This document shows positions 1-64,000 of a stretch of DNA of 64,000 nucleotides, piece by piece. The DNA lies in the NCBI RefSeq assembly GCF_044324785.1, contig NZ_CP172127.1; one strand, written 5' to 3'. The number at the start of each line of letters is the position of its first letter. The stretch's first letter is position 1. A program made the translations under genes and the position numbers. Origin of the DNA: Escherichia coli. GTDB taxonomy: Bacteria > Pseudomonadota > Gammaproteobacteria > Enterobacterales > Enterobacteriaceae. The notes beneath the pieces are model-generated. The model made no database searches and was not told the origin of the DNA. It worked only from the letters and a program-made list of their open reading frames with translations.

Positions 1-1
1 T

Positions 2-457
<456 letters not shown>

Positions 458-545
458 AATTTCATCGGGTCCGAATTTTTGGACCTTTTCTCCGCTTTTC
501 CTTGCTGTCATCTACACTTAGAAAAAAACCAGTAAGGAAACATTT

Positions 546-1079
546 ATGCGCCTGCTCCCTCTCGTTGCCGCAGCGACAGCTGCATTTCTGGTCGTTGCCT
601 GCAGTTCTCCTACGCCGCCCCGTGGCGTGACCGTAGTGAATAATTTCGATGCTAAACGCTATCTCGGTACCTGGTATGAGATTGCCCGTTTTGATCACCG
701 CTTTGAACGTGGACTGGAAAAAGTCACCGCAACATACAGCCTGCGTGATGACGGCGGCCTGAATGTCATTAATAAAGGCTATAACCCTGACAGAGAAATG
801 TGGCAGCAGAGTGAAGGGAAAGCGTACTTTACCGGCGCACCAACTCGCGCTGCGCTGAAAGTGTCATTCTTTGGTCCTTTCTATGGCGGTTATAACGTTA
901 TTGCACTCGATCGGGAATACCGCCATGCGCTGGTTTGCGGTCCGGACCGCGACTACCTGTGGATACTCTCCCGCACGCCAACCATTTCTGACGAAGTGAA
1001 ACAGGAGATGCTGGCAGTTGCGACCCGGGAAGGGTTTGATGTCAGTAAGTTTATTTGGGTACAGCAACCCGGTAGTTAA
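546..1079 (+). CDS. blc: outer membrane lipoprotein Blc (bacterial lipocalin)
   Basis: 177-aa ORF with lipoprotein signal (LVVACSS); K-12 synteny next to ampC. Confidence 0.9.
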
Positions 1080-1393
1080 TGAGTGCTGAGTTTCAGACCA
1101 ATAATCCCCAATACGATTAACGTCAGACTCGCCAGGCGCATCGGGTTAGCGGACTCGCCGAGCAGCACAATGCCGGTGATGGCCGCGCCGACTGCGCCAA
1201 TACCCGTCCACACGGCATAAGCCGTCCCTACCGGTAGCGATTTCATCGCCCAGGCAAGTAGCGCCATACTGACAATCATCGCCGTCACGGTAATAACACT
1301 TGGCGTCAAACGACTAAAGCCGTGGGTATATTTCAGGCCAACGGCCCATACCACTTCCAGCAGACCAGCAATAACTAAGATAATCCAGGACAT
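1076..1393 (-). CDS. gdx: SMR-family guanidinium exporter Gdx/SugE
   Basis: 105-aa product [26 protein letters not shown]...; the ORF-track N-terminal extension to 1456 is probably not translated; start ATG at 1391-1393. Confidence 0.9.
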
Positions 1394-1409
1394 ATCAGGC
1401 TCCGGAGAA

Positions 1410-1456
1410 TTGGGGCCGTCCCCGGTGAAAAGACGCGTTTGCAGGTCGTCCTGCAA
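1410..1456 (-). ncRNA. guanidine-II (mini-ykkC) riboswitch-like element in the sugE leader
   Basis: two short hairpins each with an ACGR loop (GGGGACGGCCCC and GCAGGACGACCTGC on the minus strand) immediately upstream of the gdx start. Confidence 0.55.
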
Positions 1457-1567
1457 AGCTGATGGTTGAACGGATATTTTGCCAGGTGGCAGAGGAATTT
1501 CAACTATTACCTTTGTGACTATCGCAAAAAAACAAACGGCACGACACAGCTGCCGTACCGTTATTGC

Positions 1568-1714
1568 TTATTGCTGCGCTTTCGTTGCTGCGCCAGAAAT
1601 CGCGTTACCGCCATCAGAAATGTCTTCACCAACGCCACGCGTGGTGTTGCAGGCAGTTAATACTGTTGAAAGCACCAGAACAGAAAAGATCGCTGCAATT
1701 GTCTTCTTCACCAT
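1568..1714 (-). CDS. ecnB: entericidin B lipoprotein
   Basis: 48-aa product [48 protein letters not shown]; below the 60-aa cutoff of the ORF track. Confidence 0.9.
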
Positions 1715-1824
1715 AACGTCTTCCTTTTAGGTAATGTTATTTATGTTTGCCTATAGCAAATTAATAATAGACAACATCGCCAAAAATGATGGAAATCTGA
1801 TGATTTTTCGGAAGAGAAGAAAAA

Positions 1825-1950
1825 TTAGCTGGCAGCGCGGGAGATGGAGTTGCCGAGGTGTTTGATATCTTCGCCGAAACCGCGAGCGGTGTTACAGCCC
1901 GTAAGCAGCGTGCTGGCAAGCAAAACAAGAACGATAAGGCGTTTCATCAT
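1825..1950 (-). CDS. ecnA: entericidin A lipoprotein
   Basis: 41-aa product MMKRLIVLVLLASTLLTGCNTARGFGEDIKHLGNSISRAAS; below the ORF-track cutoff. Confidence 0.9.
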   Translation of the reverse strand: MMKRLIVLVLLASTLLTGCNTARGFGEDIKHLGNSISRAAS

Positions 1951-2001
1951 CTCTAACCTGAATAAGTGATGGTGCAGCCTGCAGGCCGCACCACAACCGC
2001 A

Positions 2002-2568
2002 TTACTTCACGCGAGAGACGTATTCACCAGAGCGGGTATCCACTTTGATGACTTCGCCGATTTGTACAAACAGCGGAACTTTAACCACAGCGCCAGTAGA
2101 CAGGGTAGCCGGTTTGCCGCCAGTACCTGCGGTATCACCTTTCAGGCCCGGATCGGTATCCACGATTTCCAGTTCAACGAAGTTCGGTGGAGTAACGGAG
2201 ATCGGCTGACCATTCCACAGAGTTACGATACACTCTGCCTGATCCAGCAACCATTTGGCGTTGTCGCCAATTGCTTTTGCATCAGCAGACAGCTGCTCGA
2301 AAGTTTCGTTGTTCATGAAGTGCCAGAACTCACCGTCGTTGTACAGGTAAGTCAGGTTCATATCGACAACATCAGCGCCTTCAGCGGAATCAGTAGATTT
2401 GAAGGTTTTTTCTACGCGAGTACCGGTCAGCAGACGACGCAGTTTAACGCGAGCAAATGCCTGGCCTTTACCCGGTTTTACGAATTCACTCGCTTCAACC
2501 GCGTAAGGTTCGCCGTCTAACATGATTTTAAGACCAGCACGAAAATCGTTGCTATAGTACGTTGCCAT
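2002..2568 (-). CDS. efp: elongation factor P
   Basis: 188-aa [25 protein letters not shown]...; K-12 synteny. Confidence 0.95.
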
Positions 2569-2609
2569 AAGGCCCTCTGAAATTTGTTAATTGGTAGCTA
2601 AGCCACAAA

Positions 2610-3638
2610 ATGGCGCATATTGTAACCCTAAATACCCCATCCAGAGAAGATTGGTTAACGCAACTTGCCGATGTTGTGACCGATCCTGATGAACTTCTGC
2701 GTCTTTTGAATATAGACGCGGACGAAAAACTGTTGGCCGGACGCAGCGCCAAAAAGCTTTTTGCCCTGCGTGTGCCCCGCTCATTTATCGATCGCATGGA
2801 GAAAGGCAATCCGAACGATCCGCTTTTGCGTCAGGTAATTACCTCGCAAGATGAGTTTGTCGTCGCGCCCGGATTCTCCACCGACCCGCTGGAAGAACAG
2901 CACAGCGTAGTGCCAGGTTTGTTGCATAAATACCACAACCGGGCGCTTTTGCTGGTCAAAGGCGGCTGCGCGGTAAATTGCCGCTATTGCTTCCGTCGCC
3001 ACTTCCCCTATGCCGAAAATCAGGGCAACAAGCGTAACTGGCAGACTGCACTTGAGTATGTTGCTGCGCATCCGGAACTGGACGAGATGATTTTCTCCGG
3101 CGGCGATCCGCTGATGGCGAAAGATCACGAGCTGGACTGGTTGCTCACACAACTGGAAGCCATCCCGCATATCAAACGTCTGCGGATTCACAGCCGTCTG
3201 CCGATTGTGATCCCGGCACGCATCACAAATGCGCTGGTTGAACGCTTTTCACATTCTACGCTGCAAATCTTGCTGGTGAATCACATCAACCATGCCAATG
3301 AGATAGATGAAACATTCCGTCAGGCGATGGCTAAGTTGCGCCGGGTAGGCGTTACTTTGCTGAACCAGAGCGTTCTGTTACGTGGCGTGAACGATAACGC
3401 GCAAACGCTGGCAAACCTGAGTAATGCGTTGTTCGATGCGGGCGTGATGCCGTATTACCTGCATGTGCTCGATAAAGTTCAGGGCGCGGCGCATTTTATG
3501 GTGAGTGATGACGAAGCACGGCAGATTATGCGTGAGTTGCTGACACTGGTGTCGGGATATCTGGTGCCTAAACTGGCGCGAGAAATTGGCGGCGAACCCA
3601 GCAAAACGCCGTTGGATCTCCAGCTACGCCAGCAGTAA
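2610..3638 (+). CDS. epmB: EF-P beta-lysylation enzyme EpmB (lysine 2,3-aminomutase-like radical SAM)
   Basis: 342-aa ORF with CxxxCxxC radical-SAM motif (CAVNCRYCFRRHF); divergent from efp. Confidence 0.9.
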   Translation: MAHIVTLNTPSREDWLTQLADVVTDPDELLRLLNIDADEKLLAGRSAKKLFALRVPRSFIDRMEKGNPNDPLLRQVITSQDEFVVAPGFSTDPLEEQHSVVPGLLHKYHNRALLLVKGGCAVNCRYCFRRHFPYAENQGNKRNWQTALEYVAAHPELDEMIFSGGDPLMAKDHELDWLLTQLEAIPHIKRLRIHSRLPIVIPARITNALVERFSHSTLQILLVNHINHANEIDETFRQAMAKLRRVGVTLLNQSVLLRGVNDNAQTLANLSNALFDAGVMPYYLHVLDKVQGAAHFMVSDDEARQIMRELLTLVSGYLVPKLAREIGGEPSKTPLDLQLRQQ

Positions 3639-3872
3639 CTGATTAAACAGGGAAGTTTAATCTTTGCACGTTGCATAACCTTTAATTATTCATATACATT
3701 GCTGTTATTACTTTTTATATAACCAACACCAATAATTAACCTTTCTTTTCTGTTTATATAGAGTGAGCACGGCTATTTATGTTATTTTAACAACTATTAC
3801 TACCAAGCCCATTTATCTGGCTTATAAATTAAAATTAATTATTTAATTGAGAAATGGTTAGGGAGAACCTAC

Positions 3873-4742
3873 ATGGCCATAAGCATCAAGGGTGTTAATA
3901 CCGGTGTTATTCGCAAGAGCAATAATTTCATTGCACTGGCGCTGAAAATTAAAGAGCCTCGCAATAAAGAATCGTTGTTCTTTCTGTCTGTCATGGAACT
4001 GCGCGACCTTCTGATTGCGCTGGAAAGCCGTCTGCATCAAAAGCATAAACTGGATGCTGCTGCACGCCTTCAGTATGAGCAAGCTCGCGATAAAGTCATT
4101 AAGAAAATGGCAGAAAATATCCCAGAAATTCTGGTTGATGAGCTTAAAAATGCCGATATTAATCGTCGGGTTAACACGCTGGAACTTACCGATAATCAGG
4201 GTGAAAATCTTACCTTCGTATTAACGCTACATGACGGTAGCAAATGTGAGTTAGTCATCAATGAATTGCAGATTGAAATGCTGGCGCGAGCAATCATTCA
4301 TGCAATTAATAATGCGGAAATGCGTGAACTGGCATTACGTATTACCTCACTGTTAGATTTCCTGCCGTTATACGACGTTGACTGCCAGGACAATGGCAAT
4401 CTGGAATATGACACCTATTCCCAACCGGAATGGAAACATAACTTGTTCAACCATTATCTGGCGGTGCTTTACCGCTTTAAAGATGAAAGTGGCAAAGAAC
4501 AATTTAGCGGCGCAGTGGTGAAAACGCGTGAAGCAACGCCGGGTAAAGAAGTGGAGGCGATCACTCGCCGAATGCTTGATTTCAGCCCACGACTGAAAAA
4601 ACTCGCGGGTGTACCATGTCAGGTCTATGTTCGCACCGTAGCGGCAAATAACGCCCAACTGCTAACCCAGGATCAATGCTTACGCGCGCTACATCACTTA
4701 CGTGTTCAATCCACCAGCAAAACTGCACCACAGGCGAAATAA
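3873..4742 (+). CDS. yjeJ: uncharacterised protein YjeJ
   Basis: 289-aa ORF in the K-12 position between epmB and yjeI/groL. Confidence 0.75.
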   Translation: MAISIKGVNTGVIRKSNNFIALALKIKEPRNKESLFFLSVMELRDLLIALESRLHQKHKLDAAARLQYEQARDKVIKKMAENIPEILVDELKNADINRRVNTLELTDNQGENLTFVLTLHDGSKCELVINELQIEMLARAIIHAINNAEMRELALRITSLLDFLPLYDVDCQDNGNLEYDTYSQPEWKHNLFNHYLAVLYRFKDESGKEQFSGAVVKTREATPGKEVEAITRRMLDFSPRLKKLAGVPCQVYVRTVAANNAQLLTQDQCLRALHHLRVQSTSKTAPQAK

Positions 4743-4791
4743 TCCCATCTGTTTTACTACGAGGCTGGAAGTATCCAGCCTCTGGATCCCA

Positions 4792-5145
4792 TCAGTTCGG
4801 GCACTTATATACCTGGCCGATAATCTGGCTATCCGTCGGGACAAAACTGGACAACATCCCCTGCGACGGGCTGCTGATGCCATAAATCACGTTACCGCCC
4901 ATTGCAGCCGCCTGGTTGCGCAGATCGTTTGCTGCGCCGCGCATAGAACCGCCCTCTTCACCGTGTTGCCCGGAAAGCCAGTTGCTTTGCTTACCTGTCG
5001 CAGTACCAATCAGCTGGCACTCTGCGCCTGGCTGCTCGTCCACAATGCGTACACTCTGACCGGCAGCACTCAATTCGTTGCTGGAGCTACAACCCGCCAT
5101 CAGTAGCGCGGCACCGACAATCCCTGCTAAGTATTTTACGTGCAT
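4792..5145 (-). CDS. yjeI: putative lipoprotein YjeI
   Basis: 117-aa product MHVKYLAGIVGAALLMAGCSS... with lipobox; ORF-track N-terminal extension discarded. Confidence 0.8.
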   Translation of the reverse strand: MHVKYLAGIVGAALLMAGCSSSNELSAAGQSVRIVDEQPGAECQLIGTATGKQSNWLSGQHGEEGGSMRGAANDLRNQAAAMGGNVIYGISSPSQGMLSSFVPTDSQIIGQVYKCPN

Positions 5146-5225
5146 GTTATTCCCCATAATCAATGAGCTGGACGCCACTCGCGTCGTCCGTGTCTGAATC
5201 TTATACTAGAAAGATGACCAAAAGA

Positions 5226-5262
5226 AAAACCCCCAGACATTTCTGCCCGGGGGTTTGTTTAT
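5226..5262. terminator. bidirectional rho-independent terminator between groL and yjeI
   Basis: AAAAACCCCCagacatttctgcccGGGGGTTTgtttattt: GC stem flanked by A-run and T-run. Confidence 0.6.
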
Positions 5263-5282
5263 TTCTGCGAGGTGCAGGGCAA

Positions 5283-6941
<1,659 letters not shown>

Positions 6942-6972
6942 TTAAATTCGTATGTTCAGTGTCGTGCGCGGA

Positions 6973-7317
<345 letters not shown>

Positions 7318-7344
7318 TTACGTGGTTTCCCGGCTGGTGACCAG

Positions 7345-7376
7345 AGAAATGGGGATGAGGCTTCGCCCCTTCAAGG
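7345..7376 (-). promoter_or_regulatory. sigma-32 heat-shock promoter of groSL
   Basis: minus strand reads CCCCCTTGAAggggcgaagcctcatCCCCATTTc, matching the sigma-32 -35 CTTGAA and -10 CCCCATnT consensus, about 80-110 bp upstream of groS. Confidence 0.7.
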
Positions 7377-7541
7377 GGGGAAAAGAAAAAAAATTCTGAT
7401 CAGCACAAAATCGGGTGAAAACCCTGATTCACCTCACATTTCATCGCAATTTCTTCATCACCGTCATAAGCGAATCTGATTGTGCTACCATCGAAAATCT
7501 ACGCAGTTGCCCATAATTTGGGCGCAATCGGACATCAACCC

Positions 7542-8798
7542 ATGAGTGGACTCAAACAAGAACTGGGGCTGGCCCAGGGCATTGGCCTGCTATCGACGTC
7601 ATTATTAGGCACTGGCGTGTTTGCCGTTCCTGCGTTAGCTGCGCTGGTAGCGGGCAATAACAGCCTGTGGGCGTGGCCCGTTTTGATTATCTTAGTGTTC
7701 CCGATTGCGATTGTGTTTGCGATTCTGGGTCGCCACTATCCCAGCGCAGGCGGTGTCGCGCACTTCGTCGGTATGGCGTTTGGTTCGCGGCTTGAGCGAG
7801 TCACCGGCTGGTTGTTTTTATCGGTCATTCCCGTGGGTTTGCCTGCCGCGTTACAAATTGCTGCCGGGTTCGGCCAGGCAATGTTTGGCTGGCATAGCTG
7901 GCAACTGTTGTTGGCAGAACTCGGTACGCTGGCGCTGGTGTGGTATATCGGTACTCGCGGTGCCAGTTCCAGTGCTAATCTACAAACAGTTATTGCCGGA
8001 CTTATCGTCGCGCTGATTGTCGCTATCTGGTGGGCGGGCGATATCAAACCTGCGAATATCCCCTTCCCTGCACCTGGTAATATCGAACTTACCGGGTTAT
8101 TTGCTGCGTTATCAGTGATGTTCTGGTGCTTTGTCGGTCTGGAAGCATTTGCCCATCTTGCCTCGGAATTTAAAAATCCAGAGCGTGATTTTCCTCGTGC
8201 TTTGATGATTGGTCTGCTGCTGGCAGGATTAGTCTACTGGGGCTGTACGGTAGTCGTCTTACACTTCGACGCCTATGGTGAACAAATGGCGGCAGCAGCA
8301 TCGCTTCCAAAAATTGTAGTGCAACTGTTCGGTGTAGGAGCGTTATGGATTGCCTGCGTGATTGGCTATCTGGCCTGCTTTGCCAGTCTCAACATTTATA
8401 TACAGAGCTTCGCCCGCCTGGTCTGGTCGCAGGCACAACATAATCCTGACCACTACCTGGCACGCCTCTCTGCTCGTCATATCCCGAATAATGCCCTCAA
8501 TGCGGTGCTCGGCTGCTGCGTGGTGAGCACGTTGGTGATTCATGCTTTAGAGATCAATCTGGACGCTCTTATTATTTATGCCAATGGCATCTTTATTATG
8601 ATTTATCTGTTATGCATGCTGGCAGGTTGTAAATTATTGCAAGGACGTTATCGACTACTGGCGGTGGTTGGCGGGCTGTTATGCGTTCTGTTACTGGCAA
8701 TGGTCGGCTGGAAAAGTCTCTATGCGCTGATCATGCTGGCGGGGTTATGGCTGTTTCTGCCAAAACGAAAAACGCCGGAAAATGGCATAACCACATAA
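7542..8798 (+). CDS. yjeH: APC-family amino acid exporter YjeH
   Basis: 418-aa polytopic membrane protein from MSGLKQELGLAQGIGLL...; the ORF-track 20-aa N-terminal extension is probably not translated. Confidence 0.85.
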   Translation: MSGLKQELGLAQGIGLLSTSLLGTGVFAVPALAALVAGNNSLWAWPVLIILVFPIAIVFAILGRHYPSAGGVAHFVGMAFGSRLERVTGWLFLSVIPVGLPAALQIAAGFGQAMFGWHSWQLLLAELGTLALVWYIGTRGASSSANLQTVIAGLIVALIVAIWWAGDIKPANIPFPAPGNIELTGLFAALSVMFWCFVGLEAFAHLASEFKNPERDFPRALMIGLLLAGLVYWGCTVVVLHFDAYGEQMAAAASLPKIVVQLFGVGALWIACVIGYLACFASLNIYIQSFARLVWSQAQHNPDHYLARLSARHIPNNALNAVLGCCVVSTLVIHALEINLDALIIYANGIFIMIYLLCMLAGCKLLQGRYRLLAVVGGLLCVLLLAMVGWKSLYALIMLAGLWLFLPKRKTPENGITT

Positions 8799-8813
8799 TC
8801 CGGCGTTTCGGCA

Positions 8814-9290
8814 TTAATCCTGGCGATCGTCTTTATGATCAAGGCGGTCGCGGTCATCATCCTTTCGCTGGTACTCACCATCAAAAGTATTACCGCCACC
8901 GGTCCCGGCGCTAAAACCGCCGCCTGGCATGCGAGAAAAGCGCAAATGCGGCATCAACTTCACAGTCAGATGCTTTTGCACCGGCGGTAATAAAAGCAGA
9001 AGACCGAGGAAGTCGGTGAAAAAGCCCGGTAATAAAAGCAGCAAACCGGCAATGATCAGCGAAACACTTTTAATCATCTCCGCCGCTGGGTTTTCACCTG
9101 CTGCCATTTTTTGCTGCATCAGCACGAAATTCTTAAAGCCCTGGTTACGTACCAGTGACATACCGATAACTGACGTGAATATAACCAGCACGAGGGTCAG
9201 CAATACCCCCAATACATGGGCAACCTGAATAAAGATTGAAATCTCAATATAGACATAAAGGAAAATGGCAATAAAAGGTAACCAGCGCAA
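8814..9290 (-). CDS. fxsA: inner membrane protein FxsA
   Basis: 158-aa ORF with N-terminal transmembrane segments and acidic C-terminus; K-12 synteny. Confidence 0.85.
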   Translation of the reverse strand: MRWLPFIAIFLYVYIEISIFIQVAHVLGVLLTLVLVIFTSVIGMSLVRNQGFKNFVLMQQKMAAGENPAAEMIKSVSLIIAGLLLLLPGFFTDFLGLLLLLPPVQKHLTVKLMPHLRFSRMPGGGFSAGTGGGNTFDGEYQRKDDDRDRLDHKDDRQD

Positions 9291-9626
9291 AGGTTTCTCC
9301 TGTAATAGCAGCCGGTTAAACCCGGCTACCTGAATGGGTTGCGAATCGCGTTCAGCTTATATTGTGGTCATTAGCAAAATTTCAAGATGTTTGCGCAACT
9401 ATTTTTGGTAGTAATCCCAAAGCGGTGATCTATTTCACAAATTAATAATTAAGGGGTAAAAACCGACACTTAAAGTGATCCAGATTACGGTAGAAATCCT
9501 CAAGCAGCATATGATCTCGGGTATTCGGTCGATGCAGGGGATAATCGTCGGTCGAAAAACATTCGAAACCACATATATTCTGTGTGTTTAAAGCAAATCA
9601 TTGGCAGCTTGAAAAAGAAGGTTCAC

Positions 9627-11063
9627 ATGTCAAACAACATTCGTATCGAAGAAGATCTGTTGGGTACCAGGGAAGTTCCAGCTGATGCCTACTATGGTGT
9701 TCACACTCTGAGAGCGATTGAAAACTTCTATATCAGCAACAACAAAATCAGTGATATTCCTGAATTTGTTCGCGGTATGGTAATGGTTAAAAAAGCCGCA
9801 GCTATGGCAAACAAAGAGCTGCAAACCATTCCTAAAAGTGTAGCGAATGCCATCATTGCCGCATGTGATGAAGTCCTGAACAACGGAAAATGCATGGATC
9901 AGTTCCCGGTAGACGTCTACCAGGGCGGCGCAGGTACTTCCGTAAACATGAACACCAACGAAGTGCTGGCCAATATCGGTCTGGAACTGATGGGTCACCA
10001 GAAAGGTGAATATCAGTACCTGAACCCGAACGACCATGTTAACAAATGTCAGTCCACTAACGACGCCTACCCGACCGGTTTCCGTATCGCTGTTTACTCT
10101 TCCCTGATTAAGCTGGTAGATGCGATTAACCAACTGCGTGAAGGCTTTGAACGTAAAGCTGTCGAATTCCAGGACATCCTGAAAATGGGTCGTACCCAGC
10201 TGCAGGACGCAGTACCGATGACCCTCGGTCAGGAATTCCGCGCTTTCAGCATCCTGCTGAAAGAAGAAGTGAAAAACATCCAACGTACCGCTGAACTGCT
10301 GCTGGAAGTTAACCTTGGCGCAACAGCAATCGGTACTGGTCTCAACACGCCGAAAGAGTACTCTCCGCTGGCAGTGAAAAAACTGGCTGAAGTCACTGGC
10401 TTCCCATGTGTACCGGCTGAAGACCTGATCGAAGCGACCTCTGACTGCGGCGCTTATGTAATGGTTCACGGCGCGCTGAAACGCCTGGCTGTGAAGATGT
10501 CCAAAATCTGTAACGACCTGCGCTTGCTCTCTTCTGGCCCACGTGCCGGCCTGAACGAGATCAACCTGCCGGAACTGCAGGCGGGCTCTTCCATCATGCC
10601 AGCTAAAGTAAACCCGGTTGTTCCGGAAGTGGTTAACCAGGTATGCTTCAAAGTCATCGGTAACGACACCACTGTTACCATGGCAGCAGAAGCAGGTCAG
10701 CTGCAGTTGAACGTTATGGAGCCGGTCATTGGCCAGGCTATGTTCGAATCCGTTCACATTCTGACCAACGCTTGCTACAACCTGCTGGAAAAATGCATTA
10801 ACGGCATCACTGCTAACAAAGAAGTGTGCGAAGGTTACGTTTACAACTCTATCGGTATCGTTACTTACTTGAACCCGTTCATCGGTCACCACAACGGTGA
10901 CATCGTGGGTAAAATCTGTGCCGAAACCGGTAAGAGTGTACGTGAAGTCGTTCTGGAACGCGGTCTGTTGACTGAAGCGGAACTTGACGATATTTTCTCC
11001 GTACAGAATCTGATGCACCCGGCTTACAAAGCAAAACGCTATACTGATGAAAGCGAACAGTAA
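9627..11063 (+). CDS. aspA: aspartate ammonia-lyase
   Basis: 478-aa product [34 protein letters not shown]..., fumarase/aspartase family. Confidence 0.95.
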
Positions 11064-11085
11064 TCGTACAGGGTAGTACAAATAA

Positions 11086-11115
11086 AGAAGGCACGTCAGA
11101 TGACGTGCCTTTTTT
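11086..11115 (+). terminator. rho-independent terminator after aspA
   Basis: GGCACGTCAgatGACGTGCC hairpin followed by TTTTTTCTT. Confidence 0.65.
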
Positions 11116-11180
11116 CTTGTGAGCAGTAACTTAAAAATAACAATCTAATATCAACTTGTTAAAAAACAAGGAAGGCTAAT

Positions 11181-12482
11181 ATGCTAGTTGTAGAACTCAT
11201 CATAGTTTTGCTGGCGATCTTCTTGGGCGCCAGATTGGGGGGAATAGGTATTGGTTTTGCAGGCGGATTGGGGGTGCTGGTTCTTGCCGCTATTGGCGTT
11301 AAACCCGGTAACATCCCGTTCGATGTCATTTCCATTATCATGGCGGTTATCGCCGCTATTTCTGCCATGCAGGTTGCTGGCGGTCTGGACTATCTGGTTC
11401 ATCAGACAGAAAAGCTGCTGCGCCGTAACCCGAAATACATCACGATCCTCGCGCCGATCGTGACCTATTTCCTGACAATCTTTGCTGGTACTGGCAACAT
11501 CTCTCTGGCGACACTGCCAGTTATCGCTGAAGTTGCGAAGGAACAAGGCGTTAAACCTTGCCGTCCGCTGTCTACTGCAGTGGTATCCGCGCAGATTGCG
11601 ATCACCGCATCGCCAATCTCAGCGGCAGTGGTTTACATGTCTTCCGTGATGGAAGGTCATGGCATCAGCTACCTCCATCTGCTCTCCGTGGTCATCCCGT
11701 CCACCCTGCTGGCGGTTCTGGTGATGTCCTTCCTGGTCACTATGCTGTTCAACTCCAAACTCTCTGACGATCCGATTTATCGCAAGCGTCTGGAAGAAGG
11801 CCTGGTTGAACTGCGCGGTGAAAAGCAGATTGAAATCAAATCCGGTGCAAAAACGTCCGTCTGGCTGTTCCTGCTGGGCGTAGTTGGCGTGGTTATCTAT
11901 GCAATCATCAACAGCCCAAGCATGGGTCTGGTTGAAAAACCGCTGATGAACACCACCAACGCAATCCTGATCATCATGCTCAGCGTTGCAACTCTGACCA
12001 CCGTTATCTGTAAAGTCGATACTGACAACATCCTCAACTCCAGCACCTTCAAAGCAGGTATGAGCGCCTGTATTTGTATCCTGGGTGTTGCGTGGCTGGG
12101 CGATACTTTCGTTTCCAACAATATCGACTGGATCAAAGATACCGCTGGTGAAGTGATTCAGGGTCATCCGTGGCTGCTGGCCGTCATCTTCTTCTTTGCT
12201 TCTGCTCTGCTGTACTCTCAGGCTGCAACCGCAAAAGCACTGATGCCGATGGCTCTGGCACTGAACGTTTCTCCTCTGACCGCTGTTGCTTCTTTCGCTG
12301 CGGTGTCTGGTCTGTTCATTCTGCCGACCTACCCGACGCTGGTTGCTGCGGTACAGATGGATGACACGGGTACTACCCGTATCGGTAAATTCGTCTTCAA
12401 CCATCCGTTCTTCATCCCGGGTACTCTGGGTGTTGCCCTGGCCGTTTGCTTCGGCTTCGTGCTGGGTAGCTTCATGCTGTAA
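11181..12482 (+). CDS. dcuA: anaerobic C4-dicarboxylate transporter DcuA
   Basis: 433-aa polytopic membrane protein; K-12 aspA-dcuA arrangement. Confidence 0.93.
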   Translation: MLVVELIIVLLAIFLGARLGGIGIGFAGGLGVLVLAAIGVKPGNIPFDVISIIMAVIAAISAMQVAGGLDYLVHQTEKLLRRNPKYITILAPIVTYFLTIFAGTGNISLATLPVIAEVAKEQGVKPCRPLSTAVVSAQIAITASPISAAVVYMSSVMEGHGISYLHLLSVVIPSTLLAVLVMSFLVTMLFNSKLSDDPIYRKRLEEGLVELRGEKQIEIKSGAKTSVWLFLLGVVGVVIYAIINSPSMGLVEKPLMNTTNAILIIMLSVATLTTVICKVDTDNILNSSTFKAGMSACICILGVAWLGDTFVSNNIDWIKDTAGEVIQGHPWLLAVIFFFASALLYSQAATAKALMPMALALNVSPLTAVASFAAVSGLFILPTYPTLVAAVQMDDTGTTRIGKFVFNHPFFIPGTLGVALAVCFGFVLGSFML

Positions 12483-12487
12483 TGACC

Positions 12488-12512
12488 AATCGCGGGGCGT
12501 TCACGCCCCGCT
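12488..12512 (+). terminator. rho-independent terminator after dcuA
   Basis: GCGGGGCGttcaCGCCCCGC hairpin followed by TTTCTTT. Confidence 0.6.
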
Positions 12513-12597
12513 TTCTTTCCCGCCGACTAACATCCTTCCCCCGTCCGTTGTATAGTGACCTCTCTCTTGCGGTTCCATCTGTTCTTGCGAGGTGTTT

Positions 12598-12936
12598 ATG
12601 CTTGATGAAAAAAGTTCGAATACCGCGTCTGTCGTGGTGCTATGTACGGCACCGGATGAAGCGACAGCCCAGGATTTAGCCGCCAAAGTGCTGGCGGAAA
12701 AACTGGCGGCCTGCGCGACCTTGATCCCCGGCGCTACCTCTCTCTATTACTGGGAAGGTAAGCTGGAGCAAGAATACGAAGTGCAGATGATTTTAAAAAC
12801 TACCGTATCTCACCAGCAGGCACTGCTGGAATGCCTGAAGTCTCATCATCCATACCAAACCCCGGAACTTCTGGTTTTACCTGTTACACACGGAGACACA
12901 GATTACCTCTCATGGCTCAACGCATCTTTACGCTGA
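12598..12936 (+). CDS. cutA: divalent-cation tolerance protein CutA
   Basis: 112-aa product [32 protein letters not shown]... Confidence 0.9.
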
Positions 12937-14609
12937 TCCTGCTACTTTGCAGCACTTCCGTTTTTGCCGGATTATTCGACGCGCCGGGACGTTCACAATT
13001 TGTCCCCGCGGATCAAGCCTTTGCTTTTGATTTTCAGCAAAACCAACATGACCTGAATCTGACCTGGCAGATCAAAGACGGTTACTACCTCTACCGTAAA
13101 CAGGTCCGCATTACGCCGGAACACGCGAAAATTGCCGACGTGCAGCTGCCGCAAGGCGTCTGGCATGAAGATGAGTTTTACGGCAAAAGCGAGATTTACC
13201 GCGATCGGCTGACGCTTCCCATAACCATCAACCAGGCGAGTGCGGGAGCGACGTTAACTGTCACCTACCAGGGCTGTGCTGATGCCGGTTTCTGTTATCC
13301 GCCAGAAACCAAAACCGTTCCGTTAAGCGAAGTGGTCGCCAACAACGCAGCGTCACAGCCTGTGTCTGTTCCGCAGCAAGAGCAGCCCTCCGCGCAATTG
13401 CCCTTTTCCGCGCTCTGGGCGTTGTTGATCGGTATTGGTATCGCCTTTACGCCATGCGTGCTGCCAATGTACCCACTGATTTCTGGCATCGTGCTGGGCG
13501 GTAAACAGCGGCTTTCCACTGCCAGAGCATTGTTGCTGACCTTTATTTATGTGCAGGGGATGGCGCTGACTTACACGGCACTGGGTCTGGTGGTTGCTGC
13601 CGCAGGGTTACAGTTCCAGGCGGCGCTACAGCACCCATACGTGCTCATTGGCCTCGCTATCGTCTTTACCTTGCTGGCGATGTCAATGTTTGGCTTGTTT
13701 ACTCTGCAACTCCCCTCTTCGCTGCAAACACGTCTCACGCTGATGAGCAATCGCCAACAGGGCGGCTCACCTGGCGGTGTGTTTGTTATGGGGGCGATTG
13801 CCGGACTGATCTGTTCACCATGCACCACCGCACCGCTTAGCGCGATTCTGCTGTATATCGCCCAAAGCGGGAACATGTGGCTGGGCGGCGGCACGCTTTA
13901 TCTCTATGCGTTGGGCATGGGCCTGCCGCTGATGCTAATAACCGTCTTTGGTAACCGCCTGCTGCCGAAAAGCGGCCCGTGGATGGAACAAGTCAAAACC
14001 GCGTTTGGTTTTGTGATCCTCGCATTGCCGGTCTTCCTGCTGGAGCGAGTGATTGGTGATATATGGGGATTACGCTTGTGGTCGGCGCTTGGTGTCGCAT
14101 TCTTTGGCTGGGCCTTTATCACCAGCCTACAGGCCAAACGCGACTGGATGCGCGTGGTGCAAATAATCCTGCTGGCAGCGGCATTGGTTAGCGTGCGCCC
14201 ACTTCAGGATTGGGCATTTGGTGCGACGCATACCGCGCAAACTCAGACGCATCTCAACTTTACACAAATCAAAACGGTAGATGAGTTAAATCAGGCGCTC
14301 GTTGAAGCCAAAGGCAAACCAGTGATGTTAGATCTCTATGCCGACTGGTGCGTCGCCTGTAAAGAGTTTGAGAAATACACCTTCAGCGACCCGCAGGTGC
14401 AAAAAGCGTTAGCAGACACGGTATTACTTCAGGCCAACGTCACTGCCAACGACGCACAAGATGTGGCGCTGTTAAAGCATCTTAATGTCCTTGGCCTACC
14501 GACAATTCTCTTTTTTGACGGACAAGGCCAGGAGCATCCACAAGCACGCGTCACGGGCTTTATGGATGCTGAAACCTTCAGCGCACATTTGCGCGATCGC
14601 CAACCGTGA
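12912..14609 (+). CDS. dsbD: thiol:disulfide interchange protein DsbD
   Basis: 565-aa product from [19 protein letters not shown]..., with central membrane domain and C-terminal thioredoxin-like CVAC motif; overlaps the cutA 3' end as in K-12. Confidence 0.92.
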
Positions 14610-14645
14610 ACGACACTTGCAGTGGGAAAGACGGAGGAAAATAGC

Positions 14646-15221
14646 GTGCAACGTGAAGATGTACTGGGAGAAGCCCTGAAATTATTAGAATTACAAGGGA
14701 TTGCCAACACCACGCTGGAGATGGTTGCTGAACGTGTGGATTATCCACTGGACGAGCTACGCCGCTTCTGGCCAGACAAAGAGGCAATCCTCTACGATGC
14801 GCTGCGTTATCTTAGCCAACAGATAGATGTCTGGCGTCGTCAGCTGATGCTGGACGAAACGCAAACCGCCGAACAAAAGCTGCTGGCACGTTATCAGGCG
14901 TTATCGGAGTGCGTTAAAAACAACCGCTATCCGGGCTGTCTGTTTATCGCTGCCTGTACGTTTTATCCCGATCCTGGCCACCCTATTCATCAACTGGCCG
15001 ATCAGCAAAAAAGCGCGGCCTACGATTTCACCCACGAACTGTTAACCACACTGGAAGTTGACGATCCGGCGATGGTAGCAAAGCAGATGGAACTGGTGCT
15101 GGAAGGCTGTTTAAGCCGAATGCTGGTGAATCGTAGCCAGGCGGATGTCGACACCGCACATCGGCTGGCAGAAGATATCCTGCGCTTCGCCCGCTGCCGC
15201 CAGGGTGGCGCACTGACCTGA
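14646..15221 (+). CDS. yjdC: TetR-family transcriptional regulator YjdC
   Basis: 191-aa product from a GTG start ([31 protein letters not shown]...), HTH N-terminus. Confidence 0.8.
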
Positions 15222-15327
15222 CAGAAACACAGAAAAGAAGCGATTTGCCGCAATCTTAAGCAGTTGAATCGCTTTTACTGAAATTAGGTTGACGAGATGT
15301 GCATATTACGGTTTAATGCGCCCCGTT

Positions 15328-15403
15328 GCCCGGATAGCTCAGTCGGTAGAGCAGGGGATTGAAAATCCCCGTGTCCTTGGTTCGATTCCGAGTCCGGGCA
15401 CCA
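15328..15403 (+). tRNA. pheU: tRNA-Phe (GAA anticodon)
   Basis: exact 76-nt match to the E. coli tRNA-Phe sequence GCCCGGATAGCTCAGTCGGTAGAGCAGGGGATTGAAAATCCCC...GGGCACCA; K-12 position next to yjdC. Confidence 0.97.
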
Positions 15404-15579
15404 CTTTCACTTCCAGATTCATCTCCCGAACTCCACGAAACTCAAGTATAATCACATCGTTACAAGCAATCTGAACATCCTGAACTCCACCGAACTCTAC
15501 TGAACTCTCTCTCAATCAAGCGTTCATTGGGGGCACCGGTGGGGGCTCATTGTGTTCAGTCAGTTTCAGGAGCCCCCAT

Positions 15580-16764
15580 ATGGCACTTACAGCCAGACAG
15601 GTCGAAACAGCCAGACCTAAAGAAAAAGACTATAAACTCTCTGACGAACGTGGTTTATATCTGCTGGTAAAAACCACGGGTGCCCGCTACTGGCGGCTTA
15701 AATACCGGATAGCAGGAAAAGAGAAAAAACTGGCCCTCGGCGTCTATCCCGACGTCTCCCTTGCTGAAGCCAGAATCAAACGCGACGATGCCCGAAAAAT
15801 TATCTCCGAAGGTGGCGACCCGGGCGAAAAGAAGCGAAAGGAAAAACTCACTCAGAAAATCTCTGCCACCAATACGTTCCATGCCCTTGCTACGGAATGG
15901 CATCAGCATAAATCTTTGTCATGGTCTGAAAGTTACGCCAGAAGCGTACTGGAGGCTCTGGATAAAGATATTTTCCCGTATCTGGGCAAACGAAGCGTTA
16001 CTGATATCCTCCCGCTGGAAATGCTGGAAATTCTGCGCCGCATAGAAAAACGTGGCTCGCTGGAAAAACTTCGTAAGGTGCGTCAATACTGTAATCAGAT
16101 TTTTCGTTATGCCATCGCCACCGGACGAGCCACTGTCAATCCGGCATCTGAACTGACCAGTACGCTGGCGGCGCCAAAAGCTGCACATTTCCCCCACCTG
16201 AGAGCAGATGAGCTCCCTGTTTTTCTCCGGAAGCTCGCTGAATATCATGGCAGTCCTGTTACCCGCATGGCGACAAATCTGCTGCTTCTGACAGGCCTCA
16301 GAACGATTGAACTACGGTCCGCTGAATGGTCAGAAATTGATTTTGATAATGCCCTGTGGACAATCCCTGAAAGCCGCATGAAAATGCGACGTAAACATGT
16401 CGTACCACTGTCACGACAGGCCACTGACATTCTGCTGCAGCTCAAAACTTTCTCCGGACAATACCGGCTGGTTTTCCCGGGACGTTGTGATATCAACAAG
16501 CCAATGAGCGAAGCCAGCATCAATATGGTGCTCAAACGTATCGGTTACGATGGCAGGGCAACCGGTCATGGTTTTCGTCACACCATGAGTACCATTCTGC
16601 ACGAACAGGGCTTTAATTCTGCCTGGATTGAAATGCAGTTAGCTCATGTGGATAAAAATTCCATCAGGGGTACCTATAATCATGCCCTGTATCTCGATGG
16701 TCGCCGTGAAATGATGCAATGGTACGCTGACTACATTGATTCACTTTCCATCCAGGAGAGTTAA
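15580..16764 (+). CDS. P4-type tyrosine integrase of a pheU-inserted genomic island
   Basis: about 394 aa, MALTARQVETARPKEKDYKLSDERGLYLLVKTTGARYWRLKYRIAGKEKKLALGVYP..., with C-terminal catalytic region (HGFRHT...Y); located 177 bp after the tRNA 3' end. Confidence 0.88.
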   Translation: MALTARQVETARPKEKDYKLSDERGLYLLVKTTGARYWRLKYRIAGKEKKLALGVYPDVSLAEARIKRDDARKIISEGGDPGEKKRKEKLTQKISATNTFHALATEWHQHKSLSWSESYARSVLEALDKDIFPYLGKRSVTDILPLEMLEILRRIEKRGSLEKLRKVRQYCNQIFRYAIATGRATVNPASELTSTLAAPKAAHFPHLRADELPVFLRKLAEYHGSPVTRMATNLLLLTGLRTIELRSAEWSEIDFDNALWTIPESRMKMRRKHVVPLSRQATDILLQLKTFSGQYRLVFPGRCDINKPMSEASINMVLKRIGYDGRATGHGFRHTMSTILHEQGFNSAWIEMQLAHVDKNSIRGTYNHALYLDGRREMMQWYADYIDSLSIQES

Positions 16765-16849
16765 TTACACTTTGTCCTGAAATTATTCTCACAATCAATA
16801 ACCTTTCCCTCTGATCTTACAGATCAGAGGGATTCCGTTAACTTACAAT

Positions 16850-16889
16850 AAGTGATATTGGTTGTCTGGAGATTTAGGGGGACGGTCTA
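16850..16889. repeat. solo IS2 terminal inverted repeat (about 40 bp remnant)
   Basis: AAGTGATATTGGTTGTCTGGAGATTTAGGGGGACGGTCTA is near-identical to the IS2 end at 26363-26402, same orientation. Confidence 0.7.
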
Positions 16890-16913
16890 CTATAATAATT
16901 AGCAGGAGATAAT

Positions 16914-17924
16914 ATGTCACTTAAGGCGATTGCCACTGCACTCGGAGTTTCTGTCACCACTGTCAGTCGGGCTCTTGGAGGCTATGCAGATGTGTCAGCT
17001 TCCACCCGTGCACGGGTGGAAGCTGAAGCTCGTCGACGCGGTTACCGTCCTAATACTCAGGCAAGAAGACTCAAAACCGGTAAAACCGATGCTGTCGGTC
17101 TGGTTTATCCTGGACGTGATGTGCCATTTAACAGTGGTGTTTTTATGGATATGGTCAGTTGCATCAGCCGGGAACTTGCTCACCATGATATTGACTTACT
17201 ACTGATAGCTGATGATGAGCATGCCGATTGCCACAGCTATATGCGGCTTGTTGAAAGTCGCAGGGTTGATGCTCTCATCATTGCACACACTCTGGATGAC
17301 GATCCCCGTATCACACACCTTCATAAAGCAGGTATTCCATTTCTGGCTCTTGGTCGGGTACCATCTGGTCTGCCCTGTGCGTGGTTTGACTTTGATAATC
17401 ATGCCGGGACTGGACAGGCAACCCAGAAACTGATTGCTTTGGGACATAAACGTATTGCATTGTTGAGTGAAGACACTTCACATAGCTATGTTGTTGCAAG
17501 ACGTCAGGGATGGCTTGATGCACTGAATGAGCATGAACTGGAAGATACATGGCTGCGGCTGGTTTCTCCCACACGGCGAGCAGGATATCAGGCCGTGATG
17601 GAGTTAATGTCACTACCGATACCACCAACAGCTATTATTACTGACAATGACCTGAGTGGAGATGGTGCTGCCATGGCACTGCAGTTGAGCGGTCGTCTTT
17701 CAGGAAAAGATGCGGTATCTCTGGTTGTATATGATGGTTTGCCACAGGACAGTATTATTGAGCTGGATGTGGCTGCAGTTATTCAGTCAACACGAAGCCT
17801 CGTTGGTCGCCAGATTTCCGAGATGATATATCAGATAATTACTGATTCATCATCAAAACCACTACAGGTTGTCTGGAACCCGGTATTTTATCCGGGAAAG
17901 ACGATTCATCCTCCTTGCTCCTGA
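16914..17924 (+). CDS. rafR: LacI/GalR-family repressor of the raffinose operon
   Basis: 336-aa ORF with N-terminal HTH (LKAIATALGVSVTTVSRAL) and sugar-binding core; followed by operator palindromes and rafA. Confidence 0.8.
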   Translation: MSLKAIATALGVSVTTVSRALGGYADVSASTRARVEAEARRRGYRPNTQARRLKTGKTDAVGLVYPGRDVPFNSGVFMDMVSCISRELAHHDIDLLLIADDEHADCHSYMRLVESRRVDALIIAHTLDDDPRITHLHKAGIPFLALGRVPSGLPCAWFDFDNHAGTGQATQKLIALGHKRIALLSEDTSHSYVVARRQGWLDALNEHELEDTWLRLVSPTRRAGYQAVMELMSLPIPPTAIITDNDLSGDGAAMALQLSGRLSGKDAVSLVVYDGLPQDSIIELDVAAVIQSTRSLVGRQISEMIYQIITDSSSKPLQVVWNPVFYPGKTIHPPCS

Positions 17925-17944
17925 TTTTTTTATCCAGCTCACAT

Positions 17945-17983
17945 ATCCGAAACGTTTTGGTTGATACCCGAAACGTTTCGGAT
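17945..17983. promoter_or_regulatory. paired palindromic operators (RafR-type) in the rafA promoter
   Basis: two near-identical palindromes CCGAAACGTTTTGG (17947-17960) and CCGAAACGTTTCGG (17968-17981) between rafR and rafA. Confidence 0.7.
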
Positions 17984-18019
17984 CAACAGTAAGGCATCCC
18001 TGAGAAAGGAGAATGTCTT

Positions 18020-20146
18020 ATGGTTTCAAAGTACTGCAGACTGAGCAGTCCTCGCTCTGATTTAATTATTAAAACCCGTCCACATGCAGAAATTATCTGG
18101 TGGGGCTCTGCACTGAAACATTTCTCACCGGATGACTGTGCCAGCCTGGAAAGACCGGTTGCGAATGGTCGTCTGGATATTGATACGCCACTAACACTGA
18201 TGGCTGAAAATGCCCTGGGACTTTTTAGCTCTCCGGGACTGGAAGGACACAGGAATGGGCTGGATGCATCTCCTGTTTTTTATACAGTTGACGTGGAACA
18301 TACCGAAAACACTCTGAGACTTACCAGTGAAGATTCGGTAGCCGGCCTGCGTCTGGTCAGCGAGCTGGTGATGACGCCATCAGGAATTCTGAAAGTTCGT
18401 CATGCACTGACCAACCTCAGAGAGGGGGACTGGCAGATAAATCGTTTCGCCATCACTTTACCTTTAGCGGAACGTGCGGAAGAAGTCATGGCTTTTCACG
18501 GACGCTGGACTCGTGAATTTCAGCCGCACAGGGTACGTCTCACTCATGATGCTTTTGTTCTGGAAAATCGCAGAGGGCGGACATCTCATGAGCATTTTCC
18601 GGCGCTGATTGTCGGCACGCCAGGCTTCTCGGAACAACAGGGAGAGGTGTGGGCTGTGCATCTGGGGTGGAGTGGAAATCACCGCATGAGATGTGAGGCA
18701 AAAACTGACGGCAGGCGTTACGTTCAGGCTGAGGCTCTGTGGATGCCGGGTGAGAAGGCTCTCAGGAAGAATGAAACCCTGTACACCCCGTGGCTATATG
18801 CCTGCCACTCTGCGGATGGCCTGAATGGAATGAGTCAGCAATACCATCGTTTTTTGCGTGATGAAATTATCCGTTTCCCTGAGCAAAAACCCCGCCCTGT
18901 ACATCTCAATACCTGGGAAGGTATTTATTTCAATCACAATCCTGATTACATCATGCAGATGGCTGAGCGTGCAGCAGCACTGGGCGTTGAACGTTTCATT
19001 ATTGATGATGGCTGGTTTAAAGGACGTAACGATGACCGCGCGGCTCTGGGCGACTGGTATACCGATGAACAGAAATACCCGAACGGGCTGATGCCGGTTA
19101 TTAAACATGTGAAATCTCTCGGTATGGAATTTGGCATATGGGTTGAGCCGGAAATGATTAACCCGGATTCTGACCTGTTTCGTCTTCATCCTGACTGGGT
19201 ATTGTCAATGCCTGGATATTCCCAGCCAACCGGAAGATATCAGTATGTTCTTAACCTGAATATTCCAGAGGCCTTTGCTTACATTTATGAACGTTTCTTA
19301 TGGTTACTGGGAGAACATCCGGTTGATTATGTGAAATGGGACATGAATCGTGAGCTTGTACAGGCAGGGCATGAAGGCCGTGCGGCAGCAGATGCACAGA
19401 CCCGTCAGTTCTATCGATTGCTTGATCTCCTCCGTGAACGTTTTCCACATGTTGAGTTTGAGTCCTGTGCTTCCGGTGGGGGGCGTATTGACTTCGAAGT
19501 CCTGAAACGCACACACCGGTTCTGGGCATCTGACAATAATGATGCCCTGGAGCGCTGCACCATACAACGTGGCATGAGTTACTTTTTCCCTCCTGAGGTG
19601 ATGGGGGCGCATATTGGCCATCGCCGCTGCCATGCAACTTTCCGGCAGCACAGCATCGCTTTTCGTGGGCTGACGGCATTGTTCGGCCATATGGGGCTGG
19701 AGCTGGATCCGGTGGCCGCAGATGCGAAGGAATCTGACGGTTATCGCCGGTATGCCTTGCTCTATAAAGAATGGCGACAACTGATTCATACAGGAGTTCT
19801 CTGGCGTGTGGATATGCCAGATCCTTCGATACAGGTTCAGGGAGTCGTCAGCCCTGATCAGTCTCAGGCACTTTTTATGATCAGCCAGCTTGCAATGCCG
19901 GATTACACCTTACCAGGCATACTTCGTTTTCCCGGTCTGGCGGCGGAAGTGCGTTACCGGCTTCGGGTTATTGATCACCCGGACCTCCAGGTGGTTGGTG
20001 AAGGCGGTCATACCATGCGCAAATTACCTGTCTGGATGAATCAGAGCCTTGAGGCCAGTGGTGAATGGCTGGCACAGGGAGGGATTCAGCTCCCCGTACT
20101 GGATCCGGAGAGTGCGATTTTGATAGCACTTGAAAGAGCTGTGTGA
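18020..20146 (+). CDS. rafA: alpha-galactosidase (GH36), raffinose operon
   Basis: 708-aa ORF; gene order with a LacY-like permease and a GH32 invertase downstream. Confidence 0.85.
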   Translation: MVSKYCRLSSPRSDLIIKTRPHAEIIWWGSALKHFSPDDCASLERPVANGRLDIDTPLTLMAENALGLFSSPGLEGHRNGLDASPVFYTVDVEHTENTLRLTSEDSVAGLRLVSELVMTPSGILKVRHALTNLREGDWQINRFAITLPLAERAEEVMAFHGRWTREFQPHRVRLTHDAFVLENRRGRTSHEHFPALIVGTPGFSEQQGEVWAVHLGWSGNHRMRCEAKTDGRRYVQAEALWMPGEKALRKNETLYTPWLYACHSADGLNGMSQQYHRFLRDEIIRFPEQKPRPVHLNTWEGIYFNHNPDYIMQMAERAAALGVERFIIDDGWFKGRNDDRAALGDWYTDEQKYPNGLMPVIKHVKSLGMEFGIWVEPEMINPDSDLFRLHPDWVLSMPGYSQPTGRYQYVLNLNIPEAFAYIYERFLWLLGEHPVDYVKWDMNRELVQAGHEGRAAADAQTRQFYRLLDLLRERFPHVEFESCASGGGRIDFEVLKRTHRFWASDNNDALERCTIQRGMSYFFPPEVMGAHIGHRRCHATFRQHSIAFRGLTALFGHMGLELDPVAADAKESDGYRRYALLYKEWRQLIHTGVLWRVDMPDPSIQVQGVVSPDQSQALFMISQLAMPDYTLPGILRFPGLAAEVRYRLRVIDHPDLQVVGEGGHTMRKLPVWMNQSLEASGEWLAQGGIQLPVLDPESAILIALERAV

Positions 20147-20208
20147 AGAGAGGTACGGAGCCTCAGCTCCGTCCTGTTTCTCAATATTATCCCGTGAGGG
20201 TAAGAATA

Positions 20209-21486
20209 ATGAATTCTGCAAGTACGCATAAAAATCCCGATTTCTGGATTTTCGGTCTGTTCTTCTTTCTCTACTTTTTCATCATGGCAACCTGTTTTCC
20301 GTTTTTGCCTGTATGGCTGTCCGATGTGGTCGGACTGAGTAAAACGGATACAGGTATAGTCTTTTCATGTCTTTCTCTGTTTGCCATCAGTTTCCAGCCA
20401 TTGCTTGGGGTCATATCAGATCGCCTGGGACTGAAAAAAAACCTGATCTGGAGTATCAGCCTGTTACTTGTATTTTTCGCCCCCTTTTTTTTATATGTAT
20501 TTGCGCCCCTGCTGCGCTTCAATATCTGGGCAGGCGCACTGACTGGCGGTGTCTTTATTGGTTTTGTGTTTTCTGCAGGTGCCGGAGCTATTGAAGCTTA
20601 TATAGAGCGGGTCAGTCGCAGTCGTGGATTTGAATACGGTAAAGCGAGGATGTTCGGGTGTCTGGGCTGGGCGTTATGTGCGGCTATGGCTGGAATGCTT
20701 TTTAATGTCGATCCTTCTCTGGTTTTCTGGATGGGGTCAGTAAGCGCATTATTGTTGCTTCTTCTGTTGTTTCTGGCGCGCCCCAGTACCAGCCAGACGG
20801 CAATGGTTATGAATACACTGGGTGCCAATTCTTCCCTGATTTCGACCAGAATGGTCTTCAGCCTGTTTCGCATGCGTCAGATGTGGATGTTTGTTCTCTA
20901 CACGATTGGTGTGGCCTGTGTCTATGATGTATTTGATCAGCAGTTTGCCACATTTTTTCGTTCATTCTTTGACACTCCTCAGGCAGGAATAAAAGCATTC
21001 GGATTTGCTACCACTGCGGGGGAGATTTGTAATGCCATTATCATGTTCTGTACACCATGGATAATTCATCGCATTGGTGCCAAAAATACCCTGCTTGTTG
21101 CGGGGGGAATTATGACCATCCGCATTACCGGTTCTGCTTTTGCCACCACCGCGACAGAAGTGGTGATTCTGAAAATGCTTCACGCTCTTGAAGTTCCATT
21201 TTTGCTGGTTGGGGCGTTCAAATATATTACGGCAGTGTTTGACACCCGACTGTCAGCGACCGTTTATTTAATAGGTTTTCAGTTTTCCAAACAACTTGCT
21301 GCAATACTTCTCTCTACCTTTGCCGGCCACCTGTATGATCGTATGGGATTCCAGAATACGTATTTTGTGCTCGGGATGATTGCTCTGACTGTTACCGTGA
21401 TATCAGTTTTCACGCTGAGTTCTTCCCGCGGGAGCGTACACCCTTCTGTAGAAAAAGCCCCTGCAGCGCATTCGGAGATTAACTGA
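20209..21486 (+). CDS. rafB: raffinose permease (LacY-family MFS symporter)
   Basis: 425-aa product from MNSASTHKNPDFWIFGLFFFLYFFIMATCFPF...; RBS GAGGG upstream; overlaps the rafD start. Confidence 0.85.
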   Translation: MNSASTHKNPDFWIFGLFFFLYFFIMATCFPFLPVWLSDVVGLSKTDTGIVFSCLSLFAISFQPLLGVISDRLGLKKNLIWSISLLLVFFAPFFLYVFAPLLRFNIWAGALTGGVFIGFVFSAGAGAIEAYIERVSRSRGFEYGKARMFGCLGWALCAAMAGMLFNVDPSLVFWMGSVSALLLLLLLFLARPSTSQTAMVMNTLGANSSLISTRMVFSLFRMRQMWMFVLYTIGVACVYDVFDQQFATFFRSFFDTPQAGIKAFGFATTAGEICNAIIMFCTPWIIHRIGAKNTLLVAGGIMTIRITGSAFATTATEVVILKMLHALEVPFLLVGAFKYITAVFDTRLSATVYLIGFQFSKQLAAILLSTFAGHLYDRMGFQNTYFVLGMIALTVTVISVFTLSSSRGSVHPSVEKAPAAHSEIN

Positions 21487-22916
21487 TGAAACAGCGTCTT
21501 GCTTTGGCACAGTCTGCCCTTGAAAAACTTTGCGCACGTCGTGGTAATGCCTGGTACCCGATTTTTCATCTGGCTCCACCTGCCGGCTGGATGAATGATC
21601 CAAATGGCCTTATTTACTTCAATGGGCGTTACCATGCGTTCTTCCAGCATCATCCTGCAAGCGCATATCAGGGGCCAATGCACTGGGGGCATGCCACCAG
21701 TACCGACATGTTGCACTGGCAACACGAACCTGTCGCGCTGGCACCCGGAGATAAATATGATCGTGATGGCTGTTTTTCAGGGAGTGCCGTGGATGATGAT
21801 GGCGTGCTATCACTTATTTATACTGGTCATATTTGTCTCGATGATCGTGGTAATGACAGCATTATCCGTGAAGTACAGTGTCTGGCTACAAGTCATGATG
21901 GTATTCACTTTGAGAAGCAGGGCTGTGTGCTGACACCTCCGGAAGGTATAATGCATTTCCGTGATCCCAAAGTCTGGCACGAAGACGGCTCCTGGTGGAT
22001 GGTCATTGGTGCCCGGGACGCTTCTGACAATGGGCAAGTTCTGTTGTATCGCGGGACATCTTTGCGGGACTGGCATCTGGAGCATGTTCTTGCTCATTCC
22101 GCAGCCGGAAAAAGTTATATGTGGGAATGCCCCGATTTCTTCAGGTGTGGTAATTTTCACTGGCTGATGTTCTCACCACAGGGGATGCCCCCTTCCGGTT
22201 ATCGGTTCCGTAACCTTTTTCAGAGCGGTGTGTTGGCAGGGAGCTGGAAGCCTGGTTCTGTCTTTGCGCTGAAAGGGGGATTTGAAGAGCTGGATTATGG
22301 TCATGACTTTTATGCTCCACAGTCCATGCTGGCTGAGGACGGCAGGCGTATCATTATGGCATGGATGAATATGTGGGATTCACCCGTGCCCACCCGCAGT
22401 GAAGCCTGGGCAGGATGTCTGACGCTGCCCAGAGAGGTTTTTGAGCGCGATGGCCGGCTGTGCCAGCGACCTGTGCGTGAAGTCGAATCTCTGCGCAAAA
22501 AATGCCAGCCATTATCCCCTGTAAGGTTACAGGGTTTGCAATTACTGACCGAAAATGTACAGGCCGCAGAATTATTGGTGACGTGGCATACGGTTGACAG
22601 TCATGCGGAGCACTATGGCGTCCGCCTTGGAGACGGTCTGCGACTTTATGTGGATAATCAGGCCGGGCGACTGGTACTGTGGCGCTATTACCCTGAGGAA
22701 GGGTTGGATGGTTACCGCAGTGTTGAACTTCCTGATACAGAATATCTGACTCTTCGTATTTTCTTGGATCGTTCATCTGTTGAAGTGTTTGTTAACGATG
22801 GTGAGGCAACCTTATCAAGTCGTATTTATCCGCAAGCGGACTCGAGACAATTATCGTTATATGCCGCTCATGGCGATGCGATATTAACTGATGGCACTTT
22901 ATGGATGCTGACCTGA
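21486..22916 (+). CDS. rafD: raffinose invertase / sucrose-6-phosphate hydrolase-like (GH32)
   Basis: 476-aa ORF with GH32 motifs (WMNDPNGL, FRDPKV, WECPD). Confidence 0.85.
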   Translation: MKQRLALAQSALEKLCARRGNAWYPIFHLAPPAGWMNDPNGLIYFNGRYHAFFQHHPASAYQGPMHWGHATSTDMLHWQHEPVALAPGDKYDRDGCFSGSAVDDDGVLSLIYTGHICLDDRGNDSIIREVQCLATSHDGIHFEKQGCVLTPPEGIMHFRDPKVWHEDGSWWMVIGARDASDNGQVLLYRGTSLRDWHLEHVLAHSAAGKSYMWECPDFFRCGNFHWLMFSPQGMPPSGYRFRNLFQSGVLAGSWKPGSVFALKGGFEELDYGHDFYAPQSMLAEDGRRIIMAWMNMWDSPVPTRSEAWAGCLTLPREVFERDGRLCQRPVREVESLRKKCQPLSPVRLQGLQLLTENVQAAELLVTWHTVDSHAEHYGVRLGDGLRLYVDNQAGRLVLWRYYPEEGLDGYRSVELPDTEYLTLRIFLDRSSVEVFVNDGEATLSSRIYPQADSRQLSLYAAHGDAILTDGTLWMLT

Positions 22917-23110
22917 GACATATCGATATCAGTATTTTTTCTGACATTATCTGTCATTACTTTGCCAGTACACATTAATTATCTTTGCTGTGTGCTTTTG
23001 GTAATGTGTTGCGATTATATATACCAGTCTGGTGAAGAATATGAATGGTATTTTGTGTTGATACAGAGAATATAAGAGTACCCACATTTGTTTTTATTTA
23101 AGGGGGTAAA

Positions 23111-24505
23111 ATGAATAAGTTACTTTTGGGTTTATCTCTTTTTTTATTACTGGAATACAATGCGTGTGCAGCAAAAACAGGGGGGCTAACGCTTGAACAA
23201 AGAATGGCATTGCTGGAAGAACGCCTGGAAGCTGCAGAAAAAAGGGCGGAAAAAGCAGAAAGAATGTTAAAGAGTTTTGATATAGAACAACATTCTGAAA
23301 TACGTCAAATTAGTTCAGAGCAGAATAAAAAAGATGCTAACAGCTATGCAGTAGTTGAGTCAACAAAAGAAAAAACATCTTCTCCAGGTTTTCTGCTCTC
23401 TGGTTACAATGATTTGAAGTTTTATGGTGATGTGGAGTTTAATATAGATGCTGCCAGTAAACCCGGTCAGTTAGTAATGATAAGTTCCGGGGCGAACAGT
23501 GAGTCAGTGAATGAACGGTGGGACCTTAATGGCCGTATTCTATTAGGTTTTGACGGTACCCGTAAGCTTGATAATGGTTATTTCGCTGGATTTTCAGCAC
23601 AACCACTGGCGGATATGCACGGTTCAGTGAATATTGATGATGCATTATTCTTTTTTGGAAAAGATGACGAGTGGAAAGTGAAAGTCGGTCGTTTTGAAGC
23701 TTACGATATGTTCCCTCTAAATCAGGATACTTTCATTGAGTATTCCGGTAATACAGCTAATGATATTTATGCTGATGGCCGTGGTTATATCTATATGATG
23801 AAAGAGGGACGCGGTCGTTCTGACGCTGGTGGTAATTTCCTCATCAGTAAACAACTCGATAACTGGTATTTTGAGTTAAACACGTTACTTGAAGACGGAA
23901 CATCTTTATATAATAACGGTAATTATCATGGACGATATATGGAGCAGCAGAAAAATGTCGCTTATCTGCGCCCGGTAATTGCCTGGTCGCCAACGGAAGA
24001 ATTCACAGTCTCCGCAGCGATGGAAGCGAACGTGGTAAAAAATGCTTATGGCTATACCGATAATAAGGGGAATTTTGTCGATCAGTCCAATCGTTCCGGT
24101 TATGGTATTAGCATGACATGGAACGGTCTGAAAACAGATCCGGAAAATGGCATCGTGGTTACTCTTAATACCGCCTATTTGGATGCCAGTAATGAGAAAG
24201 ATTTCACTGCCAGTATTAATGCTCTGTGGAAACGTTTCGAACTGGGTTATATCTACGCACATAATAAGATTGATGAATTTAGTGGTGTCGTGTGTAATAA
24301 TGGTTGCTGGATTGATGGTGAAGGAATATACAACATTCACACCATTCATGCATCTTATCAGTTTGCTAATGTGATGGATATGGAGAACTTTAATATTTAC
24401 CTCGGGGCTTATTACTCAATTCTGGATAGTAACTGTAGATATAGTAATTGTGACATTACCGATGATCGTTACGGTGCCCGATTACGTTTCAAATACTTTT
24501 TTTGA
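23111..24505 (+). CDS. rafY: raffinose glycoporin (outer membrane)
   Basis: 464-aa ORF with signal peptide and aromatic-rich C-terminus ending in F, typical of outer-membrane beta-barrels; position after rafD. Confidence 0.7.
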   Translation: MNKLLLGLSLFLLLEYNACAAKTGGLTLEQRMALLEERLEAAEKRAEKAERMLKSFDIEQHSEIRQISSEQNKKDANSYAVVESTKEKTSSPGFLLSGYNDLKFYGDVEFNIDAASKPGQLVMISSGANSESVNERWDLNGRILLGFDGTRKLDNGYFAGFSAQPLADMHGSVNIDDALFFFGKDDEWKVKVGRFEAYDMFPLNQDTFIEYSGNTANDIYADGRGYIYMMKEGRGRSDAGGNFLISKQLDNWYFELNTLLEDGTSLYNNGNYHGRYMEQQKNVAYLRPVIAWSPTEEFTVSAAMEANVVKNAYGYTDNKGNFVDQSNRSGYGISMTWNGLKTDPENGIVVTLNTAYLDASNEKDFTASINALWKRFELGYIYAHNKIDEFSGVVCNNGCWIDGEGIYNIHTIHASYQFANVMDMENFNIYLGAYYSILDSNCRYSNCDITDDRYGARLRFKYFF

Positions 24506-25005
24506 TGCATAGTAACAAAGTATTGTTCCACACTTACATTAACGCGTTTTTCGGGCGCGTCATCAGCGATGCATACGAATGATCGCAGTCTGCCAATGGT
24601 CGATTTATCTTGGTTGCGCAGGGGCGAGCACCGGGCAGGTACCGGCGGCTGACTCTGAAGCTCTGAGTCGGGTAATTGCGTCAGGTCACGAAGGACTGAC
24701 ACGGGTATTGGTGGCAGGTGATGAAGTACTGAGTGTGGTAATTTCGGGGATGCAATGCAGGAGCTGAGTCAGGTTTGCACTGAGCTGAGGACCCGTAGCG
24801 AGCGGGTTCCTGCTATTTTTCGGTGTCAGGGGCGCAAGTCCCGACGTCGGGACTTGCCGGGAGATTGTCAGGTCATTGACCGGGTGTGAGCGGCTCGACG
24901 TAAGCGGTAGATATGCCCAATTCCCCCCGATAAATTCATTACCAAACACATTATTCAATTTGTTTTTATTTTTCCGCTTTCAGTCATTATCGCTATCGCT
25001 TCGTC

Positions 25006-25071
25006 GGTAATGACTCCAACTTATTGATAGTGTTTTATGTTCAGATAATGCCCGATGACTTTGTCATGCAG
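25006..25071. mobile_element. IS1 terminal fragment (66 bp) truncated by IS2
   Basis: GGTAATGACTCCAACTTATTGATAGTGTTTTATGTTCAGATAATGCCCGATGACTTTGTCATGCAG is identical to the start of the complete IS1 at 27354. Confidence 0.85.
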
Positions 25072-25082
25072 TGGATTTGCCC

Positions 25083-25988
25083 CTATATTTCCAGACACCT
25101 GTTATCACTTAACCCATTACTGGTCCGCTGCCGCAGATATTCCCGTGGCGAGCGATAACCCAGCGCACTATGCGGATGCCATTCGTTATAATGCTCGAAC
25201 GCCTCTGCAAGGTTCTTTGCTGCCGTTAACCCGTCTGGTTTGGGCATGATACTGATGTAGTCACGCTTTATCGTTTTCACGAAGCTCTCTGCTATTCCGT
25301 TACTCTCCGGACTCCGCACCGCCGTGTTCTTCGGTTCAAGTCCCAACATCCGGGCGAACTGGCGTGTTTCATTAGCCCGGTAGCATGAACCATTATCCGT
25401 CAGCCACTCCACTGGAGACGACGGAAGATCGTTGCCGAAGCGGCGTTCCACCGCTCCTGGCATGACGTCCTGTACTGTTTCACTGTTGAAGCCGCCGGTA
25501 GTGACCGCCCAGTGCAGTGCCTCACGATCACAGCAGTCCAGCGCGAACGTGACACGCAGTCTCTCTCCGTTATCACAGCAGAACTCGAACCCGTCAGAGC
25601 ACCATCGCTGATTGCTTTCTTTCACGGCCACTCTGCCAGTATGTGCCCGTTTCGATGGCGGTACAGCGGTTTTTCGCTCAAGCAACAGCGCATTCTGGCG
25701 CATGATCCGGTAAACACGTTTGGCATTGATCGCAGGCATACCATCAAGTTCGGCCTGTCTGCGAAGCAGCGCCCATACCCGACGATAACCATACGTGGGC
25801 AGCTCTCCGATAACATGGTGTATACGGAGAAGCACATCCGTATCATCTGAGTGACGGCTGCGGCGACCATCTTTCCAGTCATCGGTTCGTCTGAGAATTA
25901 CGTGCAACTGCGCACGCGACACCCGGAGACAACGGCTGACTAAGCTTACTCCCCATCCCCGGGCAATAAGGGCGCGTGCGCTATCCAC
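25083..25988 (-). CDS. insD: IS2 transposase InsD (OrfB)
   Basis: 301-aa ORF with DDE integrase-core features, overlapping insC. Confidence 0.9.
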
Positions 25989-26311
25989 TTTTTTGCACGC
26001 CCGTATTCAACGGCTTCTTTAAGGAGTTCATTTTCCATCGTTTTTTTGCCGAGCAGGCGCTGGAGTTCTTTAATCTGCTTCATGGCAGCAGCAAGTTCAG
26101 AGGCAGGAACGACCTGCTCTCCTGCGGCCACAGCAGTAAGACTTCCCTCCTGGTATTGCTTGCGCCAGAGAAATAACTGGCTGGCTGCCACACCGTGTTG
26201 CCGGGCAACAAGGGAGACCGTCATTCCCGGTTCAAAACTCTGCTGAACAATAGCGATCTTTTCCTGTGTAGTACGCCGTCTGCGTTTCTCCGGTCCTAAG
26301 ACATCAATCAT
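25946..26311 (-). CDS. insC: IS2 transposase InsC (OrfA)
   Basis: [56 protein letters not shown]...; the ORF-track start at 26356 is an extension. Confidence 0.9.
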
Positions 26312-26562
26312 CTGCTCTCCAATGACTAGTCTAAAAACTAGTATTAAGACTATCACTTATTTAAGTGATATTGGTTGTCTGGAGATTCATGGGGCCAGTC
26401 TAGCAGATTATGGTGCGCAGTTATACAACAGCAGTAATGAGGAGTCTACTATTTCTCTTGTTATGCCAGATGCAATTGAATGGAACGGAAAGAATACGCC
26501 AAGACGGCAATACATGATAAAATATATTGCCGTATTTAAATATTAAAATTTATTTTTGTAGA

Positions 26563-26970
26563 TCATCTGAATTTTCGGTGACCTTCAAGTTTTATATCGT
26601 TCATTTTATCCAGAGACTCACGTAATGATTCTATATTCCCGTCCTCAACTTTCTTTTTTGCAATATTGATTTCATGTTGTAGTTTTTTTAACTCTTCCTT
26701 ATAACTATCTACAGAAACTTTATCATTAACATCTATCTTTTCAGGAATAATATTCATAGAAGAATCTACAGATTTATCCATCATTTCAAGAGCATTTAAT
26801 AGTGATGATTTATCATTGGAAGATTGTAGAATACTCATACTTTTGGCAAGAGACTGCATGTTTTTATCCAGGCCGGAAGCCAAAGATACGTTGCTGAGAG
26901 ATAAAAAAATAGCTAGTACAGCACCTGAGAAAAATACCTTTTGTTTTTTCATTAATATATTCCTGTTCAA
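26563..26970 (-). CDS. cytochrome b562-family periplasmic protein (putative)
   Basis: 135-aa AT-rich ORF with signal peptide; pattern LDKNMQSL...GHRKFR parallels cytochrome b562 (LEDNMETL...YHQKYR) including candidate Met and His haem ligands. Confidence 0.45.
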   Translation of the reverse strand: MNRNILMKKQKVFFSGAVLAIFLSLSNVSLASGLDKNMQSLAKSMSILQSSNDKSSLLNALEMMDKSVDSSMNIIPEKIDVNDKVSVDSYKEELKKLQHEINIAKKKVEDGNIESLRESLDKMNDIKLEGHRKFR

Positions 26971-27368
26971 AGTTGATTATAGTTATGTCAATTTAAGTTT
27001 ATTATTATGATTTTTTATTTTTGTACTATGAATCTCCTGTATGCTTATATGTGCAGAAAATCTCATTTTATCAAGAAGAATATCAAATTTTCTCCGATAC
27101 TTCTACATACTCCATCATTCATGCTCCTTTTATCCGTGCACCGTAAAACCCCGTCCTTCAGCGGGGGATATAAGGCGCTGTTTTCCACCTAACCAGGTGT
27201 CTGCTGCTATTCAATGTATTGGCGGATGACGGATGCCGCCCGTTGAAGCAGGACCCCTCGTCCTTAGGGCGTGGAGGATGTCAAAATGAAAACTTGTGGT
27301 ATGAATCAATCCATTCATCATCCTTTCGGATCATTGCATTCAGTATAACGCTGGGTAATGACTCCAAC

Positions 27369-27872
27369 TTATTGATAGTGTTTTATGTTCAGATAATGCC
27401 CGATGACTTTGTCATGCAGCTCCACCGATTTTGAGAACGACAGCGACTTCCGTCCCAGCCGTGCCAGGTGCTGCCTCAGATTCAGGTTATGCCGCTCAAT
27501 TCGCTGCGTATATCGCTTGCTGATTACGTGCAGCTTTCCCTTCAGGCGGGATTCATACAGCGGCCAGCCATCCGTCATCCATATCACCACGTCAAAGGGT
27601 GACAGCAGGCTCATAAGACGCCCCAGCGTCGCCATAGTGCGTTCACCGAATACGTGCGCAACAACCGTCTTCCGGAGACTGTCATACGCGTAAAACAGCC
27701 AGCGCTGGCGCGATTTAGCCCCGACATAGCCCCACTGTTCGTCCATTTCCGCGCAGACGATGACGTCACTGCCCGGCTGTATGCGCGAGGTTACCGACTG
27801 CGGCCTGAGTTTTTTAAGTGACGTAAAATCGTGTTGAGGCCAACGCCCATAATGCGTGCACTGGCACGACAT
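27369..27872 (-). CDS. insB: IS1 transposase InsB
   Basis: 167-aa ORF inside IS1. Confidence 0.9.
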
Positions 27873-28066
27873 CCGACGCCATTCATGGCCATATCAATGA
27901 TTTTCTGGTGCGTACCGGGTTGAGAGGCGGTGTAAGTGAACTGTAGTTGCCATGTTTTACGGCAATGAGAGCAGAGATAGCGCTGATGTCCGGCAGTGCT
28001 TTTGCCGTTACGCACCACGCCTTCAGGAGCGGAGCAGGAAGGACATCTGATGGAAATGGAAGCCAC
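27791..28066 (-). CDS. insA: IS1 protein InsA
   Basis: 91-aa [46 protein letters not shown]... with zinc-finger cysteines. Confidence 0.9.
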
Positions 28067-28329
28067 GCAAGCACCTTAAAATCACCATCATACACTAAAT
28101 CAGTAAGTTGGCACCATTACCTGACCAAGCTTCCTCTATTGCGGCACCTGATTGCATCAATATCGAAAGTGATAAGATCCTCTCACTAGCAGGGCATGAC
28201 AAGTGTAACTGCTGATTTGTTAGCCTGTTTTAAGTTTTTTAAGATCAATTATTTCTCATTTTTTGACTTTATTGCTAGCCGTGAAAATGCAAAGCCTATA
28301 GGATACAAAAATTACAATTTGTAGGTTTT

Positions 28330-28836
28330 GTGAGTCATATGAAGGCAACCAATATAGACCCTCAACTGCTTGAAAAAGCCACGAGTATCTTTGCTGAGTT
28401 GGGCTTACCTATTGAGCAGGCTATTAACGTCTTTTTAGCTAAATCCGTTCAAGCCAAAGGTTTTCCGTTTTCTGTTGCTCTTGAAAATGAAGTAGAGACA
28501 CGGGAAGTTGCACAAACGCAACACAATATCAGCAATGCAGAGATAACCGAAGCTATCCAAGACTTGGTTGAACATGCTCTACCACTGAGTGAAATAGAAA
28601 ACCTCACGCAGCTAACCTATTGTCGCAACATTTTTGGGTTGTCATTCCCCGTGCTCAAACTGGCTAAATCATCACGGCCAGAAGACATTCGCAGTGCAGC
28701 CAAAGATGCCAAAGAGCGAAACCGCTACTCCACCACTAAAGTGGCCCAGCGAGATGAAAAAACCTATGTTATTTGCACCCAATGGACCGACAGACATCGT
28801 TCTGCATTTTGCCGTTGGCAAGCCATCTTTAGCTAG
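28330..28836 (+). CDS. RelB/DinJ-like antitoxin-domain protein with C-terminal extension
   Basis: 168-aa ORF; N-terminal 50 aa resemble the DinJ/RelB ribbon-helix-helix (ATSIFAELGLPIEQAINVFLAKSVQAKGFPF); no toxin ORF adjacent. Confidence 0.5.
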   Translation: MSHMKATNIDPQLLEKATSIFAELGLPIEQAINVFLAKSVQAKGFPFSVALENEVETREVAQTQHNISNAEITEAIQDLVEHALPLSEIENLTQLTYCRNIFGLSFPVLKLAKSSRPEDIRSAAKDAKERNRYSTTKVAQRDEKTYVICTQWTDRHRSAFCRWQAIFS

Positions 28837-28902
28837 AACGCAAAATAATAACCAAACAATACACTGATTTTTTAACGATTTAACTTCATTTAGGTAGTAT
28901 CA

Positions 28903-30882
28903 ATGAACTTACAAGACAAAGAACAAAGCGCCAAACTCTCCAGTGCTATTTGGCGTATGGCAGATGATTTATGGGGTGATTTCAAACACACCGATTTTGC
29001 GCGGATTATCCTGCCATTTTTGCTACTGCGTCGTATTGAATGCGTGTTAGAACCCACCCGTGAGGAAGTTCGTAAGTTCTATCTGGCCGAAAAACAATCC
29101 GGCATAGACCTTGGTTTAGTGTTGCCAGAAATTGCGGGATTCGCCTTTTACAACACCAGTGAATATAGCCTAGAAACCTTAGGCGCGTCAGACACCGGCG
29201 ACAACCTAGAACACTACATCAGCCAGTTCAGCAAAAACGTTCGTACCATCTTTGATGAGTTTAAATTTGGTCAAACCATAGAAGATCTGGAAAAAGCCAA
29301 GTTGCTGTATCGCATGGTAAACCATTTTGCCAACCTCGACTTGCATCCTGATGTAGTGTCTGACCGCGTATTATCAGATGCTTATGAAGAGCTGATTCTA
29401 AAGTTCGCCAGTTCGGTTAATGAAAAGGCCGGGGAATTTATGACCCCGCGTGATGCCGTGCGTCTTGCCACCAAACTGGTGCTGGCGGCGGATGAAGATA
29501 TCTTTAGTGAAAAGGGTGTGATCCGCACCATCTATGACCCAACCTGTGGCACGGGCGGTTTCCTTTCCGATGCCATTAGCCAAATTGAAGAAATGGGCAG
29601 CAGCGCTAAAGTCGTGCCTTTTGGTCAAGAGCTCGACCCCGCGACCCATGCCATGGCGCTGACCAATATGATGATCCGCGGTTTTGATGCCAATAACATC
29701 AAGCAAGGCAACACCTTATCAGACGATCAGTTACGTGCCGACAAGTTTCACTACGGCCTTGCCAACCCGCCATTTGGCATTAAGTGGGAAAAAGCCAAGA
29801 AAGAAGTAGAACGTGAGCACAAACAGCTCAAATACGCCGGACGCTTTGGGCCAGGCCTGCCGAGTATTTCTGATGGTTCAATGCTGTTTTTACTGCACTT
29901 GGTATCAAAAATGGAAACGCCGGAAAATGGTGGTGGCCGAGTGGGTATAGTCCTTTCTGGCTCGCCACTGTTTAATGGCGATGCAGGCTCAGGCCCATCA
30001 GAAATCCGCCGTTGGCTGCTAGAACAAGACTTAGTCGAAGCGATTGTTGCCCTGCCAACCGATATGTTCTTCAACACCGGCATTGGCACCTACATCTGGA
30101 TTTTGACTAACCATAAAGAGCCAAGACGCAAGAATCAGGTGCAACTGATTAACTTGGCAGATATTTGGACTCCCATGCGTAAATCGCAAGGCGATAAGCG
30201 CAAGTACCTGAGTGATGAACAGATTGACGATATTGTCCGTGCGTACGATGGCTTTGAAGCCAGTGACAACTGTAAGATCTTCCAGACTACTGATTTTGCC
30301 TACCGTAAAGTCACCATTCAGCGTCCACTGCGTGCCAAACTAGATATTACCGCTGCGGGCATTGCTGCATTTGTGCAGCAAGATACGTTTAAAAAACTCA
30401 AACCAGAGCAACAAGCGGCATGGGTACAATACCTCACCGATAACCTTGGCCTTCAGCCTTATGAATGGGCACGTTTGGCGGTTAAGAAGAATAACAATAA
30501 GGGTGACTTTGGTAAGTGCTCAAAAGCACTGGCTACGGCCTTAACTGCGCACTTTGTAAAAATTGATCCGCAATTTGAGCCTGCACTGGATGAAAAAGGC
30601 CAAGTGATCGCCGACCCTAAACTCAAAGACACCGAAAGCATTCCTTTTGACCGCGACGTTGAAGATTACTTCGCACAAGAGGTGCTGCCACATGTACCGG
30701 ATGCCTTTATTGATCACTCAGTGCGTGATGAAAAAGACGGCGAAGTGGGCATTGTCGGTTATGAAATTAACTTTAACCGCTATTTCTACCAATACGTGCC
30801 ACCACGCGAGTTGAGTGTGATTGATCGTGAGCTAAAAGCATGTGAAGCGCGCATTCAGGCTCTGCTGAATGAGGTGGCGTAA
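28903..30882 (+). CDS. hsdM: type I restriction-modification system, DNA methyltransferase subunit
   Basis: 659-aa ORF with AdoMet motif DPTCGTGGFL and catalytic NPPFG; TAATG overlap with hsdS. Confidence 0.9.
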   Translation: MNLQDKEQSAKLSSAIWRMADDLWGDFKHTDFARIILPFLLLRRIECVLEPTREEVRKFYLAEKQSGIDLGLVLPEIAGFAFYNTSEYSLETLGASDTGDNLEHYISQFSKNVRTIFDEFKFGQTIEDLEKAKLLYRMVNHFANLDLHPDVVSDRVLSDAYEELILKFASSVNEKAGEFMTPRDAVRLATKLVLAADEDIFSEKGVIRTIYDPTCGTGGFLSDAISQIEEMGSSAKVVPFGQELDPATHAMALTNMMIRGFDANNIKQGNTLSDDQLRADKFHYGLANPPFGIKWEKAKKEVEREHKQLKYAGRFGPGLPSISDGSMLFLLHLVSKMETPENGGGRVGIVLSGSPLFNGDAGSGPSEIRRWLLEQDLVEAIVALPTDMFFNTGIGTYIWILTNHKEPRRKNQVQLINLADIWTPMRKSQGDKRKYLSDEQIDDIVRAYDGFEASDNCKIFQTTDFAYRKVTIQRPLRAKLDITAAGIAAFVQQDTFKKLKPEQQAAWVQYLTDNLGLQPYEWARLAVKKNNNKGDFGKCSKALATALTAHFVKIDPQFEPALDEKGQVIADPKLKDTESIPFDRDVEDYFAQEVLPHVPDAFIDHSVRDEKDGEVGIVGYEINFNRYFYQYVPPRELSVIDRELKACEARIQALLNEVA

Positions 30883-32168
30883 TGAATGCTGGCAACATAG
30901 TAGATGCTTTCGTATCTGACTCGAAATGGAACTCAGTACCAGCTAAACGTTTATTTACGAGTAGCAAAGAAATCAATCAAGGAATGAAAGAATCTAATCG
31001 TCTTGCACTAACAATGAAAGGTGTCATAAACCGCTCGTTAGACGATTTACAAGGACTTCAATCTTCTGATTACTCTGTTTATCAGATTTTTGAAAAAGAT
31101 GACTTAGTTTTTAAGCTCATAGATCTTGAAAATATAAAGACTAGCCGAGTGGGGATTGTGCATGAACGAGGAATAATGAGCCCTGCATACATCCGTGTTT
31201 CAGCGAGTTCAAATAGCATCTACCCAAGGTTCTATTACTGGTACTTTTTTGCTCTATACCTAACCAATATTTATAACAAACTGGGTGGAGGAGTTCGTCA
31301 GAACCTAACAGCTGGTGATCTTTTAGAAATACCTGTTCCACTGATTGATATTTCATTACAGAAGCAGGTTAGCACATTCCTTGATCGCGAAACCCAGCGC
31401 ATCGACAGTCTGATCGAGGAAAAGCAGACCTTTATTAAGCTGCTCAAAGAAAAACGCCAAGCACTGATCAGCCATGTGGTCACAAAGGGGCTCTATCCCA
31501 ATGTGGAGATGCAGGACTCTGGCATCGAGTGGATTGGGCAAGTGCCGAAGCATTGGGAAGTCAAAAAGATAAAGCATATTTGCTCCAACTTTATGTATGG
31601 AACCTCTCAAGACTGTAACCAGTCTGATGTTGGCTATCCTGTTCTCAGGATACCAAACATCAAGAGTACCAATGTTGATTTTGAAGATCTCAAATATGCA
31701 AATATCAGTGATGTTGATGCTTTAACTTATCTTTTATCAAGAGGCGACATTTTAGTCATCAGAACTAACGGTAACCCTAATCTGGTCGGCCAAAGCGCGC
31801 TTTTTGATTCAAATGGGCAGTATTTATTTGCGTCGTACCTAATAAAGTTAACACCAAAGCAAGGAGTGGATACTAGCTTCTTAGTGGAAGCGATGAACTC
31901 ACTATCTGTTCGTCAAGCATTAACATTTCAGTCAAGAACATCGGTAGGTAACTACAACCTGAGCATTCCTTCACTAGCTAATACAAGTATTGCTATCCCA
32001 CCAATTGATGAGCAAAAGACAATAACGAATTACTTGAGTGCAGCAACGATAAACATTGATTTACTGATTCAAGAGACTGATAAATCGATTGATCTTCTAA
32101 AAGAACACCGCACATCGCTGATCAACGCGGCTGTCACAGGAAAAATAGACGTCAGGGAGGCGGTGTAA
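30882..32168 (+). CDS. hsdS: type I restriction-modification system, specificity subunit
   Basis: 428-aa ORF with two-TRD architecture and conserved central and C-terminal repeats (SLIEEKQTFIKLLKEKRQALISHVVTKG / LLKEHRTSLINAAVTGKIDV). Confidence 0.88.
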   Translation: MNAGNIVDAFVSDSKWNSVPAKRLFTSSKEINQGMKESNRLALTMKGVINRSLDDLQGLQSSDYSVYQIFEKDDLVFKLIDLENIKTSRVGIVHERGIMSPAYIRVSASSNSIYPRFYYWYFFALYLTNIYNKLGGGVRQNLTAGDLLEIPVPLIDISLQKQVSTFLDRETQRIDSLIEEKQTFIKLLKEKRQALISHVVTKGLYPNVEMQDSGIEWIGQVPKHWEVKKIKHICSNFMYGTSQDCNQSDVGYPVLRIPNIKSTNVDFEDLKYANISDVDALTYLLSRGDILVIRTNGNPNLVGQSALFDSNGQYLFASYLIKLTPKQGVDTSFLVEAMNSLSVRQALTFQSRTSVGNYNLSIPSLANTSIAIPPIDEQKTITNYLSAATINIDLLIQETDKSIDLLKEHRTSLINAAVTGKIDVREAV

Positions 32169-35100
32169 TGGCTGCACATCATGAAGTGCATTTTGAACAA
32201 TATATTACCGAGCAGTTGGTGAACAATGGCTGGAAAGAAGGCCATTCCTGCCACTATGACCAGCAACGCGCCCTTTACCCGCAAGATGTCATGGATTGGG
32301 TAAAGGCCACCCAGCCAGATGCCTGGCACAAACTGAATAAACTGCATGGTGTGAATGCCGAGCAGGTGCTGTTGGAGCGTTTGGAAAAAGCCCTCTCTTC
32401 CCACAAAGCTGGCAGTAAAACAGGTGGCACCATTAATGTGCTGCGTAAAGGCTTTACCATTGCAGGTTGCGGCACGATTGCCATGGGCCAACGCAAACCC
32501 GAAGATGCGCGCAATGAAGAGCGTATAGCCCGTTATGAGCACAACATTTTGCGCGTGGTGCGCCAACTGAAATATTGCCCGACTCGCGAGTGGGAAATTG
32601 ACTTGGTGTTCTTTATCAACGGTCTACCCGTTGCCACCGCCGAGCTAAAAACCGATTTTACCCAGTCGCTAGAATCGGCGATTGCGCAGTACAAAGAGGA
32701 TCGTCTGCCCGTTGACCCAAAAACCAAGCGTAAAGAGCCGCTGTTAACCTTTAAACGCGGTGCAGTGGTACATTTTGCCATGTCTGATACAGAAATCGCC
32801 ATGGCGACCAAACTGGCGGGAGAAAATACCTATTTTCTGCCCTTCAATAAAGGCCATGATGGTTCTACCTCTGATTTGCCCGTACACATCAACTTGCCGG
32901 GTGAAGATGGAGAGTATCCGGTCAGCTATTTTTGGCAAGAAATTGCCCAAAAAGATAATTGGCTACGCATTTTCTACAGCTTTGTGTATGTCGAAACCAA
33001 AGAGGTTGCCGATAGCAATGGCAAGGTTGAGCGTAAGGAAACACAGATTTTTCCGCGTTATCATCAGTTAGCCGCAGTCAACAAGATGATTGATGATGCC
33101 CGCCAGAACGGCGCAGGCATGCAGTATCTTTGTGAGCACAGCGCCGGTTCGGGAAAAACCTCTACCATAGCCTGGACGGCCCATGATTTGATTCGTTTAC
33201 GCAGCACCGATGGTAAAGCGGTCTTTAAATCAGTGATCATTGTGACCGACCGCACCGTGCTGGATTCGCAGTTGCAAGATGCGGTGCAACAGCTGGATCA
33301 TCAATATGGGGTGATTAAGGTGATTGATCGCGAAAAGAGCAGCGAGTCGAAATCAAAACAGCTGACTGAAGCGCTATTGACTGGCACGCCGATCATTGTA
33401 GTGACGATTCAAACCTTCCCATATGCGTTAGAAGCGATTCTGACCAATCAATCTTTGGCACAAAGTAACTTTGCGGTGATCATCGATGAAGCACACACCT
33501 CGCAAACAGGCTCTACAGCCAAAGGGTTACGCGCAGCGCTTACTCTAAACCTTAGCCCTCAAGAGTTGGAGCAAATGAGCATTGAGGACATTCTTACTAA
33601 GGTGCAAGAAGCGCGCGCCATGCCCAAGAACGTTTCGCACTTTGCTTTTACGGCAACACCCAAGCACAGCACCAAGATGTTGTTTGGCCGCCCGAAAGAC
33701 CCTAACCAACCAGTGTCAGATGACAATCTTCCTGAATCGTTCCACCTCTACACCCAACGTCAGGCCATTGATGAGGGTTTTATTCTTGATGTGCTGGAGA
33801 ATTACACCCACTACGATACAGCCTACAAAATTGGTGAGAACAATCTGGATGAGAAGCGCGTAGACAGCAAACAAGCTCGCCGCGCGTTGGCGCGCTGGAT
33901 GTCACTGCACCCAACCACGGTCAGCCAAAAAGTCGAATTTATTATTAAGCACTTCAAGGCCAATATCGCTCACCTACTGGAAGGTGAAGCCAAAGCCATG
34001 GTGGTCACATCGGGCAGGCCACAGGCGGTGAAATACAAGCTTGCTTTTGATAAATACATTAAAAAGCATGGTATTGAAGGTATCCAAGCCTTGGTTGCCT
34101 TCTCGGGCAAAGTCCCCGGCAAAGATTTGGGTGATGAAGACAGCCAAGACCCGCTAGAAATTGATTTCGATAAAGAGTACACCGAGTACAACTTAAACCC
34201 AGACACGCACGGGGCTGACCTGCGCCATGAGTTTGAGAAAACCGAATATCGCGTCATGTTAGTCGCCAACAAGTTCCAAACGGGCTTTAATCAACCAAAA
34301 CTGGTTGCCATGTATTTGGATAAGAAAATATCCGATGTAGAAGCGGTGCAAACGCTGTCTCGCCTAAACCGCACCTATCCAGGCAAAGACACAACCTTCG
34401 TGATTGATTTTGTTAACGATCCACAAACCATTCTCAATGCGTTCAAAAAGTACGACAAAGGCGCGCAGCTTAATGAAGTGCAAGATGTGAACGTCATCTA
34501 TGACATCAAAGATATTTTGGATGAACAGAACATATACAACCATCAAGATTTAGAGTTGTTTAAGCAAGCGCGTGGTAAATCGATTCTCGGCCAATCACCT
34601 GACAAAAAGTCACACGCGCACAAGAAACTGCTAGCTGCCACACAACGCCCTACCGATGTGTTCAACGTTAAGCTCAAAGAGCTGGTTGATGCTGCAAACC
34701 ATTGGGATCAGCAATACAACAAAGCGCACCTTGCGGGTGATGAAAAAGCGGCGAACTACGCAGAATCTCAGCGCAGTGATTTCACCAAGCAGCGCGAAGC
34801 ACTAATGCGTTTTAAGTCAGATTTAGCTCGATTTGTGAAGCACTATAGCTATATGGCGCAATTGATTGAGTTTGGTGATCCTGAACTGGAAAACTTTGCC
34901 GCGTTTGCTCATTTGCTATCACGTCGATTGAAAGGGGTAACACCAGAAAACATCGATCTCAGTGCACTGGTACTAGAAAAATTCAAAATCAAATACGACA
35001 AAGAGCCGCTTCCAGAAGCGTTTAATCAGGTACTTGAACCTATCCGCCCCAACTATAACGACCCTGCGGATCGTGAACAGGCATTTCTTGCCGATATCAT

Positions 35101-35404
35101 TCGCCGCCTAAACGAACTGTTTGGCGATGTCGGCGACGAACCCGGTCGCCGAAACTTTGCCAACGGTACTATTACGCGTGTCACCCAAAATCCAATTGTG
35201 GTTGAGCAGATAGAAAAGCACGACAAGTCGATTGCCCTCAAAGGCGACTTGCCGCAAGCGGTGAAGCAAGCCGTTGTGCAGGCTCTGCTGAAAGAAGGTG
35301 ATATAGCCCGAACGCTACTCAAAGACCCACAAGTTATGGCAAGTTATGTTGAGTTGATTTTTGACATGATGAAGCAAGGTGCAGAACAGGCGGCGGTGAA
35401 ATAA
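32168..35404 (+). CDS. hsdR: type I restriction-modification system, restriction endonuclease/helicase subunit
   Basis: 1078-aa ORF with Walker A (SAGSGKT), DEAH-like VIIDEAH and helicase motifs; TAATG overlaps on both sides. Confidence 0.9.
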   Translation: MAAHHEVHFEQYITEQLVNNGWKEGHSCHYDQQRALYPQDVMDWVKATQPDAWHKLNKLHGVNAEQVLLERLEKALSSHKAGSKTGGTINVLRKGFTIAGCGTIAMGQRKPEDARNEERIARYEHNILRVVRQLKYCPTREWEIDLVFFINGLPVATAELKTDFTQSLESAIAQYKEDRLPVDPKTKRKEPLLTFKRGAVVHFAMSDTEIAMATKLAGENTYFLPFNKGHDGSTSDLPVHINLPGEDGEYPVSYFWQEIAQKDNWLRIFYSFVYVETKEVADSNGKVERKETQIFPRYHQLAAVNKMIDDARQNGAGMQYLCEHSAGSGKTSTIAWTAHDLIRLRSTDGKAVFKSVIIVTDRTVLDSQLQDAVQQLDHQYGVIKVIDREKSSESKSKQLTEALLTGTPIIVVTIQTFPYALEAILTNQSLAQSNFAVIIDEAHTSQTGSTAKGLRAALTLNLSPQELEQMSIEDILTKVQEARAMPKNVSHFAFTATPKHSTKMLFGRPKDPNQPVSDDNLPESFHLYTQRQAIDEGFILDVLENYTHYDTAYKIGENNLDEKRVDSKQARRALARWMSLHPTTVSQKVEFIIKHFKANIAHLLEGEAKAMVVTSGRPQAVKYKLAFDKYIKKHGIEGIQALVAFSGKVPGKDLGDEDSQDPLEIDFDKEYTEYNLNPDTHGADLRHEFEKTEYRVMLVANKFQTGFNQPKLVAMYLDKKISDVEAVQTLSRLNRTYPGKDTTFVIDFVNDPQTILNAFKKYDKGAQLNEVQDVNVIYDIKDILDEQNIYNHQDLELFKQARGKSILGQSPDKKSHAHKKLLAATQRPTDVFNVKLKELVDAANHWDQQYNKAHLAGDEKAANYAESQRSDFTKQREALMRFKSDLARFVKHYSYMAQLIEFGDPELENFAAFAHLLSRRLKGVTPENIDLSALVLEKFKIKYDKEPLPEAFNQVLEPIRPNYNDPADREQAFLADIIRRLNELFGDVGDEPGRRNFANGTITRVTQNPIVVEQIEKHDKSIALKGDLPQAVKQAVVQALLKEGDIARTLLKDPQVMASYVELIFDMMKQGAEQAAVK

Positions 35405-35958
35405 TGAATACTGCGTTTCGGGTTTTACTTACGTTCAATGCAACATCACTACTAGTGATTATCTTTGCGGTACAAAAAGGGTACTCACTCGGATATTTCT
35501 TTGGTGGTTTCGCTTGCTTCGATTGGATAGCAGCACTTCCGAACGCAGTATCATATTTACTCTATTTTCTTATCCCTGTTTTATCGACTGGATTGAGTAT
35601 TTGGCTGAGTAAGTATTTGGGTAAAGACGATTTTAAGGCGGGTGAAGTAGCGAGTATTGAGCATGCCAATAACAGCTTCCTACCAAGTTATTTGGGTTAC
35701 TTTTTCGTGGCGTTGAGCATTGGTAACTGGGAGACATTGTGGTTTGTTTATGGCGTTTTGTTTGTTTTTACTCTCTTATCGCAAGCACTCTACTTTAACC
35801 CATTGTTTTTACTGTTTGGTTATGAGTTTTATAACATTACAACCAAAAACGGAACGGCCATTTTCCTTATTAGCCGAGAGCGCTACAAGAAGCCAGATGA
35901 CATCGAAATATCATTGGCTTATCGAATCAATAATTACACATTTATCGAGCGAGGATAA
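35404..35958 (+). CDS. uncharacterised predicted membrane protein (about 4 TM), candidate defence-system component
   Basis: 184-aa ORF with four hydrophobic segments; start codon overlaps the hsdR stop (TAATG) and its own stop overlaps the next gene. Confidence 0.6.
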   Translation: MNTAFRVLLTFNATSLLVIIFAVQKGYSLGYFFGGFACFDWIAALPNAVSYLLYFLIPVLSTGLSIWLSKYLGKDDFKAGEVASIEHANNSFLPSYLGYFFVALSIGNWETLWFVYGVLFVFTLLSQALYFNPLFLLFGYEFYNITTKNGTAIFLISRERYKKPDDIEISLAYRINNYTFIERG

Positions 35959-36800
35959 TGATGGACCATGTACTGGCACATATAAAAACTAGAGCAAAAA
36001 AACGCATTTTCAAATTGGTTTCTGATCAATCTCTTTTTGATACCGTCACAATCGACTTAAATGCCTGTATTCCATACAATCCAGACCATAACCTTGACGA
36101 AGACTCATGGTTTAAAATTGAAGACTTTAGTCAAAAAGAGTTTTGTATTGAACTGCTAAAAAAAGACTATGATTCAAAAGACTACGATGACTTAACCAAA
36201 GATAACTTCGCCAAGATCGCCTACTTATTTGCAATTCAAGGTAATGATTTTTACTTTCAAAAAATCACTCCAAGCCTATTCGTAAAACGCAAAACGCTTG
36301 TTTTTGGTGAAGCCGCAGAAATTGAGAAGAGCCAAACACGTTTAGTAATAAACGCCTTACCTGATGCAGTGTACTTCAAAGTGGCCGATACCTTGATATT
36401 CAAAAATCTGGCAACGATCTCGAGCATTTTTAAAGGTATCGATGAGTTGTACAAGGAAGCAACAAAAGAAGAAGTTGAGCAGTTTTTAGATGCACAGTTT
36501 ATAGAGTTGGGTAATGACTACAACGTAGATAGCGTCTCAAAACCTAATAGAAAACGTATTGGCCTTGCTATGGCAACACTTGATGCGATGTCTGCTGACG
36601 ATAAAGCTAACATGCTTGATTATATCGACGGTTACTGCGGTGAACAGAAGCTGAAATTCGATAAAGAAAATCAGAAGTTTGAAATATCTAATGACGATGA
36701 GTTGAAGTTACTGCTTTATGGCATTGAACAACGCTTCTATACGACCCCGTTTGGCAAAGAAAAAAGGCTCGCTAACTCTGTAACCGCTATGGATAAATAA
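35958..36800 (+). CDS. uncharacterised 280-aa soluble protein, candidate defence-system component
   Basis: translationally coupled to the upstream membrane-protein gene (TAATG); AT-rich; no motif recognised by eye. Confidence 0.6.
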   Translation: MMDHVLAHIKTRAKKRIFKLVSDQSLFDTVTIDLNACIPYNPDHNLDEDSWFKIEDFSQKEFCIELLKKDYDSKDYDDLTKDNFAKIAYLFAIQGNDFYFQKITPSLFVKRKTLVFGEAAEIEKSQTRLVINALPDAVYFKVADTLIFKNLATISSIFKGIDELYKEATKEEVEQFLDAQFIELGNDYNVDSVSKPNRKRIGLAMATLDAMSADDKANMLDYIDGYCGEQKLKFDKENQKFEISNDDELKLLLYGIEQRFYTTPFGKEKRLANSVTAMDK

Positions 36801-36820
36801 TAGCCCATTATCAGTAACAT

Positions 36821-37870
36821 ATGAAGGTTGATTCAATGGCCGATAACATCCCACAAGCTCCTCAAGGTGAGTTTGTTCTTTTCACCAGTGCTGATGGTCA
36901 AACCCGCGTTGAGTGTCGTTTTGAGTCTGACACCTTGTGGCTTTCTCAGGCTGCAATGGCAGAGCTTTATCAAGTTAGCTCTCAAGCAATCACCCAACAC
37001 GTAAAAGCTGTCTATTCTGAAGAAGAGCTTGAGCAAATTTCAACTTGTAAGGATTACTTACAAGTTCAACTGGAAGGTGGCAGAGAAGTAAAGCGAAGCA
37101 TTCGTCACTACAGTCTTCCGGTTATTCTTGCAGTAGGATACCGAGTTCGCTCAACACGTGGCACCCAGTTCCGCCAATGGGCAACCAGAATGTTGCAAGA
37201 ATACCTAATCAAAGGATTCGTCATGGATGACGAGCGCCTGAAAAATCCGCCCATTGGCCATTCTGCTGTGCCAGATTACTTTGATGAAATGCTGGAACGC
37301 ATTCGTGATATCCGAGCTAGTGAGCGTCGCGTTTATCTGCGAGTCAAAGAAATCTTTACCATGGCTGCTGATTACGAGCCATCTAACCAAGAGACCAACC
37401 GCTTCTTCCAAACCATTCAGAATAAGCTGCATTATGCTTGTACGCATATGACGGCTGCTGAGCTTATCGCCAGCCGTGTGGATGCCAGTAAGCCGGATAT
37501 GGGCTTAACCAGCTATAAAGGCGATGAAGTGCGCAAGACAGACGTTACTGTTGCCAAGAACTATTTGCGTGAAGACGAAATCAAAGAGCTTAATCGCATC
37601 GTCAATATGTGGCTCGACTTTGCTGAAGACCAAGCACTGCGTCGCAAGCAGGTATTTTTACAGGACTGGGCCGATAAGCTTGACCAGTTCTTGAGTTTTA
37701 ACGATAGAGATGTATTAAACGGTGCAGGAAAAATCTCCAAGAAAGACGCTGATGACAAAGCGAAATTGGAGTTTGACCGCTTTGCCCAGCAGCGCCGTCG
37801 TTTAAAAGAAGCCGAAGGCGCACGGGCCAATATCGCAGCCCTCAAGGCCATACTAAAAAAAGATAAATAG
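36821..37870 (+). CDS. RhuM-family virulence/defence-island protein
   Basis: 349-aa ORF; N-terminal region (FTSADGQTRVECRFESDTLWLSQAAMAELYQVSSQAITQHVKAVY...VAYRVRSTRGTQFRQWATRMLQEYLIKGF) is typical of the RhuM family. Confidence 0.7.
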   Translation: MKVDSMADNIPQAPQGEFVLFTSADGQTRVECRFESDTLWLSQAAMAELYQVSSQAITQHVKAVYSEEELEQISTCKDYLQVQLEGGREVKRSIRHYSLPVILAVGYRVRSTRGTQFRQWATRMLQEYLIKGFVMDDERLKNPPIGHSAVPDYFDEMLERIRDIRASERRVYLRVKEIFTMAADYEPSNQETNRFFQTIQNKLHYACTHMTAAELIASRVDASKPDMGLTSYKGDEVRKTDVTVAKNYLREDEIKELNRIVNMWLDFAEDQALRRKQVFLQDWADKLDQFLSFNDRDVLNGAGKISKKDADDKAKLEFDRFAQQRRRLKEAEGARANIAALKAILKKDK

Positions 37871-37927
37871 CCGATATAGTACAGCCCTGATCTCTAATGA
37901 GTTGAGGGCTGTGTTGTAAGATCATAA

Positions 37928-38314
37928 CTATAAAGGATTATCCATCTTAAAATCGTCGATATCGCCTGTCATTTTGAATAGATTGGTGTCATTCCAACGG
38001 CACAGTTGTCTAACCCGCATTAGATTTGAGTTGGCTCTGCGGATTATTGAGAAAGCATCTTCAACAGCAGTAATCACCGATTTTTCCCAATCTTGTGCTC
38101 GGGTAAAGGTGCTTTGTGAATAGCGATAATTGCCCTCACGGGGGAGGTAATGGCTGATCACCTGGTATTTGTCAGAATTCTTTTTAGGTTTAAACTCGTT
38201 GTAAACCCAGAAAATTTCGAGTTTTTTGTTTCTTTGCCTTACACGACAACCAAAATGACCTGGGTAGCCTTCAGAGTTTTTACCTCTATGTGCAACGTTG
38301 TTCAGCCAGAACAA
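37928..38314 (-). CDS. hypothetical protein (start uncertain)
   Basis: 128-aa AT-rich ORF between the RhuM gene and an IS3-family element. Confidence 0.35.
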   Translation of the reverse strand: MFWLNNVAHRGKNSEGYPGHFGCRVRQRNKKLEIFWVYNEFKPKKNSDKYQVISHYLPREGNYRYSQSTFTRAQDWEKSVITAVEDAFSIIRRANSNLMRVRQLCRWNDTNLFKMTGDIDDFKMDNPL

Positions 38315-38403
38315 GTCTGCAATTTTTTGTGCTATGTAGAAGTAGCGGAGCTGTTCTATTTCGGTTGATTTATGGGTGTAGTGTAGATATTGCTCTGATA
38401 TGG

Positions 38404-38604
38404 TTAAGGAAAAAGCATTGCGTCGTCTTGATTAACATTTGTGCTATTGACAATAAAGGTTTCCCAAATATTAATTTGTGTTTCTAGTCCTTTAAATGAT
38501 TTTGAGAAGGCTTCTATGTACTCAGATTGCGGTTGATTTCCCCCATTTAGTGCTGCACCAAATGTAGCTATCTGTTGTTCTAAAAATGAATGATTTTTGG
38601 TCAT
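38404..38604 (-). CDS. hypothetical small protein
   Basis: 67-aa ORF from MTKNHSFLEQQ...; the longer ORF-track version runs into the IS terminal repeat. Confidence 0.3.
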   Translation of the reverse strand: MTKNHSFLEQQIATFGAALNGGNQPQSEYIEAFSKSFKGLETQINIWETFIVNSTNVNQDDAMLFP

Positions 38605-38682
38605 TACATAATCCTCTGTGTGGTTGATACTGCGTATTTTCATGAAAGGAGATCACTCAATAACCCCCCTGTGTCAGCATAG

Positions 38683-39225
38683 TTGTCGCCTCAATTTTTT
38701 AAGGAGATAACAATGCCAGGACAACCAATACCAAATGAGCTCAAAGAAAAAGGACTGATATGGCTTTTGCCACCATACTGTTGGTCACACCGTCAGATAG
38801 CCCGGAAGCTGAAGATCAGTGCCTCAGTTGTATCAAAATGGAGATGTGAGTTAGTGGAGCAAGGACTTTTACCTGAAAATGAAAAGATTACCTCCGTTGA
38901 TGTTGAAGACTGGACACCGGAGCGTCGATTCTCAGTTGTTCTTGAGACGGCTACGCTGTCAGAAATGGAACTTGCTGATTATTGCCGACGCATGGGATTG
39001 TTTGTTGAACAGGTTAAAGAATGGCGGGCTATCTCAATTCAGGCGCATGAAAAGAAATTGACGGAAAATATCCGAACAGACAGGGCATTGCGTGACGCAA
39101 AAAATAAGTTACGAGAACTGGAGAAAGAGCTTAAGCGCAAAGATAAAGCTCTGGCGGAAGCAGCTGCCCTGCTTATATTAAGGGAAAAGTTCAATGCCCT
39201 CTGGGACAACAGCGAGGAAGACTGA
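38683..39225 (+). CDS. IS3-family transposase OrfA (HTH, leucine-zipper-like C-terminus)
   Basis: 180-aa ORF with HTH and coiled-coil (LRELEKELKRKDKALAEAAALLILREKF). Confidence 0.7.
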   Translation: MSPQFFKEITMPGQPIPNELKEKGLIWLLPPYCWSHRQIARKLKISASVVSKWRCELVEQGLLPENEKITSVDVEDWTPERRFSVVLETATLSEMELADYCRRMGLFVEQVKEWRAISIQAHEKKLTENIRTDRALRDAKNKLRELEKELKRKDKALAEAAALLILREKFNALWDNSEED

Positions 39226-40252
39226 CCCCTCTCCTGGAGCGGCATAAAATTATTTCTCTTGTCCGTGAGGCCGTCGCCAACGGCGCCCGGAAAGGTCAGG
39301 CTTGTAGGTGTATCGGTATTTCTATTCGGACACTTCAGCGCTGGACTAATGGCAACATCATCACCACGGACCGAAGATCCGATACTGTAAACAGCTCTCC
39401 CCGAAATAAGCTGTCAGAAGCGGAAAGATTGCGAATACTGGAGTTGTGCAACTCTCCAGAGTTTGCATCCTTGCCTCCAAATGTGATCGTACCAACTCTG
39501 GCAGACAGAGGTATTTATATTGCTTCTGAATCAAGTTTTTATCGTGTACTGAAATCAGCCAAGCAGTTGAAGAAACGATCCCGTGAATGCCAGTATAAAC
39601 TGGCCTGATGTACTCAGGGCCGTTGCACCGAATCAAGTCTGGAGTTGGGACATCAGCTATTTGCCGTCCTGGGTCAGAGGCCAGCATTTTTACCTCTATA
39701 TGATCGTCGATATTTACAGTCGCAAAATTATTGCTGCTGAGGTATTTGCCAGCGAATCTGGAAAACATGCAGCAGAACTACTCCAGCGTGCAGTATGGAA
39801 TGAAAAATGTTCATCCAACAATCTGGTACTCCATTCTGATAACGGTGGTCCCATGCGCAGTGACACGTTGTTGGCGAAAATGTATGCGCTTGGTGTGCTA
39901 AGTTCTTATTCCCGGCCAAGAGTCAGTAATGATAATCCTTACTCAGAATCTTTGTTCCGGACTCTCAAATATTGTCCCTGGTGGCCTGAGAACGGTTTTC
40001 GCACTATTGATGATGCCAGAGTATGGGTAAACCAGTTTTGTAAACTGGTACAACTTTGAACATAAGCACAGCGGGATCAAATACGTCACGCCAGCCGAGC
40101 GTCATCAAGGTAATGATATGAAAATACTGGCGGCCAGAAAAGCAGTATACCAGCTGGCACGCGAACAGCATCCTGAACGTTGGGGAAAGCATCTACGTAA
40201 CTGGGACTACATATCAGAAGTCTACCTGAATCCAGAAAAAGAGGCTGCATAA
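39226..40252 (+). pseudogene. IS3-family transposase OrfB (DDE integrase core), at least two frameshifts
   Basis: pieces in three frames: ...RTLQRWTNG.../...PNQVWSWDISYLPSW...HSDNGGPM...YSRPRVSNDNPYSESLFRTLK.../...NFEHKHSGIKYVTPAERHQ... Confidence 0.75.
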
Positions 40253-40328
40253 CGTAATTTTATTACAAAAGGCGACAACTACCTTGAAAAACGCCGTTAT
40301 TGAGTGATCTCCTTTCATGAAAATACGC

Positions 40329-40870
40329 ACCATGACCATACCCTCTGCAACCTGACCATCGTAGTCACGCAGCGTCAGTGAACCTCCGAACAACTGTTTT
40401 ACCCGGTACATCGCTGTTTCCGCTATCGAACGACGGTTATAATCTGTTGTCCATTTACACCGGGCATTACTTCCGGTCAGCCGCTGATTAGCCACTGCAC
40501 GGTTACGGTCTTCGTATTCACCGGGCTAGTAACCCGCACCTTTTCGGGAAGGGGTAAGCGCGCTGATTTTCTTACGCCTCAGTTCATCGTGACAGAGTCG
40601 GGGGTCGTAAGCCCCGTCTACCGCTGCAGCCATGATTTTTCTGTGAGTCTGTTGGAGAAGCCCCGGGAAGGCTTCTGAGTCCGTGACGTTGTTCAGCGAC
40701 AGGTCTGCACAGACAATTTCATGTGTGTTGCCATCAACAGACAGATGCGACGCCCCTCTTTGCCGTGCTTTTTGGCTTTCCTTTCGCCTTCCCCAAAGAC
40801 TTTTAGCCCGTTGGAATCAATCACGAGGTGTATGATTTCACCCCGGGTGGGGATTTATGTATAAGAAACA
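40329..40870 (-). pseudogene. IS5-family (IS903-like) transposase fragment, truncated by the IS3-family element
   Basis: minus-strand translation contains ...NRAVANQRLTGSNARCKWTTDYNRRSIAETAMYRVKQLFGGSLTLRDYDGQVAEGMVM and upstream frameshifted pieces; ends exactly at the IS3-family element boundary. Confidence 0.6.
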
Positions 40871-40959
40871 GCGTATTCGTGAGGGGTGAGCCATGAATAA
40901 AATCCCTTTTGAAGTATTAATCCACTCTGAAAATGCATTAATCTGCGCAAAGGAAATGG

Positions 40960-41305
40960 ACGCGTTATTAATTAAGTTAATTGATATTCCGGAAAGTGGC
41001 GATAAAACATATTCGATGACGGACAGGCGACAATGTGGTTATCTGTGCTGGCGTTTGGCAGACAGGCCGAAGCACTGGCCAGACACCAGAAAGGCGAACT
41101 GGTAAGCGTGGCAGGTAACATGCAGGTCAGCCAGTGGACAGGGCAGAACGGGAAAACGCGGCAGGGACGGCAGGTTATCGCAGACAGCGTAATCAATACT
41201 CAAACGGTGCGGCCAGGAGGAAGCAGACGCGAAACCACAGGTACACAGGGTAATCAGCCACCAACGGGAGGCGACGCCACTTACGGAGATGATATACCCT
41301 TATGA
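40960..41305 (+). pseudogene. single-stranded DNA-binding protein (plasmid/island-type ssb) remnant, frameshifted
   Basis: SSB-like C-terminal part ...AFGRQAEALARHQKGELVSVAGNMQVSQWTGQNGKTRQGRQVIADSVINTQ... ending in acidic tail GDDIPL; N-terminal part out of frame. Confidence 0.55.
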
Positions 41306-41322
41306 ATTAAGCGGGGCGCAAC

Positions 41323-41643
41323 ATGAACAACAGCACACTGAAGAGCCGGACAATAAGCGACGCGACAGCGGAAGAACTCGAGAGCAGGGGACTGTGGCGA
41401 CGTGCTGCCAGAAGGTGGCAGGATGTGATGATTACTCTTGAGAAAGACAGTCACAGACAGCTTGCAGTAATGAGAGCAAGGGAATGTATCAGGAAGGCAA
41501 AACGCCCGATACCTGAAAGCCGTATTGATATTCATACAGTCAGAAAGGCCGCAGACAGGACAATACAAAAAATGGGGCTACCGTCGCTTACTGATGAAAT
41601 ATGGCGCGATTACCCTGATAGCGTTAACGATGACGGTTATTAA
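41323..41643 (+). CDS. small island-encoded regulator-like protein (possibly PerC family)
   Basis: 106-aa ORF with motif ELESRGLWRRAARRWQDVM; family assignment is from memory only. Confidence 0.35.
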   Translation: MNNSTLKSRTISDATAEELESRGLWRRAARRWQDVMITLEKDSHRQLAVMRARECIRKAKRPIPESRIDIHTVRKAADRTIQKMGLPSLTDEIWRDYPDSVNDDGY

Positions 41644-41926
41644 CTGGCGGGGGAAACACGATACCAGCGGGCGTGACTCGGGAGAATATATACCGCTGGT
41701 GGAACATTACCGGCCCTGATGGCTGGTGGCGTGCGTTACGACCTGAAAGACCATCCATGCGGGAAGGTGACACAGGAGCACCTGGCGAACGCGGGGAAGC
41801 GACTGGATGAGATTAAGAAAAAACAGCAGGAGCGCAGAAAAAGTAACCGTCTCATTAAAACGTCTTTCGCCTCCCTTTCCTGTTTCCTATGCTAATGTCC
41901 ATTTTCGCAGTAAAAGGACATTTACG

Positions 41927-42175
41927 ATGAATGCACGAAAGGCGGTACTGGCAGATAATCCGGAATTGATCCTGCGTTTGCTACAACTGAAATTTGACGA
42001 GACACTGTCGTACCCGCGCATTTCTGCACAGACCGGTGTCAGCAAAACCGCTATTTTTTCTCTGGTGAGGCGATTTCATCAGGTATTCACTGACGGGCAT
42101 CTTTCTGGTGAATATTCCTGCGTGCAACTGACCGGGCTCTTTTCCCGGGGCGATAATATTCAGCCCCGACAGTGA
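41927..42175 (+). CDS. hypothetical HTH-like protein
   Basis: 82-aa ORF from internal ATG with RBS-like AAAGGACA upstream. Confidence 0.3.
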   Translation: MNARKAVLADNPELILRLLQLKFDETLSYPRISAQTGVSKTAIFSLVRRFHQVFTDGHLSGEYSCVQLTGLFSRGDNIQPRQ

Positions 42176-42184
42176 CTCAGCCTG

Positions 42185-42440
42185 TAAAAACAGAGAAAAC
42201 CCGTCGGAACCGATTTTCACCAGAGTAAAAATGGAGACTTGTTCAGCAAACTCTTTTACCCGGAGCCTGTGTGGCCCAGATTGCACGAGAGTCTGGCATC
42301 AATGATAATGTTATTTTCAAATGGCTCAGACTCTGGCAAAACGAAGGGCGTGTTTCGCGGCGTCTTCCGGTAACAACCACTTCTGACGCAGGCGTTGAAT
42401 TATTACCTATGGAGATAACGCCGGATGAGCAGAAAGATCC
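42185..42440 (+). pseudogene. IS3-family transposase OrfA remnant (frameshifted, 3' deleted)
   Basis: pieces ...KTRRNRFSPE... and VAQIARESGINDNVIFKWLRLWQNEGR resemble IS3-family OrfA HTH regions; followed by unrelated sequence. Confidence 0.45.
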
Positions 42441-42978
42441 GATGATTCCCCTACCGCCAGCTTTTCGCCTGCGCCGGTATACGTTTCTTTATCTTTGCCC
42501 TGCATCACCCACAGGCTGGCTCCGCCGATAATGGCGTTTTGTGGTGCATCTTTCGCGTCAGCGTCGTAAGGCATCATGCCTACGCCGTAGTTGAATTTGG
42601 CGTACTCGCGAATGTTGGCAAGAGAACCGGAAGAGGCGGTGGTCATCGCGCAATCACCTCTATAGAACTTCTCGGTGGATTCATCCTTACGCCCGACGTA
42701 GATGAAGTCGCCCTTCTTGTTCATCTCCTCGAGCATGACGATGTGTTTCACCTGCTCCGGCTTGTTGAACTCCAGCACCGCGTCCGTGGCGTCAAAACCG
42801 TTGTTTTTGCTGGCAAACGGCAGACCGTTCCTGGCGCTAAAGTTTTCCAGTTGTATCCACCTCTTTGCCCATTTCCCCTTCCATAGAGTTCCAAAACGGA
42901 ATGGTCGTCACTGCCTGTGCATTGCCCATTAACGCCAGTCCGAGCACCAGTGATGAAGCTGTATAATGTAACGGTTTC
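42440..42978 (-). pseudogene. ugpB-like glycerol-3-phosphate ABC transporter substrate-binding protein remnant
   Basis: minus strand encodes [42 protein letters not shown] then frameshift joined to ...[49 protein letters not shown]...[18 protein letters not shown]; central part deleted and C-terminus truncated. Confidence 0.7.
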
Positions 42979-43735
42979 ATCGTTTATCTCTCTTGCTTGT
43001 TGTACCTGATGTGCAAATTCACTCGTTTTATGCTCGCGGGATTACATATCATGCCCGAATTGCAGAAAAATAACTTTTTATTACATGTGTAAGACAGTAA
43101 AACCTCAGAAAGATGACAGTGTGGTGCCGGCGCGGGTGAGGAAAAATGGAAGATGGGGAATGTATAAGCGGGAAAATAGGAGGGCCTGTGGATTGTAGAT
43201 AATGTGCTCATCGTTTTCATGCCGGATGAGACATAAACACTTTTATCTGAGCATTTCTATGTATTCGGACAGTTGTTCTTGGCATCCAATGGTGCAGGTT
43301 CTGTAGTGTGTGGTGGTAGCAATAGCCTCAGCTTCATTACAATATTTATTATCTCAAACATTCAAATGTCCTTGGCCCACTTTGATAGTCACTTTGTCGT
43401 GGTTATTATGTCTTTCCTTTTCCTAAAGCCCCATTATCTGTGCTGCAGCTTTCCCTCCATCAACGAACCAACAACCAGCAATGCCTGTCCCCCATAACAG
43501 CCCGGAAAATGGCACATTCTCAGATGATTTATCCCGCGAGCTATCCCGCCTACAGCTAATCGACCTGTTTAATACATCTTGACAGTCTGCTGGCAAGGTT
43601 ACCCTTCCCAATATTGTCCGTTTTTAACATATCTAATACGAGCCCCCATCAAATATGCTTCGTGTTCACTGTAAGTGACTAAAAGTGCTGTCTGCCCTGC
43701 CTCATGCAAAATATCACGAACTTCACGGCTCAGTC

Positions 43736-44237
43736 CTACCCTTGTTTTTTATCCAAGCTGGAAAATGGTTCATCTAGCAACAGGATATCTGGATTTGGAA
43801 CCAGTGACCTTGCAAGGGCAATACGTTGCTGCTGACCTCCTGAAAGTTCATGAGGATAGCTGTCTGAATAGTGGAATAAATCCACCATTTTCAACAGTTC
43901 TGTAACTCTGGTTCGCTGTACATCTCTCGGCAGTCTTCTCAGACCAAAGCCACGTTTTGTGAAACTGTAAGGTGGGGAAAGAGCGCATATTCCTGAAAGA
44001 CTATACCGACATGACATTTCTCCGGCGGAAAATGCATATCTGCGCTGGCCACACAATGCTGTGATACAAAAATTTCCCCTTGTTCAGGCGCTCAAAACCA
44101 GCTACAGCACGTAGTACTGTTGTTTTTCCACAACCTGATGTACCAAGCAGACATGCCAGTTCACCTTTACAGACTGACATACCCCCCGCCCCGCAATACA
44201 GGATATGGGCTATTGGGATAAACAACATGGACATCAT
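43736..44237 (-). pseudogene. ABC transporter ATP-binding protein remnant (frameshifted)
   Basis: Walker A GTSGCGKTT in one frame, signature LSGGQQQR and Walker B ILLLDEP in another. Confidence 0.7.
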
Positions 44238-44267
44238 TAATACATAAAGCTGTTTCTTCAGACATAA

Positions 44268-44868
44268 TCAATCCTCTGATTTCAGTCTTTCAGCTGGAAC
44301 AAACAAAATAACCGGAAATGTCCCTGCAAGAACAATCATTAAAGCAGAGATGGCCCCTTCTTCAAAAGTTCCACGGGCTGCTTCAGCATAAAGAAGTGTT
44401 ACTGGCAGTTCTTTCATCGCATCAGTGAAAACCAGCAGGGCACTGCTCACCAGAGCAACACAGGAAAGTGAACCCGAACAAAAGTTCCTGTACCATTTTC
44501 TCCCAGCAGACGTGAGGCTTGTTCCAGTGACTCTGGTATACGTCCCAGCCGGACATCAAGTGCGCCGATGGCTATTGCCTGAAATCGCATCGTACAGCAA
44601 ATCACCAACAGGACACCGACAGACATTAAAGGTAACCCCCTGTAATCCAGTAGTTCCGCCAGCCAGCGGTCATTTAGGGAGTCAGAAAACCAATCGCCAG
44701 AATCGTGCCTGGAAAGGCATAACCCAGCGACGCCACTCTCATCACACCGCGCCTGAACAGTGGCATAGCGTTGAGGAATTCCGGGCATTCCAGACTACGA
44801 GCAGACTGACAAAAATTACGACAAAGCGTTGAAGGAAGCCAGCGCGCGGACTGACAGGACTTTACCAT
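44268..44868 (-). pseudogene. ABC transporter permease remnant (frameshifted)
   Basis: three consecutive ORF pieces with permease-like hydrophobic segments split across frames. Confidence 0.55.
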
Positions 44869-44918
44869 AAAAACACAGGCTAACCGCGCCTGCGTTTTTA
44901 ATGACGGATGAAACAGAA

Positions 44919-46499
44919 TCAGGTGCCGATTATGCCGCCGTCGGCTTTTACGATAACGACAGTTGAGGAGCGCGGACGACCAGCCTTATCGCCGTCAGGC
45001 CAGCTTGATACTGCCGTCGGATGCTGCGGATCGCTAAGCCCTTCGCTTGGCTCGCCAGGGTGCTGGATGTTAATAAACAGCGTCCGGTTATCCGGAGTGA
45101 ACGCGATGCCGGTGATTTCGCAGCCGCGCGGGCCGGTCAGGAAGCGGCGGAACTCATTGGTACCGGGGATCGTCGCCACCATCTGGTTGTTGCCCATGCC
45201 TTTGTAATCTTTAATATTTATGGTTGATGACGACACGTCGGTCTGGATCCATAGCACGCCGCGGTGATCAAAGCTCAGGCCATCGGCGCTGCCGAATTCC
45301 GCACCCTTCATGCTGCCTTTGGTTTCCAGTTTGTCTGTATCGGTGCGACCGCCCATCACAAGAATATCCCAGGCAAACTGCAGCGCGGTCGGGTCACCGT
45401 TATGCTCCAACCAGTGAATGATGTGGCCGTAAACGTTTTTGGCGCGCGGGTTGGCCGCATCCACTGGCGCTTTTCCTTCCTTACCGCGATCGCTGTTGTT
45501 GGTGAGCGTGCAGTAAACGCTGCCGGCGTGATATGGATCGACCGCAATCCACTCCGGGCGGTCCATTTTAGTGGCCCCCACGGCGTCTGCCGCCAGACGG
45601 GTTTTAATCAACAGGTCGCCCTGGTTTTCAAACCCTTTACTGGCGTCGAGCCCATTTTGTCCGAACACCAGCGGTAGCCACTCGCCTTTGCCGTCGTCGT
45701 TAAATTTCGCCACGTACAGAGTGCCTTTTTCCAGCAGGTGCATGTTGGCTTTGCGATCCTGCGGGTTGAATTTTCCTTCCGAGACAAATTTATATATGTA
45801 TTCGAATTTCTGGTCATCGCCCATATAGACCACAACGCGGTTATCCGGGGCAATTGTCACCGCTGCGCCTTCGTGTTTGATGCGACCAAGCGCGGTGTGC
45901 TTGCGCGGCACTGAATGCGGATCGTATGGATCGATTTCCACCACCCAGCCGAAGCGGTTCGGCTCGTTCGGCGTGGCGTCGACGCTGAACCTTTTATCCA
46001 CTTCGTTCCAGCGGTAAGAGTCGTCGCTCCCGCTGATACCGTAACGTTTTTCCAGCGGGTTCATCTCTGCTTTTTTTACGAAAATATCGGACCAGTTCTC
46101 TTCACACGTCAGATAGGTGCCCCACGGCGTAAATCCGTTGGCACAGTTCTGCATGGTGCCGAGAATGATTTCGCCTTTCGGATCGTCAACTGTTTGCATC
46201 AGTGGGTTATGCAGCGCCGGACCGGTGATTTTCATCGGCGTGTTAACGGTGATGCGGCGTGCGAACGATGACGGGCGCACCACTTCCCAGCCCAGGGGCA
46301 CTTTTTTTACTTCAATGACCGACACGCCCATCGCGTTCTGGCCTTTAAGAGCTTTATCGGCGCTCCAGTTGGCATCGCCATCTTTAAACAGTAGACCGTT
46401 ATCGATGTATTCATGGTTTATGGCAAGCAGGCCGTGATCGGAGCTGTTCCCTGATGCGCCGCGCGATAAATGCACTCTATCTTGTGCGATAAATGGCAT
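44919..46499 (-). pseudogene. PhoX-like (DUF839) phosphatase, N-terminally truncated at the prophage junction
   Basis: 526-aa ORF lacking a signal peptide and N-terminal region; homology starts near ...GLLAINHEY...; upstream end abuts the invertase end of the prophage. Confidence 0.5.
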
Positions 46500-46529
46500 C
46501 CACGCGGCGTTTCATTATTTGAAAAAGAA

Positions 46530-47102
46530 TTACATTTCAGGTTGCGTTATGACAGTCCCAACAGGGTGGTAGCGGTAGATCGTTGACAGTCCAATATCAT
46601 AGATAATTGCCAGCCGCTTTCTGTCATACCCTTTCTGGAGCAATCTTGCGATCTGCTCATGCTGCTCCTTCGTCAGTTTCGGGCGACGTCCTCCAACTCT
46701 TCCTTGTGCTCGCGCAGCAGCCAGTCCTGCCAGCGTGCGCTCAACTATCAGTTCACGCTCCATTTCTGCCAGTGCACCCATCATATGAAAAAAGAACCTT
46801 CCCATCGGAGTGCTGGTATCGATTGAATCCGTCAGACTGCGAAAATTGACACCTTTTGCGCGTAGCTCTTCTGTGAGAGCAATGAGGTGTTTCATTCTTC
46901 TACCCAACCGATCCAGCTTCCAGACCACCAATGTATCCCCTCTTTTAAGGCACTTTAAAGCGCGTTTCAGGCCTGGTCGTTCCGACTTGGTTCCGCTCAT
47001 TTTGTCCTCAAAAATCTGTTCACATCCTGCGCACATTAATGCATTGCGTTGCAAATCTGTGTTTTGGTCATTTGTTGACACACGTATGTAGCCAATCAGC
47101 AT
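46530..47102 (-). CDS. site-specific DNA invertase (serine recombinase, Gin/Pin/Cin/Hin family)
   Basis: 190-aa product MLIGYIRVSTNDQNTDLQ... with catalytic Ser in YIRVST and C-terminal HTH; adjacent to inverted tail-fibre cassettes. Confidence 0.9.
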   Translation of the reverse strand: MLIGYIRVSTNDQNTDLQRNALMCAGCEQIFEDKMSGTKSERPGLKRALKCLKRGDTLVVWKLDRLGRRMKHLIALTEELRAKGVNFRSLTDSIDTSTPMGRFFFHMMGALAEMERELIVERTLAGLAAARAQGRVGGRRPKLTKEQHEQIARLLQKGYDRKRLAIIYDIGLSTIYRYHPVGTVITQPEM

Positions 47103-47156
47103 TAAAAATACTCCCTTTTGAGTGGTTAAAGTACTGAGATAATGTGGGGAGGATTT

Positions 47157-47182
47157 GAGAGATAAACGTTGGTTTAGGAGAA
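47157..47182. promoter_or_regulatory. candidate gix/cix-like crossover site 1
   Basis: GAGAGATAAACG-TT-GGTTTAGGAGAA; right half matches the gix half-site GGTTTTGGATAA at 10 of 12 positions; lies at the start of cassette C. Confidence 0.5.
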
Positions 47183-47686
47183 GGCTCGGCGCTACCCGTT
47201 GGTGTGCCTGTTCCGTGGCCCACCGCCACACCGCCAGCAGGCTGGTTAAAGTGCGACGGGCGCGCCTTTACAAAAGAACAATATCCTGTTCTGGCCAGAG
47301 TCTACCCGACCCTCCGTCTTCCCGATTTACGCGGTGAGTTTATCCGTGGATGGGACGACGGGCGCAAAGTTGATACAGGACGTAAGTTGCTGTCCGCACA
47401 AGGGGCAACGCTGTTAAGAACAGCAATGCTGGATTATTATAACCAGGACACTACGGGAACCTCGGGGATAGTCGGCATGGGATTCAACAATGAAGATTCC
47501 ATTACAGACCTTCGTGAGGGCAGCTTTAAAATGCCGGACGGGACAACATTCAGCGATCCTGTCGTGGCAATGTCAGACAATGGTATGCAGGCTACTATTC
47601 TGACCTCTATCAGAAGCGGGTATGCGAAGGGTATCACTGTCAGACCCCGTAGCATTGCACTTAATTACATTGTGAGGGCAGTTTAA
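47162..47686 (+). CDS. tail-fibre C-terminal (receptor-binding) cassette C, promoterless, inverted relative to the tail-fibre gene
   Basis: reading frame open from 47159 (no ATG) encoding NVGLGEGSALPVGVPVPWPTATPPAGW...RGWDDGRK...NYIVRAV, homologous to the C-terminus of the 642-aa tail fibre. Confidence 0.7.
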   Translation: MNVGLGEGSALPVGVPVPWPTATPPAGWLKCDGRAFTKEQYPVLARVYPTLRLPDLRGEFIRGWDDGRKVDTGRKLLSAQGATLLRTAMLDYYNQDTTGTSGIVGMGFNNEDSITDLREGSFKMPDGTTFSDPVVAMSDNGMQATILTSIRSGYAKGITVRPRSIALNYIVRAV

Positions 47687-48300
47687 TGAGTAACACTGCA
47701 GTTCTGGATGAAAACGGTATCGCCACTGTAGCGGGCGAGATCACTGTATATCACTATGACGAGGAAACCCGGGAATACACCTCATCCTCTGTGGAGTATC
47801 TCGCCCTTGGGGTGGGTACTCCGGCACATTCGTGCGCCGATGCACCGCCGGAGGCAATTTCGGGTTACGTGGTTTGCCGGACTGCCACGCTGAACGGGTG
47901 GGAGCATGTGCCTGATCACCGCGGCGAGACGGTATACAGCACGGAGAACGGTAACCCCGTTCTGATTACCCAACCGGGTGATTACCCGGCGGACACCACC
48001 ACAAAACAGCCGGCCACGCCATGGGATACCTGGAACGGTGAGGCGTGGGTAACCGATACTGAACGGCAGCGAGCCGCAGAACTGGAGGTTGCCAGACAGC
48101 AACGCCAGCAACGGGTGAAACAGGCGATGGCGTCCGTCGATCTTATCAACCTCAAACTGCGTGCTGGTCGCAGTCTGACACCAGAAGAAACGGCAAAACT
48201 GAACGCCGTGCTGGATTATATCGACGAGCTGAACGCACTGGATATCAGCACGGCACCTGAAATCAGCTGGCCGGAAGCGCCACTGGCACTTGCCAGCTGA
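47686..48300 (+). CDS. tail-fibre assembly protein (Tfa/U-type chaperone)
   Basis: 204-aa ORF overlapping the end of cassette C (ATGA), in the usual position of a tail-fibre chaperone. Confidence 0.7.
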   Translation: MSNTAVLDENGIATVAGEITVYHYDEETREYTSSSVEYLALGVGTPAHSCADAPPEAISGYVVCRTATLNGWEHVPDHRGETVYSTENGNPVLITQPGDYPADTTTKQPATPWDTWNGEAWVTDTERQRAAELEVARQQRQQRVKQAMASVDLINLKLRAGRSLTPEETAKLNAVLDYIDELNALDISTAPEISWPEAPLALAS

Positions 48301-48306
48301 ACGGTA

Positions 48307-48780
48307 TCACGCCGCCCTCACGATATAGTTAAACGCGATATTGCGGGGGCGGGTTATGTTAAAGAATGCTCCGTTTAATTCGGCTTTTGCGCGACTGTTT
48401 GTTCCACCCAGAATTGCGTACCACAAATAATCGCTACGGTAATTCCCCGCAAACACCTTATCGCCGCCATAGTCAATATTATTTCCGTTACTCATGTACG
48501 AGATATCCAGCGAAGAATCGTTATCGTCATGACCGCCGACCAGTGTACCTTTCTGCCATGAAAGCAACTTACGCCCCTCGTCAATCTTGCGCCCGTCGTC
48601 CCATCCACGGATAAACTCACCGCGTAAATCGGGAAGACGGAGGGTCGGGTAGACTCTGGCCAGAACAGGATATTGTTCTTTGGTGAACGTAGCTCCGTTG
48701 CACTGTAACCAGCCTGCTGGCGGTGTGGCGGTGGGCCACGGAACAGGCACACCAACAGGCAATGCAGAGCCTTCCCCCAA
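48307..48780 (-). CDS. tail-fibre C-terminal cassette B (alternative receptor-binding domain)
   Basis: 157-aa ORF (TTG start) GEGSALPVGVPVPWPTATPPAGWLQCNGATF...NYIVRAA; frame open upstream through crossover site 2. Confidence 0.65.
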   Translation of the reverse strand: MGEGSALPVGVPVPWPTATPPAGWLQCNGATFTKEQYPVLARVYPTLRLPDLRGEFIRGWDDGRKIDEGRKLLSWQKGTLVGGHDDNDSSLDISYMSNGNNIDYGGDKVFAGNYRSDYLWYAILGGTNSRAKAELNGAFFNITRPRNIAFNYIVRAA

Positions 48781-48795
48781 ACCAACGTTTTTATG
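48770..48795. promoter_or_regulatory. candidate gix/cix-like crossover site 2
   Basis: reverse complement CATAAAAACG-TT-GGTTTGGGGGAAGG, inverted relative to site 1; lies between the tail-fibre stop and cassette B. Confidence 0.5.
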
Positions 48796-50719
48796 CGGCC
48801 CTTACGATGTAATTAAACGCAACATTGCGGGGGCGCATTGATATCCATGCCCCGGTAAAATTATCCTCCGCTGTCCTTTGAATACCCGTTATAGAGTTAT
48901 CTGCTGATGCAGGAACATAATCGCTATTATTTCCTGCTTTAGGATTAGCTGGGTTTCCAACGGTTATAACAGAATCAGCAGTAGCAAAAGCGATACCTAC
49001 TTTGACATTAGTATTCAGATCGTAACCGTAATAATCCTGCAAAGCTGTACGAATAAATGTTGCAGCCTGACCACTTAGCAATGAACGCCCCGTATCAACT
49101 TTGCGCCCGTCGTCCCATCCACGGATAAACTCACCGCGCAAATCGGGAAGACGGAGGGTCGGGTAGACTCTGGCCAGAACAGGATATTGTTCTTTTGTAA
49201 AGGCGCGCCCGTCACACTTTAACCAGCCTGCTGGCGGTGTGGCGGTGGGCCATGGAACAGGCACACCAACAGGCAGTGCAGAGCCTTCCCCCAAACCAAG
49301 GTAATTGAGGACATCTTTTATACTGCCCTTAGCGATAATAGCGCGACCAATAGCTGTAAGGGTTGCCAGCGCTGCGCGGTCTGCTCCGGTAAAATAAGGC
49401 AACCGATCTGCTGCAGTGGCAAGTCCTGCCAGAGCAGTGAGCGTGGCATCTGCCGGTTGTTTTCCGTTTGCCAGATCGTATGCAGCCTTGACCGCTTTCG
49501 GTGTGGCGGCCAGTATTTCAGACGTGCTGTTGATGGCACTGCTCAATTGTATGGTGCCTTTTGCCGTCAGCGAGGCAGCAGGCACTCCCGTTATCTGACT
49601 CCACGGGTGAGTGTGGCTGACGGGCGCCTTGCCGGCTGCAAGGTCGTATGCAGCCTTGACCGCCTTCGGCGTGGCAGCCTCAGTTTCTGATTGACTGTCC
49701 GTGGCGCTGCTCAGTTGTACGGTGCCTTTTGCCGTCAGCGAGGCAGCAGGCACTCCCGTTATCTGACTCCACGGGTGAGTGTGGCTGACGGGGGCCTTGC
49801 CGGCAGCCAGGTCATATGCAGCCTTGACGGCCTTTGGTGTGGCGGCCAGCGTTTCAGAGGTGCTGTTGGTGGCACTGCTCAGTTGTACGATCCCTTTACG
49901 GGTCGTTGTTGCATCCTGGGCTGTGTATTTTCCCCGGGCCAGATCATACGCGATTTTCACAGCCTTCGGCGTGGCAGCCTCAGTTTCTGATTGACTGTCC
50001 GTGGCGCTGCTCAGTTGTACGGTGCCTTTTGCCGTCAGCGAGGCAGCAGGCACTCCCGTTATCTGACTCCACGGGTGAGTGTGGCTGACGGGGGCCTTGC
50101 CGGCAGCTAGGTCATATGCAGCCTTGACGGCCTTTGGTGTGGCGGCCAGCGTTTCAGAGGTGCTGTTGGTGGCACTGCTCAGTTGTACGATCCCTTTACG
50201 GGTCGTTGTTGCATCCTGGGCTGTGTATTTTCCCCGGGCCAGATCATACGCGATTTTCACAGCCTTCGGCGTGGCAGCCTCAGTTTCTGATTGACTGTCC
50301 GTGGCACTGCTCAGCTGTACGGTGCCTTTTGCCGTCAGCGAGGCAGCAGGCACTCCCGTTATCTGACTCCACGGGTGAGTGTGACTGACGGGTGCCTTGC
50401 CGGCTGCAAGGTCGTATGCAGCCTTGACGGCTTTTGGTGTGGCGGCCAGCGTTTCAGAGGTGCTGTTGGTGGCACTGCTCAGTTGGGTGAACCCCTTAGC
50501 TGTCAGTGTCGCGTCCGGGTGGTTACGGGAACGTACGTGTTCAGCCAGTGACTGTGCGGCTTCCTCCGTTTTTTTCTTCAGCCATTTCGTCCTGTTTGCC
50601 AGTTGCCGGGGGGCTCGATTTGATATCCCGTCAGCACCACCCAGAACCGGATCTGATGTCTCCAGTTGATAGATTTTTTCTTCCCACTTTTCTGTTTCAT
50701 TCAGGTTTCCCATAATCAA
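48791..50719 (-). CDS. phage tail fibre protein with repeat-containing shaft and C-terminal domain A
   Basis: 642-aa ORF; central about 100-aa tandem repeats (SETLAATPKAVKAAYDLAAGK...); C-terminus GLGEGSALPVGVPVPWPT...NYIVRAA. Confidence 0.85.
   Translation of the reverse strand: MIMGNLNETEKWEEKIYQLETSDPVLGGADGISNRAPRQLANRTKWLKKKTEEAAQSLAEHVRSRNHPDATLTAKGFTQLSSATNSTSETLAATPKAVKAAYDLAAGKAPVSHTHPWSQITGVPAASLTAKGTVQLSSATDSQSETEAATPKAVKIAYDLARGKYTAQDATTTRKGIVQLSSATNSTSETLAATPKAVKAAYDLAAGKAPVSHTHPWSQITGVPAASLTAKGTVQLSSATDSQSETEAATPKAVKIAYDLARGKYTAQDATTTRKGIVQLSSATNSTSETLAATPKAVKAAYDLAAGKAPVSHTHPWSQITGVPAASLTAKGTVQLSSATDSQSETEAATPKAVKAAYDLAAGKAPVSHTHPWSQITGVPAASLTAKGTIQLSSAINSTSEILAATPKAVKAAYDLANGKQPADATLTALAGLATAADRLPYFTGADRAALATLTAIGRAIIAKGSIKDVLNYLGLGEGSALPVGVPVPWPTATPPAGWLKCDGRAFTKEQYPVLARVYPTLRLPDLRGEFIRGWDDGRKVDTGRSLLSGQAATFIRTALQDYYGYDLNTNVKVGIAFATADSVITVGNPANPKAGNNSDYVPASADNSITGIQRTAEDNFTGAWISMRPRNVAFNYIVRAA
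49284..49309. promoter_or_regulatory. candidate crossover site 3 inside the tail-fibre gene
   Basis: reverse complement CTCAATTACC-TT-GGTTTGGGGGAAGG encoding NYLGLGEG at the constant/variable junction; same orientation as site 2. Confidence 0.4.
49390..50520. repeat. 300-bp tandem repeats (about 3.5 copies) inside the tail-fibre gene
   Basis: identical 71-aa and 84-aa antisense ORFs recur 300 bp apart (49779/50079 and 49834/50134); protein shows repeated ...SSATNSTSETLAATPKAVKAAYDLAAGKAPVSHTHPWSQITGVPAASLTAKGTVQLSSATDSQSETEAATPKAVK... Confidence 0.85.
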
Positions 50720-51306
50720 CTGCTCCCGTGGTTATAACTGCCATCATGGATGGCGGTATTGTTATAGCGAATGGCCACAGACTGATACTCCAGGCTGGCC
50801 AGATGGCAGCGGGCCGGTGCAAATGCAGCGAGCGTCTGACGCAGCATCGCGGCCTGATCGTTAGTAATGGGCTGTTTCAGAATAACGCGATAAACCGCCC
50901 AGGCGGCTGCATCTCCATGAACAAACAGTCCGTTATAGCTGCGATTGCCGTCGTAACTGAGACGACCTGTGCCTTCAATCAGATCCACTTCACCAAAGCC
51001 AAAACGGCGGATAACTTCCCGGATTGACCACGGCGTCCCTTTATACCGGTGTAGTTCGATGGCTGCTTTTATAAGCATGCGGCGAACATCGTCCGATTCC
51101 GCCAGCTCCCAGCCATCGCCAGACAGTGAGAACTGCTCGCCCAGCCATGGCAGCGCAGAACTGTCGACGATATCGACGAGAAAGACCATCAGTACGCTCA
51201 GGTCGATGTTATCCAGCCGCCCTGCCAGTCTTCCCAGCGTCCTGAGACTGATATCACCCTCAAGCGGTGGCGGGAGTTGTAATGGCTCAGTCATCAGACA
51301 CTCCAC
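50716..51306 (-). CDS. phage baseplate/tail protein (P2 gpI-like)
   Basis: 196-aa ORF directly upstream of the tail fibre, overlapping the J-like gene. Confidence 0.6.
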   Translation of the reverse strand: MECLMTEPLQLPPPLEGDISLRTLGRLAGRLDNIDLSVLMVFLVDIVDSSALPWLGEQFSLSGDGWELAESDDVRRMLIKAAIELHRYKGTPWSIREVIRRFGFGEVDLIEGTGRLSYDGNRSYNGLFVHGDAAAWAVYRVILKQPITNDQAAMLRQTLAAFAPARCHLASLEYQSVAIRYNNTAIHDGSYNHGSS

Positions 51307-52390
51307 TCATGTTAAGTGTGATCGCCGTACAGTTTGCCCATTCGTTTTCTGCCACCACCCTCAGTGCCGGTGTCACCAGTTCAACCTGGTACACCCCGGA
51401 AACGGACAATGCACTGATAATCTGGCTGGGGACAATATCACGCCCCAGCGTGGCGGCACGTGATGCCACCCAGTTCTGTATGGCGCTGTTAGCGGCATCT
51501 TTTACAGACCTGGCATCCTGATCACGATAGATCGTAATCCTGGCTTCAATGGTGTAATCCACCTTCACTGGTGTTTTAGCCCGCACTGTATCAGTGAGTG
51601 GCCTGACTTTCTCATCAGAGCAGAAACTCTCTACCAGCGTGAGAACACCGCCGTCCGGCAGACCGGTACTGAGCAGCGGATACAGATCTACGGTCCCGGG
51701 AACCGGGGAAAGCACAGCAACATCGACAATGTTGGGATGGGCCTGCATGGCATGAAAGCGGTATGCGCCACGGCTTCCGGCATTGGTGAATGACTCCGGG
51801 GCCAGCCTGATACGCTCCCGGAGCCTGTCATCGTCTTCCTGTTCTGAACCGCCGGAACTGGCCGTCAGATTGCTCACCAGCAGGTCGACGTTATCAATCT
51901 CATCGAGTAACTGACTGACCTGCGCAGGTTGCCAGCCGTTACCAGCGGTACCGGGTTCGGTACAGGTGGACGTGACATTGACCAGCAGCAATCCGGCCTT
52001 CAGTACCACATCTGTATCGGTGGCAAAAATAACGCTGTCGGAAGCGCTGACGCGGGTGCCTGCCGGGATCAGCACATCAATGGTCAGTGCCTCATCCACA
52101 GAGAACTGAAGTGTGGTGGTGGCAGGCTGCGCGGCAAGGCGGTATACACCAACCAGTTCTCCGAGGTAATCAATCATCGGCTCTCGTGAAAAGGCGACCA
52201 GATTCTGCTTTGCTGCCTCCTGTACCGCAACCCTGACCAGCATTTCGCGATAGGCCCACAGATCAATCAGCAGACGTTCTGCCTGTGCCGGGTACAGCGT
52301 TTTGCCGGTATCCGCTTCATACTTCGCAATCATTTCTGCCGTGATTTTGTCGGCATCGCGTTCAATAAAATCGGGTTCTGTCAGCGCCAT
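51287..52390 (-). CDS. phage baseplate J-like protein
   Basis: 367-aa ORF in the conserved V-W-J-I-H order. Confidence 0.7.
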   Translation of the reverse strand: MALTEPDFIERDADKITAEMIAKYEADTGKTLYPAQAERLLIDLWAYREMLVRVAVQEAAKQNLVAFSREPMIDYLGELVGVYRLAAQPATTTLQFSVDEALTIDVLIPAGTRVSASDSVIFATDTDVVLKAGLLLVNVTSTCTEPGTAGNGWQPAQVSQLLDEIDNVDLLVSNLTASSGGSEQEDDDRLRERIRLAPESFTNAGSRGAYRFHAMQAHPNIVDVAVLSPVPGTVDLYPLLSTGLPDGGVLTLVESFCSDEKVRPLTDTVRAKTPVKVDYTIEARITIYRDQDARSVKDAANSAIQNWVASRAATLGRDIVPSQIISALSVSGVYQVELVTPALRVVAENEWANCTAITLNMSGVSDD

Positions 52391-52728
52391 AGCAACTCCT
52401 GAGTCCGGGTCTGTCCGTCTGAGCCTTTCCAGCTCACCCGGAGCGTAAGATGTTCGCCGTCGACGGCGGGTTTAACTGACATAAGCTGGCAGCGGGGCTC
52501 CCAGCGTCGGATGGCATCGACGGATTCGCGCACCACATGCGGAATGGCCCGGTCTACAGGCCAGTCGATATAAAGATGCAGATTGCTGCCGAACTCCGGG
52601 CGATGCGGGTCGCTGCCGCGGGGAGTCCGCAGGATAATTTGAATCGCCTGCCGGATATCATCCAGCCCCCGGACAATTTCGCCGGGAGCCTGCAGGGTCG
52701 GTTGCCAGAATACTGAGGTTGTTTTCAT
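52381..52728 (-). CDS. phage baseplate wedge protein (GPW/gp25 family)
   Basis: 115-aa ORF overlapping the J-like gene. Confidence 0.7.
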   Translation of the reverse strand: MKTTSVFWQPTLQAPGEIVRGLDDIRQAIQIILRTPRGSDPHRPEFGSNLHLYIDWPVDRAIPHVVRESVDAIRRWEPRCQLMSVKPAVDGEHLTLRVSWKGSDGQTRTQELLWR

Positions 52729-52782
52729 GGGGGCAGTATTGCCCCCGTGCGGGAACGCTGATATTAAAGGCGTTTAAAAAGC

Positions 52783-53379
52783 TCAGTGGGAGTGGTGGCT
52801 GGAGTTTTCGCCATCAGACAACATACTGCCCGTGGCATGGGCATTCCCTTTAATCTCGATATTGCCATGGATGGTCGCGGTAACACCTTCACCACCAGAA
52901 CCCGCCATGCCTCCTTCGTAAATCAGCTTACCCCTGACACGCAGATCTCCGGTAAGTTCGGTTTCCGGTGCGTCAATCGTGGCTTTCTGTGTTTTCAATA
53001 CCACATCAGCACCACACTCAATGACAATATGCTCAATGCCGCCCCGGATGATCAGAGTGTGCGTCTTCCGGTTGTAGCTGTACTCTGCACCATCAGCAAA
53101 CCGGGTTCCCCGGATATTTTTGTCACTGAACGGTGGTTTATCGACGTCTGAATACACCGCGCCCAGAATAACACCATCCTCGCCGTTGGCATCGAGCAGC
53201 ACCTCAACCTGCTCCCCCACGTCAGGGAGCCAGTAATCTTTGTTATCCTGGGTATTGCGCTGCAGCACGTTAAGCCAGTTTGTGCGCAGGTTATCGCATT
53301 CAGGCAGACGAACGCGGGCCTGAACCCTGTCGGCATCAACGGCACTGACCGTACCGACCTGACGAGTGACACCAGTCAT
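52783..53379 (-). CDS. phage baseplate assembly protein V (spike)
   Basis: 198-aa ORF with OB-fold-like N-terminus and glycine-rich C-terminus. Confidence 0.65.
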   Translation of the reverse strand: MTGVTRQVGTVSAVDADRVQARVRLPECDNLRTNWLNVLQRNTQDNKDYWLPDVGEQVEVLLDANGEDGVILGAVYSDVDKPPFSDKNIRGTRFADGAEYSYNRKTHTLIIRGGIEHIVIECGADVVLKTQKATIDAPETELTGDLRVRGKLIYEGGMAGSGGEGVTATIHGNIEIKGNAHATGSMLSDGENSSHHSH

Positions 53380-54548
53380 TTTTTCTTCTCTCTTATTACT
53401 GTGGACGTGCTGCCGTCCGGTTTATAGATGGTCAGCATCCGGGTTTTGCCGATTTTTTTACCTTTCTTCGCCTTGCCCTGTGTGATCGGCCCCCGTGCCA
53501 CTTCCAGCTCTGTGGTGTAGCCGCTGTTACGGTCAAACGCATGGCGGGCAGTGGTTATGAGCCATGGCCCGGATAACTGCCCAAAACCCACCAGTTCAAT
53601 TTTGTTGCCTGCTGTCAGTTGAGGTGTTCCCGTCAGCGTCAGGGAGCCGTTCTGCTGGTATTCGTTATGTCTGGCCAGTGCTGAATCCGCTTTAATCCGG
53701 GCACTGTCCGGGTCGCTGACGCGGCTGTTAACTTTAAGTGAGTCAGCGCTGGTAACCTTACCACCTTTGAGCTTTTTGTCGCTTTCACGGGTACCACCAT
53801 CAGCTTCGTAGACGATCAGTTTTTTACTGCTGCTTTTCTGGTGTTTTACCTTTGCAGATTTATAGACCCGGTTGATGGTGTCACGCAGGGAAAAGCGGGC
53901 CACATCCTGCGGTTTTAACTGCCTGACCGGCTCCTGACTGCGCAGTGTGGCCAGATGAGAAAAAATCAGCTGGTCACTGACCACTTTCACTGCATAACCA
54001 TACTCGCTGGCCAGCCGGCGCAGAAAACCCACGTCGGTTTCAGCATACTGGGTCACCCGGTCGATTCTGATGGACTCAATGCTGCCCACCAGTTTCAGCC
54101 GGTGCTTTCTGGCAATCCGCCCCGCAACAGCTGCCAGCGTGGTGTTCTCAAAACCACGACTGGTTTTAGTCCGCAGGGCACTGTTAACCGAGGTGGCCAC
54201 CCCACGGATAGAAACAACGGAAGCGGGCGAACTCACTTCGATCTCGTCTATAGAGAACGTACCGCAGGACAGCAGCTTCTCGTCCTGATAGCCCATTTTC
54301 AGCGTCAGCGTGTCACCCTTGCCCGGATACCACTTATCCAGCCAGCGGCCATCGGTGTCGTCCAGCTCCACCTCAATGGTATCGGACTCATTTTTGATGT
54401 TATCGCTCCAGGTCACACGGGTGACATAAGGCGCGATATCAGAGGTGATGTTTTTCTGCAGATACCACAGAGTGAACACCGGTGTCAGCACATCGCTGAC
54501 GCCGGTTAACGCTGATGTGACTTGCGCAGTGCTGTTTATCTCAGCCAT
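53376..54548 (-). CDS. phage tail protein (P2 gpD / Mu P-like, late control D family)
   Basis: 390-aa ORF between the X/U-like and V-like genes. Confidence 0.65.
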   Translation of the reverse strand: MAEINSTAQVTSALTGVSDVLTPVFTLWYLQKNITSDIAPYVTRVTWSDNIKNESDTIEVELDDTDGRWLDKWYPGKGDTLTLKMGYQDEKLLSCGTFSIDEIEVSSPASVVSIRGVATSVNSALRTKTSRGFENTTLAAVAGRIARKHRLKLVGSIESIRIDRVTQYAETDVGFLRRLASEYGYAVKVVSDQLIFSHLATLRSQEPVRQLKPQDVARFSLRDTINRVYKSAKVKHQKSSSKKLIVYEADGGTRESDKKLKGGKVTSADSLKVNSRVSDPDSARIKADSALARHNEYQQNGSLTLTGTPQLTAGNKIELVGFGQLSGPWLITTARHAFDRNSGYTTELEVARGPITQGKAKKGKKIGKTRMLTIYKPDGSTSTVIREKKK

Positions 54549-54751
54549 GGGGCAATATCCTCTTCTGTACGGGCTTCTTCAGCCTCAATCACCGGGATCA
54601 GTAACAACAGCCCGGAGGGCAGCACCGGCGTGATGGCCACGTGCGGATTGGCGGCAATAATCCGGGGATAGCCCAGCGGGTCACCGTAGTACTGCCATGC
54701 CAGCGAATCCCAGCGCTCTCCGTCACGGGTAACATGTTCAAGAAACATCAC
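54536..54751 (-). CDS. phage tail protein X-like (small LysM-like tail protein)
   Basis: 71-aa ORF overlapping neighbours in the tail operon. Confidence 0.55.
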   Translation of the reverse strand: MMFLEHVTRDGERWDSLAWQYYGDPLGYPRIIAANPHVAITPVLPSGLLLLIPVIEAEEARTEEDIAPWLR

Positions 54752-55632
54752 ACACTCCTCGTCAGTATTCTGGCGGCCATTGCACTTAATCCCGGAGACA
54801 TGCGGTTGAATGCTGTTCCGACGGCGTTAAGCTGCCCGGAAACGGTATCCAGAGCACCTGCAATATTTCTTTTGTCCACACCACTCAGCGCAGACTGTGC
54901 CTGCTGTACATACGTGGCTGCTTCGCTGGCTGTTCTGGCCAGACTGATGGCATCGGGCATGGATTCAGAGAGTGCGTTAAACGCCGGAACACTTTTCCCC
55001 AGAGCCCCGGAGATATTACCCAGTCCGCTCATCAGCCCCGGCACACGGGTCAGTGCGACAACGGGGTTATCCTTCATTTTCTGTGTCACCCGAACGGCGC
55101 TGATAGTGGTCTGGAGTACAGACTGCGCCTGTTTCGCATAGTTGACGCCGTTGCGGATGAACTGCGCCACCCCGGAAGGTGAAGGAATGGCACCGGAGAC
55201 CGCCCCGACACCCGGGAGCTTCGTGCGTATTGCCGGTGGTTGCAGAGGATTTTTCGGGTCACCGGTGTATTCCCGGAGAGACACGGTGGCACTGACAGCC
55301 AGCACGTTGCCGGTACTGTCAGTCTGCTCGCTGGTTGCAGTCACATCGGTAATCACGAACCAGCCGCGATAGTCACCGTTGCCGAAGACCAGCGCCAGTG
55401 CCTGATGGGCTTTCATGGCTGTTCGCAGTCTCGCCAGCTCCACATCGGGTACACAATAATGCTGATGGAAAACCAGAGTTATCTGGATTTCGTCCAGCCT
55501 GTCGCCGACGAACTGCAGGCCAGGCTTACCCCCGATGCGGGCATGCTCCGCATAATCGACGCCGAACGTGGCCTCGAAGCCGTCCCAGTAGGTAATCAGC
55601 TCAAACTCAATATCACCCAGTACGGCAAACAT
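54748..55632 (-). CDS. phage tail protein (gpU-like N-terminal domain with C-terminal extension)
   Basis: 294-aa ORF immediately after the tape measure gene; ...GDYRGWFVITDV... resembles gpU. Confidence 0.55.
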   Translation of the reverse strand: MFAVLGDIEFELITYWDGFEATFGVDYAEHARIGGKPGLQFVGDRLDEIQITLVFHQHYCVPDVELARLRTAMKAHQALALVFGNGDYRGWFVITDVTATSEQTDSTGNVLAVSATVSLREYTGDPKNPLQPPAIRTKLPGVGAVSGAIPSPSGVAQFIRNGVNYAKQAQSVLQTTISAVRVTQKMKDNPVVALTRVPGLMSGLGNISGALGKSVPAFNALSESMPDAISLARTASEAATYVQQAQSALSGVDKRNIAGALDTVSGQLNAVGTAFNRMSPGLSAMAARILTRSV

Positions 55633-58600
55633 CAGCGGTACTCCTTACGTTGTTTCTGAGCCAGCAGACGCTCCAGCATTTTTTCCAGCTCATGCAGACT
55701 CATATTCAGGGCACCAGTCAGTCCTGCAGGCGCTGTGGTTTCCCTGCCATTGAGGAAAAACTGAGGATTAAAGCTGACCTGGATACCACCAGACGTTCCA
55801 CCGCCGGTTGCAGCTGCACCACGGCCTGAATATCCGGCAGCCAGGATTTCAGGCGAGGGGATACGGGGAACATCCGGTGTCATCTCATTTGCCAGACGTT
55901 GCCCTGGTAAAATCGATGCCCGGGTGGAGAGCGGAATAACGGGCATGGAAGACAAACTATTGATTACGGCTCCGATCGCATTTTTAGCAGACGACATAAA
56001 CCCATTGATATCGGGCAACGGCATACTGAAGCGAACACCTGAAGTGTTATCCCGTATTTCTGGCCCCTGAATGCTCACGGGCATTCTGGGGAGCAGTTCA
56101 CTGGCCATTCGCTGCCCGGCCAGAGCTGCAAGCGGAGTGGTCCGCTGCAGGCCAATGGCGGCCCCCTGCGCGATATTGTCACCAAAGCCCATAAACACGC
56201 GGCTCGGCGAATGAATGCCCAGCTTTTCGCTGAACCAGCCACTGATGCTGTCACCCATTCCGGTTACACTGGATTTGAGCGACTCCCATTTGTTTTTGAT
56301 ACCGTTAATCAGACCGTCGACAAGATGGCCACCGAAGTCGGTGAACTTTGCCGGCAGATCAACACCAAGATATTTCAGCGCAGCTGCAAAGGCTTTATAG
56401 AGCAGACCTGCCGGCGACCAGTTAATCAGCAGCTTACCAGTTCCCGCGATACCGCCGTTAAAGGCTTCCTGAATGTCAGCCCAGCACTGTTTAAACCAGC
56501 TACTGATGCTGTCACCCATTCCGGTTACACTGGATTTGAGCGACCCCCATTTGTTTTTGATACCGTTAATCAGACCGTCGATAAGATGGCCACCGAAGTC
56601 GGTGAACTTTGCCGGCAGAGCAACGCCGAAATATTTCAGCGCAGCCGCAAAGGCTTTATAGAGCAGGCCTGCCGGCGACCAGTTAATCAGCAACTTACCA
56701 ATTCCCACAATGCCGCCGTTAAAGGCTTCCTGAATGTCAGCCCAGCGCTGTTTAAACCAGCTACTGATGCTGTCACCCATTCCGGTTACACTGGATTTGA
56801 GCGACCCCCATTTGCTTTTGATACCGTTAATCAGACCGTCGATAAGATGGCCACCGAAGTCGGTGAACTTTGCCGGCAGAGCAACGCCGAAATATTTCAG
56901 CGCAGCCGCAAAGGCTTTATAGAGCAGGCCTGCCGGCGACCAGTTAATCAGCAACTTACCAATTCCCACAATGCCGCCGTTAAAGGCTTCCTGAATGTCA
57001 GCCCAGCGCTGTTTAAACCAACCACTGACAGCCCCCCAGTTGCGGTAGATAAGGTAAGCTGCTGTCGCGACAGCGGTGATAACGAGACCGATGGGATTCA
57101 TCATCAGCGCTCGCCCAATCCAGAGAACGGCACGTGCAGCGCTCATAAAACCGCGAACGAGGCTGCCCGCCAGAACTTTGCTGAGTTTCAGTCCTCCGCT
57201 GGTCAGTCGGCTGAATCCAGTGACAAGCCAGCGTAATTTGCCACCTTCTCCGAGTGCGGTAGTCAGTCGATGCCAGTTGGTCCGGAGTAAAACAGTAGTT
57301 TTCCAGACGTTCACAAAGGGGGAAATAAGGAGATTCAGCCCCAGTTTGAGACCAATAGTCGCTATCTTAATCGCAAGGAGCGCACTGATGAGCTTAAAAG
57401 CCCCACTGACAAATTGCGGGTGAGTCGCTACCCAGTGTTTTGTCCCCTGAATGAGTGGGAGCAGTTCCTGAGTCAGAGAAATAAAAGATGGAGCTAATTG
57501 ATCGCCCAGCGTAATTGCCAGATCGCGACTGCTGACCATAAGTGTTTTAGTGGCTTCAAGGGGAGATTTCAGCCGCTGATCATAAGCACTGGCAAGCAAA
57601 TCGTTATCCGCAGCCCTGAGAGCACCGGCACGGATCTCTCGATATCTGTCCATGTTGGCCAGCATCGGGCGGATAAATGCCATGACCTGCATATCCGCGA
57701 ACATATCGCCCAGACCAAAGTTTTTCGCCAGAGCCTGAAGTGCCTCATCTCTTGCCGTATCATTCTTTATTTTCATGGCTGATTTGAAGCCGGCCAGCGC
57801 TTCGGGGCTTTTGGCATTGAGGTAACGTTCTATAACACTCAACATCCCTTCAATCGGAGAGATCCCCGCAGCTTTATAACTCGCAATAGATCCCTGCAAA
57901 TCAATACCCAGATCAGCAAACTGTTTCTGAGTATCGCGGGCAAAAATTTTGGTAAGAAAGTTTTTAAAATTATTGGCTGCTTCGTCGGTGGAACCTGCAC
58001 CGATTTTTGCTATCTGGAGACTGGCCCCGATTTCAGCAACAGCCTCTTTTCCACTGGCAAGACCCGCCATCATTGGGGCCAGGGACTGCATCCACTTGAC
58101 CTGATCCGGGATTTCAAATGACCCCTGGTCACCGGCATAAGCCATAATATTCTGAACGGCACCAAAATCTCTGGCCGCACCTTTCAGGGAGTTTTGCCAG
58201 ACTGCGGCCACTTTTGCCCAGTCCTGAGCAGACGTGCGTGTTGCCGTTGCCGCGCGGGCAATATCCGGCATCAGAAAACCGATATCTGACACATTATCAA
58301 TATTGTCGCTGATGAGTGAACCCACCGCCTCCTGCAGCTCATCCTGATACTGATTGTATTTAAGCGCCCAGCCTTTTATCTGTCCGGCAAGTGCATCCCG
58401 CGTTTTATTGTCATATTTTGCGGTGATCGACATATCAATCATTTTGTCCTGAAAAGACATGGACTGCTGAACGGCAGGGGAAACCGTATGATAAACAGTC
58501 TGTGCCATGCCATACGCTTCAATCCCCTGACCATACAGCGCCATGCGGTTAGCTTTCAGCGCATCACTGGTAGCGGATGCCGCTGACAGACGGCGCTGCT

Positions 58601-58844
58601 GGCGCTCAATTTGCTCCATGGTGCGGCTTACCCGCAGCAGCTCGCTGTTGAGATGCTGCATCCGGGAAGAACCCAGTTGACCATAACGTTCTGTTGCACG
58701 GGTTAAAGCGTTCTGACGTTCCTGCAGGCGGCGTGAGGTATCGCTCAGGGAATCAAGCGCACGGCGGGTACCGCTCATTGCAGAACGGAATGTGCTGCCA
58801 ATCATCCCGCCGATAACAACGCCGACTGAAAACTGTCCCGACAT
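55632..58844 (-). CDS. phage tail tape measure protein
   Basis: 1070-aa ORF with coiled-coil N-terminus, hydrophobic segments and internal tandem repeats, downstream of the chaperone pair. Confidence 0.85.
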   Translation of the reverse strand: MSGQFSVGVVIGGMIGSTFRSAMSGTRRALDSLSDTSRRLQERQNALTRATERYGQLGSSRMQHLNSELLRVSRTMEQIERQQRRLSAASATSDALKANRMALYGQGIEAYGMAQTVYHTVSPAVQQSMSFQDKMIDMSITAKYDNKTRDALAGQIKGWALKYNQYQDELQEAVGSLISDNIDNVSDIGFLMPDIARAATATRTSAQDWAKVAAVWQNSLKGAARDFGAVQNIMAYAGDQGSFEIPDQVKWMQSLAPMMAGLASGKEAVAEIGASLQIAKIGAGSTDEAANNFKNFLTKIFARDTQKQFADLGIDLQGSIASYKAAGISPIEGMLSVIERYLNAKSPEALAGFKSAMKIKNDTARDEALQALAKNFGLGDMFADMQVMAFIRPMLANMDRYREIRAGALRAADNDLLASAYDQRLKSPLEATKTLMVSSRDLAITLGDQLAPSFISLTQELLPLIQGTKHWVATHPQFVSGAFKLISALLAIKIATIGLKLGLNLLISPFVNVWKTTVLLRTNWHRLTTALGEGGKLRWLVTGFSRLTSGGLKLSKVLAGSLVRGFMSAARAVLWIGRALMMNPIGLVITAVATAAYLIYRNWGAVSGWFKQRWADIQEAFNGGIVGIGKLLINWSPAGLLYKAFAAALKYFGVALPAKFTDFGGHLIDGLINGIKSKWGSLKSSVTGMGDSISSWFKQRWADIQEAFNGGIVGIGKLLINWSPAGLLYKAFAAALKYFGVALPAKFTDFGGHLIDGLINGIKNKWGSLKSSVTGMGDSISSWFKQCWADIQEAFNGGIAGTGKLLINWSPAGLLYKAFAAALKYLGVDLPAKFTDFGGHLVDGLINGIKNKWESLKSSVTGMGDSISGWFSEKLGIHSPSRVFMGFGDNIAQGAAIGLQRTTPLAALAGQRMASELLPRMPVSIQGPEIRDNTSGVRFSMPLPDINGFMSSAKNAIGAVINSLSSMPVIPLSTRASILPGQRLANEMTPDVPRIPSPEILAAGYSGRGAAATGGGTSGGIQVSFNPQFFLNGRETTAPAGLTGALNMSLHELEKMLERLLAQKQRKEYR
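56200..57010. repeat. 261-bp tandem repeats (3 copies) inside the tape measure gene
   Basis: near-identical 87-aa units SSWFKQRWADIQEAFNGGIVGIGKLLINWSPAGLLYKAFAAALKYFGVALPAKFTDFGGHLIDGLINGIK; antisense ORFs at 56215, 56473, 56734. Confidence 0.85.
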
Positions 58845-58919
58845 AGTGGTTAACCTCCGGGGAAGGTGAAAAGACGTGAGGGGATAACGCAGAACAGCCG
58901 CTACTGGCGGCTGTCTGTA

Positions 58920-59177
58920 CTATGATTTGTCGCCGTACTCGCTTTTGATTTGCTCTTCAGCCTGCTCCAGCCACATCTCCAGATCGTCAGTATCGAGGGC
59001 ATCAATCTCCCCCGGCTGAAACCGGAACCATCTCGCCAGCAGCCCCTGCGCCTGCGTCAGCGCCCTGGTTGCTCTCACCCATCCCCGTGATGAGCTGAAA
59101 TCGTTTCTGTAACTGCAGGTAATCAGCCAGATCCATATTGTCGAGATCTTCCGGGAGAAGACCAGTACTGCGGGCAA
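58920..59177 (-). CDS. tail assembly chaperone frameshift extension (GT/E'-like), probable programmed frameshift product
   Basis: 85-aa ORF overlapping the 3' part of the 111-aa chaperone ORF in another frame. Confidence 0.4.
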   Translation of the reverse strand: MPAVLVFSRKISTIWIWLITCSYRNDFSSSRGWVRATRALTQAQGLLARWFRFQPGEIDALDTDDLEMWLEQAEEQIKSEYGDKS

Positions 59178-59337
59178 TCAGCGGTTCGTCCCAGTCTGCC
59201 GGGTTTTTGCTGATTTTGCGCACCTGCTTCAGGTCTTTTACCGTCAGGCGTTTCAGTTCAACCAGCTCAATTCTGGTGCCTGCAGCAGTGGTGAAGGGAT
59301 AAGACAATTTAAAAGTATCGGATGGGGTCTGTGACAT
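59002..59337 (-). CDS. tail assembly chaperone (G/E-like)
   Basis: 111-aa acidic ORF immediately upstream of the tape measure gene. Confidence 0.55.
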   Translation of the reverse strand: MSQTPSDTFKLSYPFTTAAGTRIELVELKRLTVKDLKQVRKISKNPADWDEPLIARSTGLLPEDLDNMDLADYLQLQKRFQLITGMGESNQGADAGAGAAGEMVPVSAGGD

Positions 59338-59434
59338 GATTGTGCTCCTGTGTAAGTTCAGGGCAGTATGTCGGGAGAAGCGCGTGACGGATATTAAAGG
59401 AGATTAAGAAGAAGGGGCCGGAGCCCCTGTGATG

Positions 59435-59716
59435 TCAGCAAGTGCGAAACCCCTTGCAGTTACGCAGGAAAGCGATGAGAAGCGTCTTTCCCTCAGATTT
59501 GCCGATGCCGGAGAACCAGTGGTCGGGAGGCTCCCATGCTTCAATCAAATCCGCCAGTTTGCGGGCCTTTGAACGTGTGCAGTCAATCGGGTCATTGGTT
59601 TTACGGGTATTAAAAAGGGTTTCCACCCCCGGAATATCAAGGAGGGTAAACCACGTACCATTTGACATGCCCAGTGCCGCACATCGTCCTCCTTTATCCG
59701 TCAGTTCAACACTCAC
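59435..59716 (-). CDS. hypothetical phage tail-module protein
   Basis: 93-aa ORF between the tube gene and the chaperone genes. Confidence 0.4.
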   Translation of the reverse strand: MSVELTDKGGRCAALGMSNGTWFTLLDIPGVETLFNTRKTNDPIDCTRSKARKLADLIEAWEPPDHWFSGIGKSEGKTLLIAFLRNCKGFRTC

Positions 59717-59718
59717 CG

Positions 59719-60240
59719 TCAGCCCCCGATATTGATACGGTAGTCAGTCAGTTGATCAACACCGCCGACCCGGAAGATGTTGGCCAGATAGTCCAGTTGC
59801 AGCAGCTCTTCACCATCCAGTACCTGTCTGATATACGTGCAGGTGAAGCTACTGGAGAACTCGGCGTTCTCGTGCTGTTTGAACGTCCCCAGCGGGTTCT
59901 TCTTGAACATAATCGTCAGGAAGGTGACCAGCGGGATTTCGTCAATCAGCCCCTGCGAGCTGTAGCGCTGGACGCTGGAACGACACTGCAGTGCCAGCGA
60001 CCTGTACGGGTTCGCGGCAGACAGCATCGCATCGCGGTAAAAGCTGTTCCATTTGATTTCGCCTTCCAGCTTGTCAAAACCAGCCGGGAGTTCCACCTTA
60101 CCCACCATCCCCAGCGCCTTGTGTTCCTGCATAATCATGGAGACATCGGGGAGTTTGACTTCCTCAGCCCGTCCCAGCAGGTTAGTACCATCCAGATAGA
60201 TGTTGGCATTCGTGATGCGGTTTATCTCAATCTTTGACAT
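59719..60240 (-). CDS. phage tail tube protein
   Basis: 173-aa ORF directly downstream of the sheath gene. Confidence 0.75.
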   Translation of the reverse strand: MSKIEINRITNANIYLDGTNLLGRAEEVKLPDVSMIMQEHKALGMVGKVELPAGFDKLEGEIKWNSFYRDAMLSAANPYRSLALQCRSSVQRYSSQGLIDEIPLVTFLTIMFKKNPLGTFKQHENAEFSSSFTCTYIRQVLDGEELLQLDYLANIFRVGGVDQLTDYRINIGG

Positions 60241-61667
60241 CAGTTGCCCCCTTTCAGGGTTAACAGGTATTCCGAGGTGATCTCAGTCTCAAACGTCAGT
60301 CGCTCCAGCGGCGGTGGTGGCGTATATTTGTAGCTCAGCAACAGGTGCCCGGCGGCCAGCTCCGTCTCCGGATTGCGGGCCGGATCAAACCAGCAACGGA
60401 AGCCCAGTACCGCACCATCACCAGTCATTTTGCGACCGTAGGCGTTGACCGACTCCGTCAGTGCATCAATCAGCGCCTGAGTAATCGGCATGTCGATGTA
60501 CTGCTGGCTGAAATAACGAATGGACTCGTTGATCACATCACCGGTGCGGCGAACGTTCTCAAAGTTACGCATATGGGTGACCGTTGGCCATGCTGCCGTC
60601 CGGTTACCCCACAGACGAAGGCCGCTGCCGTAACTGCTGAATACCGTGGTGATCCCCTGTTCGTTAAGCAGGTTCACCTCACTCTGCGGGTCATCAATCA
60701 TCGCGGACAGCTGGCGCTCCACGCCGGTGATCCCCAGAATCTCCTGATTGGAGGATGACCACCAGTAGCCCTTGTCCAGATCGACTCTGGCACGCAGACC
60801 TGCTGCACGCTGGCTGAGCGGCTCCAGACGCTCTGTGTTTGTCACCGGGTCATATACCTTCACATGCGGATAGCACAGACGGACGCGGTCGGAGCTGGTA
60901 TTGAAGTTGATGGTGCCTTCCGGGCCACGACCTGCCAGAGCCTGTGCAAAGGTGGTACCGACAGGCGCATCAATGTAGGTTACCGCGCCCAGCTTCTCTG
61001 CCATGGCGATAAGCTCAACTGCGACACTCTTCTGGGTGCAGAACACCGGCGCAATCAGAATTTTGGCGAAATAGCCGTACAGGTTGAAGCTGTCGTTAAG
61101 CAGCTTCATGCCGGTTCGGTTTCCGGCGCTGTTCACCCCGCCGATGATGTCCGCCGCAGTCACCTTCGACGGGTCCGCGTACTCATAGCTCACCTTCACG
61201 CTGCCACCGGCCTCAATAGCCTTGCCCAGGTTCGTGAGCACACCCGCCTGCGCATCAACACGGTAGTCCGTGTTCGCCGTGTGGGTGGTGCTGCCTTCAC
61301 TGTTTTTCACCACCACATTAGCGACAACCGGATGCGCCAGTCTGGCCTGCCCTGTCGATTTGTCAAAGGTAACCACCTCATCCTCGATCGCCGTTTTATG
61401 TTTCGCCGGGTCGAGGACGTTAATGACCAGAACGGTGCCTGCACCATGGTCATAAATCGCATCCAGCGCCTGCGGAATGGTAAAGCCGGTGAACTGGCTG
61501 CCAAATGCCGCTGCGTCTTTCTCAGACAGGCACTGTACCAGCGTATTGACATCCCCCATCGGGGCGGTACCAATCAGGCCAATAACGGCAGATTTCACCG
61601 TTTTAACCGGGCGGGCACCGTTTTCCACCTCAATGGTTTCGGGACCATGCAGATAGTTAGCTGCCAT
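60240..61667 (-). CDS. phage contractile tail sheath protein
   Basis: 475-aa ORF MAANYLHGPETIEVENGARPVKTVKSAVIGLIGTAP..., followed by the tube gene. Confidence 0.85.
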   Translation of the reverse strand: MAANYLHGPETIEVENGARPVKTVKSAVIGLIGTAPMGDVNTLVQCLSEKDAAAFGSQFTGFTIPQALDAIYDHGAGTVLVINVLDPAKHKTAIEDEVVTFDKSTGQARLAHPVVANVVVKNSEGSTTHTANTDYRVDAQAGVLTNLGKAIEAGGSVKVSYEYADPSKVTAADIIGGVNSAGNRTGMKLLNDSFNLYGYFAKILIAPVFCTQKSVAVELIAMAEKLGAVTYIDAPVGTTFAQALAGRGPEGTINFNTSSDRVRLCYPHVKVYDPVTNTERLEPLSQRAAGLRARVDLDKGYWWSSSNQEILGITGVERQLSAMIDDPQSEVNLLNEQGITTVFSSYGSGLRLWGNRTAAWPTVTHMRNFENVRRTGDVINESIRYFSQQYIDMPITQALIDALTESVNAYGRKMTGDGAVLGFRCWFDPARNPETELAAGHLLLSYKYTPPPPLERLTFETEITSEYLLTLKGGN

Positions 61668-61911
61668 GGGTGTCCTCCGTTTTCACTTCGCTGTCACTGC
61701 TGCTTCTGCGCTTTGGTGACTGCACAGCCGGTGTGCCGGCGGGTTTAGTCTCTTCAGGTACCGGCGTCAGATGTTTCAGCGCCACCAGTACCTTCACGTA
61801 GTCATGCTCCTCCGGCAGGGAAACCGTCTTCCCCGGCCAGAGCAGGATTTCGGTTCCGTCCGACAGCGTGACGCCGCTGGCCGGGCCGGAATAGCGGTAT
61901 TCTTTCATCAC
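61657..61911 (-). CDS. hypothetical phage protein (Mu gp38-like position)
   Basis: 84-aa ORF overlapping the sheath gene start. Confidence 0.4.
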   Translation of the reverse strand: MMKEYRYSGPASGVTLSDGTEILLWPGKTVSLPEEHDYVKVLVALKHLTPVPEETKPAGTPAVQSPKRRSSSDSEVKTEDTHGS

Positions 61912-62372
61912 TCGCTTTCCTCATAGTTCACTTCGGTTAACAGCGGGCCGGACGGTAAATCGCTGTCTTCGATAAAGACGCTTTCAGTCGCGAAGTCGAG
62001 GGCGTACTGCCACAGCCCCCTGACTTCACCGATAAACACCTCGCGGGTCAGCCAGATACGGCGGCGGCAGCCGGGCGGGGTGTGGCCACCGAGAATGCGG
62101 CGGACAGCATCCAGGACATTAATCGCCCCTTTTTTACCGTTGAGCTGGCGGAAGACCACCGTGACGCAGAGCTGGATAGTCTGAGACTGGATCACCGCAC
62201 CGGTATCATCCGGCCTGTCAAAGCGCGAACCGGCATAGCTCAACAGCAACGCGCCAACCGGATGGTTCAGGCGATATTCAGCCGGTTTCTCCGGGAAGTA
62301 CTCCACCTGCAGTTGCGGCAGCTTCTCGCGTAACCGGGCCAGTACCGCATCAAGGACGGGCAGAACGTTCAT
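61908..62372 (-). CDS. phage head-tail joining protein (Mu gp37-like, DUF1834-like)
   Basis: 154-aa ORF, overlapping neighbours. Confidence 0.45.
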   Translation of the reverse strand: MNVLPVLDAVLARLREKLPQLQVEYFPEKPAEYRLNHPVGALLLSYAGSRFDRPDDTGAVIQSQTIQLCVTVVFRQLNGKKGAINVLDAVRRILGGHTPPGCRRRIWLTREVFIGEVRGLWQYALDFATESVFIEDSDLPSGPLLTEVNYEESE

Positions 62373-62818
62373 CAGTATTTCTCCAGTAAACCGTCACGAC
62401 CGCCGAAAGTAGCCGGGCGACTGCGTACACGAAACTCGCCAGGCTCAGGCACATCTTTCTGAGTGGACGGCAGCCCCAGCGTGAGCCTGTTATCACGTAA
62501 CTCCCTGAGTTGCCGCAGCGCTTCTTTGTGGTCATCCTTCACCGTATCCGGGAGGTCACCTTCCGGGCGGCGGGCGTAGAGCCGGTAACGGACCAGCGTG
62601 ATGGCAATGTCCCGCAGAACAGTCGGTATCTCTGCCAGTGGCAGGATATAGCGTCCGCGCAGATGGGCATCAATCAGCTCGTCGGCATAGCGGATACAGC
62701 TGTCCACCACACGGGTATTCACTGTTGCAGGTGAGTCGAAGTCCATCTCTTCACTGGTGAGCTCGATAAGCGTCCGCTCCGGCACCTGCGCAAGCAAATC
62801 CTCCAGGGTGCAGTACAT
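62372..62818 (-). CDS. phage head-tail joining protein (Mu gp36-like, DUF1320-like)
   Basis: 148-aa product from internal ATG (MYCTLEDLLAQ...) overlapping the upstream stop (ATGTCA); the ORF-track start at 62980 is an extension. Confidence 0.45.
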   Translation of the reverse strand: MYCTLEDLLAQVPERTLIELTSEEMDFDSPATVNTRVVDSCIRYADELIDAHLRGRYILPLAEIPTVLRDIAITLVRYRLYARRPEGDLPDTVKDDHKEALRQLRELRDNRLTLGLPSTQKDVPEPGEFRVRSRPATFGGRDGLLEKY

Positions 62819-62819
62819 G

Positions 62820-63158
62820 TCACACCCCGCGCAGGATACGAATGACGTCGCCTTCACCCCCGGCTTCATCAAGTGCAATACCACAGGATTTACCGTCGCC
62901 GGACTGCGGCACGGCTCTGGCCTGAGCATCTGACTGAACAGCCACACCACGGCTGACAGCGGCCCCGGCCTCGACAGCAATAATGCCCAGAACGCTCACC
63001 GGCGTGCTGTCGCCGGTAACAGCATCCACTTCGGCAACCCCGAGCGCTGCGGCACCGGCTTTACAGGGGGTATTATTTGCCCCGACAAAACGCTGCTGTG
63101 CCAGTGCTGCCCCTGCCGTTACGGTTGTGATCAGAATGACCTGCTGAGTGGTTCCCAT
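62820..63158 (-). CDS. hypothetical phage head-associated protein
   Basis: 112-aa Ala/Gly/Val-rich ORF between the capsid gene and head-tail joining genes. Confidence 0.4.
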   Translation of the reverse strand: MGTTQQVILITTVTAGAALAQQRFVGANNTPCKAGAAALGVAEVDAVTGDSTPVSVLGIIAVEAGAAVSRGVAVQSDAQARAVPQSGDGKSCGIALDEAGGEGDVIRILRGV

Positions 63159-63167
63159 AACGCCTCC

Positions 63168-63995
63168 TTATTTACTGATACCGGTAATGAGATACCCGGC
63201 ATCGCCACCAACCACGGCGACTTTGTAGATATCGGTATAACGGCAGTACTTCACCTTGCCACCGGCTCCGTCGTATTTGTCGGCAACAGGCATCCCCTTA
63301 CGACGCAGGGTGTAGCCGAAGGACGGCTCGTTCTCGTCCGCGCTGTCCGCCCCCGGCTGCGGTTTGCCGACATAGTGCAGCATCAGATTGTCTCCCCAGA
63401 TATCCGCCGGCACGCTGTTCTTATCCATTGCCGCTTTCATGGACGGCAGGGAGACTGGGGCACCGATGACGATCTCTTCGATCTGAAAGAGGTCCTGCAG
63501 GATTTCTGTGGTGATGCGCTTGCGTTCGTTGGCTCCGATGGCGGCCTGAATCGCCGGGTGGAACTTCAGCAGCGCCATCACGCCGGCCCCCATGGTCATC
63601 AGGTTAGGACGCAGCCCCGTGGCCGTACGGACCGCTTCCATACCGGCTTCAATCACCCCGATGGGGTCCCCCTTACCACCGGCCCAGCGATCACTGGCTG
63701 TCAGTTTTTTGACGTGCCCGGTACGGTAGACCTTTTCATCCTGAGCCAGACGGGCAGCGATAAGTTCACGGCGCAGGTTCACGCCATTCGTGGCGCGACG
63801 GATGGCCTTGCTCTCTTCGTTAAACATGGACTCCGCCTGCTCGCGATAGTCCACCGGCGCAGCCAGATCGTGTTCACCCAGCACCAGGTCCAGCGTGCCT
63901 GTTTTTTCACGGACCAGAACATTGCTGTCCGCCCCGACGGCACGCTCGGTGTCATATTCCACAAAGGCGGTTTTCCCGAAGGTCGGTACACGCAC
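63168..63995 (-). CDS. phage major head (capsid) protein, probable (Mu gpT-like); 5' end at or beyond window edge
   Basis: 275-aa or longer ORF immediately upstream of head-tail joining genes. Confidence 0.45.
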   Translation of the reverse strand: MRVPTFGKTAFVEYDTERAVGADSNVLVREKTGTLDLVLGEHDLAAPVDYREQAESMFNEESKAIRRATNGVNLRRELIAARLAQDEKVYRTGHVKKLTASDRWAGGKGDPIGVIEAGMEAVRTATGLRPNLMTMGAGVMALLKFHPAIQAAIGANERKRITTEILQDLFQIEEIVIGAPVSLPSMKAAMDKNSVPADIWGDNLMLHYVGKPQPGADSADENEPSFGYTLRRKGMPVADKYDGAGGKVKYCRYTDIYKVAVVGGDAGYLITGISK

Positions 63996-64000
63996 GCCTT

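Follow-up and report, generated by a model that had tools for sequence, protein, structure and literature searches.

In a BcepMu-like prophage of Escherichia coli, two overlapping reading frames probably encode a phage tail assembly chaperone in two forms, the longer of which would be made by a +1 translational frameshift. We assign a probability of about 75% to the reading that ORF1 and the distal part of ORF2 constitute a chaperone pair of the E / E+E' type, in which a few ribosomes shift +1 at CGA_UUU_C to give a 138-aa product. The long chaperone form of such pairs is normally essential for tail assembly. Comparison of the window (the whole stretch of 64,000 nucleotides analyzed here) with related loci established what the genes are, how the two frames relate, how the locus is conserved, and where the frame switches.

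The pair lies in the tail module of a prophage with a Mu-type head and a P2-type contractile tail, and the genes concerned are all on the minus strand (Table 1). The tape measure gene starts 75 nt downstream of the pair. Prophages in E. coli chromosomes match the region with 100% identity, and 640 of 5426 complete E. coli genomes (~12%) carry the prophage. Escherichia phage PhiKM, classified as Bcepmuvirus, has 99.9% identity to the region, and a BcepMu-like prophage is ancestral in S. Typhimurium (PMC7302871). RefSeq records no protein for ORF2 and calls ORF1 alone here (WP_000084213.1, "phage tail assembly protein"); phage PhiKM and Klebsiella phage KP12 likewise lack an annotated long chaperone form.

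Table 1. Features of the tail module around the chaperone pair; positions are those of the window.
Feature	Position	Strand	Details
Tail sheath gene (P2 FI-like)	60240..61667	-	PF04984/PF17482
Tail tube gene (P2 FII-like)	59719..60240	-	PF04985, E = 2.9e-53
93-aa ORF between tube gene and ORF1	59435-59716	-	
ORF1, tail assembly chaperone, short product; equivalent of P2 gpE and BcepMu gp41	59002..59337	-	111 aa, ATG; PF10109
ORF2 as mechanically called	58920..59177	-	85 aa from TTG
Proposed +1 shift site CGA_UUU_C (ORF1 codons R79-F80 and next base)	59103-59097	-	CGA 59103-59101, UUU 59100-59098, C 59097; putative
+1-frame segment after the proposed shift; linker and E'-like domain of the predicted 138-aa product	58920..59096	-	58 codons and TAG stop, SSSRGWVRATRALTQAQGLLARWFRFQPGEIDALDTDDLEMWLEQAEEQIKSEYGDKS
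Tape measure protein gene	55632..58844	-	1070 aa; PF10145; presumed chaperone client
gpU-like gene	54748-55632	-	
Tail protein X gene	54536-54751	-	
gpD-like gene	53376-54548	-	

Both ORFs were present at the coordinates that an initial annotation of this DNA had given, and both are on the minus strand. They overlap by 176 nt (59002-59177), and the frame of ORF2 relative to that of ORF1 is +1, or equivalently -2 (59337 - 59177 = 160, which is 1 mod 3). That annotation, which called the frames different and left their relation unstated, had proposed a G/GT (E/E') chaperone pair produced by -1 frameshifting. The identity of the pair and its position before the tape measure gene held up, but the direction of the shift and the type of signal did not, ORF2 being in the +1/-2 frame. 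ORF1 matched PF10109 (Phage_TAC_7, which comprises the chaperones E, 41, and 14) over residues 8-81 with 74.8 bits (E = 5.5e-21), well past the gathering threshold of 25 bits. Its residues 1-80 form the folded core and residues 81-111 a variable, Gly/Ala-rich zero-frame tail. The C-terminus of ORF2 scored 14.7-15.8 bits (E = 0.01-0.022) against PF06528 (Phage_P2_GpE, the E' peptide), under the 23-bit cut-off, and the best score among relatives, up to 20 bits in a Salmonella relative, was under it as well. Because this similarity is consistent across lineages and the segment aligns with P2 E+E', the E'-like segment is probably a distant relative of P2 E', while a non-member of the family by Pfam's rule. 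Together, the PF10109 match of ORF1 and the weak PF06528 match of ORF2 identify the pair. The +1-frame E' segment also matched phrog_8286 (E = 3e-33), which covers residues 87-138 of the fusion; no NCBIfam model matched the fusion or E'. Three features of a frameshift-coupled chaperone pair are present at the locus: a place between the tube and tape measure genes, an overlapping second ORF in another frame with no conserved start of its own, and a conserved shift-prone sequence in the overlap.

Relatives were collected by tblastn with a trial fusion, which matched each of them as two pieces, down to 39% identity. The loci compared were 53 + 80 + 80 from IMG/VR plus reference phages, and two scans yielded 173 distinct sequences. 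Among close and mid-distance relatives, all 138 loci, with 59 distinct sequences, had E' in the +1 frame, as did 75 of 79 more distant ones, or 213 of 217 overall, counts that overstate independence because related sequences share phylogeny. E' was in the -1 frame in P2, in Pasteurella phage AFS-2018a, and at four IMG/VR loci. Conservation of ORF2 in homologous prophages, which the initial annotation had set as a test, was borne out for the C-terminal ~58 codons, in the +1 frame. Nucleotide variation across GLLARWFRFQPGEIDAL sits at third positions of the +1 frame, including CGG/AGG/AGA switches of Arg codons. The same nucleotide changes shift or create ORF1 stops, and ORF1 is 90, 104, 106, 109, or 111 aa long in different relatives; premature stops in its zero-frame tail are tolerated and tail length differs. 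The +1-frame third-position variation and the resulting changes of the ORF1 stop argue that the +1 frame is translated, and that it is entered upstream of the earliest ORF1 stop.

Five lines of evidence from the aligned sequences converge on ORF1 codons 79-80 as the likely point of the switch: codon invariance, conservation of UUU_C, pN/pS, bracketing by stops, and alignment of the fusions. In 52 gap-free enteric sequences Arg-79 is CGA in 52/52 and Phe-80 is TTT in 52/52, whereas the other invariant degenerate residues in the same 52 use 2-5 codons each (for example Asp with GAC 23 / GAT 29, and Leu with 4-5 codons). CGA accounts for 8 of 125 Arg codons in the tail genes of the window prophage. 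TTT followed by C ends the chaperone core in all 114 distinct +1 sequences, G+C-rich hosts included, in contexts that among the relatives comprise GTG TTT CGG, TCC/GCC TTT CGC, and TGG TTT CGC/CGT; where E' is in the -1 frame (four lineages), the same position holds TTT ACG.

Selection changes frame at the same point. Over 120 nt of the ORF1 core before UUU, pN/pS was 0.31 in frame 0 vs. 1.27 in frame +1; directly after UUU, in the linker, it was 0.98-1.43 in frame 0 vs. 0.56-0.60 in frame +1; further on, in frame +1, it dropped to 0.06 across GLLARWF and was 0.34 in the remainder of E'. Only part of ORF2 is more than a chance overlap: its last ~58 codons (59096-58920; +1-frame pN/pS 0.06-0.6) are under purifying selection in the +1 frame, and its first ~27 codons (59177-59097; 1.27) are the off-frame of the conserved ORF1 core. 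Translation is predicted for 58920-59096 alone. A Pseudomonas-type clade showed a like pattern in core and E', but in its short linker neither frame stood out (pN/pS of 0.90 vs. 0.79). Relatives differ in where the +1 frame opens, the latest point being 8 nt before TTT, where the Ralstonia and Pseudomonas types have a +1-frame stop. On the other side, ORF1 ends 5 codons after UUU in lineage L212, 8 in L135 and L140, and 10 in L019 and L080, the stop in the last two stemming from a change that is synonymous in +1. These stops in other lineages confine the shift to a stretch from ~8 nt upstream of UUU through 5 codons downstream.

No X_XXY_YYZ heptamer, one of the signals proposed for checking, was found in phase within the overlap; A_AAC_CCG at 59206, outside it, is the only one in phase. 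Nor was there a conserved downstream structure (the RNAalifold consensus for 100 nt of 18 diverse sequences was -0.99 kcal/mol and had 0 covarying pairs). A missing slippery sequence in the overlap had been named as grounds for refutation, but applied literally that test rejects the pair wrongly, because the heptamer is absent and a conserved shift-prone tetranucleotide, UUU_C at 59100-59097, is present. Several other candidate sites were rejected. GCC_GGG_GGA_G at the ORF1 stop (59016-59007) could serve a Mu-like -2 or a prfB-like +1 shift; many relatives end ORF1 21 nt earlier (GTG GTT TAG) and the most conserved +1-frame residues lie upstream of the run, so it was dismissed. At GGG_G (59046-59043), considered as a +1 site, the fourth base varies among G/C/T/A, as a +1-frame third position does. 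The GCT_GCT/GCG motif, also present in Mu, allows no tRNA re-pairing and encodes the conserved Leu-Leu of E'. Fused homologues of 138 aa exist in databases and were considered as a guide to the junction; their junctions fall at differing homopolymer runs (G3, A5, G5) and they carry extra frame errors, which marks them as uninformative products of sequencing or assembly errors.

The predicted fusion has 138 aa and reads ...LQKRF-SSSRGW...GLLARWFRFQPGEIDAL... around and beyond the junction. When fusions are joined at UUU_C, they can be aligned through the junction, both among themselves and to P2 E+E'; F80, L93, P108, E110, L114, and W122 are at least 90% conserved in this alignment, and most lineages have a Trp 3-6 residues after the Phe. 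AlphaFold modeled the fusion with a mean pLDDT of 88.4 and a pTM of 0.77, residues 81-130 forming four helices at pLDDT 85-94, from an alignment made of fusions that we had predicted ourselves at the same junction. The zero-frame 111-aa product gave a core at pLDDT ~86 and a tail at 39-63. There was no sequence match among solved structures and no Foldseek match in PDB. In BFVD, the best Foldseek matches of the fusion model were phage tape measure / tail assembly chaperones of like length, such as a 137-aa protein of Burkholderia phage Mica (E = 1.2e-4).

These comparisons strongly favor recoding over a separate E' gene. An independent small E' protein translated from its own start without recoding, which in the window would be the GTG at 59078-59076, is improbable, although it is the alternative that survives best. 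Gene callers do yield such ORFs (phrog_8286), BcepMu gp42 is annotated as a separate CDS, and the window GTG has a GGGG / G-rich stretch upstream. Across relatives, however, start-like codons occur at nine different places between the site and LLARW, none of them conserved in position; 3 of 52 sequences lack any, and in 45 of 52 no such codon has an SD-like 4-mer upstream of it. Moreover, an own start leaves unexplained why CGA_UUU_C is invariant, why a Trp follows F by 3-6 residues, and why stops bracket UUU and selection switches there, and P2 is known to produce E' solely as part of a fusion (P2 record annotation; PMC3931495).

Still less probable is a -2 frameshift as in Mu, on the G5 run GCC_GGG_GGA_G (59016-59007) or elsewhere, which would lead into the same frame with one extra amino acid. 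This G5 run is downstream of the most conserved +1 residues (GLLARWFRFQP, pN/pS 0.06) and, in the 104-aa variants, downstream of the ORF1 stop; G runs are unconserved (GGGN), and no homopolymer run stands at the switch point. These observations outweigh the precedent of the homologous Mu pair, which uses -2 (PMC5009743, PMC3498833) and has its extension in the same relative frame, and the occurrence of a Mu-like C_GGG_GGA_G in the window and of one upstream of LLARW in Ralstonia phage YO107_2. A -2 re-pairing is possible in two lineages with TTT_TTT_C; the mechanism is unlikely because the other lineages offer no re-pairing upstream of UUU, as in CGA_UUU_C, GUG_UUU_C, and UCC_UUU_C. The direction would thus be +1 rather than -2.

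Transcriptional slippage or a functionless chance overlap is very improbable. RNA polymerase slippage gives similar two-product systems in some bacteria (PMC5009743), but at the switch there is only a U3 run, much shorter than polymerase slippage requires, and the longer runs (A5, G5) are unconserved sites of sequencing error; we infer that the switch is made by the ribosome. Overlapping ORFs of ~85 aa do arise by chance, an origin excluded here because the +1 frame is under purifying selection across a host range that extends from E. coli to Burkholderia. Finally, the -1 programmed frameshift of the canonical kind, which lambda G/GT and P2 E/E+E' make on an X_XXY_YYZ heptamer, can be virtually dismissed: it is the commonest mechanism for this gene pair (PMC2628397, citing Xu et al. 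2004), and the P2 and Pasteurella phage AFS-2018a homologues do hold E' in the -1 frame, but the frame arithmetic refutes it here, where the conserved E' ORF is in +1 as in 213 of 217 related loci, the -1 frame stays open only briefly and without conservation, and an in-phase heptamer is absent from the overlap.

In the favored +1 reading, most ribosomes would stay in the ORF1 frame and make the 111-aa chaperone with its disordered tail, and a small fraction, expected to be a few per cent, would shift +1 at CGA_UUU_C. Peptidyl-tRNA-Phe (anticodon GAA) could move from UUU, where it forms a G:U wobble, to the overlapping UUC, where it forms a G:C pair; alternatively, Phe-tRNA may be taken directly on UUC with CGA in the P site. 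Slippage from UUU to UUC is the simplest mechanism that fits every lineage. The resulting 138-aa protein would carry an additional E'-like domain made of helices. If the pair works as lambda G/GT and P2 E/E+E' do, the common N-terminal domain may coat the 1070-aa tape measure protein, and the rare long form may recruit tube subunits and link to the tube protein, the partner of the E' domain being presumed from lambda T. [quoted passage not shown] For the chaperone gene pair, shifts of -1, -2, or +1 are known from tailed phages (PMC5009743), and SEA-PHAGES annotations list 350 forward vs. 2368 backward shifts (PMC10274946).

Such a pair is a routine phage feature, and what likely distinguishes this one from those of P2 (-1), lambda (-1), and Mu (-2) is its use of UUU_C for a +1 shift. 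The closest parallel is P2 gpE / gpE+E' of the FETUD tail operon, which shares the PF10109 core and has its genes arranged alike: sheath, tube, E/E', tape measure, U, X, D. An alignment of the two E' peptides is possible (…ADVAVIFHWPPSEL… against …LLARWFRFQPGEI…), and the P2 shift and the one predicted here are at the same place, the Phe codon ending the core domain, with products of 142 aa in P2 and 138 aa here. P2 shifts -1 on T_TTT_TTG (P2 record; PMC3931495), in contrast to the predicted +1 on CGA_UUU_C, and its zero-frame tail after the site has 7 aa compared with 31 here. Lambda gpG / gpGT also sits before the tape measure gene and has the logic predicted here from sequence, an abundant short chaperone with a rare frameshifted long form; gpG:gpGT is about 30:1 and neither is in the virion (PMC5009743). 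Lambda differs in showing no sequence similarity, in shifting -1 at G_GGA_AAG, and in having a siphovirus tail rather than a contractile one. In Mu, the gp41 pair also precedes the tape measure gene, and its second ORF, likewise +1/-2 relative to the first, is reached by a -2 frameshift at about 2.2% (PMC3498833). The Mu run CGG_GGG_CGA allows -2 re-pairing, whereas the BcepMu-like family has only UUU_C, which allows +1 alone, and the Mu extension is dissimilar to E'.

The tetranucleotide UUU_C is that of influenza A PA-X and of the bacterial UUU_Ynn sites, namely the E. coli argI error site and Yersinia YopN-TyeA (PMC3498833, PMC5009743). PA-X is made by +1 P-site slippage from UUU to UUC on UCC_UUU_CGU, at low efficiency and with no stimulatory structure (PMC3498833). 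As at sites of the PA-X type, a zero-frame UUU is followed here by a pyrimidine and no conserved RNA structure lies 3' of it. BcepMu itself has UCC_UUU_CGC and its relatives UCC_UUU_CGC or UCU_UUU_CGU, nearly the influenza motif. Unlike PA-X, the window and all enteric relatives have CAG/CAA rather than CGN on the 3' side and an invariant CGA 5' of UUU; the host is bacterial and the product a virion assembly factor. In BcepMu (NC_005882), the homologues of ORF1 and of the +1-frame E' ORF are gp41 and gp42, respectively. Its GenBank record treats gp42 and gp43 as a G/T-like slippage pair, but the comparative data pair gp41 with gp42 via UCC_UUU_CGC, and gp43 has no counterpart in the window. 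Our literature search found no description of the UUU_C site in BcepMu-like phages; an earlier one may exist.

Arginine codons flank the site in two nearly exclusive arrangements. In the 114 distinct +1 sequences, CGA stands 5' of UUU in 66 and CGN 3' of it in 47, with both in 1 and neither in 2 (GCG TTT CAG and ACG TTT CAA). Sequences with the 5' CGA have CAR, CAT, or CTG on the 3' side, and those with the 3' CGN are the ones that look like PA-X. In the window the codon after UUU is CAG, which is neither CGN nor a slow codon, so that the usual +1 stimulator is missing there. CGA is read by tRNA-Arg(ICG) via an I:A pair. A tentative suggestion, to which we give rather low odds, is that the invariant CGA 5' of UUU_C is itself the stimulator: I:A pairing in the P site might displace the first U of the A site, and Phe-tRNA might then be accepted on UUC. 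At the Ty3 site of "+1 without slippage", CGA is among the few codons able to replace GCG (PMC5009743), and on the yeast ribosome a P-site CGA makes the first A-site nucleotide flip toward the P site and puts the A/P kink one base downstream (10.1101/755652). This is the geometry needed to read U-UUC as UUC, shown on eukaryotic ribosomes only and with CGA-CGA or CGA-CCG pairs. The suggestion is built on such eukaryotic data (yeast structures, Ty3 genetics), and the clades compared are non-independent samples. If it were true, the site would be a bacterial, naturally selected counterpart of CGA-induced +1 frameshifting in yeast and of the "frameshifting without slippage" of Ty3, and an Arg CGN codon on either side of UUU could supply the stimulus.

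Searches of ORF overlaps for X_XXY_YYZ alone would miss or wrongly reject cases of this kind. The pair would be a widespread, unannotated bacterial example of a PA-X-like +1 shift, with an invariant CGA 5' of UUU. Its flanking pattern, CGA on the 5' side or CGN on the 3' side, is sharp and easy to mutate, and the BcepMu-like family would thereby offer a natural bacterial UUU_C +1 site, near that of influenza PA-X, in a genetically tractable host.

The zero-frame tail of ORF1 (residues 81-111 of the 111-aa PF10109 tail assembly chaperone) was interrupted by premature stop codons in two independent prophage lineages. In loci L019 and L080, CAG was replaced by TAG at ORF1 codon 91, a change that is silent in the +1 frame. 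In loci L135 and L140, a TAA follows 8 codons after the UUU of the proposed shift site, and the +1 frame is open across it. Judged from these sequence comparisons, the zero-frame tail therefore appears to be dispensable.

The GenBank record of phage BcepMu (NC_005882, L059 803-1564) labels gp42/gp43 as a 'lambda G / T-equivalent' slippage pair. On our comparative data, gp41 (PF10109) instead pairs with gp42 (E'-like, +1 frame), with UCC_UUU_CGC as the link between them. The frame of gp43 has the look of G+C-rich sequence read off-frame, and the E. coli prophage has no counterpart of gp43.

The G-run GCC_GGG_GGA_G is similar to CGG_GGG_CGA, where Mu shifts by -2, and to the Ralstonia sequence GGC_GGG_GGA_G. 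As the main shift site it was ruled out by its position downstream of the conserved E' start. A minor second shift at this run would yield a 138-139 aa protein without GLLARWFRFQP.

Public databases contain 'fused' forms of the chaperone gene of 129-194 aa (P0001-P0012, P0015, P0020, and P0023), with junctions at differing homopolymer runs (G3, A5, G5) and, in some proteins, a double frame change. Indels from sequencing or assembly almost certainly account for these forms, which could be misread as natural in-frame fusions. In L001 (NZ_CP029747), the RefSeq numbering skips a step between the tape measure gene (locus tag BEN53_RS17090) and the chaperone gene (RS17100), which suggests that an intervening feature, possibly the E' ORF, was formerly called and then dropped.

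Features of the tail module
Feature	Position	Strand	Description
GCC_GGG_GGA_G	59007-59016	-	just 5' of ORF1 stop
93-aa ORF	59435-59716	-	RefSeq hypothetical WP_000110114.1; phrog_1239 match, E=5e-48
Terminator-like hairpin	59413-59428	-	3' of 93-aa ORF; AGGGGCTCCGGCCCCT + T-rich tail
Strong hairpin	58890-58917	-	CAGACAGCCGC-CAGTA-GCGGCTGTTCTG
Tandem repeat	56233-57028		inside tape measure gene; 3 copies of a 261-nt (87-aa) unit, 96% identical

The 93-aa ORF is inserted between the tube and chaperone genes, which are spaced by only 52 nt in a Salmonella relative; its match to DUF7739 was weak and below the cut-off. This insert may be a moron, or an attenuator internal to the tail operon.

The strong hairpin lies within the 75-nt gap from the E' stop to the tape measure start, and the 81-nt segment 58845-58925 had a minimum free energy of -24.4 kcal/mol (z = -4.08 versus shuffles). 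Since a T run is absent at this hairpin, it is not a canonical terminator. Diverged relatives carry a similar ACAGCCGC element 3' of E'. Within the tape measure gene itself, tail length would change with the copy number of the 261-nt unit.
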